A DNA stretch of 64,000 nucleotides. Origin: Gammaproteobacteria bacterium. GTDB taxonomy: Bacteria > Pseudomonadota > Gammaproteobacteria > Eutrophobiales > Eutrophobiaceae. A program made the position numbers and the translations under genes. The notes under the pieces were generated by a model, which was given only the letters and a program-made list of their open reading frames with translations, made no database searches and had not been told where the DNA came from. The stretch is from positions 2,182,061 through 2,246,060 of the forward strand of contig OZ000552.1 in NCBI GenBank assembly GCA_963923955.1, given 5' to 3'. Positions 1 through 64,000 of the stretch are shown one piece after another. Numbering within the stretch: the stretch's first letter is position 1; each line of letters begins with the position of its first letter.

Positions 1-423
1 GATGCGCCCGAAGAACAGCCCCACCGGCACCACAGGCACCAAAAAATCCGTTGTCTCAAAGAAGCCCTTGTCGATGCTGAGGCTATAAATCCACAGGGCC
101 AGCGCCACACCGAGCAGGCCGCCGTGAAAAGACATGCCACCTTCCCAGATTCGGATAATCGCCAACGGCCGGGCCAGATAATAAGGCAGGTTATAAAACA
201 GCACCGAGCCCAGCCGGCCGCCCACGATCATCCCGATGGTACCGTAGAAGATCAGATCGCTGACCCGTGCCGCCGTCCAGCCAGAGCGAGCGCCGCGCAC
301 CGCCCGATAATGCAACAGGGCCCAGGCGATGACAATGCCTGCTACATAGCTGATGCCATACCAACGGATCTGGAGCATACCTAAGTCAAGCGCAACGGGG
401 TCAATATCGGGGTAATTCAGCAT
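1..423 (-). CDS. lgt: prolipoprotein diacylglyceryl transferase Lgt, N-terminal part (3' end beyond window edge)
   Basis: Minus-strand translation from ATG at 423 gives MLNYPDIDPVALDLGMLQIRWYGISYVAGI...RIWEGGMSFHGGLLG, which matches the Lgt N-terminus including the FHGG motif. Absent from the ORF track because it runs off the window. Confidence 0.75.
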   Translation of the reverse strand, partial: MLNYPDIDPVALDLGMLQIRWYGISYVAGIVIAWALLHYRAVRGARSGWTAARVSDLIFYGTIGMIVGGRLGSVLFYNLPYYLARPLAIIRIWEGGMSFHGGLLGVALALWIYSLSIDKGFFETTDFLVPVVPVGLFFGRI

Positions 424-585
424 ACGCCTAGTCTATCATGTCCGCCGGCCTAGATGCCGCCTGTCGTGCCGCCCGCAACGAAGTGCTCGATCAAGCGGCG
501 TTGCTGAGGCGGTAAGACGACTGCTGCGCGAAGGGAGGAATGCATCAGGCTGCCGACCTCTACTCCGTCATGCGCGTTTAAAAAA

Positions 586-775
586 CGTCATTCCTGCGGA
601 AGCTGGAATCCACCGGCTCTTAGCCGAGCCTCCCTCTGGCTTTGATCAGGGGGTACTTAATGGATTCCTGGTCAAGCCAGGAATGACGAAGTAAGGCGAC
701 GTTGCTGTCTATGACTCGTCACTCCTGCGCAAGAACGTCCCCACTGCCTACGAGCAGGGGCAGGAATCTACCGGT
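586..775. repeat. mosaic palindromic repeat cluster A (dRS3/NIME-like units such as gtcattcctgcggaagctggaatcc and ggattcctggtcaagccaggaatgacg)
   Basis: Several ATTCCY-N8-10-RGGAAT inverted-repeat units. The composite also occurs at 53690-54135 in the same orientation and at 48888-49110 inverted. Confidence 0.6.
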
Positions 776-776
776 T

Positions 777-1151
777 TCATCGGCTTGATCGGCAACTAAA
801 GACCATGCTAGGTTTGGCTTCGGATTTATCGCCAAAGTCGAGATAGATGCCGCTACCATCAGGCTCAATGATAAAGGAAAATCTATATCCTCCATCCGGC
901 CCGAGATCCCAACTCCAACGCCTGTCAAAGCCATCCACAAAAAATACCGTGTCATGCACCACGCCTGAGACATAAATTCTGCCGCTGATTCTATCTTCCA
1001 TCACCTGGGCCTTGACCAGTACATTAGGCCCGTAGGTTTTTGTGCATAGCCAATTCTCCGCAACCCCCTCCAGGTTCTCTGAGACTCTCGTCGAATCAGT
1101 GGTGCAAGATGCGACAAGCCCCAGTGCTATTATCATCATTATTATTTTCAC
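777..1151 (-). CDS. hypothetical lipoprotein
   Basis: GTG start lies 7 nt after GGAGG. N-terminus MKIIMMIIALGLVASC has a lipobox (VASC). No recognisable family. Confidence 0.45.
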   Translation of the reverse strand: MKIIMMIIALGLVASCTTDSTRVSENLEGVAENWLCTKTYGPNVLVKAQVMEDRISGRIYVSGVVHDTVFFVDGFDRRWSWDLGPDGGYRFSFIIEPDGSGIYLDFGDKSEAKPSMVFSCRSSR

Positions 1152-1476
1152 CGTTCTACCTCCAATCATCAGGATAACTGAAAACCGGTTTACGAGCGCT
1201 ATCGGTCGGCGCAATGCTTCACGCTTTCAACAAGCGCTTGCTTCGATCCGTTTTATAGGGACGGGTATTATCTCAACTAACGCTGGCGGGGTCGAGAGCA
1301 AAGGCGGTAACGTTCATGAGTTTGACGCTAGGCTGCTTGGGCGGTCAGGTCAATGGCTTGGAAGGCGGGATAAGAAGTGATAAGCGAAACAGCAAAATGA
1401 GCGAATGGACGCTGCTCATGTTGGCTGCTGTTGTGTCTTAAGGAAGCGCTGACTTAATCAGCGCTTTCTTACTATG

Positions 1477-2220
1477 TCACTTAAGCTCACCTTCTTGGAA
1501 TTTGCGGCTGGCGCGGTGGCGGCGCAGGCCGAGTAAGGTCATGACCGGTCCTGACAGGGCGTATAGGACAGCGAACAGGAATAACATGAGCGATGGCCGG
1601 ATGGCGATCAAGGCGAACACCAGGACGATGAACAGGACGCGCACGAAGGGGACGCGGCCCTTTAGGTCGATCTGTTTGAAGCTGTGATAGCGAATGTTGC
1701 TGACCATCAGTATGCCGGTGATGACTGTGAGCGGCAGGGTGATCAGCAACACCTCAATGCCGGCCAAACCTTGCGCATCGCCCAGCCACACCAGCGCGGC
1801 AATCAAGGCGGCGGCGGCGGGACTCGGCAGGCCTTGGAAAAAATGCTTGTCCGCACTGGCGGCCTGGGTGTTAAAACGTGCCAACCTGAGCGCCGTTGCG
1901 GCGGCGTAGATAAAGGAGGCGGTCCAGCCGAGTTTGCCGGCTTCAAATAAAGACCACTGGTACATGACCAGGGCCGGGGCCAGTCCGAATGAAATGAGAT
2001 CGGACAGGCTGTCATACTGCACCCCGAAGTCACTCTGGGTATGGGTTAGTCTTGCAATCCTGCCGTCCATGCCGTCCAGGATCATAGCGACAAAGATCGC
2101 TATCGCGGCCAGTTCAAAGCGCTGGTTAATGGCAGCGATAATGGCGTAGTAACCGGCAAACAGGGCGGCGGTGGTGAACAGGTTGGGCAGGAGATAGATG
2201 CCGCGGCGATGCTTGCTCAT
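1477..2220 (-). CDS. pssA: CDP-diacylglycerol--serine O-phosphatidyltransferase (CDP-alcohol phosphatidyltransferase family)
   Basis: DGMDGRIAR...SDFGVQYDSLSD signature (D-G-x2-A-R...G-x3-D-x3-D), multi-TM, 247 aa. Confidence 0.8.
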   Translation of the reverse strand: MSKHRRGIYLLPNLFTTAALFAGYYAIIAAINQRFELAAIAIFVAMILDGMDGRIARLTHTQSDFGVQYDSLSDLISFGLAPALVMYQWSLFEAGKLGWTASFIYAAATALRLARFNTQAASADKHFFQGLPSPAAAALIAALVWLGDAQGLAGIEVLLITLPLTVITGILMVSNIRYHSFKQIDLKGRVPFVRVLFIVLVFALIAIRPSLMLFLFAVLYALSGPVMTLLGLRRHRASRKFQEGELK

Positions 2221-2224
2221 CAGG

Positions 2225-2875
2225 CTATTGCCCCGGCAGGCTTGTACCCTGCTCGTGGATAAAGCGAGCGAGGATGGCGGAACCTGCGGTCAGCCGCTCA
2301 TCCGGCCTTGCTTCAAGCCGCGAACAGCGCGGGATCCAGACATCGATCACGCCGGCGAAGTAAAAGTAGCCGCATAATTGTCCCTGCCCGATACGCTCGC
2401 CGGTGCGCAGTCGGGTCTTGACGATGGGCGCCCATTTTCCCATCGCCAGCGACAGCACAACATCATCGCCCTCGTCCGTCTGGATCCAGTAGCTATAGCG
2501 TCGTTGATAATCCGAGCCGTCAATCTTCGCCGACCATTCCTTGCGCACCTTGCCTTCTATCGGGCTACGCACGGCGTGTACATCCCAGAGCGACATGTGC
2601 AGGCGAAAACGCAGCGCCGCGCGTGACAAGTGCGGATCTTCCAGGGTCTTGATCGCGGACAGCTTCCCACACACCGGGCTGACCACCGCCAGCGGGGCGG
2701 GCGGGATGGCATAAGAGGGATTGCGCAAGATAAAGGCGGATATGGCGATCAGGGCCAGACACAGAAGGGCAGCGGTGATGCCGAGATAGATCTTGGCAAG
2801 CAGCAGCAACAGCAGCAGCGCGCTCAAGACCGGCCAGCCCTCGCGGGCGATCAGGTGCTGGTCATTGCCCGGCAT
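2225..2875 (-). CDS. psd: phosphatidylserine decarboxylase family protein (short form)
   Basis: VVSPVCGKL and HMSLWDVHAVRSPIEGKV blocks resemble the Psd core. N-terminal TM segment. Immediately upstream of pssA on the same strand. Confidence 0.6.
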   Translation of the reverse strand: MPGNDQHLIAREGWPVLSALLLLLLLAKIYLGITAALLCLALIAISAFILRNPSYAIPPAPLAVVSPVCGKLSAIKTLEDPHLSRAALRFRLHMSLWDVHAVRSPIEGKVRKEWSAKIDGSDYQRRYSYWIQTDEGDDVVLSLAMGKWAPIVKTRLRTGERIGQGQLCGYFYFAGVIDVWIPRCSRLEARPDERLTAGSAILARFIHEQGTSLPGQ

Positions 2876-2913
2876 GACGAAAGACTCTTTATGCCCCCGC
2901 GTATTCCGCCGGC

Positions 2914-3957
<1,044 letters not shown>

Positions 3958-4147
3958 CTAAAAATGCACTTCTTTCGCGATAGCCCCCGTTCGGGCCGAG
4001 GGCAGGCGTTGTTGGCGGCGTACTCGCATCCTTAATCTTAGCTTATACACTCCGGTGCTGTGTGCGCCGCCGCCTCGCTCTCACAAAAAAATTACTATTT
4101 TTAGCGTCGCCCTTATTTAAATTTAACCGGCCATCAGTTGCCGGCAT

Positions 4148-4639
4148 TCAAATACGTATCGCCTTATCCCCGCGCGCAATGCCTGAGACGCCGCTGCGCA
4201 CGAGCTCCAGTATCGCGCCCGCATCCACTGCCTTGATAAAGGCATCCAGCTTATCGCCGGCACCGGTGATCTCTATCGTATAGGCCGTCTCTGTTACATC
4301 AATAATGCGCCCGCGAAAGATATCGACCAGGCGCTTTATCTCTTCTCGTGCCTCATCTTGGGCCGCCAGCTTGATCAACATCAGTTCACGCTCAATGTGC
4401 TCGCCCTCATTCAGATCGGCAACCTTGATCACATCCAGCAATTTATTCAACTGTTTGGTGATCTGTTCAATGATCTCATCAGAGCCGGTGGTTACGATCG
4501 TCATCCGTGAGACCGATGCATCTTCCGTCGGCGCAACGGTTAAGGATTCTATATTAAAGGCGCGCGCAGAGAACAGACCGGCCACCCTGGATAGAGCGCC
4601 TGCTTCGTTTTCCATCAGCAAGGAGATGATATGCCGCAC
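4148..4639 (-). CDS. ilvH: acetolactate synthase small (regulatory) subunit
   Basis: ACT-domain start MRHIISLLMENEAGALSRVAGLFSARAFNIESLTV. Adjacent to the large subunit. Confidence 0.9.
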   Translation of the reverse strand: MRHIISLLMENEAGALSRVAGLFSARAFNIESLTVAPTEDASVSRMTIVTTGSDEIIEQITKQLNKLLDVIKVADLNEGEHIERELMLIKLAAQDEAREEIKRLVDIFRGRIIDVTETAYTIEITGAGDKLDAFIKAVDAGAILELVRSGVSGIARGDKAIRI

Positions 4640-4641
4640 GC

Positions 4642-6375
4642 TTAAGCCAACTCTCTGGCGGGTGCCATGTGCATTTCATGCTGCCCCTTGCCGGCGGCGA
4701 TCATCGGATAGACGTTCTCGGATTGATCAGTAATAAAATCGATCAACACCAGCCGATCTTTCAATGCCAGTGCTTCTTCTAAAGCCGTTTCAACGTCAGC
4801 AGTCTTCTCCACTCGCATGCCAACATGGCCGAAGCTCTCCGCCAGCTTGACAAAGTCCGGCAGCGCCTCCATGTAGGAATGCGAATAGCGCTTTTCATAA
4901 AAGAACTCCTGCCACTGCCGCACCATGCCCATGTAACGATTATTCAGGTTGATGATCTTGATCGGCAGATCATATTGCAGGCAGGTCGATAACTCCTGAA
5001 TGCACATCACCAAGCTGGCCTCGCCGGTAACGCAGGCAACGGTTGCTCCAGGAAAGGCCATCTTCACGCCCAGAGCGGCGGGCAGGCCGAAACCCATCGT
5101 GCCCAGGCCGCCGGAATTGATCCAGCGCCGCGGTTTATCGAACTTATAAAACTGCGCCGCCCACATCTGGTGTTGCCCGACATCCGAGGTCACATAGGCC
5201 TCGCCATGGGTGAGCTCGTGCAGCTTTTCTATGACATATTGCGGCTTGATGACCTCGCTATTGCGATCATAGGCAAGGCAGTCTGTACCCTGCCAGGTCT
5301 TGATCTGCTGCCACCATGCGCGCAAGGCTGCCGTATCGATCTTGTCCTTAGCGCCCTTCAAGACCGCATTGAGATCGGCTAAGACATGCTTCACATTACC
5401 CACGATCGGGACATCCACCTTCACGTTCTTGGAGATGGAAGAAGGGTCAACATCAATATGCACGATCTGTGCCTCCGGGCAGAACTGATCCAATTCGCCG
5501 GTCACCCGATCATCAAAACGCGCGCCGATCGCCACCAGCACATCACAATGGTGCATGCCCATATTCGCCTCATAGGTGCCGTGCATGCCTAACATGCCGA
5601 CGAATTGCCGGTCACTCGCCGGGTAGGCACCGAGCCCCATCAGGGTATTGGTGATCGGGTAGCCCAGTATCTTTGTGAACTCGATCAACTCCTGATCCGC
5701 ATTGCTCAAGATCACGCCGCCGCCGCTGTAGATCATCGGCCGCTTTGCTGCGCAGATCAGTTTCGCCGCACGCCTGATCTGCCCCGGGTGCCCCTTGACT
5801 GAGGGCCGATACGAGCGCATGACGACTGCCTCCGGATAGACATACTCACAGGCCGCATCCGTGACATCTTTGGGAATATCCACCAGCACCGGACCCGGCC
5901 GGCCGCTCATGGCGACATGAAAGGCCTTCTTGATCGTGCCAGCAAGCTGCCTGACATCTTCAACCAGAAAATTGTGTTTTACGCAGGGCCGGGTGATCCC
6001 GACTGCATCGACCTCCTGAAAGGCATCGTTGCCAATCAGCTTGGTGGGCACCTGCCCGGAAAAGACCACCAGGGGGATGGAGTCCATGTAGGCAGTCGCA
6101 ATGCCGGTGACCGCGTTGGTAACGCCGGGGCCGGAGGTAACCAGCACCACGCCCGGCCTGCCGGTGGCGCGCGCATAACCATCCGCGGCATGGGCGGCGC
6201 CCTGCTCATGGCGCACCAGGACGTGTTCCACCTCGTTCTGGCTGTACAAGGCATCATAGATATGCAGCACCGCACCGCCCGGATAACCAAAGACATGCTC
6301 AACGCCTTCGTCTTTTAATGCACGGACGAAGATCTCACAGCCGCGTAGAATTTCTTTTGCTTCACTCACCTTCAC
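4642..6375 (-). CDS. ilvI: acetolactate synthase large subunit (TPP enzyme)
   Basis: 577 aa with GVEHVFGYPGGAVLHIYDAL N-terminus and TPP-binding region. GTG start. Confidence 0.95.
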   Translation of the reverse strand: MKVSEAKEILRGCEIFVRALKDEGVEHVFGYPGGAVLHIYDALYSQNEVEHVLVRHEQGAAHAADGYARATGRPGVVLVTSGPGVTNAVTGIATAYMDSIPLVVFSGQVPTKLIGNDAFQEVDAVGITRPCVKHNFLVEDVRQLAGTIKKAFHVAMSGRPGPVLVDIPKDVTDAACEYVYPEAVVMRSYRPSVKGHPGQIRRAAKLICAAKRPMIYSGGGVILSNADQELIEFTKILGYPITNTLMGLGAYPASDRQFVGMLGMHGTYEANMGMHHCDVLVAIGARFDDRVTGELDQFCPEAQIVHIDVDPSSISKNVKVDVPIVGNVKHVLADLNAVLKGAKDKIDTAALRAWWQQIKTWQGTDCLAYDRNSEVIKPQYVIEKLHELTHGEAYVTSDVGQHQMWAAQFYKFDKPRRWINSGGLGTMGFGLPAALGVKMAFPGATVACVTGEASLVMCIQELSTCLQYDLPIKIINLNNRYMGMVRQWQEFFYEKRYSHSYMEALPDFVKLAESFGHVGMRVEKTADVETALEEALALKDRLVLIDFITDQSENVYPMIAAGKGQHEMHMAPARELA

Positions 6376-6580
6376 TTAACCTTGAATCTTTGCCTGGACA
6401 GAGCATGGGAAGTTACTGATTTTCCCGGCACAGGTCAAGTTGTGCCGTGCACAAAAAGACACAAAGGCGTATTGATTCTCGGCTTTATTGTTATGTCGAA
6501 TGCTTGGGTCACATATAAGCGCTGAATCGGGTAAGATGGGCGCGCTTATTTAACGAACTAATAACATACTCAGGGCGCTC

Positions 6581-8682
<2,102 letters not shown>

Positions 8683-8700
8683 TCATATAACAACACATGC

Positions 8701-9344
8701 CTACCCGGTCTCTGATTTGCTCAGGAGCGCATAGGTATCCGAGCGCCGGTCACGCAGAAACTGCCAGCCATTGCGGACCTCACGCACCAGCGCCAGAGCA
8801 ATCTCATGCACCAGCGATTCATCCTCATCCCGACTTGCCAGCGCCTCGATATCGCCGCGTGGATTGACCACGTAACTCTGGCCATAAAACTCACCAATGT
8901 TCCACGGCGCTTCCCTGCCAACCAGATTGATTGCGCCGATATAAACGCCATTGGCAGCGGCGGCGGGCTGTTCCAGCTTCCATAAGTATTCCGATAGACC
9001 GGCAACCGTGGCGGATGGGTTGACGATATATTCGGCGCCTTGCAGCGCAAGCGCGCACCAGCCCTCCGGGAAATGACGGTCATAACAGATATAAACGCCG
9101 AGCTTGCAATAGGCGATGTCAAATACCGGCCAGTTGGATGTGTCCGGCGTGAAAAAAACTTCTCCCAAAAGCCGGCAACCTGGGGGATATGTGTCTTGCG
9201 ATACTTGCCTAAGAAAGCGCCATCAGCATCGATCACCGCGGCCGTGTTGTAATGCACCCCGGCAGCGCCTCTTCATAGAGCGGCGCCACGATAACCATTT
9301 GGTATTTTTTGGCATATTCCTGCATGAGTTTGGTTGTGTAACCA
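8701..9344 (-). pseudogene. nitrilase-superfamily N-carbamoyl amidohydrolase (beta-ureidopropionase/N-carbamoylputrescine amidase-like), frameshifted and 5'-truncated
   Basis: Three overlapping frames carry consecutive parts. These are AESIPDGYTTKLMQEYAKKYQMVIVAPLYEE, then HYNTAAVIDADGAFLGKYRKTHIP, then FTPDTSNWPVFDIAYCKLGVYICYDRHFPEGW...GAEYIVNPSA. The N-terminal roughly 60 codons are replaced by the IS fragment. Confidence 0.7.
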
Positions 9345-9629
9345 TCAGGAATGGACTCTGCCGCCTTGATGGAGGACTCCAAAGACCGGCACTTTCCCAC
9401 CCGCTCCCCGTCCGCGTTGGCCTTTACGTCTGCCGCCAAAATAACTTTCATCGACTTCAAACTCTCCCCAAAGCAGAGAGGTCTTTGGGGATTCAAGGGC
9501 GATCAATTCTCGCAAACGATGATAGTAGTAGGCCGCTGTTGTCTTATTCACATTGACCCATGCTGCCGCAGTGCGGACTTTTGTTGCAGACACAAAATGC
9601 TCTATTAAACGATTTTTTTGCCCACACAT
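9345..9629 (-). mobile_element. IS1595-family (ISXO2-like) transposase N-terminal fragment
   Basis: RLIEHFVSATKVRTAAAWVNVNKTTAAYYYHRLRELIA HTH plus EVDESYFGGRRKGQRGRGAGGKVPVFGVLHQGGRV. This is the characteristic start of the ISXO2-like DDE domain. Truncated after about 94 codons. Confidence 0.7.
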
Positions 9630-9739
9630 AAACGACTTTTACGCATGGTCATAAGATAATACAATGTGGATGATACAATGCGATCATCTAAGACAGATCC
9701 ATCAGTTTTAGCAAAATAGAGGCTTATCGTTCATCCAAT

Positions 9740-10696
9740 ATGAAGACTCTCATCAAGGGTACGCCGCGCATCTCCGTCATCATTCCGGTGTATAACCGCT
9801 ACGCCAGCCTGGTGCGGGCGCTGGAGTCGGTGCAAGCACAGACCTATCCCGTTTATGAGGTTCTGATCGTGGATGACGGCTCGGATGAAGAGATTGCCGG
9901 GCAAATCGCTGCGCTGGAGGAAGGTGTGGTACGGGTGCTGCGTCTGGCGCAAAATAGCGGGGCGGCAGCGGCGCGCAACGTTGGCATGGCGGCGGCCCTT
10001 GGCGAGTACATCGCCCTGCTGGATTCAGATGACCTCTGGCGGCCGGAGAAAACCGCCCGCCAGCTGGCCTTCATGCAACAGACCGGCAGCCGCTTCAGCG
10101 CCACGTCCTACTGGCGCCATTTTCACTATGGCATAAAGGCGGGTTGGTATGAGTTGTATGAGCCTGCTGCTACCGTTGCAATGCGGCACATCGTCAGCGG
10201 CTGCGCCTTTGCCACCACGACCTGCTTGTTCGAGCGCAGCCTGCTGGCAGCACTGGAGCCGCAGGATGAGGCATTGCGACGCGCACAAGATTGGGAGTGG
10301 TTCCTGCGCGTTGTGGCGCTCACCCCAGTGCGGACGCTGCGTGAGCCGCTTGCGGTCATCGGGATGCATCGCAGACCTGTTGCAGAGAAAATGTTTCGTG
10401 CGGCTACGTATATGCGGCGCAAGCATCTGCGCGCCCTGGCCGGCAAGAATCCCCTGCTGGCCCTGCGTTTTTTGTCCGCGCTCGGCGTCATGGCGGGCGG
10501 GGCGGCGTACCGAGAGGGCAGGTGGCTGCGGGTTTTGTGGTACACGACTCTGGCGATGCTATGCTGGCCGGGCAATATACCGGCGGTGGCCTGGCAGCGT
10601 TCAAAAAACTGGCTCTTCCCTTTCCGTACTCGTCTGCACAAGAACGAGCCGCCATGGGCGCGGGGGGGGGGGGGGGGGGGGGGGGGGGGGAAGTAA
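9740..10696 (+). CDS. family 2 glycosyltransferase (GT-A), ending in a poly-Gly tail encoded by the poly-G tract
   Basis: RISVIIPVYNRYASLVRALESVQAQTYPVYEVLIVDDGSDEE and LDSDD (DxD) motifs. The C-terminus RGGGGGGGGGK* is read from the G29 tract. Confidence 0.8.
   Translation: MKTLIKGTPRISVIIPVYNRYASLVRALESVQAQTYPVYEVLIVDDGSDEEIAGQIAALEEGVVRVLRLAQNSGAAAARNVGMAAALGEYIALLDSDDLWRPEKTARQLAFMQQTGSRFSATSYWRHFHYGIKAGWYELYEPAATVAMRHIVSGCAFATTTCLFERSLLAALEPQDEALRRAQDWEWFLRVVALTPVRTLREPLAVIGMHRRPVAEKMFRAATYMRRKHLRALAGKNPLLALRFLSALGVMAGGAAYREGRWLRVLWYTTLAMLCWPGNIPAVAWQRSKNWLFPFRTRLHKNEPPWARGGGGGGGGGK
10662..10690. repeat. 29-nt homopolymeric poly-G tract (candidate slipped-strand phase-variation switch)
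   Basis: Uninterrupted g x29 at the 3' end of the GT2 gene. It lies 82 nt upstream of the next GT2 ATG at 10772. Confidence 0.95.
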
Positions 10697-10771
10697 TGCC
10701 AGCCCACCTTGCCTATCGGTTCTCGCCTTCAGCATCATTGCATCCATTTTTATCTTTTGACGGAATTTGCC

Positions 10772-11587
10772 ATGCGCCGGGTTGAAGTGGCTATTGCGAC
10801 CTATAATCAGAGGGTATTCAGCGCCGTCTCACTCGCCCAATCCTTCAATGAAAAGACGCCAGTGCTGATAGCGCACCAGCTCGATGACTACGCACTCTCT
10901 GCGCGCGAGACGGCATTTGTCCGCAGGCAGCTGGATGCGGCTGCGAATATTCGGTATAGACCTTTGCATACGCGGGGATTGGCCAAAAGCCGGAATTTTG
11001 CGATAGGCGCAGCAGAAGGTGAATATATCTGGTTTCTGGACGATGACGTTACCATAGAGCCGGACTGTGTGGAAATCATTGAGAAGGCGATAAAGGATTT
11101 GCGGAACCCGGATGTCATCACCTTTCAGACAGGCAAACCAGAGGGCGGAAAACGTAAAAATTACAAGTCATTGCTGCATGAACATAACTGGCGCAGCGTT
11201 CTACGCATATCGTCCGTTGAAGTGGTCGTGAAAAGTTCGTTTATCCTCAGCGAGCACATTGTATTTGACGAGCGCTTTGGTCTTAACGGGCAGTATGGTT
11301 CAGGCGAGGAGAATATTTTTATCTGTGATTGTATGAATGCCGGCGCAAGGGCGTATTATTACCCGGCTGAAATCTGCAAGCATGCGGCCGTTAGCAGCGG
11401 GATGGGCATAGCGAATGAGACGGTCGCCTTCTCTAAAGGTGCGGTTTTCAAGCGAATGTACGGCAACTATGGCCTGTTCTTTGTGCTTTTATTTTGCAGA
11501 AGAAAATATGAGGAAATATCCGCTACCATGAGCATTTTCAAGTATTTGCTCTGCATGATGAAGGGGTGGAAAACACTCAAGCGCTGA
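10772..11587 (+). CDS. family 2 glycosyltransferase-like protein
   Basis: MRRVEVAIATYNQ start. GEYIWFLDDDV (DxD) motif and C-terminal hydrophobic segment. The upstream part of the ORF-track call (10709-10771) is probably not translated. Confidence 0.7.
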   Translation: MRRVEVAIATYNQRVFSAVSLAQSFNEKTPVLIAHQLDDYALSARETAFVRRQLDAAANIRYRPLHTRGLAKSRNFAIGAAEGEYIWFLDDDVTIEPDCVEIIEKAIKDLRNPDVITFQTGKPEGGKRKNYKSLLHEHNWRSVLRISSVEVVVKSSFILSEHIVFDERFGLNGQYGSGEENIFICDCMNAGARAYYYPAEICKHAAVSSGMGIANETVAFSKGAVFKRMYGNYGLFFVLLFCRRKYEEISATMSIFKYLLCMMKGWKTLKR

Positions 11588-11719
11588 TAGGAAAACAGCG
11601 ATTCGGGGGGTGTTGTTATATGAAAAAGGCCGACGGGTGCCGCCCTGAAAATATCAGCTTATTCATAATCGGCAGCATTTTTACTTTGTAGCCAACGTTT
11701 ATATAAGTCCGAGGTTTCT

Positions 11720-12163
11720 TCAATTACCGGTCGGGCGATCAGGCGAGCGAATTTTCATGAACAAATAATAGCTCCCGCCGGTGATGAGTGCGCCGGTGAA
11801 CCAGGCATAGTGATATAAACTGATAAAGAGGCCGGGCACATTATCCAGCGCTTCAATCGCGGCCAGAAAGCCGGGGATGTTAGGCGCAACGCCAAGGCCG
11901 AAGGCAATCATCGCCTTTACATTCCATCCCTTGCTGTAGCGATAGGCGCCCGCAACAAACTCCGATGGCCTTGCCAGCATATCGCCAAAGCCATCAGCCT
12001 GCACATAGGCCCAGGCCAGCAGCGCAAATGCGGCAAGCAACAAAAAGGGAGCGTCCAAGGTTTCCAGCCAGCGAATGGATTCGGTGCCGCGGATGATAAA
12101 GATCAACTGCAAGGCCCAAAAGGCGAGAAAACATAAGGCTTGCGCGAGATCAATGCCGATCAA
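11720..12163 (-). pseudogene. possible C-terminal fragment of an NCS1-type nucleobase/hydantoin permease
   Basis: 147-aa ORF with 3-4 predicted TM helices and a ...FTGALITGGSYYLF C-terminus, weakly reminiscent of NCS1 permeases. No upstream continuation in any frame. Confidence 0.3.
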
Positions 12164-12485
12164 CGGCAGCAGGGAATGTTCCCCTTTTGGTAAGCCAAGC
12201 TAAGGCACGTATTATTTATGACCCGGCTGGTCGTAGTAACAGGAAGGTCTATTGCAGCTGTGCAAATCCAATGCTGCGAAGCCATCACCGCAGAGATGGC
12301 ACACGGACAAACGGGCATAGACGATTTTGAAGCCATGAAGCTGAAACACGCCTACAGGCGCAGCACGCGGTAGATTTTCTCAGCGCCCCCATTGCTGAGC
12401 TTTATTCACTGTTTCCGCCTTTGGCAAGATGCCGGTTAAGGCAGTCAGCCTGACAATGCTTAGCCGCCCGGTCTCCAGTCTTGAT

Positions 12486-12758
12486 CTAGCGGATCTCAAA
12501 TCCACGAAAGCTGTTATCTTCAACTTCTTCAATTTCCACATTGGCCACCTCCGCCATCTGCGGGCCCTGCTGCAACCAGCGCTCAAACTGATCAAGGGCA
12601 GCATCCGCACCTTGGGCACGGCCTGCAACCCGGCCGTCGGGCAGATTGCTCACCCAGCCTGAGATGCCCAGCCTCTTTGCCTCCCGGCGGGTTGCGGCAC
12701 GGAAGAAGACGCCCTGCACCCGGCCGGAGACAATGAAATGAATCGTCCTGCATGGCAT
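12486..12758 (-). CDS. acyP: acylphosphatase
   Basis: 90 aa, VSGRVQGVFFRAATRREAKRLGISGWVSNLPDGRV signature. Confidence 0.85.
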   Translation of the reverse strand: MPCRTIHFIVSGRVQGVFFRAATRREAKRLGISGWVSNLPDGRVAGRAQGADAALDQFERWLQQGPQMAEVANVEIEEVEDNSFRGFEIR

Positions 12759-12805
12759 TGCAATTAAACCTCGTTGTTTTAATCAGGCTCAAGCAAACCT
12801 ATAGG

Positions 12806-14068
12806 CTATTCAGACTCCGCCGCCTGCAATAATTCCTCAATCGGCTCAGCTAAAGCCTCTTGCAGGCTGCCCTGGTGTGCCGCCAAAAGGCTGTCCAATT
12901 GCCGGCTCCACTCATCTTCTCCGGCGGCCATGCCGAATGGCAGGCGCTTGGGGATGAGCGCTGATAAGTCTAACAAGCTGACTTCCGCCAAGTTTCTCGA
13001 CAGTAACCAGCCGTTGCCTGAGTCTTTCTGCACCCAGTGCGCCCCTTCCAACAGGCCCATGATCTCGCTCACATGGTGCTGCGGGATATCAATCGCATAG
13101 CGCCTTAAGCCGGACACCTGCAGAGAATCGCCCGCCTTCTGCCTCAGGCGCAGGGCGGCGAGCAGGCGCCAGGCATCAGTAAAGCTCCAGTCGGGATCAC
13201 GAATGCCGGCTTGTTCTCTCTCGAAGCGAAAGGCGGACAGACAAAAGGATACATGCGCACCCAGGATCACGACCACCCAGGACACATACAGCCAGATCAG
13301 GAACACAGGAATGACGGCTACCGCACCGTACAGGGTTTCATAGGCGGTCATGTTTTTCACATAGATCCCGAAGCCGTATTTTGCCAGCTCAAAGGCAATG
13401 GCGGCAAAGACGCCGCCGATAACAGCGTGCGCTCTGGAGACGAAACAGTTCGGCGTTAAGATGTAGATCAGGCTAAAGGCGCTGGAAGTGGTAAGAAAGG
13501 GCAGCCATGACAGCAATGTTCTTTTCAAGTCCAGGCCGTAGGATGCCTCGACCTCGGTGAGCAGAGAGGTTGACAGTAGATAAGAGGTGGCGACCATCCC
13601 GACCCCGACCAGAAGCGGACCCAAGGTAATCACCGCCCAGTAAACCGGGAAACGCGCGAGTAAGCTGCGCCGGCCGCGAACGTGCCATATCGTGTTCAGG
13701 GCGCCGTCAATCGTTGCCATCAACAGCATCGCAATTAAGATCAACAAGGTGATACCGGCGATCGTCAACTGCGCGGCCTTCTTTGAGAACTCATTTAGGT
13801 ATGCCCAGATGGTGTTGCCAAAGGAGGGAATGAAATTCTCAAACACAAAGGCCTGTAGCGTATGGCCCACGCCCTGAAACATGGGCAGGTTTTCCATCAA
13901 CACAAAGGCAACCGTCACCAGAGGCACCAGGGAGAGCAGGGTGGTGTAGGCCAATGACGAGGCGATCTGCAGGCCGCGCTGTTGATAAAACTGACGAATA
14001 GCATAGCGCAAGAAATAAAACAACCACAGGGCGGCGTGTCTTATTGAGTTAAGCAGGGCATTTTCCAT
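12806..14068 (-). CDS. yihY: YihY/BrkB (virulence factor BrkB/RNase BN-like) family membrane protein
   Basis: MENALLNSIRHAALWLFYFLRYAIRQF...IASSLAYTTLLSLVPL with multiple TM helices. The ORF-track start at 14110 adds an unlikely CCC-rich extension. Confidence 0.75.
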   Translation of the reverse strand: MENALLNSIRHAALWLFYFLRYAIRQFYQQRGLQIASSLAYTTLLSLVPLVTVAFVLMENLPMFQGVGHTLQAFVFENFIPSFGNTIWAYLNEFSKKAAQLTIAGITLLILIAMLLMATIDGALNTIWHVRGRRSLLARFPVYWAVITLGPLLVGVGMVATSYLLSTSLLTEVEASYGLDLKRTLLSWLPFLTTSSAFSLIYILTPNCFVSRAHAVIGGVFAAIAFELAKYGFGIYVKNMTAYETLYGAVAVIPVFLIWLYVSWVVVILGAHVSFCLSAFRFEREQAGIRDPDWSFTDAWRLLAALRLRQKAGDSLQVSGLRRYAIDIPQHHVSEIMGLLEGAHWVQKDSGNGWLLSRNLAEVSLLDLSALIPKRLPFGMAAGEDEWSRQLDSLLAAHQGSLQEALAEPIEELLQAAESE

Positions 14069-14191
14069 AGTCGTTTGATTTCCACAGCAGCATTGTGTTT
14101 GGGCAAGCACGTGCAGATAAAGCGCTACACAAAATTCATCCAGACGCTAGAATAGCACTCAAACGAGGGTGAACAACCCTATCCTGATTGA

Positions 14192-14818
<627 letters not shown>

Positions 14819-14831
14819 CCGGAACCGCGGC

Positions 14832-15596
14832 CTATCGCTCATTCAACAGTTGCTTGACCAGAGGCACGGTCAGCTTTTTCTTTGCCGCCAGGCTGGCATC
14901 ATCAAGCCTGTTGAGCCAGTCCAGCAGGCTGTGCATGTCTCTTGCGATGCGTTTGAGCAGATAGGCGCTGACGTCATTTGACAGTTCAAGGCCGCGCAGG
15001 CCGGCGCGCTGCTGCAAGACCTCAAGGCACTGCGCCTCGGTCAAGGGCGAGAGATGATAGACCACATCCCAGGCCAATCTGGATTTCAGATCCGGCAGGC
15101 TAATGGCAAGGCCATGTGGGCTGCTGTGTGCAGCCATGATCAAGGGCCGCTGTGCCTCACGCAGGCGATTAAAGAGATTAAAGACAGCCAGCTCCCAGTC
15201 CGCCCTCCCGGCGATGCAGTCCAAGGCATCCATACAGATCAGATCGAGTTGCTCCAGGCCCTCCAGCATCGCCGGGCTGAAGGCATCCAGCTCAGCCAAT
15301 GGGACATAGGCCGGCCTTTTGCCCAGCGCCGATAGGGACGTGCACACAGCTTGCAGCAGATGGCTCTTGCCGCTGCCGGCCGCACCCCAGAGATAGAGGT
15401 TTTTGCTCTCATCGCCGGCGACCAGGCGCTCAAGGCAGGCCACTATCTGTGCATTTTGGTCGGGCAGGTAGGAAGCAAAATCAAAGCGCTCGAAATGACC
15501 AAAGAAAAGCGGTATCTGCTTCGCCCGAAGTTCCGACTCAGAAGACGGCGGGTGGAGTTTAAACAGGCCGGAGGAAAATGAGAGCTGCTTAGCCAC
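14832..15596 (-). CDS. hda: DnaA regulatory inactivator Hda
   Basis: LYLWGAAGSGKSHLLQA Walker A and DnaA-like AAA+ domain, about 250 aa. The conserved hda-DUF2066-purM neighbourhood is present. Confidence 0.8.
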   Translation of the reverse strand: MAKQLSFSSGLFKLHPPSSESELRAKQIPLFFGHFERFDFASYLPDQNAQIVACLERLVAGDESKNLYLWGAAGSGKSHLLQAVCTSLSALGKRPAYVPLAELDAFSPAMLEGLEQLDLICMDALDCIAGRADWELAVFNLFNRLREAQRPLIMAAHSSPHGLAISLPDLKSRLAWDVVYHLSPLTEAQCLEVLQQRAGLRGLELSNDVSAYLLKRIARDMHSLLDWLNRLDDASLAAKKKLTVPLVKQLLNER

Positions 15597-15702
15597 TTGT
15601 TTTACGCTGCCGGCGGCGGGTAGCCATCACTTTGACGGCGGCTGGATTCGTGTCCGCCTGCAAAGACCGGTCCGCCAAACGACAAGAATTTTTGTGCCGC
15701 CT

Positions 15703-16752
15703 TCATGGCAGGAGACGATAAGCGCCTTCTTCCTGCATGACCGCCTCCAGGGTGCTGCCTAATGCAATGGCCTGGGTCAGCGCCGCCTCGCCGCCGTGGG
15801 CGGTGAGCATAAATGTCACCTTGCCCGGCACGACGGCTGTTACCTGCACCTCAGCAACGGCGCTCAAGGATTCAAGATATTTCAGTGTCTGTGCATATTG
15901 TCCGGCACTGAAGATCGATGCGACGGAAATGCGGATGGTATTCAAGCCTGCGCTTGCGCGCGCAAACTGCGCCGCCAGCCGGTCCGCCAGCCCGTCAATG
16001 CCTTCATCCAATACCGCATCGCGCAGGTCGCTCTCGCCAAACCAGGTGGCCGTCTGCCCTTGCAGATAGGCAAGCCAGCGGCCTTCCCAGATGCCGGATG
16101 AGGTCGAGCTGATGCTGCCCGTTAGTATGGCATCGGCCTGATAGCGCCGCGAGGCCTCCAGCACAGGCCCTTGAAAGCCGCCCCATATATCGCTCGCCCT
16201 GAGAAGCGCGCTATCATCCAGATCAACCAAGGGAAACAGCAGGGCGATGCCGCGCCGGCGCGCGCGTTGCTCCACAACATTGAGAAGATCGGCATGTTCT
16301 TCTGGGTTCACCAGGTGTCGGCCTGTCTCATCCTGCACGGCCAGCCAGATCAAGGTTGACGGGCGCTCTTCCCCCCACACCGGCACTCCCAGAAGGCGCA
16401 GTCTGCTGTTCAAGGCGGCGCGGTCAAAACGTACCCACAGCCGCAAGGCCGTCTCGGCCTCCTCACCGGCAGCATCAGCCGCCCTTTCCACCGTCTTATA
16501 ACGATACTGCTGTACGTAGTTATCCGGCCTTTGCAGAATGGTCGCAAGCGCCGGCCGCCCCGGGGCAAAGCGATCACCGGTTACTTTGACCAGCACGATC
16601 TGCAAGGCCGTCTTAAGCGCCGGCCTTGTGCTCTCCGGCCGTTGATCACTGACCGGCACCTCGGCCTCATACAGGCCCTGCACCTTGATGGCGTAAGCCG
16701 AGATCGGCAACAAGGCCGGCAACAGAAAAAATAAAAGCAAGTGTCTTTGCAT
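15703..16752 (-). CDS. DUF2066 domain-containing secreted protein
   Basis: Signal peptide [21 protein letters not shown]. Conserved position between hda and purM. Confidence 0.65.
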
Positions 16753-16880
16753 GGCACGAACGCTATGCAAGTGAGGGGCGCAAGTCAACCGGCAATCCGG
16801 CCTCAGGCAGAGATTGCGGCCCCGAGAATTACAGCCCAAGAGATTGCGACCTAAGCCCTTGCCCTATACCATCCACGCCC

Positions 16881-17924
16881 ATGTCCAAAGCAAGACATAG
16901 AGCCAGCTACGCCGATGCGGGGGTGAGCATTGAACGCGGCAATGCCCTGGTTGAGCGCATCAAGGCGCAGGCACAAGATACCGCCCGGCGCGGGGTGATG
17001 GGCAATGTCGGCGGCTTTGGCGCCTTGTTTGATCTCAGCGCGCTAAACTACCGGCAGCCGGTGCTGGTGTCGGCAACAGACGGGGTGGGCAGCAAGCTGA
17101 AACTGGCCATCGCCTCCAACAGGCACGAGAGCATCGGCATCGATCTGGTGGCGATGTGCGTCAATGATGTGCTGGCCCAAGGCGCAGAGCCGCTGTTCTT
17201 CCTCGATTACTATGCCTGTTCCCGCCTGGATGTGGCGCTCGCCGAGCGGGTCGTGCAGGGCATTGCGGAAGGCTGTCGGCAGGCCGGCTGTGCGCTGGTC
17301 GGCGGCGAGACCGCAGAGATGCCGGGCATGTATGCGAGCGGGGAATATGAGCTTGCCGGCTTCTGTGTCGGTGCAGTGGAGAGGGCCGCGATCATCGATG
17401 GCAGCCAGGTCGCGGCCGGCGATGTATTGATCGGCCTGGCCGCAAGCGGGCCGCATGCCAACGGCTATTCCCTCATTCGCAGGCTGCTGGCTGATGTAGG
17501 CACCGAGCTGCATGATGATTTCCAGCAGCAGACCTTTGCCGATGTGCTGCTCAGCCCCACCCGGATCTATATTCGGCCGGTGCTGCAATTACTGGGACAG
17601 GTGAAGGTCAAGGGCATAGCACATATCACCGGCGGCGGCCTGACTGAAAACCTGCCCCGGGTGCTGCCTGAGTCCGTGCAGGCCGGGATTGATACGCATA
17701 GCTGGCAATGGCCGGGTATCTTCCGCTGGTTAGAAGAGAGCGGGAACATTGCCCGGGATGAGATGTATCGCACCTTTAATTGCGGTGTGGGCATGGTGCT
17801 AGTTGTCGATGCGGGCGCTGCTGCGGAGGCGATCAGCATACTCAGCGAGCAGGGTGAGATTGCCTGGGAGTTGGGGGCGATACAAAGGCGGGCGGCGGGT
17901 AGTCCTCGGCTTGTATTTTTATAG
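16881..17924 (+). CDS. purM: phosphoribosylformylglycinamidine cyclo-ligase
   Basis: 347 aa. [28 protein letters not shown] and the AIR synthase core. Confidence 0.95.
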
Positions 17925-17950
17925 GCTTGAAGATCTGCCGGGATCGATCG

Positions 17951-18697
17951 CTATTTCGACTTCTCTTGCGCCGCCGCCAGAATGCCGCGTAGGATCTGAT
18001 ATTCATTCTCATCCAGCCGGGCGCAATTAAACAGGCGTTTTAAGCGGCGCATCAGGCGCCGCGGATTGGCCGGATCAAGATAGCCAATGTCGAGCAGGGC
18101 GGCCTCCAGATGGGCATAGAGCATTTCCATCTGCCGCCCGGTCACTGCCGCTGTCGCCTTATCGCCAGCCTTGTTATCAGTAGCGGCGAATATCTTGCGC
18201 AGCTCATAACAGATAATCTGCACGGCGGCGGCAAGGTTGAGCGATGAAAACGCAGGGTTGCCCGGGATCTGCAACATCGCATTGCAATATTCCAGCTCCT
18301 GATTACTCAAGCCCGAACTCTCGCGCCCGAATACGATCGCAACCGCGGCACCCTGCTGCGCGCATTCAAGGGCGCTGTGCGCAGCCTCTTCCGGCGAGCA
18401 GCGCGGCCAGGCGATGCGCCGGGTCCGGGCGCTGGTGGCAAACACCAGGCTGCAATCCTCCACCGCCTCTTGCAGCGCATCGTAGCGCTTTGCCGCCGCC
18501 AGAATATCATCGGCACCGGCGGCGCGGGCCGTGGCTTCCGCAGCGGGAAAGTGCTTCGGCCTGACGAGCCGCAGATTCTTACAGCCCATCGTCTTCATCG
18601 CCCGTGCCGTCGCCCCGATGTTGCCGGGGTGAGTGGTGGCCACCAGCACAATATTGATGTACTCACTGATTTTGTCAGCCATTATTTTATCGGCCAT
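17951..18697 (-). CDS. trmJ: tRNA (cytidine/uridine-2'-O-)-methyltransferase TrmJ (SpoU family)
   Basis: IVLVATTHPGNIGATARAMKTMG SPOUT motif. Divergent from suhB, as in many proteobacteria. Confidence 0.8.
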   Translation of the reverse strand: MADKIMADKISEYINIVLVATTHPGNIGATARAMKTMGCKNLRLVRPKHFPAAEATARAAGADDILAAAKRYDALQEAVEDCSLVFATSARTRRIAWPRCSPEEAAHSALECAQQGAAVAIVFGRESSGLSNQELEYCNAMLQIPGNPAFSSLNLAAAVQIICYELRKIFAATDNKAGDKATAAVTGRQMEMLYAHLEAALLDIGYLDPANPRRLMRRLKRLFNCARLDENEYQILRGILAAAQEKSK

Positions 18698-18793
18698 TAT
18701 TTTCGGCCCTGGCGCTTACTTCACTCAGCCAAGATAGCCCCGTACAATGCGCCTGCTAAGGAAACGCTAAAAAAACCAACTCAGGAGAATACC

Positions 18794-19585
18794 ATGCATC
18801 CGATGCTCAATATCGGCATACGCGCCGCCCATGCCGCCGGGGATCATATCGTAAAATATGTCGATCGCATTCAGGATGTGTCCGTCAGCCCCAAGGGGCG
18901 CAACGATTTCGTCACCGAAGTCGATAGGCAGGCAGAGGCGATCATCATCGACACCATCCACAGGGCCTATCCCGGACACAGCATCCTGGCCGAAGAAAGC
19001 GGCGCGCATGCGGGCCGTGATGGTGATGAATTCCAGTGGGTCATCGATCCGCTGGACGGCACCAGCAACTTCATGCACGGCTTCCCGCATTTTGCCGTTT
19101 CCATCGCCTTAAAACATAAAAACATCCTCGCCCAGGCGGTCATCTACGACCCTCTAAAACAAGAGCTATTCACCGCCAGCAAGGGCGGCGGTGCCTACAT
19201 GAACAGGCGCCGCATCCGGGTTGCGCGAAAAAAAGCGCTGGCCGGTGCCCTGCTCGCGACCGGTTTCCCTTATCGAGAGCTGGACAAGCTGGAGATTTAC
19301 TTAGACACCTTTCGCCGGCTCCTCCCGTTGGTGGCCGGGCTAAGACGGGCGGGTTCGGCAGCGCTGGATCTCGCCTACGTGGCCTGTGGCCGCTTTGACG
19401 GCTTTTGGGAATACGGCCTTAAGCAATGGGACATCGCGGCCGGCGCCTTGCTGGTGCTGGAGGCGGGCGGGCTTATCAGCGACATTGACGGCCATGCGGC
19501 CTATCTGGAATCAGGCAATATTATCGCCGGCAATGCGAAGATCGAGGCAGGGCTATCCAGAATCCTCAAAGGCGCGGCTGATTAA
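18794..19585 (+). CDS. suhB: inositol-1-monophosphatase
   Basis: MHPMLNIGIRAAHAAG...WVIDPLDGTSNFMHG motifs. The ORF-track start 18377 is a long antisense-overlapping extension. Confidence 0.9.
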   Translation: MHPMLNIGIRAAHAAGDHIVKYVDRIQDVSVSPKGRNDFVTEVDRQAEAIIIDTIHRAYPGHSILAEESGAHAGRDGDEFQWVIDPLDGTSNFMHGFPHFAVSIALKHKNILAQAVIYDPLKQELFTASKGGGAYMNRRRIRVARKKALAGALLATGFPYRELDKLEIYLDTFRRLLPLVAGLRRAGSAALDLAYVACGRFDGFWEYGLKQWDIAAGALLVLEAGGLISDIDGHAAYLESGNIIAGNAKIEAGLSRILKGAAD

Positions 19586-19628
19586 AGAACCTCTGAGCAA
19601 GTCCATCCGTGACTTGTCTTAAGGCACG

Positions 19629-19740
19629 CAAACTAAAAATGCGATTTTTAGTTTGCTCACCAATTCAATTACTTAATCGTAATTGAATTGGGTGGCACCT
19701 CCTTGTGCCACAAGGAAGCTCTGATTAAATCAGAGCTTCC
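19629..19740. terminator. cluster of four perfect hairpins between convergent suhB and the DUF354 gene (bidirectional terminator region)
   Basis: Four palindromes are present. They are caaactaaaaat-gcg-atttttagtttg, caattcaattac-ttaatc-gtaattgaattg, ccttgtg-c-cacaagg and ggaagctctgatt-aa-atcagagcttcc. Confidence 0.5.
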
Positions 19741-20775
19741 TTAACGGAAATTTTCCAGCGTATCCACAACAAACTGACTCACATCGATGCAATCCGCCAA
19801 CAACCGCCGGCGCGCTGCCTCACACTCATCCGGCTGCAAGGCACACAACCAGCGCAGCGCCGGCTGCAATGCCTCCCAGTTCAGTGCGCGCACATTCTTG
19901 ACCAGGTTATAACGGCGCTCCTGCTCATCGGTATAACCGCGCCCGGTGTTCGCCATGTAAATCGCCGGCACGCCCAATACCGCGCACTCCGATGCCATCG
20001 TTGCGATCTCGCCAATAAAGCCATCGCAAAAGGCCAGGACATGATGCACGTCTTCCGGCGCGCCCCCCGTGCGCGAATAGCAAAATTCCCGATACGCCGT
20101 CGGCAAGGGTCTCTCTGATGAGATCATGACATGGCCGAGGGCGAGCAGCCGGTGCAGCAATTTATCCAGCAAGGGCCGGGCCGGCCCGCCTCGCCAAGGT
20201 CATGGCTGGCCTGCCAGGAGACCAGCCGGATAAAGTAATTTTTCTTTGCTTCACAGGCCATTGTCAATGGCTCTGTTCTTATCCGGCGTAAAATAATTCG
20301 GGTGCAGGTAGGCCAGCTCATGGTAGCCCTTATAGCGTGTTGTTTTCCGGCGCGGCGTCCAGCCCGTGTAACAATCAGGCACCACAACCCGTCCGGCAAA
20401 GGGATAGCTCAGCAGATTCTGCAAGCGCGCGTCTTACGTATCATAAAAAACAAGCGCCGGTATCTTCTTAAGCAGGCCGACGTGTGCAATGAAGATGCCG
20501 CCGATGCCCGCCATGACATCGGGGGCAAATCGCCCGGCCGCACGAAACAATCTGGCATCGCGTAAGACCAGCTCTTTGGCCAGAGACAACAGCCCCCCAT
20601 CGCCTTGGGCGGAGATCGTTTCATGCGCAATGCCCAGCCGCTCCAGCAGCCGCGGCGCCATCTCCTTGACCCGACTGGTAAGCATCAGCTCATGGCCGCG
20701 TTGTGTAAGCATTCTTGTGGGTTGGGAGAAAAAATGCACATGGGCCGGGTGGCCGATGTCAATGAGGATTCTCAT
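19741..20775 (-). pseudogene. DUF354 family protein (GT-B/epimerase-like), disrupted by at least 3 frameshifts
   Basis: MRILIDIGHPAHVHFF N-terminus. The frame then breaks after ALVFYDT, resumes as ...YKGYHELAYLHPNYFTPD, breaks again and resumes as LDKLLHRLLALGHVMISS.... Confidence 0.6.
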
Positions 20776-20811
20776 TCTTCAGGCATTCTTCTTAGGCATT
20801 ATTCCCAAGTA

Positions 20812-21678
20812 TCATTCATTCGTCTTTTGATAGAGCAGCATCGTGATCTGCTCGGATACCAGGCCGATCAAAAAGATCAGGATGCTGGAGAGAAACAGGA
20901 TGGCGCTCATGTTGGTAAAGCGCCCCCACAGCAGGAAGGTGTAGGCATAATAAGACACCCCGACGAGGAAGGTCAGGCCGCTGAAGGGGACGAATATTTT
21001 CAACGGCGAGAACAGTGTGCCGATCTTGAATAAGATAAGCAAAAAACGAATGCCGTCTTTGAGCGGCCTGATGTGGCTTTTCCCCAGCCGCTTATGCGCC
21101 GTGATGGGACAAAAGCCGACGGTATAGCCGGAGCGATAAAAGGCCATGGTGCTGGTCGTGGGGCAGGAAAAGCCGTTGGGATAGAGATGCAGAAATTGCA
21201 TGAATTTCTCGCGCGCCGCTATCCTGAAACCCGAGGTCAGGTCCGGCACGGGCCGATTGACCATGTAACTGGCCAACTTGTTATAGGCCGTGTTGGCGAG
21301 CAGGCGCCCGCACCCAGCATGGGAGCCCTTATCGCGCGCGCCGATGACCAGATCAAAGCCCTTTTCGTACTCATTGAGCAGCGCATTGATATACTCCACC
21401 GCGTGCTGGCCATCGGCATCCATGAAGAGGATCACCTCCCGACTTGCATGACGACAGCCGGCCTTGATCGCCGCACCATTGCCCTTGCTGTACAGGTGCC
21501 GGATGCAATCTACATTGTACTGTCGGCACAGTTCTGCGCTGTCGTCACGGGAGCCGTCATCCACCACGATGATCTCCGCCGCAGAAAATTTCTCGCTCAG
21601 CGCCGGCAAGAGAATTTTTAAGCCCCGGGCCTCGTCTCTTGCCGGGATTACAATGCTTAATCTTTTGTGCTCTATCAT
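20812..21678 (-). CDS. GT2 polyprenyl-phosphate glycosyltransferase (ArnC/GtrB/DPM1-like)
   Basis: LSIVIPARDEARGL...IIVVDDGSRDDS...LFMDADGQH motifs plus two C-terminal TM helices. Overlaps the upstream GT-C gene by 4 nt. Confidence 0.8.
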   Translation of the reverse strand: MIEHKRLSIVIPARDEARGLKILLPALSEKFSAAEIIVVDDGSRDDSAELCRQYNVDCIRHLYSKGNGAAIKAGCRHASREVILFMDADGQHAVEYINALLNEYEKGFDLVIGARDKGSHAGCGRLLANTAYNKLASYMVNRPVPDLTSGFRIAAREKFMQFLHLYPNGFSCPTTSTMAFYRSGYTVGFCPITAHKRLGKSHIRPLKDGIRFLLILFKIGTLFSPLKIFVPFSGLTFLVGVSYYAYTFLLWGRFTNMSAILFLSSILIFLIGLVSEQITMLLYQKTNE

Positions 21679-23597
21679 TCCCGCTCCGCAGCCTTTATCC
21701 GCGCCAGATTACTCTCCATCCTCGCCAGCACCTTCCCATTGGCAAGCGCCACCTTTGGGTTCTTCGCAAAATATTCTTTTGTCCGCGCAAGAACCTGCGC
21801 GGCGAGCGCTGTATTCCCCGCGTGTGTTGCAATGTTATATTTCAGTGTGTATTTCTGTACAGATTCCTGCAAGGCCAGCGCGCGCGCAACATTGGCCAGC
21901 GCACAGGCCGTATCTTCCATATACATGCACAGCAGGGCGGCCAATTCGTGCAGCATGTGCTCAAACTGCCGATACTCGGCCTTGCCCGTCAGGGTCAAGG
22001 TGATGCCAATCACGCCGGAGGGATCGACATAGGGACAATGCCCCTCCTGCATCGCCGATACCAGGTCGTTCAAAAAACTGATCGTAACAAAGGGATACCA
22101 GTCCTTCTTTTCACTCTGTCGTGATATAAGCGCCCACCTCTCTTCCGGGATGGCCTCCTGCAAGATACAGCCCTGCACGTACAGGTATTTGATGTATGGC
22201 AAGAGCGTGTTGTCATCAATGCCCTCCAGATGGGCTTGAGCCTTGATCACCGCATCCCGGTAGCCAAGCCGGGCATAGGTATGAATGGCCTTATTCCAGG
22301 CAGCATAGGATTTCGGCTGCTGCATGGCCAGCTCAATGGACTGGCGGTCAAAGTCATCCCAGGTTCTCAATTCAAGATAACTGACCAGAAAAAGCGCGCC
22401 GACATACAGCAGCAGCGGCAGCCTAATCAGCATCTTATCGTATCTCGCCAAGAGGGTGCTGACTACCCACGCGATGAAAAACAGCGGCCCCAGCGCGGGC
22501 AGATAATTTCGATGCTCGTAATATAGCCTGAGATCAAGAAAGCTGGACTCCAGAACATGGCCGCCGAAGAACCACAACACGGCAAAGCTGAGAAAGCCAA
22601 AGCGCTGTCTTTTTAAGATGGCAAAGACAATTAAGCCCACCACGGCCATACAGGCAAACACGGTGCTGAGCGGTTGCAACAAGCCCCTTGCCACTGGAAC
22701 GTCATCGTGATAGCGGGAAAAATCGCCGGGGCTTGGCAGGAATATATTTTGTAGATAATCAAGCAATATCAGGCCCTGGGTCAGCAGGCGCTCAATGGGC
22801 GTGAAATGCCGCTTGGCATAGCCCAGCATCAGCCCGTCAATGGTCAAGATGATCCAGCCGCAGAGCAACAACAGCGGCCCGGCCAGAAAGACTAAAGCCC
22901 AGGTTTTCCAGCGCCGGTCCCGGCACGTATCTTTCAGCAAGGTAGACTCAATCACTAAAATAAACAGCGGCAGCAAGATGCCGTTTTCCTTGCTCAACAC
23001 AGCCAATCCCATAAAGACAAGGACGGAGAAGCTCATGCCGAGGAGGCCGGGCCTTGGCTTGCCTTGAACATAAAGGCCGCGGAAATATAAATAGCAGAGT
23101 ATGCCGAGCAGGGAAAAAAGGGTGGATAATTGTGTCATGCGCTGCACGACATAAAGCACGGTGGTGAACTGGATCGGGTGCAGCACCCACAAGGCCGAAC
23201 ACAGCAGGGCTGTTAGATAACTCCTGCGCCTGTCATAGCCGGTGAGCCGCAGCAGCGTGTTGACCAGGATCAAGACCAGTAGGCCGTTGATGAGATGAGT
23301 GAGCAGGTTGACCAGCTTAAAGGCATAGGCATCGTGCGGCCAGCTTTCATGCTGCAAGGCGAGGCTGAACAAGGAAATCGGCCGGCCTAGCGGGCCGGCG
23401 ATGCCTTCCAGCACAAAAGGCCAGACGCCGGTGTCTGCTACCCGTGCCAGCCGGTAGAGATTATAGTAATCATCGCCCCAGAAACCGGAGTGCAGCGGCA
23501 ATGCAAACAGCAGCAAGACAAGGACGCAAAGACCCAGGAAGATGCCGCCGGTGATAAGATAGGAAGAGCTAAAAGGTAATAGAGGCCGTACTGTCAC
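21675..23597 (-). CDS. GT-C fold membrane glycosyltransferase (PMT/ArnT/TMTC-like) with a C-terminal TPR-like helical domain
   Basis: 640 aa. About 11 TM helices with a GDDYY acidic motif in the first loop, then a soluble helical-repeat C-terminal domain. Confidence 0.7.
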   Translation of the reverse strand: MTVRPLLPFSSSYLITGGIFLGLCVLVLLLFALPLHSGFWGDDYYNLYRLARVADTGVWPFVLEGIAGPLGRPISLFSLALQHESWPHDAYAFKLVNLLTHLINGLLVLILVNTLLRLTGYDRRRSYLTALLCSALWVLHPIQFTTVLYVVQRMTQLSTLFSLLGILCYLYFRGLYVQGKPRPGLLGMSFSVLVFMGLAVLSKENGILLPLFILVIESTLLKDTCRDRRWKTWALVFLAGPLLLLCGWIILTIDGLMLGYAKRHFTPIERLLTQGLILLDYLQNIFLPSPGDFSRYHDDVPVARGLLQPLSTVFACMAVVGLIVFAILKRQRFGFLSFAVLWFFGGHVLESSFLDLRLYYEHRNYLPALGPLFFIAWVVSTLLARYDKMLIRLPLLLYVGALFLVSYLELRTWDDFDRQSIELAMQQPKSYAAWNKAIHTYARLGYRDAVIKAQAHLEGIDDNTLLPYIKYLYVQGCILQEAIPEERWALISRQSEKKDWYPFVTISFLNDLVSAMQEGHCPYVDPSGVIGITLTLTGKAEYRQFEHMLHELAALLCMYMEDTACALANVARALALQESVQKYTLKYNIATHAGNTALAAQVLARTKEYFAKNPKVALANGKVLARMESNLARIKAAERE

Positions 23598-23683
23598 CTT
23601 TCTGATCCTTCAGTTCAGCGTAGATTAAAGACGATTGAATGAGATCCGGCAATCCGGCAAGGGGCGAATCCGCCCAGATATTC

Positions 23684-23941
23684 TTAGCCGATAAACATCT
23701 TCCAGAACATGGCCAGGGTGAACGCAAGATTAAAACCGAGCATCCATTTCATTACGCGCACTTCCGAATCAAATTTACCCTCAAGCCTGACTATGTCCAA
23801 CCTGGTGGCTACCTGGGTATCTAATGCCTGCTTGAATGCCTCGCTAACCGCTTCAGATTTCGCCGCAGCGTGTTCTTCAGGTATGCCTGCATCTTTCAAA
23901 CGACGCATAAATTTCAGTGTATCAAAAGTAGCTGTGCCCAT
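23684..23941 (-). CDS. small tail-anchored coiled-coil protein, DUF1640-like, paralog 1 of 3
   Basis: MGTATFDTLKFMRRLKDAGIPEE...RVMKWMLGFNLAFTLAMFWKMFIG. Confidence 0.55.
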   Translation of the reverse strand: MGTATFDTLKFMRRLKDAGIPEEHAAAKSEAVSEAFKQALDTQVATRLDIVRLEGKFDSEVRVMKWMLGFNLAFTLAMFWKMFIG

Positions 23942-23985
23942 AGTTCATTTTCCTCATCAAACGTGCACCTGGCAACAGCGCTTCC

Positions 23986-24273
23986 TTAGCCGATAAACAT
24001 CTTCCAGAACATGGCCAGGGTGAATGCAAGATTAAAACCGATCATCCATTTCATCACGCGCTGCTCTGCCTTCACTTCCTGTATCTCCGCTTTCACTTCG
24101 TGTATCTCCGCCTTCATCTGGTACATATCGGCTTTCGTTGGAACCTGCGAATCCATCGCTTCACTGAGCGCCTCTTTGATTGCCTCAGCCTCGGCTTCCG
24201 CCTGTTTCTCAGGCACATCCGCCGCTTTCAAACGACGCGCAAATTTCAGTGTGTCAAAGGTAGCTGTGCCCAT
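23986..24273 (-). CDS. small tail-anchored coiled-coil protein, DUF1640-like, paralog 2 of 3
   Basis: Conserved N-terminus MGTATFDTLKFARRLKAADVPEKQAEAEAEAIKEAL. Central KAEIHEVKAEIQEVKAEQ internal repeats. C-terminal TM segment. Confidence 0.55.
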   Translation of the reverse strand: MGTATFDTLKFARRLKAADVPEKQAEAEAEAIKEALSEAMDSQVPTKADMYQMKAEIHEVKAEIQEVKAEQRVMKWMIGFNLAFTLAMFWKMFIG

Positions 24274-24337
24274 AGTTCATTTTCCTCATCAAACTTGCAT
24301 CTGGCAGCAGACAGATAGTCAGGGAAATAAAACTCCT

Positions 24338-32189: not shown

Positions 32190-35177
32190 ATGAATCTGCA
32201 AAAGAAAATCGTTGTCTATTATTTTATCTTTGCCTTATCTGGTTTCAGCGGGCTGATATATGAGTCGGTCTGGTCGCACTACCTGAAACTCTTCCTCGGC
32301 CATGCGGCCTATGCACAGGCCCTGGTGCTGGTTATTTTTATGGGCGGGATGGCATTAGGTGCCTGGCTGACCAGCAAGATTATTCACCAGTTCAAAAACC
32401 TGCTTATGGCTTATGCCGTCATCGAAGGCATTATTGGCTTGATGGGGCTGGGCTTTCACAATGTCTATGTGCATATAGCGGAGCTCTCTTACAACAAGAT
32501 CTTTCCCGCGCTCGATTCTCCCGCCCTGGTGCACACATATAAATGGCTGATCGCGGCCATCCTGATCCTGCCGCAATCCTTGTTGTTGGGGACCACCTTT
32601 CCGCTCATGAGCAATGGGGTAATCCGCTTGCTGCCCGATGCCCCCGGGCGGCGTATCGCCATGCTGTATTTCTGCAATAGCATCGGCGCCGCCATAGGCA
32701 TTCTCGTGGCCGGCTTTTACTTAATCAGCAAGACCGGGCTGCCCGGGACGATCTTAGCCGCCGGGCTGTTAAACATACTCATTGCGCTTGCCGTGTATTT
32801 TATTGCCCGACCTGTCGGCACTGCCGGGACAGCGCCGCTGCCAGCCACCGCCAAGGCCACGGCTTTTCTAGCAAAGCGCCTGGCCCTTGTATTCCTCTTT
32901 GCTGCCTTCATCACCGGCGCCGCCTCTTTTATCTATGAAATCGCATGGATAAGGATGCTGTCCATGGTGTTGGGTTCCAGCACCCACGCCTTCGAGTTGA
33001 TGTTGTCCGCCTTTATCACCGGCCTGGCGCTCGGCGGCCTGTATATCCGCAAACATATCGAGCGCTATGAAAACCCGCTGCGGGTGGCCGCCATCGTACA
33101 GATCGCCATGGGCCTGCTGGCGCTGGCAACGGTGCCGCTCTATAACTACTCCTTTGAGGTAATGGCCTTTTTCATGTCGGCCCTGGGGCGTAATGAAGAT
33201 GCCTATATCCTGTTTAATCTGTCCAGCCATTTGATCGCCTTGGCGGTTATGCTGCCGGCCACCTTCTGCGCCGGCATGACCCTGCCCTTATTTACCTTCA
33301 TATTGCTTAAAAAAGATTGTGGCGAGCAGAGCATCGGCTATGTCTATGCCGCCAACACCATCGGCGCCATCATCGGCGTGTTGTTCACATTATTTATCGG
33401 CATGCCGGTATTGGGTTTGAAAGGCGCCATCATGAGCGGCGCCTTTTTGGATATCGCATTGGGGCTTGCCCTGTATCTTATCTATGCACGCGCTATGGGG
33501 CATAGCTATCTGCGCCCGGTAGCGGCGGCATCCATCCTCATCTTCGTTGGCATCGGCGGCTTTGTGCAGATCGACCCGGCAAAGATGGCCTCCGGCGTCT
33601 ATCGCACCGGCGATGCCGGAGCTATCGAGAGAGATGCAGAAATCCTGGCGCACATGGACGGACAGACCGCTTCGATTAGTGTGATTAAGTGGGACGCTGG
33701 CGCAGGCATTACTATCAGCACCAACGGCAAACCGGACGCCGCGATAGCAGTGGATGAAGGAGAGGAGCCGACCGAGGATGAGTCCACCATGATCTTATCA
33801 AGCGCCTTGCCTTTGGCCATCCATCATAAGCCGGAGCGCATCGCCAACATCGGCTTTGGTTCCGGCATGTCAACGCACACCCTGTTGTTATCTGAACAGG
33901 TCAAGCAGGTTGATTCGATTGAAATAGAGACAAAGATGATCGAGGGTGCGAAGTTTTTTCAGGCCAAAAATCACAAGGCATATTCCGACCCGCGCAGCAG
34001 AATTTATATTGAAGATGCCAAGACCTTTTTAAGCACCCACAACAAACACTACGACATCATTATCTCCGAGCCGTCCAACCCCTGGGTAAGCGGGATTGCC
34101 AGCCTGTTCACGATCGAATTTTATAATGAAGTCAAACAGCACATTAACGCAGGCGGACTCTTTGTGCAGTGGTTGCATGCTTATGAAAGCAATATTCATC
34201 TCATTGCATCCATTCTAAAGGCCATCTCCGCCAGCTTTGCCGATTACCAGATCTATGCAGCCAACGATGTGGATCTGCTGATCATTGCCAGCCCTGATGG
34301 CCGGATAAACCTGCCGGGCGGTGAATTATTCAACAACGCGGCGCTTGCAGCTCAACTTAAGACTATCGGTGTGAATAATATTCATGATCTTGCTATCCGG
34401 TTTTTGGGCAACAAGTCCCTTCTCGATCCCCATCTGCATAGCAACGCTGTCAGTGTTAATTCCGACTTTTTTCCTGTCGTCGATCAGCAGGCCGCGCGGG
34501 CCAGGTTTATTTCGAGTATCTCGCGCGAACTGCAAGCAGTGAGTTATTTCCCGGTTCCAATTCTGCAAATACTGATCCCGGAACTTGGTGATTATAAACT
34601 TGACGATGCAACACAGTCAGATGTGCTATGGGCCAGCAATTTTGCCGATGATGCCCAGCGGATTTATTATTTCCTGACAAACAAGCAAGGCGCGGATGCC
34701 ACTGTGTCTGATTTGCTCAGCATCAATCTGCTGAAACAATTCGCTGCGCAATGTAGTGCCGATATAAACGAGAGGATGTGGGTGGACGCCATGCTCGAAC
34801 TCCACATCAAAACAGTCGCATTTTTGCATCCCGAGCGCTTGCAAGAAATCAGCGCGGCAATAGCGCCCGAATGTGAAGCGCCGCTATCGGATACACAGTC
34901 AAAGCTGCTCGGTCTATACTCGGCCTTTGGTGAAAACAATCCAGCTGCGCTGGTGAAATACAGTCGTTATCTGCTGGATAAAAATATTGCCCAAGACCGT
35001 ACACAGCGTGAATTTTTGTTCTCTACACTGCTGCTTGGATTGATAGCTACGCATGACTACCAGGACGCCATGTTGTTGTGGGATGATTTAACTGGCAAAC
35101 TCTACCAGTACGCCGAAGACATCCCCTTCCCGCTACAAGTCATGCGCAGCTTTGCCCTTGAGAAGATGAATGAATGA
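32190..35177 (+). CDS. fused MFS-like membrane domain/spermidine synthase-family protein with long C-terminal extension
   Basis: MNLQKKIVVYYFIFALSGFSGLIYESVWSHYL... N-terminal multi-TM region. Central aminopropyltransferase-like core (IANIGFGSGMS...YDIIISEPSNPW). About 300 aa of unassigned C-terminus. ORF-track start 31974 is an extension over sucD. Confidence 0.8.
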   Translation: MNLQKKIVVYYFIFALSGFSGLIYESVWSHYLKLFLGHAAYAQALVLVIFMGGMALGAWLTSKIIHQFKNLLMAYAVIEGIIGLMGLGFHNVYVHIAELSYNKIFPALDSPALVHTYKWLIAAILILPQSLLLGTTFPLMSNGVIRLLPDAPGRRIAMLYFCNSIGAAIGILVAGFYLISKTGLPGTILAAGLLNILIALAVYFIARPVGTAGTAPLPATAKATAFLAKRLALVFLFAAFITGAASFIYEIAWIRMLSMVLGSSTHAFELMLSAFITGLALGGLYIRKHIERYENPLRVAAIVQIAMGLLALATVPLYNYSFEVMAFFMSALGRNEDAYILFNLSSHLIALAVMLPATFCAGMTLPLFTFILLKKDCGEQSIGYVYAANTIGAIIGVLFTLFIGMPVLGLKGAIMSGAFLDIALGLALYLIYARAMGHSYLRPVAAASILIFVGIGGFVQIDPAKMASGVYRTGDAGAIERDAEILAHMDGQTASISVIKWDAGAGITISTNGKPDAAIAVDEGEEPTEDESTMILSSALPLAIHHKPERIANIGFGSGMSTHTLLLSEQVKQVDSIEIETKMIEGAKFFQAKNHKAYSDPRSRIYIEDAKTFLSTHNKHYDIIISEPSNPWVSGIASLFTIEFYNEVKQHINAGGLFVQWLHAYESNIHLIASILKAISASFADYQIYAANDVDLLIIASPDGRINLPGGELFNNAALAAQLKTIGVNNIHDLAIRFLGNKSLLDPHLHSNAVSVNSDFFPVVDQQAARARFISSISRELQAVSYFPVPILQILIPELGDYKLDDATQSDVLWASNFADDAQRIYYFLTNKQGADATVSDLLSINLLKQFAAQCSADINERMWVDAMLELHIKTVAFLHPERLQEISAAIAPECEAPLSDTQSKLLGLYSAFGENNPAALVKYSRYLLDKNIAQDRTQREFLFSTLLLGLIATHDYQDAMLLWDDLTGKLYQYAEDIPFPLQVMRSFALEKMNE

Positions 35178-36808
35178 AAACCACACACATCATATTAGCG
35201 CAGAGAAACTTAAGCGTAGGGAATATCACAGAAAACAAGGCGCGCATTATTGAAGATGCCTTAGATGCCTGTGATGGAAAAAAGGCCGATCTGATTATCT
35301 TTCCCGAACTGGCGCTCACCGCCTACCCGCCGGAGGATTTGCTATTGCGGGCGAATCTCTACGAGCAGATACAGGGTGCGCTCCGGGAAATCCTGCCCCT
35401 CAGCGAGAACATAGACATGATCATCGGCCACCCGGAACAGCAAGGCGGCAGGCTTTATAATGCTTGCAGCTATCTGCGCGGCGGGAAGATCCAGGCGACC
35501 TATCACAAGCAAAATCTGCCGAACTATGCGGTGTTTGATGAAAAGCGCTATTTCACTGCTGGGGCGGCAAACTGCCTGATCCAGCTGGCAGACATCCCCA
35601 CTGCGATCACTATCTGCGAGGATCTATGGGAGGCGGCACCGGCAAGGCAGGCGGCGGCACAAGGCGCTGAATTGCTGATCAACATCAACGCCTCGCCCTA
35701 TCGCATCGGCAAGACGGCCGAGCGGCAGGAACTGCTGAAGGCGCGCGCCGCAGAGACCGGGCTGGCGATTATCTATCTCAACCTGGTCGGCGGCCAAGAT
35801 GAGCTGGTCTTTGACGGCGATTCCATGGCCATTGATAACGAAGGGCATCTGGCATTTCATGCGCCGCAATTTCAGGAGGGACTCTATCTGCTTGCGCTCT
35901 CCAGGAAGGACGGAAAGATCGCGATTCGATCGGAACATCCCGCCCCTGAAGTATTGAGCACGGAGGCCAGCATCTACCAGGCGCTGGTCTTAGGTGTGCG
36001 CGATTATGTTAATAAAAACGGCTTCATGGGCGCGGTCATCGGTCTGTCCGGCGGGATCGATTCGGCGCTGACCCTGGCTGTTGCGGTGGATGCGCTCGGT
36101 GCGGAAAATGTGGAAGTGGTGCTGATGCCCTCGCCTTATACCTCTGCTATGAGTAATGAGGATGCACGGGCGATGGCGGATAAGCTTGATGTTGCCTGTC
36201 ACCTGATAGCGATTGATAAGCCCTTTGCGGCCTTTAGCGAGATCCTGGCCCCGGTCTTTGCCGGGCTGCCGGCGGATACGACTGAAGAGAATATCCAGGC
36301 GCGCTGTCGCGGCGTCATCATGATGGCCATCTCCAACAAACGCGGCAGGCTTGTGCTGACAACCGGCAATAAGAGCGAGATGGCCGTCGGCTATGCAACG
36401 CTTTACGGCGACATGGCCGGCGGCTTTGCGCCCTTGAAGGATGTCTCCAAGAGCCGCGTCTTTCAGCTGGCCGAATGGCGTAATTCCCGCGGCGATGGCG
36501 AGATCATCCCGCAACGGATCATCAAGCGCCCGCCCAGTGCCGAGTTACGGCCGGCGCAAAAAGACGAAGACAGCTTGCCGCCGTATTCCATCCTTGACCC
36601 CATCCTTGAGCGCTATATCGAGCAGGATCAAAGCCCGACGCAGATCATTGCGGCCGGTTTCGAGAGAGACACAGTGCTGGAAGTCGTGCGGCTGGTGGAC
36701 AGAAACGAATACAAACGCCGCCAGGCCGCACCGGGGGTACGCATCACCGCCCGCGCCTTCGGCCGCGACCGGCGCTATCCGATTGCCTCCGGCTATAAGG
36801 AAAACTAA
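35174..36808 (+). CDS. nadE: glutamine-dependent NAD+ synthetase
   Basis: N-terminal nitrilase (CN-hydrolase) domain plus C-terminal NAD synthetase with SGGIDS PP-loop. Confidence 0.9.
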   Translation: MKTTHIILAQRNLSVGNITENKARIIEDALDACDGKKADLIIFPELALTAYPPEDLLLRANLYEQIQGALREILPLSENIDMIIGHPEQQGGRLYNACSYLRGGKIQATYHKQNLPNYAVFDEKRYFTAGAANCLIQLADIPTAITICEDLWEAAPARQAAAQGAELLININASPYRIGKTAERQELLKARAAETGLAIIYLNLVGGQDELVFDGDSMAIDNEGHLAFHAPQFQEGLYLLALSRKDGKIAIRSEHPAPEVLSTEASIYQALVLGVRDYVNKNGFMGAVIGLSGGIDSALTLAVAVDALGAENVEVVLMPSPYTSAMSNEDARAMADKLDVACHLIAIDKPFAAFSEILAPVFAGLPADTTEENIQARCRGVIMMAISNKRGRLVLTTGNKSEMAVGYATLYGDMAGGFAPLKDVSKSRVFQLAEWRNSRGDGEIIPQRIIKRPPSAELRPAQKDEDSLPPYSILDPILERYIEQDQSPTQIIAAGFERDTVLEVVRLVDRNEYKRRQAAPGVRITARAFGRDRRYPIASGYKEN

Positions 36809-36812
36809 GCGC

Positions 36813-37586
36813 CTACCTGACCACCACTTCCCGGACTGCATTCAAACCCGGATGGTTGGGATAGTTCAATTCCAGTACCCGCAGGGCATCGGTGGACAGC
36901 TCATCCAGTTCCAGGATCTTGTACGCCTTGGCCAGCAGGGCAAGCGCATCGGGCACTGCGGGGGTGCGGCTGTAATTTTCCACCACATAACGGGCGCGGT
37001 TGGCCGCGGCCACATAGGCGCCGCGGCGCATGTAATAATTCGCCACATGCACCTCATGCGCGGCCAGCAGGTTACGCAGATAGACCATGCGCTTTTGGGC
37101 GTCTTCCACGTATCTGCTCTCCGGGTAGCGCCGGAGCAGGTCGGAAAAATCCTGGAAGGCGAGCGCGGCGGAATTGGGGTCGCGCTGCGAGAGATCAATC
37201 GGCAGGAAGCGCTCGGTGATGCCTTTTCCCCGATTAAAATTCACCAGCCCGCGCAGATAATAGGCATAATCCACATGCGGGTTTTGCGGATACAGGCGGA
37301 TAAAACGATCGGCGGCGGATAGGGAGGCATCATAATCCTCGGTCTTGAAATAGACGTAGGCCAGATCCAGCAGGGACTGTTGTCCATAGACACCGAAGGG
37401 AAAGCGCGTCTCAAGAAATTCATAATACTCAACGGCCTTGCTGTAATAGCCTGATTTCAAGGCGGTCTTCGCCTCGGTATATAGACGCTCGACCGTCCAG
37501 TTCTTTGCCGGGTTGTCCTCTTTGTCGTCCAGCAGGGCGCAGCCGCTGAGCACCAGCAGCAGTAAAAGCAAGAGAGAGCGCATCAT
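36813..37586 (-). CDS. bamD: outer membrane protein assembly factor BamD
   Basis: Lipoprotein signal LLLVLSGCA and TPR repeats. Divergent from rluD, the conserved arrangement. Confidence 0.85.
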   Translation of the reverse strand: MMRSLLLLLLLVLSGCALLDDKEDNPAKNWTVERLYTEAKTALKSGYYSKAVEYYEFLETRFPFGVYGQQSLLDLAYVYFKTEDYDASLSAADRFIRLYPQNPHVDYAYYLRGLVNFNRGKGITERFLPIDLSQRDPNSAALAFQDFSDLLRRYPESRYVEDAQKRMVYLRNLLAAHEVHVANYYMRRGAYVAAANRARYVVENYSRTPAVPDALALLAKAYKILELDELSTDALRVLELNYPNHPGLNAVREVVVR

Positions 37587-37659
37587 GTCCAGTTCCGTGT
37601 TTAGCGTTAAGAGACTGTGCTATTGTGCACGAATACCATGTACATTGACAGCCGCTGTG

Positions 37660-38622
37660 ATGACAGTTGAGAAATTGACCTTGACGGTGCCGCCGGAGCT
37701 GGCGGGCGGGCGCCTGGATCAGGCCCTGGCGCGGCTTTGTCCGCAGCACTCGCGCGCACGCCTGCAGGGCTGGATCCGCAATGAATCCGTTACGGTCAAT
37801 GGCAAGCGCCTGCGCCAGCGCGCCAGCCTCTTGGGCGGGGAGACCATCGAGATTGTCGCCGCATACAAAGAAGCCGAGCAAAGCTGGGAGCAGGAGAATA
37901 TTCCCCTCGATGTCGTGTTCGAGGATGAACATATTCTTGTCCTGAACAAGCCCGCCGGGCTCATCGTCCACCCCGGCGCCGGCAATCCGCAGCATACCTT
38001 GCTGAACGCCCTGCTCTATCATCACCCGCCGCTGCGGCAACTGCCGCGCGCCGGCATTGTTCAACGCCTGGATAAGGATACCTCCGGGCTCATGGTGGTC
38101 AGCAAGAGCGCGCCGGCGCATACCTGGCTGGTGGCGCAACTGCAAAGGCGTCTCGTCAGGCGGGAATACCAGGCGATTGTTACCGGCGTCATGACTGCGG
38201 GCGGCAGCGTGGATGCACCGATAGGGCGGCACCATAGCAAGCGCACGCGCATGGCGATCCGGGCATCGGGCCGACCGGCCACCACGCACTATCGCATCAT
38301 AAAAAAATATGCCGGGCACACCCATCTGCTGCTGCGTCTGGAATCCGGCCGTACGCATCAGATCCGTGTGCACATGGCGCATATCAGGTACCCGGTTCTG
38401 GGTGATCCCGTCTATGGCGGCCGCAGGCGGCTGCCGAAAAATACACCTGCGCCGCTGCGCCGATTGATACAGGGCTTTGCGCGCCAGGCCCTGCATGCCT
38501 GCTCGCTGGGGCTGGTGCATCCTGAGACGAAACAGGAAGTAGCCTGGGATAGCGCTCTGCCTGAGGATATGCAGACCCTGCTGGATGCGCTTGAACATGA
38601 ACAACAACCGGGGAACGGCTAG
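37660..38622 (+). CDS. rluD: 23S rRNA pseudouridine(1911/1915/1917) synthase RluD
   Basis: S4 domain followed by the RluA-family catalytic core (HRLDKDTSGLMVV, HQIRVHMA). Confidence 0.9.
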   Translation: MTVEKLTLTVPPELAGGRLDQALARLCPQHSRARLQGWIRNESVTVNGKRLRQRASLLGGETIEIVAAYKEAEQSWEQENIPLDVVFEDEHILVLNKPAGLIVHPGAGNPQHTLLNALLYHHPPLRQLPRAGIVQRLDKDTSGLMVVSKSAPAHTWLVAQLQRRLVRREYQAIVTGVMTAGGSVDAPIGRHHSKRTRMAIRASGRPATTHYRIIKKYAGHTHLLLRLESGRTHQIRVHMAHIRYPVLGDPVYGGRRRLPKNTPAPLRRLIQGFARQALHACSLGLVHPETKQEVAWDSALPEDMQTLLDALEHEQQPGNG

Positions 38623-39367
38623 TCCTCATCCCTGCTGGCTGGCTGCGGATTGGCCGGCGCCGCCCCATATCAAGGCCGGCACCACGACAAGACAAGCCGG
38701 GATCAGCGCCCGGCCCTATGATTGTTTTAACCTGGCCGCCCATGTCGGCGATGCGCCCCGGGCGGTCTTGCATAACAGGGCCTTGCTCAAAGAACTGCTG
38801 GCCCTGCCGGATGAACCCGTCTGGCTGCGGCAGACTCACGGCAATCGTGTCGCCAAGCTAACGGGGGCTTCCCAAGACATCCATGCAGATGGCGCGTATA
38901 CGGATAAGCCGAGTATAATCTGCGCCGTGCTAACCGCCGATTGCATCCCCCTGCTGCTGTGCAACCGGAGCGGCACGGAAATCGCCGCCATTCATGTGGG
39001 CTGGCGCGGCTTCGGCGCAGGTATCCTGGCCGCGGCACTGGCGCGGTTTCATTGCGCAGCGGGAGAATTGCTCGCCTGGACAGGGCCGCATATCTCAAAA
39101 GAGCATTATGAAGTTGGCGAGGAGGTAAGGCAGGCATGTCTGGCGATTAACAATCAGACAAAGGCCGCCTTCTCATGCAAGGGTAGCGGCCGCTGGCTTG
39201 CTGATCTGGCGCTGCTGCTTCGTATCGGCCTGGAAGAAGGCGGGGTGAAAAGGATATATAGCAGCGGGCGCTGTACCTACCGCGATGAAGAAAGCCTGTT
39301 TTCCTATAGACGGGATAAGGCAACAGGCAGGATGGCAAGCCTGATCTGGATGGATACTTGGAACTAA
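38585..39367 (+). CDS. pgeF: peptidoglycan editing factor PgeF (YfiH/LACC1 family)
   Basis: ...DWPAPPHIKAGTTTRQAGISARPYDCFNLAAHVGD... typical YfiH N-terminus. Conserved rluD-yfiH linkage. The start may be a few codons later. Confidence 0.8.
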   Translation: MRLNMNNNRGTASPHPCWLAADWPAPPHIKAGTTTRQAGISARPYDCFNLAAHVGDAPRAVLHNRALLKELLALPDEPVWLRQTHGNRVAKLTGASQDIHADGAYTDKPSIICAVLTADCIPLLLCNRSGTEIAAIHVGWRGFGAGILAAALARFHCAAGELLAWTGPHISKEHYEVGEEVRQACLAINNQTKAAFSCKGSGRWLADLALLLRIGLEEGGVKRIYSSGRCTYRDEESLFSYRRDKATGRMASLIWMDTWN

Positions 39368-39411
39368 CTGGGCTATTCTTAACATTCAAGATAGAAACAA
39401 ACCGGGGCGGC

Positions 39412-40842
39412 ATGATGACAAAAGAGAAGAGGAAACCGGCGCTGTCGTTTAGTGAAAGCGTCAACCAGATGGTGGATCGGGCCCTGGCCGTGGTGGATAT
39501 GGACCCGGGCATCGCCACGGCGATCAAGGCCTGTGAGACGATCCTGGAGGTAAATTTCAGCGTCAGCATTCGCAATAAGATCGAGACCTTTACCGGCTGG
39601 CGGGCAACGCACAGCACCCACCGCCTGCCTGCCAAAGGCGGGATACGATTCGCCACCATCGTCGATCAGGATGAAGTAGAAGCCCTGGCCGCCCTGATGA
39701 CCTACAAATGCGCCATCGTCGATGTGCCTTACGGCGGCTCGAAAGGCGGCCTGCTCATCGACCCATCCAAATACAGCCGCGATGAGATGCAGTTGATTAC
39801 CCGAAAATTCGCCCGGGAATTGACCCGCAAGGGTTTCCTAAGCCCCTCCACCAACGTCCCGGCGCCCGACATGGGCACCGGCGAGCGGGAGATGGCGTGG
39901 ATAGCCGACACTTACAAAAACCTGCACCCGGAAAACCTGAATTATACTGCCTGCGTTACCGGCAAACCGGTGGCCCACGGCGGCATTCGCGGGCGCGTTG
40001 AGGCCACCGGCCGCGGCGTGGTCTATGCCATGCGGGAATTTTTTCGTAATGCCGAGGATGTCAAGGCCGCCGGCTTGGAAGGCGGTCTCGGCGGCAAGCG
40101 CATCATTGTCCAGGGCCTGGGCAATGTCGGCTATCACGCGGCCAAATTGTTAGAAGAAGAAGACGAGGCAAAGATCATCGCTGTCATTGAACGCGACGGC
40201 GCGCTCATTGATGAGAATGGGCTGTCCGTCCAGAGAGTGTATGAACAAATTCATACGGAGAATACCATCAAGGGCTTTGCCGAGGCCGGTTTCACAGAAG
40301 ATGGCGGGAAGGTGCTGGGGATGGAGTGCGATATTCTCATCCCGGCGGCCTTAGAAGCGCAGATCACTGTCGATAATGCCGCGCAGATCAACGCCCGACT
40401 CATTGTTGAAGCGGCCAACGGCCCGGTCACCTTTGAGGCCGATGAGATCTTGCGCAACAGGGGCGTTACCATCCTGCCGGACGCCTATGTCAATGCCGGC
40501 GGCGTTACGGTCTCTTATTTTGAATGGATTAGAAATCTCTCCCACATCCGCTTTGGCAGAATGGAGCGCCGTTTTGATGAGCTGCGCGGCCAACACCTGA
40601 TCGGCGCGATGGAATCATTGACCCAGAGTGAAGTGCCGCAGTGGCGGCGCAATGAAATTATACGCGGCGCTGATGAATTGGACCTGGTGCGCTCGGGCTT
40701 AGATGACACCATGCGCATGGCCTATCAGGAATTAAGCGAGACCCTGAAAAGCCATGACAAGGTACAGGACTATAGAACCGCCGCCTATGTTGTTGCGATA
40801 AACAAGATCTCGCGTTCGTATTTTGACATCGGCGTGTACTAG
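39412..40842 (+). CDS. gdh: Glu/Leu/Phe/Val dehydrogenase family protein (glutamate dehydrogenase-like)
   Basis: Catalytic K-region (GGSKGG) and Rossmann GLGNVG motif, about 477 aa. Confidence 0.85.
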   Translation: MMTKEKRKPALSFSESVNQMVDRALAVVDMDPGIATAIKACETILEVNFSVSIRNKIETFTGWRATHSTHRLPAKGGIRFATIVDQDEVEALAALMTYKCAIVDVPYGGSKGGLLIDPSKYSRDEMQLITRKFARELTRKGFLSPSTNVPAPDMGTGEREMAWIADTYKNLHPENLNYTACVTGKPVAHGGIRGRVEATGRGVVYAMREFFRNAEDVKAAGLEGGLGGKRIIVQGLGNVGYHAAKLLEEEDEAKIIAVIERDGALIDENGLSVQRVYEQIHTENTIKGFAEAGFTEDGGKVLGMECDILIPAALEAQITVDNAAQINARLIVEAANGPVTFEADEILRNRGVTILPDAYVNAGGVTVSYFEWIRNLSHIRFGRMERRFDELRGQHLIGAMESLTQSEVPQWRRNEIIRGADELDLVRSGLDDTMRMAYQELSETLKSHDKVQDYRTAAYVVAINKISRSYFDIGVY

Positions 40843-40945
40843 CTGGCCGGCATCAAGACGTCGGCCTGTCTCAACGACCACATCAAGCCCTGAAATTTTT
40901 CTTCTACGGTGCAGGATTGTGCCTGCCCAATCTTATCTCTGCCTG

Positions 40946-40974
40946 CTTGAATTATCCCTAAATCAGCCCTATCT
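40946..40974 (+). promoter_or_regulatory. putative sigma32 (RpoH) heat-shock promoter of clpB
   Basis: CTTGAA-N15-CCCTATCT, about 30 nt upstream of the clpB ATG. Confidence 0.4.
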
Positions 40975-41005
40975 ATCGGGCTAATTCAAAGAGCCCACAG
41001 CAAGC

Positions 41006-43591
<2,586 letters not shown>

Positions 43592-43816
43592 ATAGAATCA
43601 ATGGCTTATCTTGCTACCATGCAAGAGATAACTGCTCAAGCCATGAACTACGGAAATTGCGCCGCCGCCTTGAATCACTTCTCTTACGCATCTTTGCCTC
43701 TGATAAGGCCAGTGAAACTTCCATATGGCATAAATTTATATAGGGTGTTGGTAATTTTTGTCGTATAATCTATCATTTAGACTTATAAATTAAGCGATAA
43801 TAAGGTCACTCCAGTA

Positions 43817-45541
43817 ATGGCTGCTTCGGCGAATAAAATCAATCTCAGTGGTCTGGCGAGAAAGCTGGTGCTGGATGGGCATATTGAGGCAGAGGCCGCC
43901 CAGGCGCATTTTCAAAAGGCGCTGAGCAAAAAACAGCCCTTTGTGCCTTATCTGGTCGAGAACAAGGTGGTGCCCAGCAGTGACATCGCCGTGGCCGCCT
44001 CACATGAATTCGGGGTGCCGGTGCTGGACATCAACGCCCTGGAACTCGATATCGATATCGTCAAACTGGTCAAGGAAGACCTGCTGAAAAAACACCACGC
44101 CCTGCCCATCTTCAAGCGCGGCAAACGTCTGTATGTCGCCGTGTCTGATCCGACCAACTTGCAAGCCCTGGACGAGATTAAATTTGCCGTTGGTGCCAAT
44201 ACCGAGGCCATTCTGGTTGAGCAGGACAAGCTCGCCAAGGCGATAGAGAAATGTTTGGAGGAAATGGAAGGCGGCCTGGGGGATATGGATGGCGATGACA
44301 TGGATGATCTGGAAGACCTGGAGGTGGGTGAAGATCCTGCCGGGCAGGCGGAGGAGGCTGATTCTGATCTGGACGATGCCCCGGTGGTGAAATTCGTCAA
44401 TAAGGTGCTATTGGATGCGATCAAGAAAGGTGCTTCCGACCTGCACTTTGAACCTTATGAGAAGGTCTATCGGGTAAGATTCCGCATTGATGGTGTGCTA
44501 ACCGAGGTCGCCAAGCCGCCGATCAGCTTAGCCGGCAAGATCGCCGCCCGTATCAAGGTCATGTCCAGGCTGGATGTGTCCGAGCGGCGCGTACCGCAGG
44601 ATGGCCGCATCAAGCTCAAGCTGTCCAAGACCAAGGCGATTGACTTTCGTGTCAACACCTGCCCGACCCTGTTCGGCGAGAAGGCCTGCCTGCGTATCCT
44701 TGACTCAGACGCCGCCGCCTTGCAGATTGATCAGCTGGGCTATGAAGACGAGCAAAAAGCCCTTTTTCTGGAGAACATCCACAAGCCCTACGGCATGTTC
44801 TTGGTGACCGGCCCGACCGGTAGCGGCAAGACCGTGTCGCTCTACACCGGCATCAATATCCTCAATCAGGTGGACATCAATATCTGTACCGCGGAAGACC
44901 CGGTGGAAATCAACCTGCCCGGCGTGAACCAGGTGCAGGTGGATGAGCGCACCGGCATGGATTTTCCGAAAGCGCTGAAGGCCTTCTTAAGGCAAGACCC
45001 AGACATTATCTTAGTCGGCGAGATCCGTGATCTCAGCACCGCCGGCATCGCGGTCAAGGCCGCACAGACCGGCCACATGGTGATGTCCACCTTGCACACC
45101 AACGATGGCCCGCAGACCTTAACCCGCATCCAGGACATGGGCATCGCCGCCTTCGCGGTGGCGACCAGTATCAACCTCATCACCGCCCAGCGGCTGCTGC
45201 GGCGCCTGCATGGCGAATACCGCAAGCCGCAGGAGATGCCCGAAGATGTCCTCAAGCAGGAGGGCTTTCCGGAAGAGTGGATCAAGGAGGGCATCAAACT
45301 CTTTGAACCCGTAACCGGCAATGAAGATTGCGAAAGCGGCTACAAGGGCCGGGCCGGGATCTATCAGGTCATGCCCATTTCCGATGCCATGAAACGCCTG
45401 ATCATCGAAGGTGCCAACGCTGTGCAGCTGGCCGATCAGGCGGCAGAGGAAGGGATCTGGGACATTCGTAAATCAGGACTGCGCAAGGCCATGCATGGCC
45501 TCACCAGCTTATCTGAAGTCAACCGTGTAACCGTGGAATAA
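43817..45541 (+). CDS. pilB: type IV pilus assembly ATPase PilB
   Basis: GSPII N-domain. Walker A GPTGSGKT and tetracysteine-like region, 574 aa. Confidence 0.95.
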   Translation: MAASANKINLSGLARKLVLDGHIEAEAAQAHFQKALSKKQPFVPYLVENKVVPSSDIAVAASHEFGVPVLDINALELDIDIVKLVKEDLLKKHHALPIFKRGKRLYVAVSDPTNLQALDEIKFAVGANTEAILVEQDKLAKAIEKCLEEMEGGLGDMDGDDMDDLEDLEVGEDPAGQAEEADSDLDDAPVVKFVNKVLLDAIKKGASDLHFEPYEKVYRVRFRIDGVLTEVAKPPISLAGKIAARIKVMSRLDVSERRVPQDGRIKLKLSKTKAIDFRVNTCPTLFGEKACLRILDSDAAALQIDQLGYEDEQKALFLENIHKPYGMFLVTGPTGSGKTVSLYTGINILNQVDINICTAEDPVEINLPGVNQVQVDERTGMDFPKALKAFLRQDPDIILVGEIRDLSTAGIAVKAAQTGHMVMSTLHTNDGPQTLTRIQDMGIAAFAVATSINLITAQRLLRRLHGEYRKPQEMPEDVLKQEGFPEEWIKEGIKLFEPVTGNEDCESGYKGRAGIYQVMPISDAMKRLIIEGANAVQLADQAAEEGIWDIRKSGLRKAMHGLTSLSEVNRVTVE

Positions 45542-45546
45542 TCGCT

Positions 45547-46764
45547 ATGGCAGAAGCAGCAAAAGCAGACATGTTTGTCTGGGAAGGCACCGATAAAACA
45601 GGCAAAAAGGTCAACGGCGAGATGAGCGGGCAGAGCGATGTGCTGGTCAAGGCCATGCTGCGCCGCCAGGGTGTCAACCCAAGCAAAGTCAAGAAAAAGC
45701 CTAAGCCGCTTCTGGGCGGTGCCAAGGCCAAGATCACGCCCAAAGACATCACCGTGTTTAGCCGCCAGTTGGCGACCATGATGTCTTCCGGGGTGCCGCT
45801 GGTGCAGGCCTTTGAGATCGTCGGCCGCGGCCATGAAAACGCCGGCATGCAGGATCTTATCCTGGGGATTAAGGCCGACATCGAGGCCGGCAACGGGCTG
45901 ACCGAGGCCCTGCGGAAACAGCCGCTTTATTTTAATGATCTGTATTGCAATCTGGTGCAGGCCGGCGAGCAGGCCGGGATCCTGGAGGGGATCCTGCATA
46001 AGCTCGCCACCTACATGGAAAAATCCGAGGCACTCAAATCAAAGATCAAGTCCGCCCTGTTTTACCCGACCGCGGTCATCGTCGTTGCCTTTGTCGTGGT
46101 CAGCATCCTGATGATCTTTGTCATCCCGCAATTCGCCGAATTGTTCAAGGGCTTCGGCGCTGACTTGCCCGCATTAACCCAGTTCCTGGTGGATACCTCG
46201 GACTTTTTCGTTGCCAAGTGGTGGTTAATATTTGGCGGCGTCGGCGGTACGGTCTTTGGGCTGCTGGAATTCAAAAAGCGCTCCACGGCCGCACAGCAGT
46301 TTATCGACCGCTACTCGCTCAAGATACCGGTCATCGGCGAGATCCTGGAGAAATCCGCCATTGCCCGTTTCGCCCGCACCTTGGAAACCATGTTCGCCGC
46401 CGGTACGCCTTTGGTTGAGGCAATGACCTCTGTGGCTGGCGCCTGCGGCAATATCGTTTTTTATGATGCGACCATGAAGATGCGCGATGAAGTATCGACC
46501 GGGACGCAGCTACAGGCCTGCATGCGTGACTCAGGCCTGTTTCCCAACATGGTGGTGCAGATGGTGGCCATTGGCGAGGAGTCAGGCGCGATCGATCAAA
46601 TGCTGGGCAAGGTGGCGGATTGGTATGAGCAGGAAGTGGATGATGCCGTGGAATCACTCACCAGCCTGCTGGAGCCGATGATCATGGCCTTCCTGGGCGT
46701 TGTTATCGGCGGCATCGTTGTTGGCATGTACCTGCCGATCTTCAAGATGGGTGCTGTGGTATAA
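45547..46764 (+). CDS. pilC: type IV pilus platform protein PilC
   Basis: Two GspF-type repeats, 405 aa. Confidence 0.95.
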   Translation: MAEAAKADMFVWEGTDKTGKKVNGEMSGQSDVLVKAMLRRQGVNPSKVKKKPKPLLGGAKAKITPKDITVFSRQLATMMSSGVPLVQAFEIVGRGHENAGMQDLILGIKADIEAGNGLTEALRKQPLYFNDLYCNLVQAGEQAGILEGILHKLATYMEKSEALKSKIKSALFYPTAVIVVAFVVVSILMIFVIPQFAELFKGFGADLPALTQFLVDTSDFFVAKWWLIFGGVGGTVFGLLEFKKRSTAAQQFIDRYSLKIPVIGEILEKSAIARFARTLETMFAAGTPLVEAMTSVAGACGNIVFYDATMKMRDEVSTGTQLQACMRDSGLFPNMVVQMVAIGEESGAIDQMLGKVADWYEQEVDDAVESLTSLLEPMIMAFLGVVIGGIVVGMYLPIFKMGAVV

Positions 46765-46840
46765 GACAGCTTCTCGTTGTTGTCTTTGCATGGGCGGCGC
46801 AGCTCGGCAAGTTTTAAGTACTTGGCATTGAGCTCTCCCC

Positions 46841-47710
46841 GTGTACTTAATTGACTATCTACAGTCATCCGCTGCCGCCTTCTATGTTGTCATAGGCATT
46901 CTCGGCCTGCTCATCGGCAGCTTTCTAAACGTGGTCATTCACCGGCTGCCGAAGATGATGCACGCCGGCTGGCGCAGGGAATGTTGCGAGTTTCTGAAAA
47001 TACAAGATGAGGAGCGCACTGAAGAGCGATATGACCTGATCAAGCCTCGTTCCGGCTGTCCTCATTGTCAACACAAAGTTACTGCATTCGAAAACATTCC
47101 GCTTATCAGTTATCTTGCGCTGGGCGGAAAATGCTCGGCCTGCAAGAGGCCGATCTCGCTGCGCTATCCCGCGGTTGAACTCCTTAGCTGCCTGGCAGCG
47201 CTCACAGTCGCCTGGCACTTCGGTTTCAGTCTCCAGACCGCCTTTGCCCTGCTGCTCACCTGGGCCTTGATTGCCCTGAGCATGATCGACATTGACTGCC
47301 AATTACTGCCGGATGACATCACGCTGCCCTTTTTGTGGCTGGGCCTGGCGCTCAACTTATTCGGCCTGTTCACCGATATACAGTCAAGCCTGATTGGCGC
47401 CATGCTTGGCTATGGCATACTCTGGTCGGTGTACGTGTTGTTTAAGGCGGTAACCGGCAAGGAGGGCATGGGCTTTGGTGATTTCAAATTATTGGCGATG
47501 CTCGGCGCATGGCTAGGCTGGCAGGTGCTGCCCCTCATCATTATTCTTGCTTCCTTAACTGGCGCCATCATTGGTATCGGCATGATCGTGTTGCGTCATC
47601 ACGAGCGCCGAACGCCCATAGCCTTCGGGCCTTATCTTGCCATTGCAGGCTGGGTCGCCCTGATCTGGGGCGCTTGGATAATGAACCAATACAGGCTCTG
47701 GGCAATATGA
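46841..47710 (+). CDS. pilD: prepilin peptidase/N-methyltransferase PilD
   Basis: CxxC...CxxC zinc motif (CPHCQH...CSACK) and A24 peptidase core (GFGDFKLLA). Confidence 0.9.
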   Translation: MYLIDYLQSSAAAFYVVIGILGLLIGSFLNVVIHRLPKMMHAGWRRECCEFLKIQDEERTEERYDLIKPRSGCPHCQHKVTAFENIPLISYLALGGKCSACKRPISLRYPAVELLSCLAALTVAWHFGFSLQTAFALLLTWALIALSMIDIDCQLLPDDITLPFLWLGLALNLFGLFTDIQSSLIGAMLGYGILWSVYVLFKAVTGKEGMGFGDFKLLAMLGAWLGWQVLPLIIILASLTGAIIGIGMIVLRHHERRTPIAFGPYLAIAGWVALIWGAWIMNQYRLWAI

Positions 47711-48342
47711 ATCCAGCCCTGCGTATCGGCGTAAGCGGCGGCATAGGCAGCGGCAAGACAACCGTCTGTGATATGTTTAAAGAACTTGGCGTTCCCGTTA
47801 TTGATGCAGACAGCATCTCGCATCAAGTCACACAAAAAGACGGCCCCGCCTTCCAGGCCATAGTGGATCGCCTTGGTGAGAGCATCGTCTCGGAATCTGG
47901 AGAATTACAACGCGAGCAGCTACGCAAACTGGCCTTTGCCGATGCCGCGGTGCGCGAGCAATTAGAGGCCATCATTCATCCTTTAGTACGGGAAGAAATA
48001 GCAAAGCAAATAGATGCGGTAGCCTCCTGCTATTGTCTGATCAGCATCCCCTTATTATTGGAAAGCGATCAGGCCGGGAACTTCGACCTGATCCTGATCA
48101 TAGACTGTCCTGAAGCATTACAGATCAGCCGCGCCAGCCGCAGAGATAATGCTGATCCGGTAGAGATCAAAAAAATCATCGCCGCCCAGAGCGACAGAAA
48201 GAGCCGTCTTGATAAGGCCGATGATGTTATCTATAACGACAAAGACCTGGCATCGCTCAGAAAACAGGTCAGCTCGCTACACAGAAAATACACCAAGATC
48301 GCGCGAGATAAGCAAAAGACAGGCAAGGAAATCAAACAGTGA
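47707..48342 (+). CDS. coaE: dephospho-CoA kinase
   Basis: MNPALRIGVSGGIGSGKTTV P-loop. ATGA overlap with pilD. ORF-track start 47509 is an in-frame extension. Confidence 0.85.
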   Translation: MNPALRIGVSGGIGSGKTTVCDMFKELGVPVIDADSISHQVTQKDGPAFQAIVDRLGESIVSESGELQREQLRKLAFADAAVREQLEAIIHPLVREEIAKQIDAVASCYCLISIPLLLESDQAGNFDLILIIDCPEALQISRASRRDNADPVEIKKIIAAQSDRKSRLDKADDVIYNDKDLASLRKQVSSLHRKYTKIARDKQKTGKEIKQ

Positions 48343-48519
48343 AATAACAAGCCGGATGCGTACTTAAAATTACCTATGCACAAATCTTTGTAATGAAAGG
48401 GCGCGCTCCTTTCTTCGTATTGAGAATCTGTTTGTTTGACATCCGTGCTGCTGCCACAATCGGCTAAGGTAACACCCGATGACTCTACATAATCTGGGGG
48501 AATAGGACACGAAAGCAGG

Positions 48520-48835
48520 GGACAAGAGCTGGAACACCCGCCTGGAACTGGCCTTCGCCTGGCTCTTGGAAGCCGATGGCGAGGTGGTCTTCCGAAGTGG
48601 TTTAGACAGCCGCTTCACCGACCATGAGAATGCAGGCTTTTCTCTTGCGGGTGCCAACTTCCGTATCAGCACGGATGACGACAGCAGCGTGCACAATGCC
48701 TATGTGGGTGCCGCCCTGCGCTATCGGCTAGATGAACGCCTACACCTAGAGGCCGAGCTAGAATACAGCCATGACATGGGAGAGGTAAGCGAGCGCTCTT
48801 TAAGTGGGCGTGTGCTGGTGGGGGTTGAGTTTTAG
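48520..48835 (+). pseudogene. C-terminal remnant of an outer-membrane beta-barrel/autotransporter translocator domain
   Basis: ...YVGAALRYRLDERLHLEAELEYSHD...GRVLVGVEF has alternating-hydrophobic beta-strands and a terminal aromatic. No N-terminal part anywhere upstream. Confidence 0.35.
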
Positions 48836-48887
48836 GGGGAGTCCGTTAAGCGGCTAACTACTAGCCATCTGGCCGACTAAACTTTTT

Positions 48888-49110
48888 GTGGATTCCCGCT
48901 TGCGCGGGAATGACGCTTGACTTGGCTGGGGAACGGAAGGATCGTTATTTCTAGCTTGACCAGGAATCCATAAAATACCCTAAACATCGCCTGATCAAGA
49001 CCAAAAGGGACGGATTCGGTAGCAGGGATCGGATAAGCGGTATGGGTTTTTCGACTGGATTCCTGCTTCCGCAGGAGTGGCCGGAAAAGGATTTCTTGCT
49101 GAACCTTCTT
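48888..49110. repeat. mosaic palindromic repeat cluster C (inverted copy of the cluster A/B composite)
   Basis: tggattcccgcttgcgcgggaatgac is the reverse complement of gtcattcccgcgcaagcgggaatcca at about 54036. ttgaccaggaatcca..., ...ccaaaagg and cggataagcggtat also match cluster B in reverse. Confidence 0.6.
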
Positions 49111-49363
49111 AGATTCTTGGCCGAGCCGGGAATAACGAGTACGATCAGGCCTGTTTAAGAATGTCTGCCATACAAAGCGTCGATTGAAACGCTGCATAAT
49201 CTGACGAGAAGCTAACGCCTGCCTGGTGTCGAGAATCTGATTCTTAAATAAAGAGTTTCCAATCAGCGGCGACTCGGCTTAGAATTGGCCTTTAGTCTTT
49301 AAGACCACGGAATTTGCCCGGCGGATTCGGGTTAATCTGTTTTTCGTTTGTTAGAGGAAGCTC

Positions 49364-50416
49364 ATGGCTGGAAACCTGATTGATAAAAATATACTGAAAT
49401 CCTTTGTGCCGCCCAGTGCGCTGAATGCCGAGAATTTTCAGGAGTTGGCCGGCAAGACCTTTGTGGAAGAGCTTGCCGTGGGCAAGACCATCTTCAAGGC
49501 CGGCGATACGGATCGCAAGGCGATTTATCTGATTGAAGGTGATGTGCAGCTTACCGATGCCGGCGGTCAGGCCTCGCAGGTGACGGCGGGCACGGATATC
49601 GCCCGGCACCCGCTTGCCAATCAACAGCCGCGTAATTACAGCGCGGTTGCCAGAACGGCATGCAAGATCACCCGCATAGACAGCGATCTTCTGGATATTT
49701 TGTTGACCTGGGATCAGTTGTCCGGGATTGAGGTGGATGAAATCTCCGCTGACGAAGAAGAGGCCGATGAGGATGGCAGCGGCGATTGGATGACGCGCAT
49801 CCTGCAATCAAAGGCCTTCCTGCAGGTGCCGCCCGCCAATATCCAGGCGATGTTTATGCGCATCCAGGAGGTGCCAGTCAAGGCGGGTCAGGCCATTATC
49901 AAACAGGGCGGTGCCGGTGATTATTATTACATTATCAAGAGTGGCAAATGCAAAGTGACACGCACAGCAAAGACCGGTTCGGAGTTGGTGTTGGCCACTC
50001 TGGGTGATGGAGATGCCTTCGGTGAGGAGGCGCTTTTATCTGAGGCAAAGCGTAATGCGAATATAACCATGACGACCGATGGTGTCTTAATGCGCTTGTC
50101 AAAGCATGATTTTAATGAGCTCCTAAAAGAGCCCATGTTGAGTTGGGTTAGCAAGGCAGAGGGCGATAAGATGGTGGCCGAAGGCGCCGTCTGGGTGGAT
50201 GTGCGCCTAAGTAGTGAACATAAAAACAACGGCCTGAAGGGCAGCATCAACCTGCCGCTGTTTATGTTGCGCTTAAAAGCGGATAAGCTTGATGCCGCCA
50301 AGACCTATATCCTCTATTGCGATACCGGCCGGCGCAGTTCCGCGGCGGCCTTTCTCTTAGGCGAGCGCGGCCTAACCACCTATTGCTTACAAGGCGGCTT
50401 AACCGCGGCCGGCTGA
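49364..50416 (+). CDS. tandem cyclic-nucleotide-binding (CAP-like) domains fused to a C-terminal rhodanese domain
   Basis: Two cNMP-binding-like beta-roll regions (…IYLIEGDVQL… and …YYIIKSGKCKV…GDAFGEEALL…). C-terminal rhodanese with active-site loop YCDTGRRSS. Confidence 0.7.
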   Translation: MAGNLIDKNILKSFVPPSALNAENFQELAGKTFVEELAVGKTIFKAGDTDRKAIYLIEGDVQLTDAGGQASQVTAGTDIARHPLANQQPRNYSAVARTACKITRIDSDLLDILLTWDQLSGIEVDEISADEEEADEDGSGDWMTRILQSKAFLQVPPANIQAMFMRIQEVPVKAGQAIIKQGGAGDYYYIIKSGKCKVTRTAKTGSELVLATLGDGDAFGEEALLSEAKRNANITMTTDGVLMRLSKHDFNELLKEPMLSWVSKAEGDKMVAEGAVWVDVRLSSEHKNNGLKGSINLPLFMLRLKADKLDAAKTYILYCDTGRRSSAAAFLLGERGLTTYCLQGGLTAAG

Positions 50417-50461
50417 TCTTTAAGGCCGGCCAGCCGCCGTCTTCCCTGTTTTCATCCTGAT

Positions 50462-51304
50462 GTGAGCCCCGCTTTCCGGCTTGACCCTGACTGCGCAAAC
50501 TATGCCGTCATAGGAAATCCCATCGCGCACAGCCTCTCCCCCACCATCCATCAGGCCTTCGCACGGCAGTGCGGGATCGAAGTTGGCTATCAGGCGCTGT
50601 TGGTGGAAGTCAATGGCCTTGCCGATGCCCTGTCTGAATTTCAACGGCAGGGCGGTGCCGGCCTGAATATCACCTCGCCCTTTAAGCAGGAGGCTTATGA
50701 ATGGGTCAGGCACAGCAGCGATAAGGCCGCCCGCGCCGGGGCGATCAATACCCTCTGGTTTGATGAAAAAGGTGAAAGCCACGGGGATACCACCGATGGT
50801 GCCGGCCTGCTCTATGACCTGGCACATCACCGCATCAGCATCGGCGGGAAGAGGCTCTTGGTGCTGGGGGCGGGCGGGGCGGTGCGCAGTGTGCTGGGTG
50901 ATCTACTGGCCGCAGAACCCGGCGAGTTGATGATCGCCAATCGCAGCCTGGCCCGGGCCGAAGCCTTGCTCGGCCTCTTTTCTGATTTTTCTTCTCTGCG
51001 CGTGAGCGGATATGCTGATCTCAAGGCCAGGCCCTATGATGTGATCATCAATGCCAGCGCCGCTTCCCTGCACGGCGCGCTGCCGCTGCTGCCCGATGGT
51101 ATTTTGCGGGAGGGCGGCGTCTGTTACGACATGAGCTATGCACGGCAGGACACGCCCTTTGTCTGCTGGGGTCGGGCGCATGGCGCCGGCATTGCCGTTG
51201 ACGGCATCGGTATGCTGGTGGCTCAAGCCGCGGAATCCTTTTATATCTGGCACGGCTTGAAGCCTCAGACGGAAGCGGTCATTGCCATGCTGAAAAGAAC
51301 GTAG
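50462..51304 (+). CDS. aroE: shikimate dehydrogenase
   Basis: YAVIGNPIAHSLSP...NITSPFK...LGAGGA motifs. GTG or alternative start. Confidence 0.85.
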   Translation: MSPAFRLDPDCANYAVIGNPIAHSLSPTIHQAFARQCGIEVGYQALLVEVNGLADALSEFQRQGGAGLNITSPFKQEAYEWVRHSSDKAARAGAINTLWFDEKGESHGDTTDGAGLLYDLAHHRISIGGKRLLVLGAGGAVRSVLGDLLAAEPGELMIANRSLARAEALLGLFSDFSSLRVSGYADLKARPYDVIINASAASLHGALPLLPDGILREGGVCYDMSYARQDTPFVCWGRAHGAGIAVDGIGMLVAQAAESFYIWHGLKPQTEAVIAMLKRT

Positions 51305-51329
51305 CCTCAAGGAAACTTCCGAACAAGCC

Positions 51330-52643
51330 CTAGAGTCCCTGCCATCGATCCATCAGATCGGGCAGCCACAGGATCAGCTGCGGGAATAGAGCTAACAAGA
51401 TGATGGTAATGAGCTGCAGCACAACGAAGGGCAATACGCCCTGATAGATGTGCTGAATGCCTATCTGTGCGGGCGCGACCGCCTTGAGATAAAACAGCGA
51501 GAAGCCAAAGGGCGGGGTTAAAAAGGAAGTCTGCAGGTTAATGGCTATTAAGATGGCCAGCCATAACAGATCTATACCTAAGCTACTGGCAATGGGCGCA
51601 AGAATCGGCACGACAATAAAACAGATCTGCAGGAAGTCCAGAAAAAAACCCAGCAGGAAGATCATCAGCATGGCCGCAGCAAGGAAGCCCCAGTTGCCGC
51701 CGGGCAGGTTGCTCATCACATCGAGCACGAGGCCATCGCCGCCCATGCCGCGAAACACCAGGCCGAAGGCGGTTGCACCGATCAAGATAAGAAAGACCAT
51801 GCTGGTCAGGCGCGTGGTCAGGCGCATGGCCTCTTGCAGATTCTCCAAGGTAAGTTTTTTGTGGATGGCGGCCAGCAGCATCGCCCCCAGGGCGCCGACC
51901 GCGGCGGATTCCGTCGGCGAGGCCACCCCGAAGAAGATCGAGCCCAGCACTCCCAGCACCAGCAGCAGGGGCGGCAGCAGGGTGAAGGCGACCTTCTTTG
52001 CCAGACTGGCGTCCTGGGTTGTGGCCAGAGCAGGCGCGGTCTCAGGCTTTAGCCAAGCGGTGATGCCAATGTAGAGCAGAAACAGCATGACCAACAGGGC
52101 GCCCGGGATGACGGCGCCGATGAATAAGCGTCCTACCGGGACACCCATCACGTCCCCGAGCAGGATGAGGATGATGCTGGGCGGGATGATCTGTCCGAGC
52201 GTCCCGGCCGCGGCAATGGTGCCACAGGCCAGCTGCGGCAGGTAATGCCGCTTTAACATGGTGGGCAGGGCGATGATCCCCATGGTGACGACCGTTGCCC
52301 CGACCACGCCGGTTGTGGCCGCCAACAAGGCACCGACTATCACCACCGAAATGGCCAGGCCGCCGCGCAGCTTGCCAAACAAGAGCCCCATGGTCTCCAG
52401 CAGCTCTTCTGCCAGGCCCGATTTGTCCAGCACGATGCCCATGAAGATAAACAGCGGCACGGCCAGCAGGGTGAAGTTGGTCATCACACCCCAGATACGC
52501 AGGGGTAGCAGGTTAAAGAAATCCACCCCGAGAAAGATGCTGCCGAATAACAAGGCCACCGCCCCCAGCGTGAAGGCGACCGGATAGCCCAGCAGGAGCA
52601 GCAGCATCAGGCTGCAAAACATGACAATCACCCAGAGCGTCAT
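51330..52643 (-). CDS. dctM: TRAP transporter large permease subunit DctM
   Basis: MTLWVIVMFCSLMLLLLLGYPVAFTLG... 12-TM DctM architecture. ORF-track start 52841 is an extension over dctQ. Confidence 0.9.
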   Translation of the reverse strand: MTLWVIVMFCSLMLLLLLGYPVAFTLGAVALLFGSIFLGVDFFNLLPLRIWGVMTNFTLLAVPLFIFMGIVLDKSGLAEELLETMGLLFGKLRGGLAISVVIVGALLAATTGVVGATVVTMGIIALPTMLKRHYLPQLACGTIAAAGTLGQIIPPSIILILLGDVMGVPVGRLFIGAVIPGALLVMLFLLYIGITAWLKPETAPALATTQDASLAKKVAFTLLPPLLLVLGVLGSIFFGVASPTESAAVGALGAMLLAAIHKKLTLENLQEAMRLTTRLTSMVFLILIGATAFGLVFRGMGGDGLVLDVMSNLPGGNWGFLAAAMLMIFLLGFFLDFLQICFIVVPILAPIASSLGIDLLWLAILIAINLQTSFLTPPFGFSLFYLKAVAPAQIGIQHIYQGVLPFVVLQLITIILLALFPQLILWLPDLMDRWQGL

Positions 52644-53179
52644 GGCTGTCTTCCGATGATGATTATTTTCAGATTTTTCAATATATCGGCCAGGCCCTGC
52701 AGCATGAGCAAGATGAAGCCGAGCGGGATGGCCGCCTTTAGCAGCCAGCGGTAGGCCAGTCCGCCGGGGTCGGGCGAGCCTTCCGCGTATTGGTAGGATT
52801 GAGAAAGGAAGGGCCAGGCGCAGACGATGACAAGCAAGCAAAAGGGCATGAGGAAGAATACGCCGCCGGCCAAGTTCACCCAGGCGCGCCGCTGTGCATC
52901 CATGAAGCGGCTCTGGTAGAACAGGTCCAACCTGACGTGCGCGTCATGTTTGAAGGTATAGGCCGCGCCAAGCAGGAAGATGATAGAGAATAGATGCCAT
53001 TCCAGTTCCTGCAAGGCGACCGAGCCGCTTTGAAAAAGGTAACGCATGCTAACGTCATAGCCGACCAGCACTACCAGGGCCAGCACCAGCCAAGAGACGC
53101 ATCTCCCGCTCCACTCGCTAAAGGAATCGATTACTTCAGAGACAGCGTCAATGAGTCTAATCATGGGGCTTGTATTCAT
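52640..53179 (-). CDS. dctQ: TRAP transporter small permease subunit DctQ
   Basis: 4-TM, about 170 aa. ATGA overlap with dctM. Confidence 0.8.
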   Translation of the reverse strand: MNTSPMIRLIDAVSEVIDSFSEWSGRCVSWLVLALVVLVGYDVSMRYLFQSGSVALQELEWHLFSIIFLLGAAYTFKHDAHVRLDLFYQSRFMDAQRRAWVNLAGGVFFLMPFCLLVIVCAWPFLSQSYQYAEGSPDPGGLAYRWLLKAAIPLGFILLMLQGLADILKNLKIIIIGRQP

Positions 53180-53689
53180 TTGTTATTATTGTTACTTATT
53201 TGCTGTCCGGGCAGTATAACCTTAAGGCGGGCTTGGCTGTGCGGCTTGTGTGAGGCCGGATCCTTAGAAAATGCGCCGATGCACACGAGATTTCAGTTAT
53301 TCACATCATGATTCATCGGCGCTGGGAAAATCCAGGTTACGAGAGCAATTATAAGATAGATCTCGATAGAACATCATAACTAACTGATTACTATCACTAT
53401 TATTCAATTTTAACCCCAAAACCCCCAAGCCTTCTGCACAAACAAAGACAAAGCTGACAGCCTGTAATTCACAGACTTATCCACAAATGACTACGTTATT
53501 GATTTTTTGGGGGCCTTGCTTAGCAGAGCGGGTTTTCTTGAAGGCATCTTAAGCCGGGGCCTGGCCTTGTTGAAAGCGTGGTGATAGAAGACTGCTTACG
53601 TCTCCTTAGAAGTGCAAACGGTAAGTGTGTTCTGGTGCGCCCTTGGACCTGGCCAAGCGGATCTTAACCATACCCCCCGTTCTATCCCC

Positions 53690-54135
53690 CTCGTCATTCC
53701 CCCCCTTACCTGCGAGCAGGGGCAGGAACCCACCGGGCTCCTGCCTCTCCGTCATTCCCGTGCAAGAACGTCACCCCTGCCTGCGAGCAGGGGCAGACAC
53801 TTCTTGTGTCATTCCTGCGGAAGCAGGAACCAGTCGAATGGATCATACCTCTTACTTCGCTCTCCGCTATTGCCCCTTGCCCCTTTTGGCTTTGATCAAG
53901 GTGTATTCAGGGTATTTTTATGGATTCCTGGTCAAGCCAGGAATGACGAGTCATAGATGGCGGTGTTGTCTTAACCGTCCATTCCTGCCTGCGAGCAGGA
54001 GAAGGAATCCACTTAGTCCTCTCTTCGCGTCATTCCCGCGCAAGCGGGAATCCAGTCAAACAACTATACCGCTTATCCGTATTGAATTGGGTGTCCCCTC
54101 CCTGCGCCATAAGGAAACTCTGATTTGGATTAATG
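53690..54135. repeat. mosaic palindromic repeat cluster B (largest copy; multiple ATTCCY-N8-10-RGGAAT units, includes canonical gtcattcccgcgcaagcgggaatcca)
   Basis: At least six inverted-repeat units. Shares long collinear blocks with cluster A (586-775) and, inverted, with cluster C. ORF-track ORFs here are spurious. Confidence 0.65.
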
Positions 54136-54155
54136 GTTTTCTTAAATCTATAAAC

Positions 54156-54503
<348 letters not shown>

Positions 54504-54594
54504 TCATTTTATAGAGCGCATATAGTAACCAGCTTCGCAGATGATCGTAAAGTAAAAAAATGGGCGTGCTTACTCACACACCCACTTCCATTAG

Positions 54595-55863
54595 CTATGA
54601 TGGCGCAACAAACTCTGGATAGGCCTCCATGCCGCACTCGGCGAGATCGGTGCCATCGTATTCCTGCTCCTCGCTGATGCGAATGCCTATGGCCGCTTTG
54701 ATGATGGACCAAACAATCAGGCTGGCAACGAATACCCAGACAAAGATGGTCAAGAGACCAATTAGCTGGCCGCTGAATGAGGCGGCTTGGTTGGTGAAGG
54801 GAACGGCCAACAGGCCCCACATGCCGACCACCCCGTGTACCGATATTGCCCCCACCGGATCATCGATCTTTAATTTATCCAGCAAGACGATGGAGAACAC
54901 CACGATGACACCGCCGACACCGCCGATCAGGGTGGCGCTTAGGGCCGATGGCGTTGAGGGTTCAGCGGTAATGGCCACCAGACCGGCCAGTGCGCCGTTT
55001 AATGCCATGGTCAAATCCGCCTTGCCGAATTTTAGCTGGGATACCAGCAAGGCGGCAACCAGCCCACCGGCCGCCGCTGCATTGGTATTTAAGAACACCA
55101 TCGCCACAGAATTGGCGCTAGCGACATCCCCCAGCTTGAGCACGGACCCGCCATTAAAACCAAACCAGCCCATCCACAAGATAAAGGTGCCCAACGCCGC
55201 CAGCGGCAGGTTGGCACCAGGTATGGCATTCACCCGGCCATCCGCGGCATATTTCCCCTTGCGCGCACCCAGCAGGAGGACGCCGGCCAAGGCTGCGCTG
55301 GCCCCGGCCATGTGCACAATCCCGGAGCCGGCGAAATCAGAAAAGCCAAGATCAGCCAAGCTATACAGGCCGAACACCTCCTTGCCGCCCCAGGTCCAGC
55401 TGCCTTCCAGCGGGTAGATGAAGGCGGTCATGACCACTGCGAATGCCAAGAAGGCCCACAGTTTCATGCGCTCGGCCACGGCGCCGGATACGATCGACAT
55501 GGCGGTGGCAACAAAGACCACCTGGAAGAAAAATTCCGCGGCGCTTGCATACACCGAGTCGCCACCGAAGCCGTTCTCCTTTGATGCGGCCAGTGCGTCC
55601 AGCACCAGTGTCTCCCCGCCTGCTATGCCGGCAAGAAAATAACCGCCGCCGTACATGAGGGCGTAGCCACAGACCATGTACATGATGCAGGATACGGCAA
55701 ACAGGGCGACATTCTTGGTTAAGATCTCGATGGTATTCTTGGCCCGCACCAGGCCGGCCTCCAGCATGGCAAAGCCCGCGGCCATCCACATCACCAGCGC
55801 ACCACAGATGAGAAAATAGAAGGTGTCCAGCGCATACTGTAATTCAAAGATATTATTTTCCAC
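54595..55863 (-). CDS. amtB: ammonium transporter AmtB
   Basis: 422 aa, 11-12 TM. Conserved twin-His pore region and D160-like motif. Confidence 0.9.
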   Translation of the reverse strand: MENNIFELQYALDTFYFLICGALVMWMAAGFAMLEAGLVRAKNTIEILTKNVALFAVSCIMYMVCGYALMYGGGYFLAGIAGGETLVLDALAASKENGFGGDSVYASAAEFFFQVVFVATAMSIVSGAVAERMKLWAFLAFAVVMTAFIYPLEGSWTWGGKEVFGLYSLADLGFSDFAGSGIVHMAGASAALAGVLLLGARKGKYAADGRVNAIPGANLPLAALGTFILWMGWFGFNGGSVLKLGDVASANSVAMVFLNTNAAAAGGLVAALLVSQLKFGKADLTMALNGALAGLVAITAEPSTPSALSATLIGGVGGVIVVFSIVLLDKLKIDDPVGAISVHGVVGMWGLLAVPFTNQAASFSGQLIGLLTIFVWVFVASLIVWSIIKAAIGIRISEEQEYDGTDLAECGMEAYPEFVAPS

Positions 55864-55932
55864 GGATAAGACTCCTTAAATGACTAACGAATGATTAATG
55901 TGCTTGTTAAAAGATTGCAGGAAGTTATAAAG

Positions 55933-57025
<1,093 letters not shown>

Positions 57026-57060
57026 TCACCCCAAAAAGTTTTAGAAAATAGACTTGGCCT

Positions 57061-57085
57061 GACTATAAGCAGGGGTCGTGCCAAG
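57061..57085 (-). promoter_or_regulatory. putative sigma54 promoter of the porin-glnK-amtB-glnK operon
   Basis: Minus strand cTTGGCAC-gaccc-CTGCTt (TGGCAC-N5-CTGCT), about 40 nt upstream of the porin ATG. Confidence 0.4.
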
Positions 57086-57146
57086 TTTATTTAGTCATTA
57101 AAAATCATAGGCTTATGGAAGACAGGGGGATGGTGCCAAGCTAAAA

Positions 57147-57163
57147 TGCACAAGGAATGTGCG
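57147..57163. promoter_or_regulatory. possible NtrC binding site (TGCAC-N7-GTGCG dyad) upstream of the sigma54 promoter
   Basis: tgcacaaggaatgtgcg, 17 bp with NtrC-like half sites, about 75 bp upstream of the -24/-12 element. Confidence 0.3.
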
Positions 57164-57239
57164 ACATTGAGTTCACTATGTTCAGCTTTAGTGCAATAAT
57201 TGCCGCATCTTTCTTAAGAATAAACGGGACAAGATAAAG

Positions 57240-57497
57240 GTGAGTGCAAACCAGGAAAAGATCGATGATTTTATCGGGCAGTTCTCTCGATTGCTGCCCG
57301 ATGACCTGCGCCAGGCCGGGCAGGACATGGAAAAAAATCTACGCGCGGCGCTGAGCGCCACCTTCTCCCGCATGGACCTGGTTACCCGGGAAGAATTTGA
57401 TATTCAATCAGGCCTGCTCAGCCGTACCCGCCAGTTGGTGGAAGAACTGGAAGAGAAGATCACGGCGCTGGAGGCGAGACTGGATGAGAAAAATTAG
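57240..57497 (+). CDS. ubiK: ubiquinone biosynthesis accessory factor UbiK (YqiC/BMFP)
   Basis: 85 aa coiled-coil. LVTREEFDIQSGLLSRTRQLVEELEEKI matches the family core. Confidence 0.7.
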   Translation: MSANQEKIDDFIGQFSRLLPDDLRQAGQDMEKNLRAALSATFSRMDLVTREEFDIQSGLLSRTRQLVEELEEKITALEARLDEKN

Positions 57498-57581
57498 CAG
57501 CCGGCCTTGACGTAAAAAGCCATTCCCCACCTCATCTCAAACATCTTAATGGACTGCCATAGCGCATAAGGGAGCCTGCCT

Positions 57582-59105
57582 GTGGACGTCGCACTCGTAT
57601 ATAGCCGCGCCCTGGCCGGCATCCATTCGCCACTGGTCACCATCGAAGTCCATCTCTCGCGCGGGCTTCCCAGCCTCTCTATCGTCGGCCTGCCGGAGAC
57701 CGCGGTCAAGGAGAGCAAGGAGAGGGTGCGCAGCGCCATATTGAATAACCACTTCGAGTTTCCACTGCGCCGCATCACCATCAACTTAGCCCCGGCGGAC
57801 TTGCCCAAAGAAGGCGGCCGTTTTGACTTAGCCATCGCGCTGGGCATACTCGTTGCTTCCGGACAGCTCTCAGGCGAGGCGCTTGATTCTTATGAATTCA
57901 TCGGCGAGCTTGCCCTAACCGGCGCGCTCCGGGCCGTGCGCGGCGCGTTGCCGACCGCCAAATCCGCGCACGCGGCACAGCGGAAACTCATTCTGCCCAA
58001 GGCCAACGCCGCGGAGGCCGGGCTGATCGGCCGGCTCGTGGTTTATCCGGCCGAGCACCTGCTTGATGTCTGCGCCCACCTAAACGGCAACACGGCCCTG
58101 GATGAATACAAGGCCTCGCCGGCCAACGCGGCGCGCCGGCACACGCAGGCCAATCTCTCGGATATTCGCGGACAGCACCAGGCAAAGCGCGCATTAGAAA
58201 TCGCCGCCGCAGGCCAGCATAACCTGCTGATGATCGGCCCACCCGGCTCCGGCAAGACCATGCTGGCCGAGCGCTTAGCCGGCATCCTCCCGCCCATGTC
58301 GGAGGCACAGGCGCTGGAGAGCGCTGCCATTAAATCCATCAGCAGCCACGGCTTTGACCCGGCATGTTGGTCTGCGCGTCCGGTGCGCGCACCGCACCAC
58401 ACTACTTCTGCCATCGCCCTGGTGGGCGGCGGCAGTCATCCGCGTCCGGGGGAGATATCCCTGGCCCACAACGGCGTGCTGTTCTTAGATGAGCTGCCTG
58501 AATTTGAACGCCGGGTGCTGGAAGTGCTGCGTGAGCCATTAGAATCCGGCCGCGTCATCATCTCGCGCGCTGCTTATCAGGCTGAGTTCCCCGCCGGCTT
58601 TCAGTTGATCGCGGCGATGAACCCCTGCCCCTGCGGGTATCTGGGCGATGCAAGCAATCGTTGTCAATGCAGCTATGAGCAGATCCGCCGCTATCGCGCC
58701 CGCATCTCCGGGCCCTTGCTGGACCGGATAGACCTGCACATCGAAGTGCCTAATATGCCGAAGGAAATACTGCGAAAAAACGAGCCTGGGAGTATTGAAT
58801 CCAGCGCCCTGGTGCAGCGCCGGGTGATAGCGAGTTATGAACGCCAGCTGCGGCGTCACGGCAAGGCCAACAGCAAGCTGAGCAACCGCGAGATCGAACA
58901 ACACTGCAAATTGGCAAGCGAGCAGATCGCGCTGTTGGAGCAGGCCATCACGCAACTTGGCTTATCAGCGCGCGCCATGCAGCGTATCATCAAGGTCGCC
59001 AGGACGATTGCTGATCTGGATGAGAGCGAACACATTGCCACCGCACATCTCACCGAGGCCATCGGCTATCGCCGCCTGGAACGCAATAAGCTGTTGCCAA
59101 CTTGA
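57582..59105 (+). CDS. comM: YifB/ComM family Mg-chelatase-like AAA+ ATPase
   Basis: Lon-protease-like N-domain. Walker A GPPGSGKT, Walker B LFLDELPEF and C-terminal helical domain. Confidence 0.9.
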   Translation: MDVALVYSRALAGIHSPLVTIEVHLSRGLPSLSIVGLPETAVKESKERVRSAILNNHFEFPLRRITINLAPADLPKEGGRFDLAIALGILVASGQLSGEALDSYEFIGELALTGALRAVRGALPTAKSAHAAQRKLILPKANAAEAGLIGRLVVYPAEHLLDVCAHLNGNTALDEYKASPANAARRHTQANLSDIRGQHQAKRALEIAAAGQHNLLMIGPPGSGKTMLAERLAGILPPMSEAQALESAAIKSISSHGFDPACWSARPVRAPHHTTSAIALVGGGSHPRPGEISLAHNGVLFLDELPEFERRVLEVLREPLESGRVIISRAAYQAEFPAGFQLIAAMNPCPCGYLGDASNRCQCSYEQIRRYRARISGPLLDRIDLHIEVPNMPKEILRKNEPGSIESSALVQRRVIASYERQLRRHGKANSKLSNREIEQHCKLASEQIALLEQAITQLGLSARAMQRIIKVARTIADLDESEHIATAHLTEAIGYRRLERNKLLPT

Positions 59106-59159
59106 CGCCGATGACTTGCACGGCTTGCGCCGCAGGGCGCAATCAGGTGAAATAGGCCC

Positions 59160-59555
59160 ATGCCGGATAAAGACGAATATTATGTGCACGTTGCCGTGGA
59201 GACCGCCTACATCGCGGAGCAGTCCATCCCGGCCCAAGACCATCACGAGGGCCGCTATGTCTTTGCCTATACGATCACCATTACCAACAAGGGCGCGGTG
59301 GCGGCGCGGCTGTTGAGCCGCCACTGGATCATCACCGATGCCAACAACAAGGTGCAGGAGGTGCAGGGAGAAGGCGTGATCGGCGAACAACCGCACCTGC
59401 ATCCGGGCGAGTATTTTCGCTACACCAGCGGGGCGATTCTGGAGACGCCGGTCGGCTGTATGGAAGGGCGCTACTTCATGCTCGCCGATGATGGGGTGGA
59501 ATTTGAAACGCCTATCCCGGCCTTTAGCCTGTCCACCCCGGGCACGCTGCATTAA
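59160..59555 (+). CDS. apaG: ApaG (DUF525) protein
   Basis: 131 aa. [13 protein letters not shown]...GEYFRYTSG conserved blocks. Upstream of apaH as in E. coli. Confidence 0.85.
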
Positions 59556-59564
59556 TCTCGCTCT

Positions 59565-60413
59565 ATGGCGACCTATGCGATCGGCGATCTGCAGGGCTGC
59601 TATGAGGAGCTTATCGATCTTCTGGATAAGATAAACTTTGATGCGGCCAAGGACCAGTTATGTTTCGTGGGCGATCTGGTAAACCGCGGCCCGCATTCCC
59701 TAAAGACCCTGCGCTTCGTGCATGCACTGGGCGCAAATGCCGTCACCGTGCTCGGCAACCATGATCTGCACCTGCTCGCCATCGCCGCGGGGCAGGAAAA
59801 ATACATGCACACCGGCGATACGCTGGCGGAAATATTGGATGCGCCGGATAAAGACGCCCTGCTCAGTTGGTTAGGCCGACAGGCCCTGGTTTATCAACAC
59901 GAAGAGCTCAAATTTACGCTGGTACATGCCGGCCTGCCGCCGCAGTGGGAAGTGGGCCAGGCGCGCGAATATGCACGGGAAGTAGAAATGGCTTTGACTG
60001 CTGATAACCACAAAGAATACTTTGCGCACATGTACGGCAGGCAACCGGCGCAATGGTCGGAGCGGCTGGACGGATGGGGGCGGCTGCGTTTCATCACCAA
60101 CTGCCTGACCCGTCTGCGCTATTGCGATGCCACGGGCCGGCTTGATTTTAAGGAAAAGCTGGCCCCGGGCCGCCAAGCAGCGGGCCTCTTTCCCTGGTTT
60201 GAGTTAGAACAACGCGCAAGCCGACATGACAAAATCATCTTCGGCCACTGGGCTTCCCTGCGTGAGTATAAATTCGATTACAAGGCCTTCAATGTCTATC
60301 CGACTGATAGGGGATGCGTATGGGGCGGGAGCCTGGCGGCGCTTCGATTGGAAGATGAAAGATTTTTTAGCGTGGCTTCCAGACAAGGGATCCGTCTTGC
60401 CGCGCACAGCTAG
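59565..60413 (+). CDS. apaH: bis(5'-nucleosyl)-tetraphosphatase (symmetrical)
   Basis: MATYAIGDLQGCYEEL...GDLVNRGP...GNHD metallophosphatase motifs. Confidence 0.9.
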   Translation: MATYAIGDLQGCYEELIDLLDKINFDAAKDQLCFVGDLVNRGPHSLKTLRFVHALGANAVTVLGNHDLHLLAIAAGQEKYMHTGDTLAEILDAPDKDALLSWLGRQALVYQHEELKFTLVHAGLPPQWEVGQAREYAREVEMALTADNHKEYFAHMYGRQPAQWSERLDGWGRLRFITNCLTRLRYCDATGRLDFKEKLAPGRQAAGLFPWFELEQRASRHDKIIFGHWASLREYKFDYKAFNVYPTDRGCVWGGSLAALRLEDERFFSVASRQGIRLAAHS

Positions 60414-60525
60414 GCGCAAGGAAACGCTGAACCAAGTCCGCCCGGGGCCTGTCTTAGATGTCGTATAGTCAATGCTGTTTTTATCGCTATACTTACATGC
60501 CCAAATTTATGCTTATCAAAATCTT

Positions 60526-62112
60526 ATGAACATAAATAATAAATGCTCACGCCGTGATTTCGTACAGTTTATCGGCGGCCTATCCGCCGCTGCCCTGCTG
60601 CCTGCCGGCTCGCTTGGCGCATCGGCCGGGCCGCACAAACAAATCAAGGCGATACGACCCAGCAGCGCAGATGAGCTTATCCTCGCCGATGGTCTGGACT
60701 ATGAAATGCTGATCTCCTGGGGCGAGACCATCAACGCACAGGGACAGCGCTTTGGCTTTAACAATGACTACCTGGATTTCATCACCATCAATAACAATCC
60801 GGATGATTGTCTGCTCTGGGTCAACCATGAATCAATCGCCTTGGGCTACTTCCCCACACCGACCAGGCCGGAAGAAAAATTACAGGCAGATGTTGAGACC
60901 GAGGCGCGCGAGGTGGGCGGCAGCATCCTGAGAATGAAAAGGCTCCAGGGCCAATGGCGGATCATAAAAGATGACGCCCTGAACCGCCGCATTGATGCGC
61001 TGACGCCCATCCCCCTGATCGCCGCTGGCCCCATTGCCGGCACTACAACAGCACAAGGCACCCTTGCCAACTGCGCCGGCGGCCGCACGCCCTGGGACAC
61101 CTTCCTAAGCTGTGAAGAGAATTATCATTACTATGTAGGGGAAGTTGACTTCAGCAGCGATAGCCGCCGTTTCTCCAAGCCGCCCACCGTCGGTTGGGAG
61201 CGCTTTTTTGACATGCCTCCCGAGCACTACGGCTGGGTGGTCGAGGTCGATCCCTTTAGCGGTGCGGCCAAAAAGCATACGTCCATGGGCCGCTTCGCCC
61301 ATGAATCCGCCACTGTCGTTGTCGCCGAAGATGGGCGCTGTGTTGTTTATAGCGGCGATGACAAGACCGATGAGCGCATCTACAAGTTCATCGCTGATAG
61401 GCCCGGGAGCCTGGAGACAGGCATACTTTATGTCGCCGATACCAATCAAGGCAGATGGCTGCCGCTTGATATAGAGCAGAACCGGAAACTAAAAGGTCAT
61501 TTTCCCAGCCAGCTTGATCTGCTTATCCGTACCCGTGAAGCCGCAAGGCTCGCCGGCGGCACACCCCAGGACCGGCCGGAAGACATCGAACGAGACCCGC
61601 GCTCCGGCGCTGTATTCGTTACGCTGACAAAAAACACACGAGCCGGGCGGCCCTTCGGCTCGATCCTCAAGCTAGAAGAAGACCACAACGATCCACTGGC
61701 ACTGAACTTTACAGCATCCACCTTCCTAACCGGGGGCGAGCAGACCGGCTTTGCCTGCCCGGACAACCTCGCCTTTGATAAGCAGGGCAATCTCTGGTTC
61801 ACCTCAGACATTGCAACCGAGCAACTGAACCTGCCGCCCTATGCCGCATTCAAAAACAACGGCCTGTTTTTCGTGCCCATGTCCGGCGTTGAGGCAGGTC
61901 GGGTGATACAGCTGGCCTCAGCGCCGGTGCAGGCAGAGTTTACCGGCATACGTTTTTCTGATGACGGGCATAGCCTGTTCGTCTCGGTGCAACACCCGGG
62001 CGAGAATTCCGCCGACCGAGCCAGGCTTGACAGCCATTGGCCTGATGGCGGCAATGCCCTGCCAAGACCGAGCGTGGTCGTCATAAGCGGCGAATTCCTT
62101 AAAACGACATAG
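60526..62112 (+). CDS. phoX: PhoX-family alkaline phosphatase (DUF839), Tat-secreted
   Basis: Twin-arginine signal SRRDFVQFIGGLSAAALL. Beta-propeller-like repeats with conserved CEEN/NPD blocks. Confidence 0.8.
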   Translation: MNINNKCSRRDFVQFIGGLSAAALLPAGSLGASAGPHKQIKAIRPSSADELILADGLDYEMLISWGETINAQGQRFGFNNDYLDFITINNNPDDCLLWVNHESIALGYFPTPTRPEEKLQADVETEAREVGGSILRMKRLQGQWRIIKDDALNRRIDALTPIPLIAAGPIAGTTTAQGTLANCAGGRTPWDTFLSCEENYHYYVGEVDFSSDSRRFSKPPTVGWERFFDMPPEHYGWVVEVDPFSGAAKKHTSMGRFAHESATVVVAEDGRCVVYSGDDKTDERIYKFIADRPGSLETGILYVADTNQGRWLPLDIEQNRKLKGHFPSQLDLLIRTREAARLAGGTPQDRPEDIERDPRSGAVFVTLTKNTRAGRPFGSILKLEEDHNDPLALNFTASTFLTGGEQTGFACPDNLAFDKQGNLWFTSDIATEQLNLPPYAAFKNNGLFFVPMSGVEAGRVIQLASAPVQAEFTGIRFSDDGHSLFVSVQHPGENSADRARLDSHWPDGGNALPRPSVVVISGEFLKTT

Positions 62113-62218
62113 CACTTTGAAGGCTTGATTTGGAAGGAAGATCTTAAGAAAGGGATTTTTCGCGCCTCTTCACAACTGTTACGCAGGGAATGGCGGGGGC
62201 GGCGAGCGCCCACCCGCC

Positions 62219-62809
62219 TCAACAGCCCTTGTAGTTCCTCTCCACGCACTCGCGGGCCAGTTGCTGGGCGGTAGTAATATCGGCGGGCCTCATCTCCTCG
62301 GCGAGCAAGTCCCTGTTTTCTGCAGCCAGCTCGTGGCCCTGTGCTGCGGCCAGGTTATACCACAGATGGGCGCGGATATAGTCTTGCGGTACGCCTCGCC
62401 CCTTGTCATACATAAACCCCAGATTGTTTTGGGCACCGGCATCGCCCTGCTCGGCCGCCAGTTGCCACCACTTCGCAGCCATCCGATAATTCCGCGCCAC
62501 GCCCTGCCCCTCGTCATACATCACTCCCAGATTGTGCTGGGCATGGTCATTGCCCTGCTCGGCCGCTCGCCGATACCACTTCACGGCTTCCTTGTCATCC
62601 TGCACCACGCCTAGCCCCTGGTCATACATCACCCCCAGACTGTTTTGGGCAGCGGCAAGGCCCTGCTCGGCCAGGGCTTGCCATTCACGCAGGGCGGTGG
62701 CGTAGTCGCCGCGCTCATAGGCTGCCATGCCCTTTTCAAAATCCGCCGCCGGGGCGGCAAGGGCAGTGAGGCAAAGCAGAATGGGAAGAAGGTTTCTCGT
62801 TTGTTTCAT
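62219..62809 (-). CDS. Sel1-repeat (SLR/TPR-like) secreted protein
   Basis: Signal peptide, then four to five Sel1 repeats (AQNxLGxMYxxGxGV...A..WY..AA.QG). Confidence 0.7.
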   Translation of the reverse strand: MKQTRNLLPILLCLTALAAPAADFEKGMAAYERGDYATALREWQALAEQGLAAAQNSLGVMYDQGLGVVQDDKEAVKWYRRAAEQGNDHAQHNLGVMYDEGQGVARNYRMAAKWWQLAAEQGDAGAQNNLGFMYDKGRGVPQDYIRAHLWYNLAAAQGHELAAENRDLLAEEMRPADITTAQQLARECVERNYKGC

Positions 62810-62882
62810 AGGTAAGCGGCTCCGTTGTTTCGCGCCATCATACAGCAAGGCCCTTTAGTGGGCAAAGGCCCGATGCGCGCGC

Positions 62883-64000
62883 TCATGTTGAGGCTTCCTT
62901 AACATAATCCCACTCCCGCCAGCCCTTTAACAAGGGAAAATACAGACCCAGTTTGATGGGTCTGTCTTCCATCGCGCTCAGTAGCGCCGCGTATTTTTCT
63001 AACTGGTCTTGATAACGTGCGCGCTCCTGATCCAGGAAGGCTTGTGTATCTCCGCCCTCGTGACGACCGGTCTTGTAATCGATAATCCAGCGGGTGCCGT
63101 CCTGATCGACAAAGGTTCTATCGATGATGACCTTGACCAGCCGGCCTTGATGCAAGCCGCTAAGGGCATATTCATTGATCCGCTCCTGATGCTCATTGGA
63201 TAACAACCACCTGCCTCTTGCATCTGCAAGCAGGTTTATCAGCGCCTGCGCCACGCGCGCACTCGCCCCGTGAAGCGCAGCATCGACAACCCCGAGCCGC
63301 CGTAATGCCAGCGCATAATGCGCCATCCGGGCCTTGACCCGTTGTGGGTTCCAGCTGTCAATACCTTGTTCGGCAAATAACTGGATATAGCGATGTACGA
63401 CGGAGCCGACATGCCGGATGGTCTCGCTCGCCCAGGCAAATTCAATGCCCTCCATTGCGTCCGCCTGCACAGACAGGCCGGTCGCGCTCAGCCTGTCATC
63501 CTGCGCCCGCACCGGATCAGGGGCGGCGGGTAATTGCCATGTCTGCGCAAGCCGCCGCATACTCTTGGAAGGCAAAAGCGCGGGCCTTGCAACTTCCGCC
63601 GCATCTTCATCGGCGCTTAACAGATCCACCAAGCCGTCTTTCACGAGCGGCCACAACTGCGCCAGCAGGCTATTGTAAGGCGGCGCGGCCGGCTGTAATC
63701 CCTGTTCTGTGTGTTGCGGCTTGATGGTGTGGAGGAGATGCAATTTTCTCTTCGCCCGTGTTGCGGCGACATACAGCAGACGCCCCTCTTCATAGCGCTG
63801 TTTTTCATTTTCAAGCTGCCGTAGATAGCGATATATGGGCGGCAGCGCGCTCTCACCTGCCGCCTTTATCGGCGCCAGCAGCAGGGCCTGGCGTGCAGGC
63901 CGCGGCAGTTCCATCCACAGCAATAGCTCGGTCTTATCGGTAGCGCTGCCCCGGCATAGACCGGGCAAGATGACTGTATCAAACTCCAGCCCCTTGGCCT
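62883..64000 (-). CDS. C-terminal part of a UvrD-like helicase/PD-(D/E)xK nuclease fusion protein (N-terminus beyond window)
   Basis: LLYVAATRAKRKLHL (helicase motif VI) followed by a RecB-like nuclease block (WIIDYKTG). The reading frame continues to the window edge. Confidence 0.55.
   Translation of the reverse strand, partial: AKGLEFDTVILPGLCRGSATDKTELLLWMELPRPARQALLLAPIKAAGESALPPIYRYLRQLENEKQRYEEGRLLYVAATRAKRKLHLLHTIKPQHTEQGLQPAAPPYNSLLAQLWPLVKDGLVDLLSADEDAAEVARPALLPSKSMRRLAQTWQLPAAPDPVRAQDDRLSATGLSVQADAMEGIEFAWASETIRHVGSVVHRYIQLFAEQGIDSWNPQRVKARMAHYALALRRLGVVDAALHGASARVAQALINLLADARGRWLLSNEHQERINEYALSGLHQGRLVKVIIDRTFVDQDGTRWIIDYKTGRHEGGDTQAFLDQERARYQDQLEKYAALLSAMEDRPIKLGLYFPLLKGWREWDYVKEAST

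Follow-up and report, generated by a model that had tools for sequence, protein, structure and literature searches.

A run of 29 consecutive guanines lies at the junction of two glycosyltransferase genes in a 64-kb stretch of gammaproteobacterial DNA (64,000 nt, hereafter the window), and raises the question of whether it is a contingency switch for surface glycans, a by-product of genome rearrangement that the cell tolerates, or a product of sequencing and assembly. The reading that we prefer, at a probability of roughly 45%, is that the tract is genuine and extremely slippage-prone, that it sits at a permissive site on the seam between a resident-type and a foreign glycosyltransferase gene within a decayed 4.2-kb insertion, and that it is more probably tolerated than selected as a switch.

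The G29 tract, its flanking genes and the insertion around them

The run is present and uninterrupted on the + strand at 10662–10690 of the window, as an earlier note on this DNA had reported. The other structural points of that note also held up: it had placed the tract between two GT2-family genes, 82 nt upstream of the second and inside an IS-scarred accessory island, had read from it a Gly9 tail on the product of the first gene, and had called a 29-mer unusually long. The tract supplies nine glycine codons (Gly309–Gly317) of the first gene, here called gtA, which are followed by AAG (Lys) and by the TAA at 10694–10696 that closes a 318-aa ORF, while the distance from its last base to the ATG of the second gene, gtB, at 10772 is indeed 82 nt, so that the run also falls within the putative gtA–gtB transcript leader. 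As for length, no other homopolymer in the whole 64-kb window exceeds 7 nt, the maximum across 1.40 Mb of loci retrieved from other genomes, most of them gammaproteobacterial, is 10 nt, and we estimate from a G frequency of 0.278 that about 5e-12 such runs would arise by chance per 64 kb. Contingency loci carry a hypermutable simple repeat of at least about 7–8 units, and G29 is such a repeat; it is the only one that we found in the window (which covers ~2.4% of the genome), with no further hypermutable repeat or notable microsatellite beside it. A second copy of the tract flanks was found neither in the window nor in the fetched loci, and Rfam and tRNA scans returned no match at or near the run.

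The upstream gene, gtA (9740–10696, + strand), encodes an intact GT2-family glycosyltransferase of 318 aa (PF00535, E 2e-32). Its composition is host-like, with a GC of 0.62 and a GC3 of 0.73 (proS has a GC3 of 0.72), and the DDGS, DSDD and D184/W187 positions that are invariant among its relatives are retained in the alignment. The closest relative is a 52%-identical paralog encoded in the same genome, outside the window, and all remaining relatives reach at most ~48% identity over part of the length. Homology to the paralog stops at 10627, the paralog itself terminating two residues beyond, and from there gtA continues into a 3' tail, TRLHKNEPPWAR-G9-K-stop (10628–10696, + strand), that is predicted to be disordered and is unmatched in the paralog and in most homologs. 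Among 19 aligned family members, most of the 18 homologs stop short of this tail, and the segment LHKNEPPWAR-G9-K has no counterpart. Structurally, the AlphaFold model of gtA built on that alignment (mean pLDDT 88.8) is confident to about residue 292; block means are ~52–58 from residue 291 and 40 for residues 311–318, and residues 310–318 (eight of the nine glycines plus Lys318) all score below 50. Because the paralog and most homologs end earlier and model confidence is low there, the G29 tract is predicted to encode a disordered appendix that is outside the enzyme proper. Two ORFs in alternative frames and an antisense ORF with a 5' poly-Pro stretch (10126–10707, − strand) had no family match and were taken as spurious.

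The downstream gene, gtB (10772–11587, + strand), encodes a second intact GT2-family glycosyltransferase, of 271 aa (PF00535, E 7.5e-12), that has lost none of the 16 columns invariant in its small family. The N-termini of its homologs line up with its own, which identifies 10772 as the true start. Compositionally, gtB is low in GC and foreign-like (GC 0.49, GC3 0.58, the lowest among 13 genes sampled), its relatives share at most 36% identity with it, and a comparison of gene neighbourhoods found no gtA-like neighbour beside its distant homologs.

Both genes lie in a 4.2-kb (4.19 kb) insertion between proS and acyP (8294–12485), delimited by comparison with five relatives (L001, L002, L004, L005 and L007) in which acyP follows proS within about 15–190 nt, with brkB, wrbA and hda after it. 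The insertion contains an N-terminal fragment of a dihydropyrimidinase, a CN-hydrolase that is 5'-truncated and frameshifted twice, a truncated 94-aa fragment of an IS1595-family transposase (9345–9629, − strand, by family match), then gtA, G29 and gtB, and finally an internally deleted fragment of an NCS1 permease; gtA and gtB are its only intact genes. This is the IS-scarred island of the earlier note, missing in the relatives and filled with decayed genes. Judged by the remains of the dihydropyrimidinase, CN-hydrolase and NCS1 permease, it carries a dead pyrimidine-catabolism cluster, and the presence of pieces of that one cluster on either side of the gtA–gtB pair argues that the sequences flanking the tract are contiguous by origin and not misjoined. 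A 14-nt perfect inverted repeat, TCATATAACAACAC / GTGTTGTTATATGA, at 8683–8696 and 11610–11623, with no extension past 14 nt, encloses the CN-hydrolase fragment, the IS1595 fragment, gtA and gtB. It is unique in the window, ~0.05 such inverted pairs would be expected by chance in 5 kb, and it could trace an inversion or the ends of a mobile element.

Reality of the 29-nt run

The best-surviving alternative is an artefact of sequencing, assembly or polishing, with either no long tract at all or a real but shorter G run stretched to 29; we regard this as unlikely but by no means negligible. Poly-G is a recognised artefact class of two-colour chemistry, and the error could have entered through homopolymer miscalling or through polishing with reads that bear two-colour Illumina poly-G tails. 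In favour of such an origin, the length is without precedent in 1.46 Mb of comparison DNA or among published tracts (at most 20 in Helicobacter canadensis, modal length 9 in Campylobacter jejuni), and no collection that we searched holds an independent assembly of the organism. Both genes are recorded only from one contig of 2,634,084 bp (a 2.63-Mb genome): searches for proteins identical to gtA, gtB and the paralog gave no record, no searched collection contained a gtA or gtB relative above 53% identity, and metagenome contigs scanned for both flanks with a variable gap of 5–35 nt gave 0 matches. A BrkB-based metagenome search for the same species likewise reached at most 53% identity, and none of the collections searched yielded a further genome, a metagenome contig or a variant protein carrying the tract. 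The species-representative genome collection lacks the source genome, and no ProS in it is more than 70% identical to that of the host, the nearest being from Thiotrichaceae-like MAGs.

Several features of the locus nevertheless argue against an artefact. The flanks are coherent, comprising two GT2 genes that are intact, point the same way and end normally and, around them, the fragments of one catabolic cluster, and the remaining window consists of ordinary intact housekeeping genes, so the assembly is not generally poor. By our reasoning, dark-cycle poly-G at read 3' ends would join X-Gn to Cn-Y and not to the co-oriented Gn-Y seen here. Adaptor, anchor-primer and SMRTbell sequences are absent within 400 nt of the run, a single 8-mer match being at chance level. 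The number 29 itself is at best the mode of a length mixture, and may have been inflated by consensus calling or polishing. In the CN-hydrolase remnant, an A7/T7 run at 9152–9158 coincides with one of the two frameshifts, which may reflect genuine slippage or a miscalled homopolymer, a choice that bears on the trust to be placed in homopolymer lengths of this assembly.

Length change, transcription and the case for a switch

Functionally, the consequences of slippage can be read from gtA rebuilt in silico with G24 to G34. Residues 1–308 are unchanged at every length, and the products, of 317–349 aa, carry after the Gly run one of three kinds of tail, of 1, 22 or 31 residues: gtA ends in K at lengths 26, 29 and 32, in SNASPPCLSVLAFSIIASIFIF at lengths 25, 28, 31 and 34, and in EVMPAHLAYRFSPSASLHPFLSFDGICHAPG at lengths 24, 27, 30 and 33. 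The SNASPPCLSVLAFSIIASIFIF tail is hydrophobic, with a mean Kyte–Doolittle value of 1.6 that rises to 2.6 over its last 16 residues. Both alternative frames are open across the gtA–gtB spacer (10697–10771, + strand; 75 nt, 48% GC), and frame analysis places their stops at 10758–10760 (TGA) and 10783–10785 (both + strand), so that the gtA stop codon ends 75 nt before the gtB ATG, 11 nt before it, or 14 nt inside gtB. These are the same ends, 10785 for +1 and 10760 for −1, that the earlier note had given, and the 20–30 different residues that it expected from a frameshift proved to be 22 and 31. At 22 and 31 codons, the alternative frames are no longer than chance would give (estimated P about 0.35 and 0.23). 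With the tract confined to codons 309–317 of 318, no frameshift truncates or inactivates the protein. On this reconstruction, slippage cannot inactivate either gtA or gtB; what it does, deterministically, is swap the gtA tail and move the gtA stop.

Such an arrangement, with a homopolymer at the 3' end, full-length products in all three frames and alternative C-termini, is that of C-terminal phase variation, which was described in Helicobacter canadensis, where 3'-end tracts swap tails (Snyder et al. 2010, PMC2823697). As far as sequence can tell, G29 matches that anatomy, a G tract in the last codons whose three frames differ only at the C-terminus, with a possible coupling effect in addition; unlike the H. 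canadensis tracts, it is also the leader of a second gene. The two systems differ further in scale and in documentation. The H. canadensis tracts are G12–G14, with reads of about G10–G17 and a maximum of 20 elsewhere in the genome, against G29 here; of the eight candidates there, five fall within or close to a single gene cluster, among whose members is a sialyltransferase gene (PMC2823697). Length variation was seen in H. canadensis reads, whereas the present tract is known from one assembled sequence, and that genome holds dozens of tracts compared with one in this 64-kb window. With the better-known poly-G/C loci of Campylobacter, Neisseria, Haemophilus and Helicobacter, which switch LOS, capsule or glycosylation genes ON and OFF at the level of translation, G29 has in common a G run with glycosyltransferase genes, an acquired variable region and presumed slipped-strand mispairing. 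Those classical tracts are 5' or internal and lead to truncation, however, whereas G29 follows the whole functional body; their modal length is about 9 (PMC3401435) as opposed to 29, and the present host lies outside those pathogen lineages. The kind of locus, a 3'-end homopolymer near surface-glycan genes, is already known, and what is unusual is its length and its host.

Transcriptionally, a sigma-70-like promoter match, TTTACG-N16-TACAAT, lies upstream of gtA at 9638–9665 (+ strand), although the count of such consensus matches is not above shuffle expectation. A consensus scan for sigma-70 found no −35/−10 pair in 10600–10771, and no terminator-like site was found between gtA and gtB. Since the sole promoter-like site near the pair is upstream of gtA, co-transcription across the tract is implied, and the simplest reading would be one bicistronic gtA–gtB transcript running through the G run. 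The AT-rich region upstream of gtA (9630–9739) contains a near-repeat, GATAATACAATG / GATGATACAATG, that overlaps the promoter-like site; as the region runs right up to the IS1595 fragment, at the latter's 5' end, IS-adjacent sequence may drive gtA. Folding of the tract region as RNA and as DNA gave structures no stabler than those of shuffles (z of +1.0 and +2.0, with tools that do not model G-quadruplexes); G29 can in principle form a G-quadruplex.

In the homopolymer switches of Neisseria porA and opc and of Bordetella fim (poly-C in the latter), the repeat falls between the −35 and −10 elements of a mapped promoter or a short way upstream of them. G29 resembles these in being a G/C run upstream of the gene that would be regulated, but differs in that the sigma-70 consensus scan places it neither between nor just upstream of a −35/−10 pair, in being too long, at 29 nt, for a spacer of 16–18 nt, and in lying inside upstream coding sequence. 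The suggestion that tract length alters promoter spacing for the second GT2 gene is unsupported on the first two of these grounds. The broader interpretation of the locus as a contingency switch survives in part: an extreme tract, near GT2 genes and in an island, stands, on/off control of gtA does not, and promoter spacing finds no support in the sigma-70 scan.

A selected contingency switch could still act on gtB, by way of translational coupling, of the geometry of a promoter or UP element, or of the strength of a G-quadruplex, and would generate heritable surface-glycan variants; we consider this distinctly unlikely. The gene class and the position 82 nt upstream of a glycosyltransferase gene fit known contingency loci, a gtA stop 11 nt upstream of gtB or overlapping it by 14 nt is the geometry of translational coupling, and both glycosyltransferase genes have stayed intact amid degraded island neighbours. 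Set against this, promoter-like elements are missing around the tract in the sigma-70 consensus scan, the 64 kb hold no further simple-sequence repeats, and the pairing of a gtA-like with a gtB-like gene is not conserved. Moreover, 29 nt is far over the mutability that a switch needs, so that a phase would hardly be heritable.

Doubtful to a greater degree is the more specific proposal of a coupling device, in which tract length modulo 3 would set whether ribosomes that complete gtA are delivered to the gtB start or released 75 nt away, as well as whether gtA bears the hydrophobic tail on its poly-Gly linker, and would produce stochastic glycan variants while gtA is never off. A weak Shine–Dalgarno sequence precedes gtB, and a good one is absent before gtA too, so that the weakness of the former is not specific evidence for coupling.

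The compositional seam and the origin of the tract

Evolutionarily, the tract coincides with a change in the DNA around it. The best two-segment GC change-point by maximum likelihood falls at 10600–10730, with a log-likelihood gain of 16.4. Because this change-point lies at the tract, GC3 is 0.73 in gtA versus 0.58 in gtB, and the adjacency of the two genes is not conserved, we take G29, on composition and gene order, to be the seam between DNA of two origins, a host-like gtA and a foreign-like gtB.

Under the preferred reading of a genuine and tolerated tract, the seam would provide a permissive position, downstream of the part of gtA that is conserved and folded and ahead of the gtB start. 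Slippage would be frequent in DNA and would probably also take place in RNA during transcription, and length change would yield three gtA isoforms that differ only past the poly-Gly linker, with gtA never off. Any regulatory output would then be graded and fall on gtB. Two of the three frames would bring terminating ribosomes to the gtB start, where termination–reinitiation could raise gtB translation; by an alternative route, the G-quadruplex-capable or R-loop-prone run might hinder transcription or translation in a length-dependent manner. Since the alternative frames are of chance length, gtA itself has no clear Shine–Dalgarno sequence and the window contains no other such repeats, we incline to regard the tract as a by-product that the cell tolerates at a recombination seam, and not as a switch that has evolved. 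In C. jejuni, where the modal poly-G length is 9, a tract lengthened from G8 to G11 becomes ten times as mutable, and its changes shift towards deletion (PMC3401435). G29 is far above these equilibrium lengths, and thus, if real, it should be highly unstable and shrink, and would be either very recent or subject to different slippage biases.

A one-step origin has also to be weighed, in which template-independent addition by a terminal-transferase-like activity, an NHEJ polymerase or a reverse transcriptase filled an illegitimate joint between gtA and the incoming gtB. The tract coincides with the GC change-point, gtA extends past the usual end of its family into the run, the length far over slippage equilibrium suggests a recent, non-slippage origin, and the island is itself a mosaic of deletion joints. 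The change-point resolution of ~130 nt, however, also fits an ordinary gene boundary, the island lacks a polymerase or reverse-transcriptase gene, and we know of no bacterial mechanism that deposits ~29 identical nucleotides at a chromosomal joint; we regard this origin as very improbable.

Scarcely credible, finally, is classical ON/OFF switching of gtA, or length-dependent fusion of a split gene as at Campylobacter poly-G junctions, for although the tract lies in the gtA frame and at the junction of two same-family ORFs, residues 1–308 stay constant over G24–G34 ahead of a non-conserved, disordered tail, gtA and gtB each have a complete GT2 N-terminal motif, and fusion at any length is impossible because the shared frame is closed by the TAA at 10694–10696 and the other frames stop at 10760 and 10785, with the result that the sequence excludes both.

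If real at ~29 nt, the run would, to our knowledge, rank with the longest homopolymers on record within bacterial coding sequence, and in a host lineage not known for contingency loci. A genuine tract would offer a test of the limits on tract length, such as the deletion bias above about G10, and of whether gene-end repeats regulate a downstream gene by shifting a stop codon. If inflated by polishing, it would serve as a warning about poly-G in finished genomes; real or inflated, it does not control gtA in the on/off manner that had been proposed.

Elsewhere in the window, a third GT2-family gene (20812–21678, − strand; PF00535, E 4.6e-25) shares a 4-nt overlap with a 640-aa ORF (21675–23597, − strand) for which no Pfam match was found at E up to 1. 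A 1067-aa ORF (31974–35177, + strand) combines an MFS-like membrane region, which scores below the Pfam cutoff, with a spermidine-synthase-like domain. A tandem repeat of 108 nt (62391–62672; 2.6 copies, 76% matches) falls within a 209-aa ORF (62219–62848, − strand).
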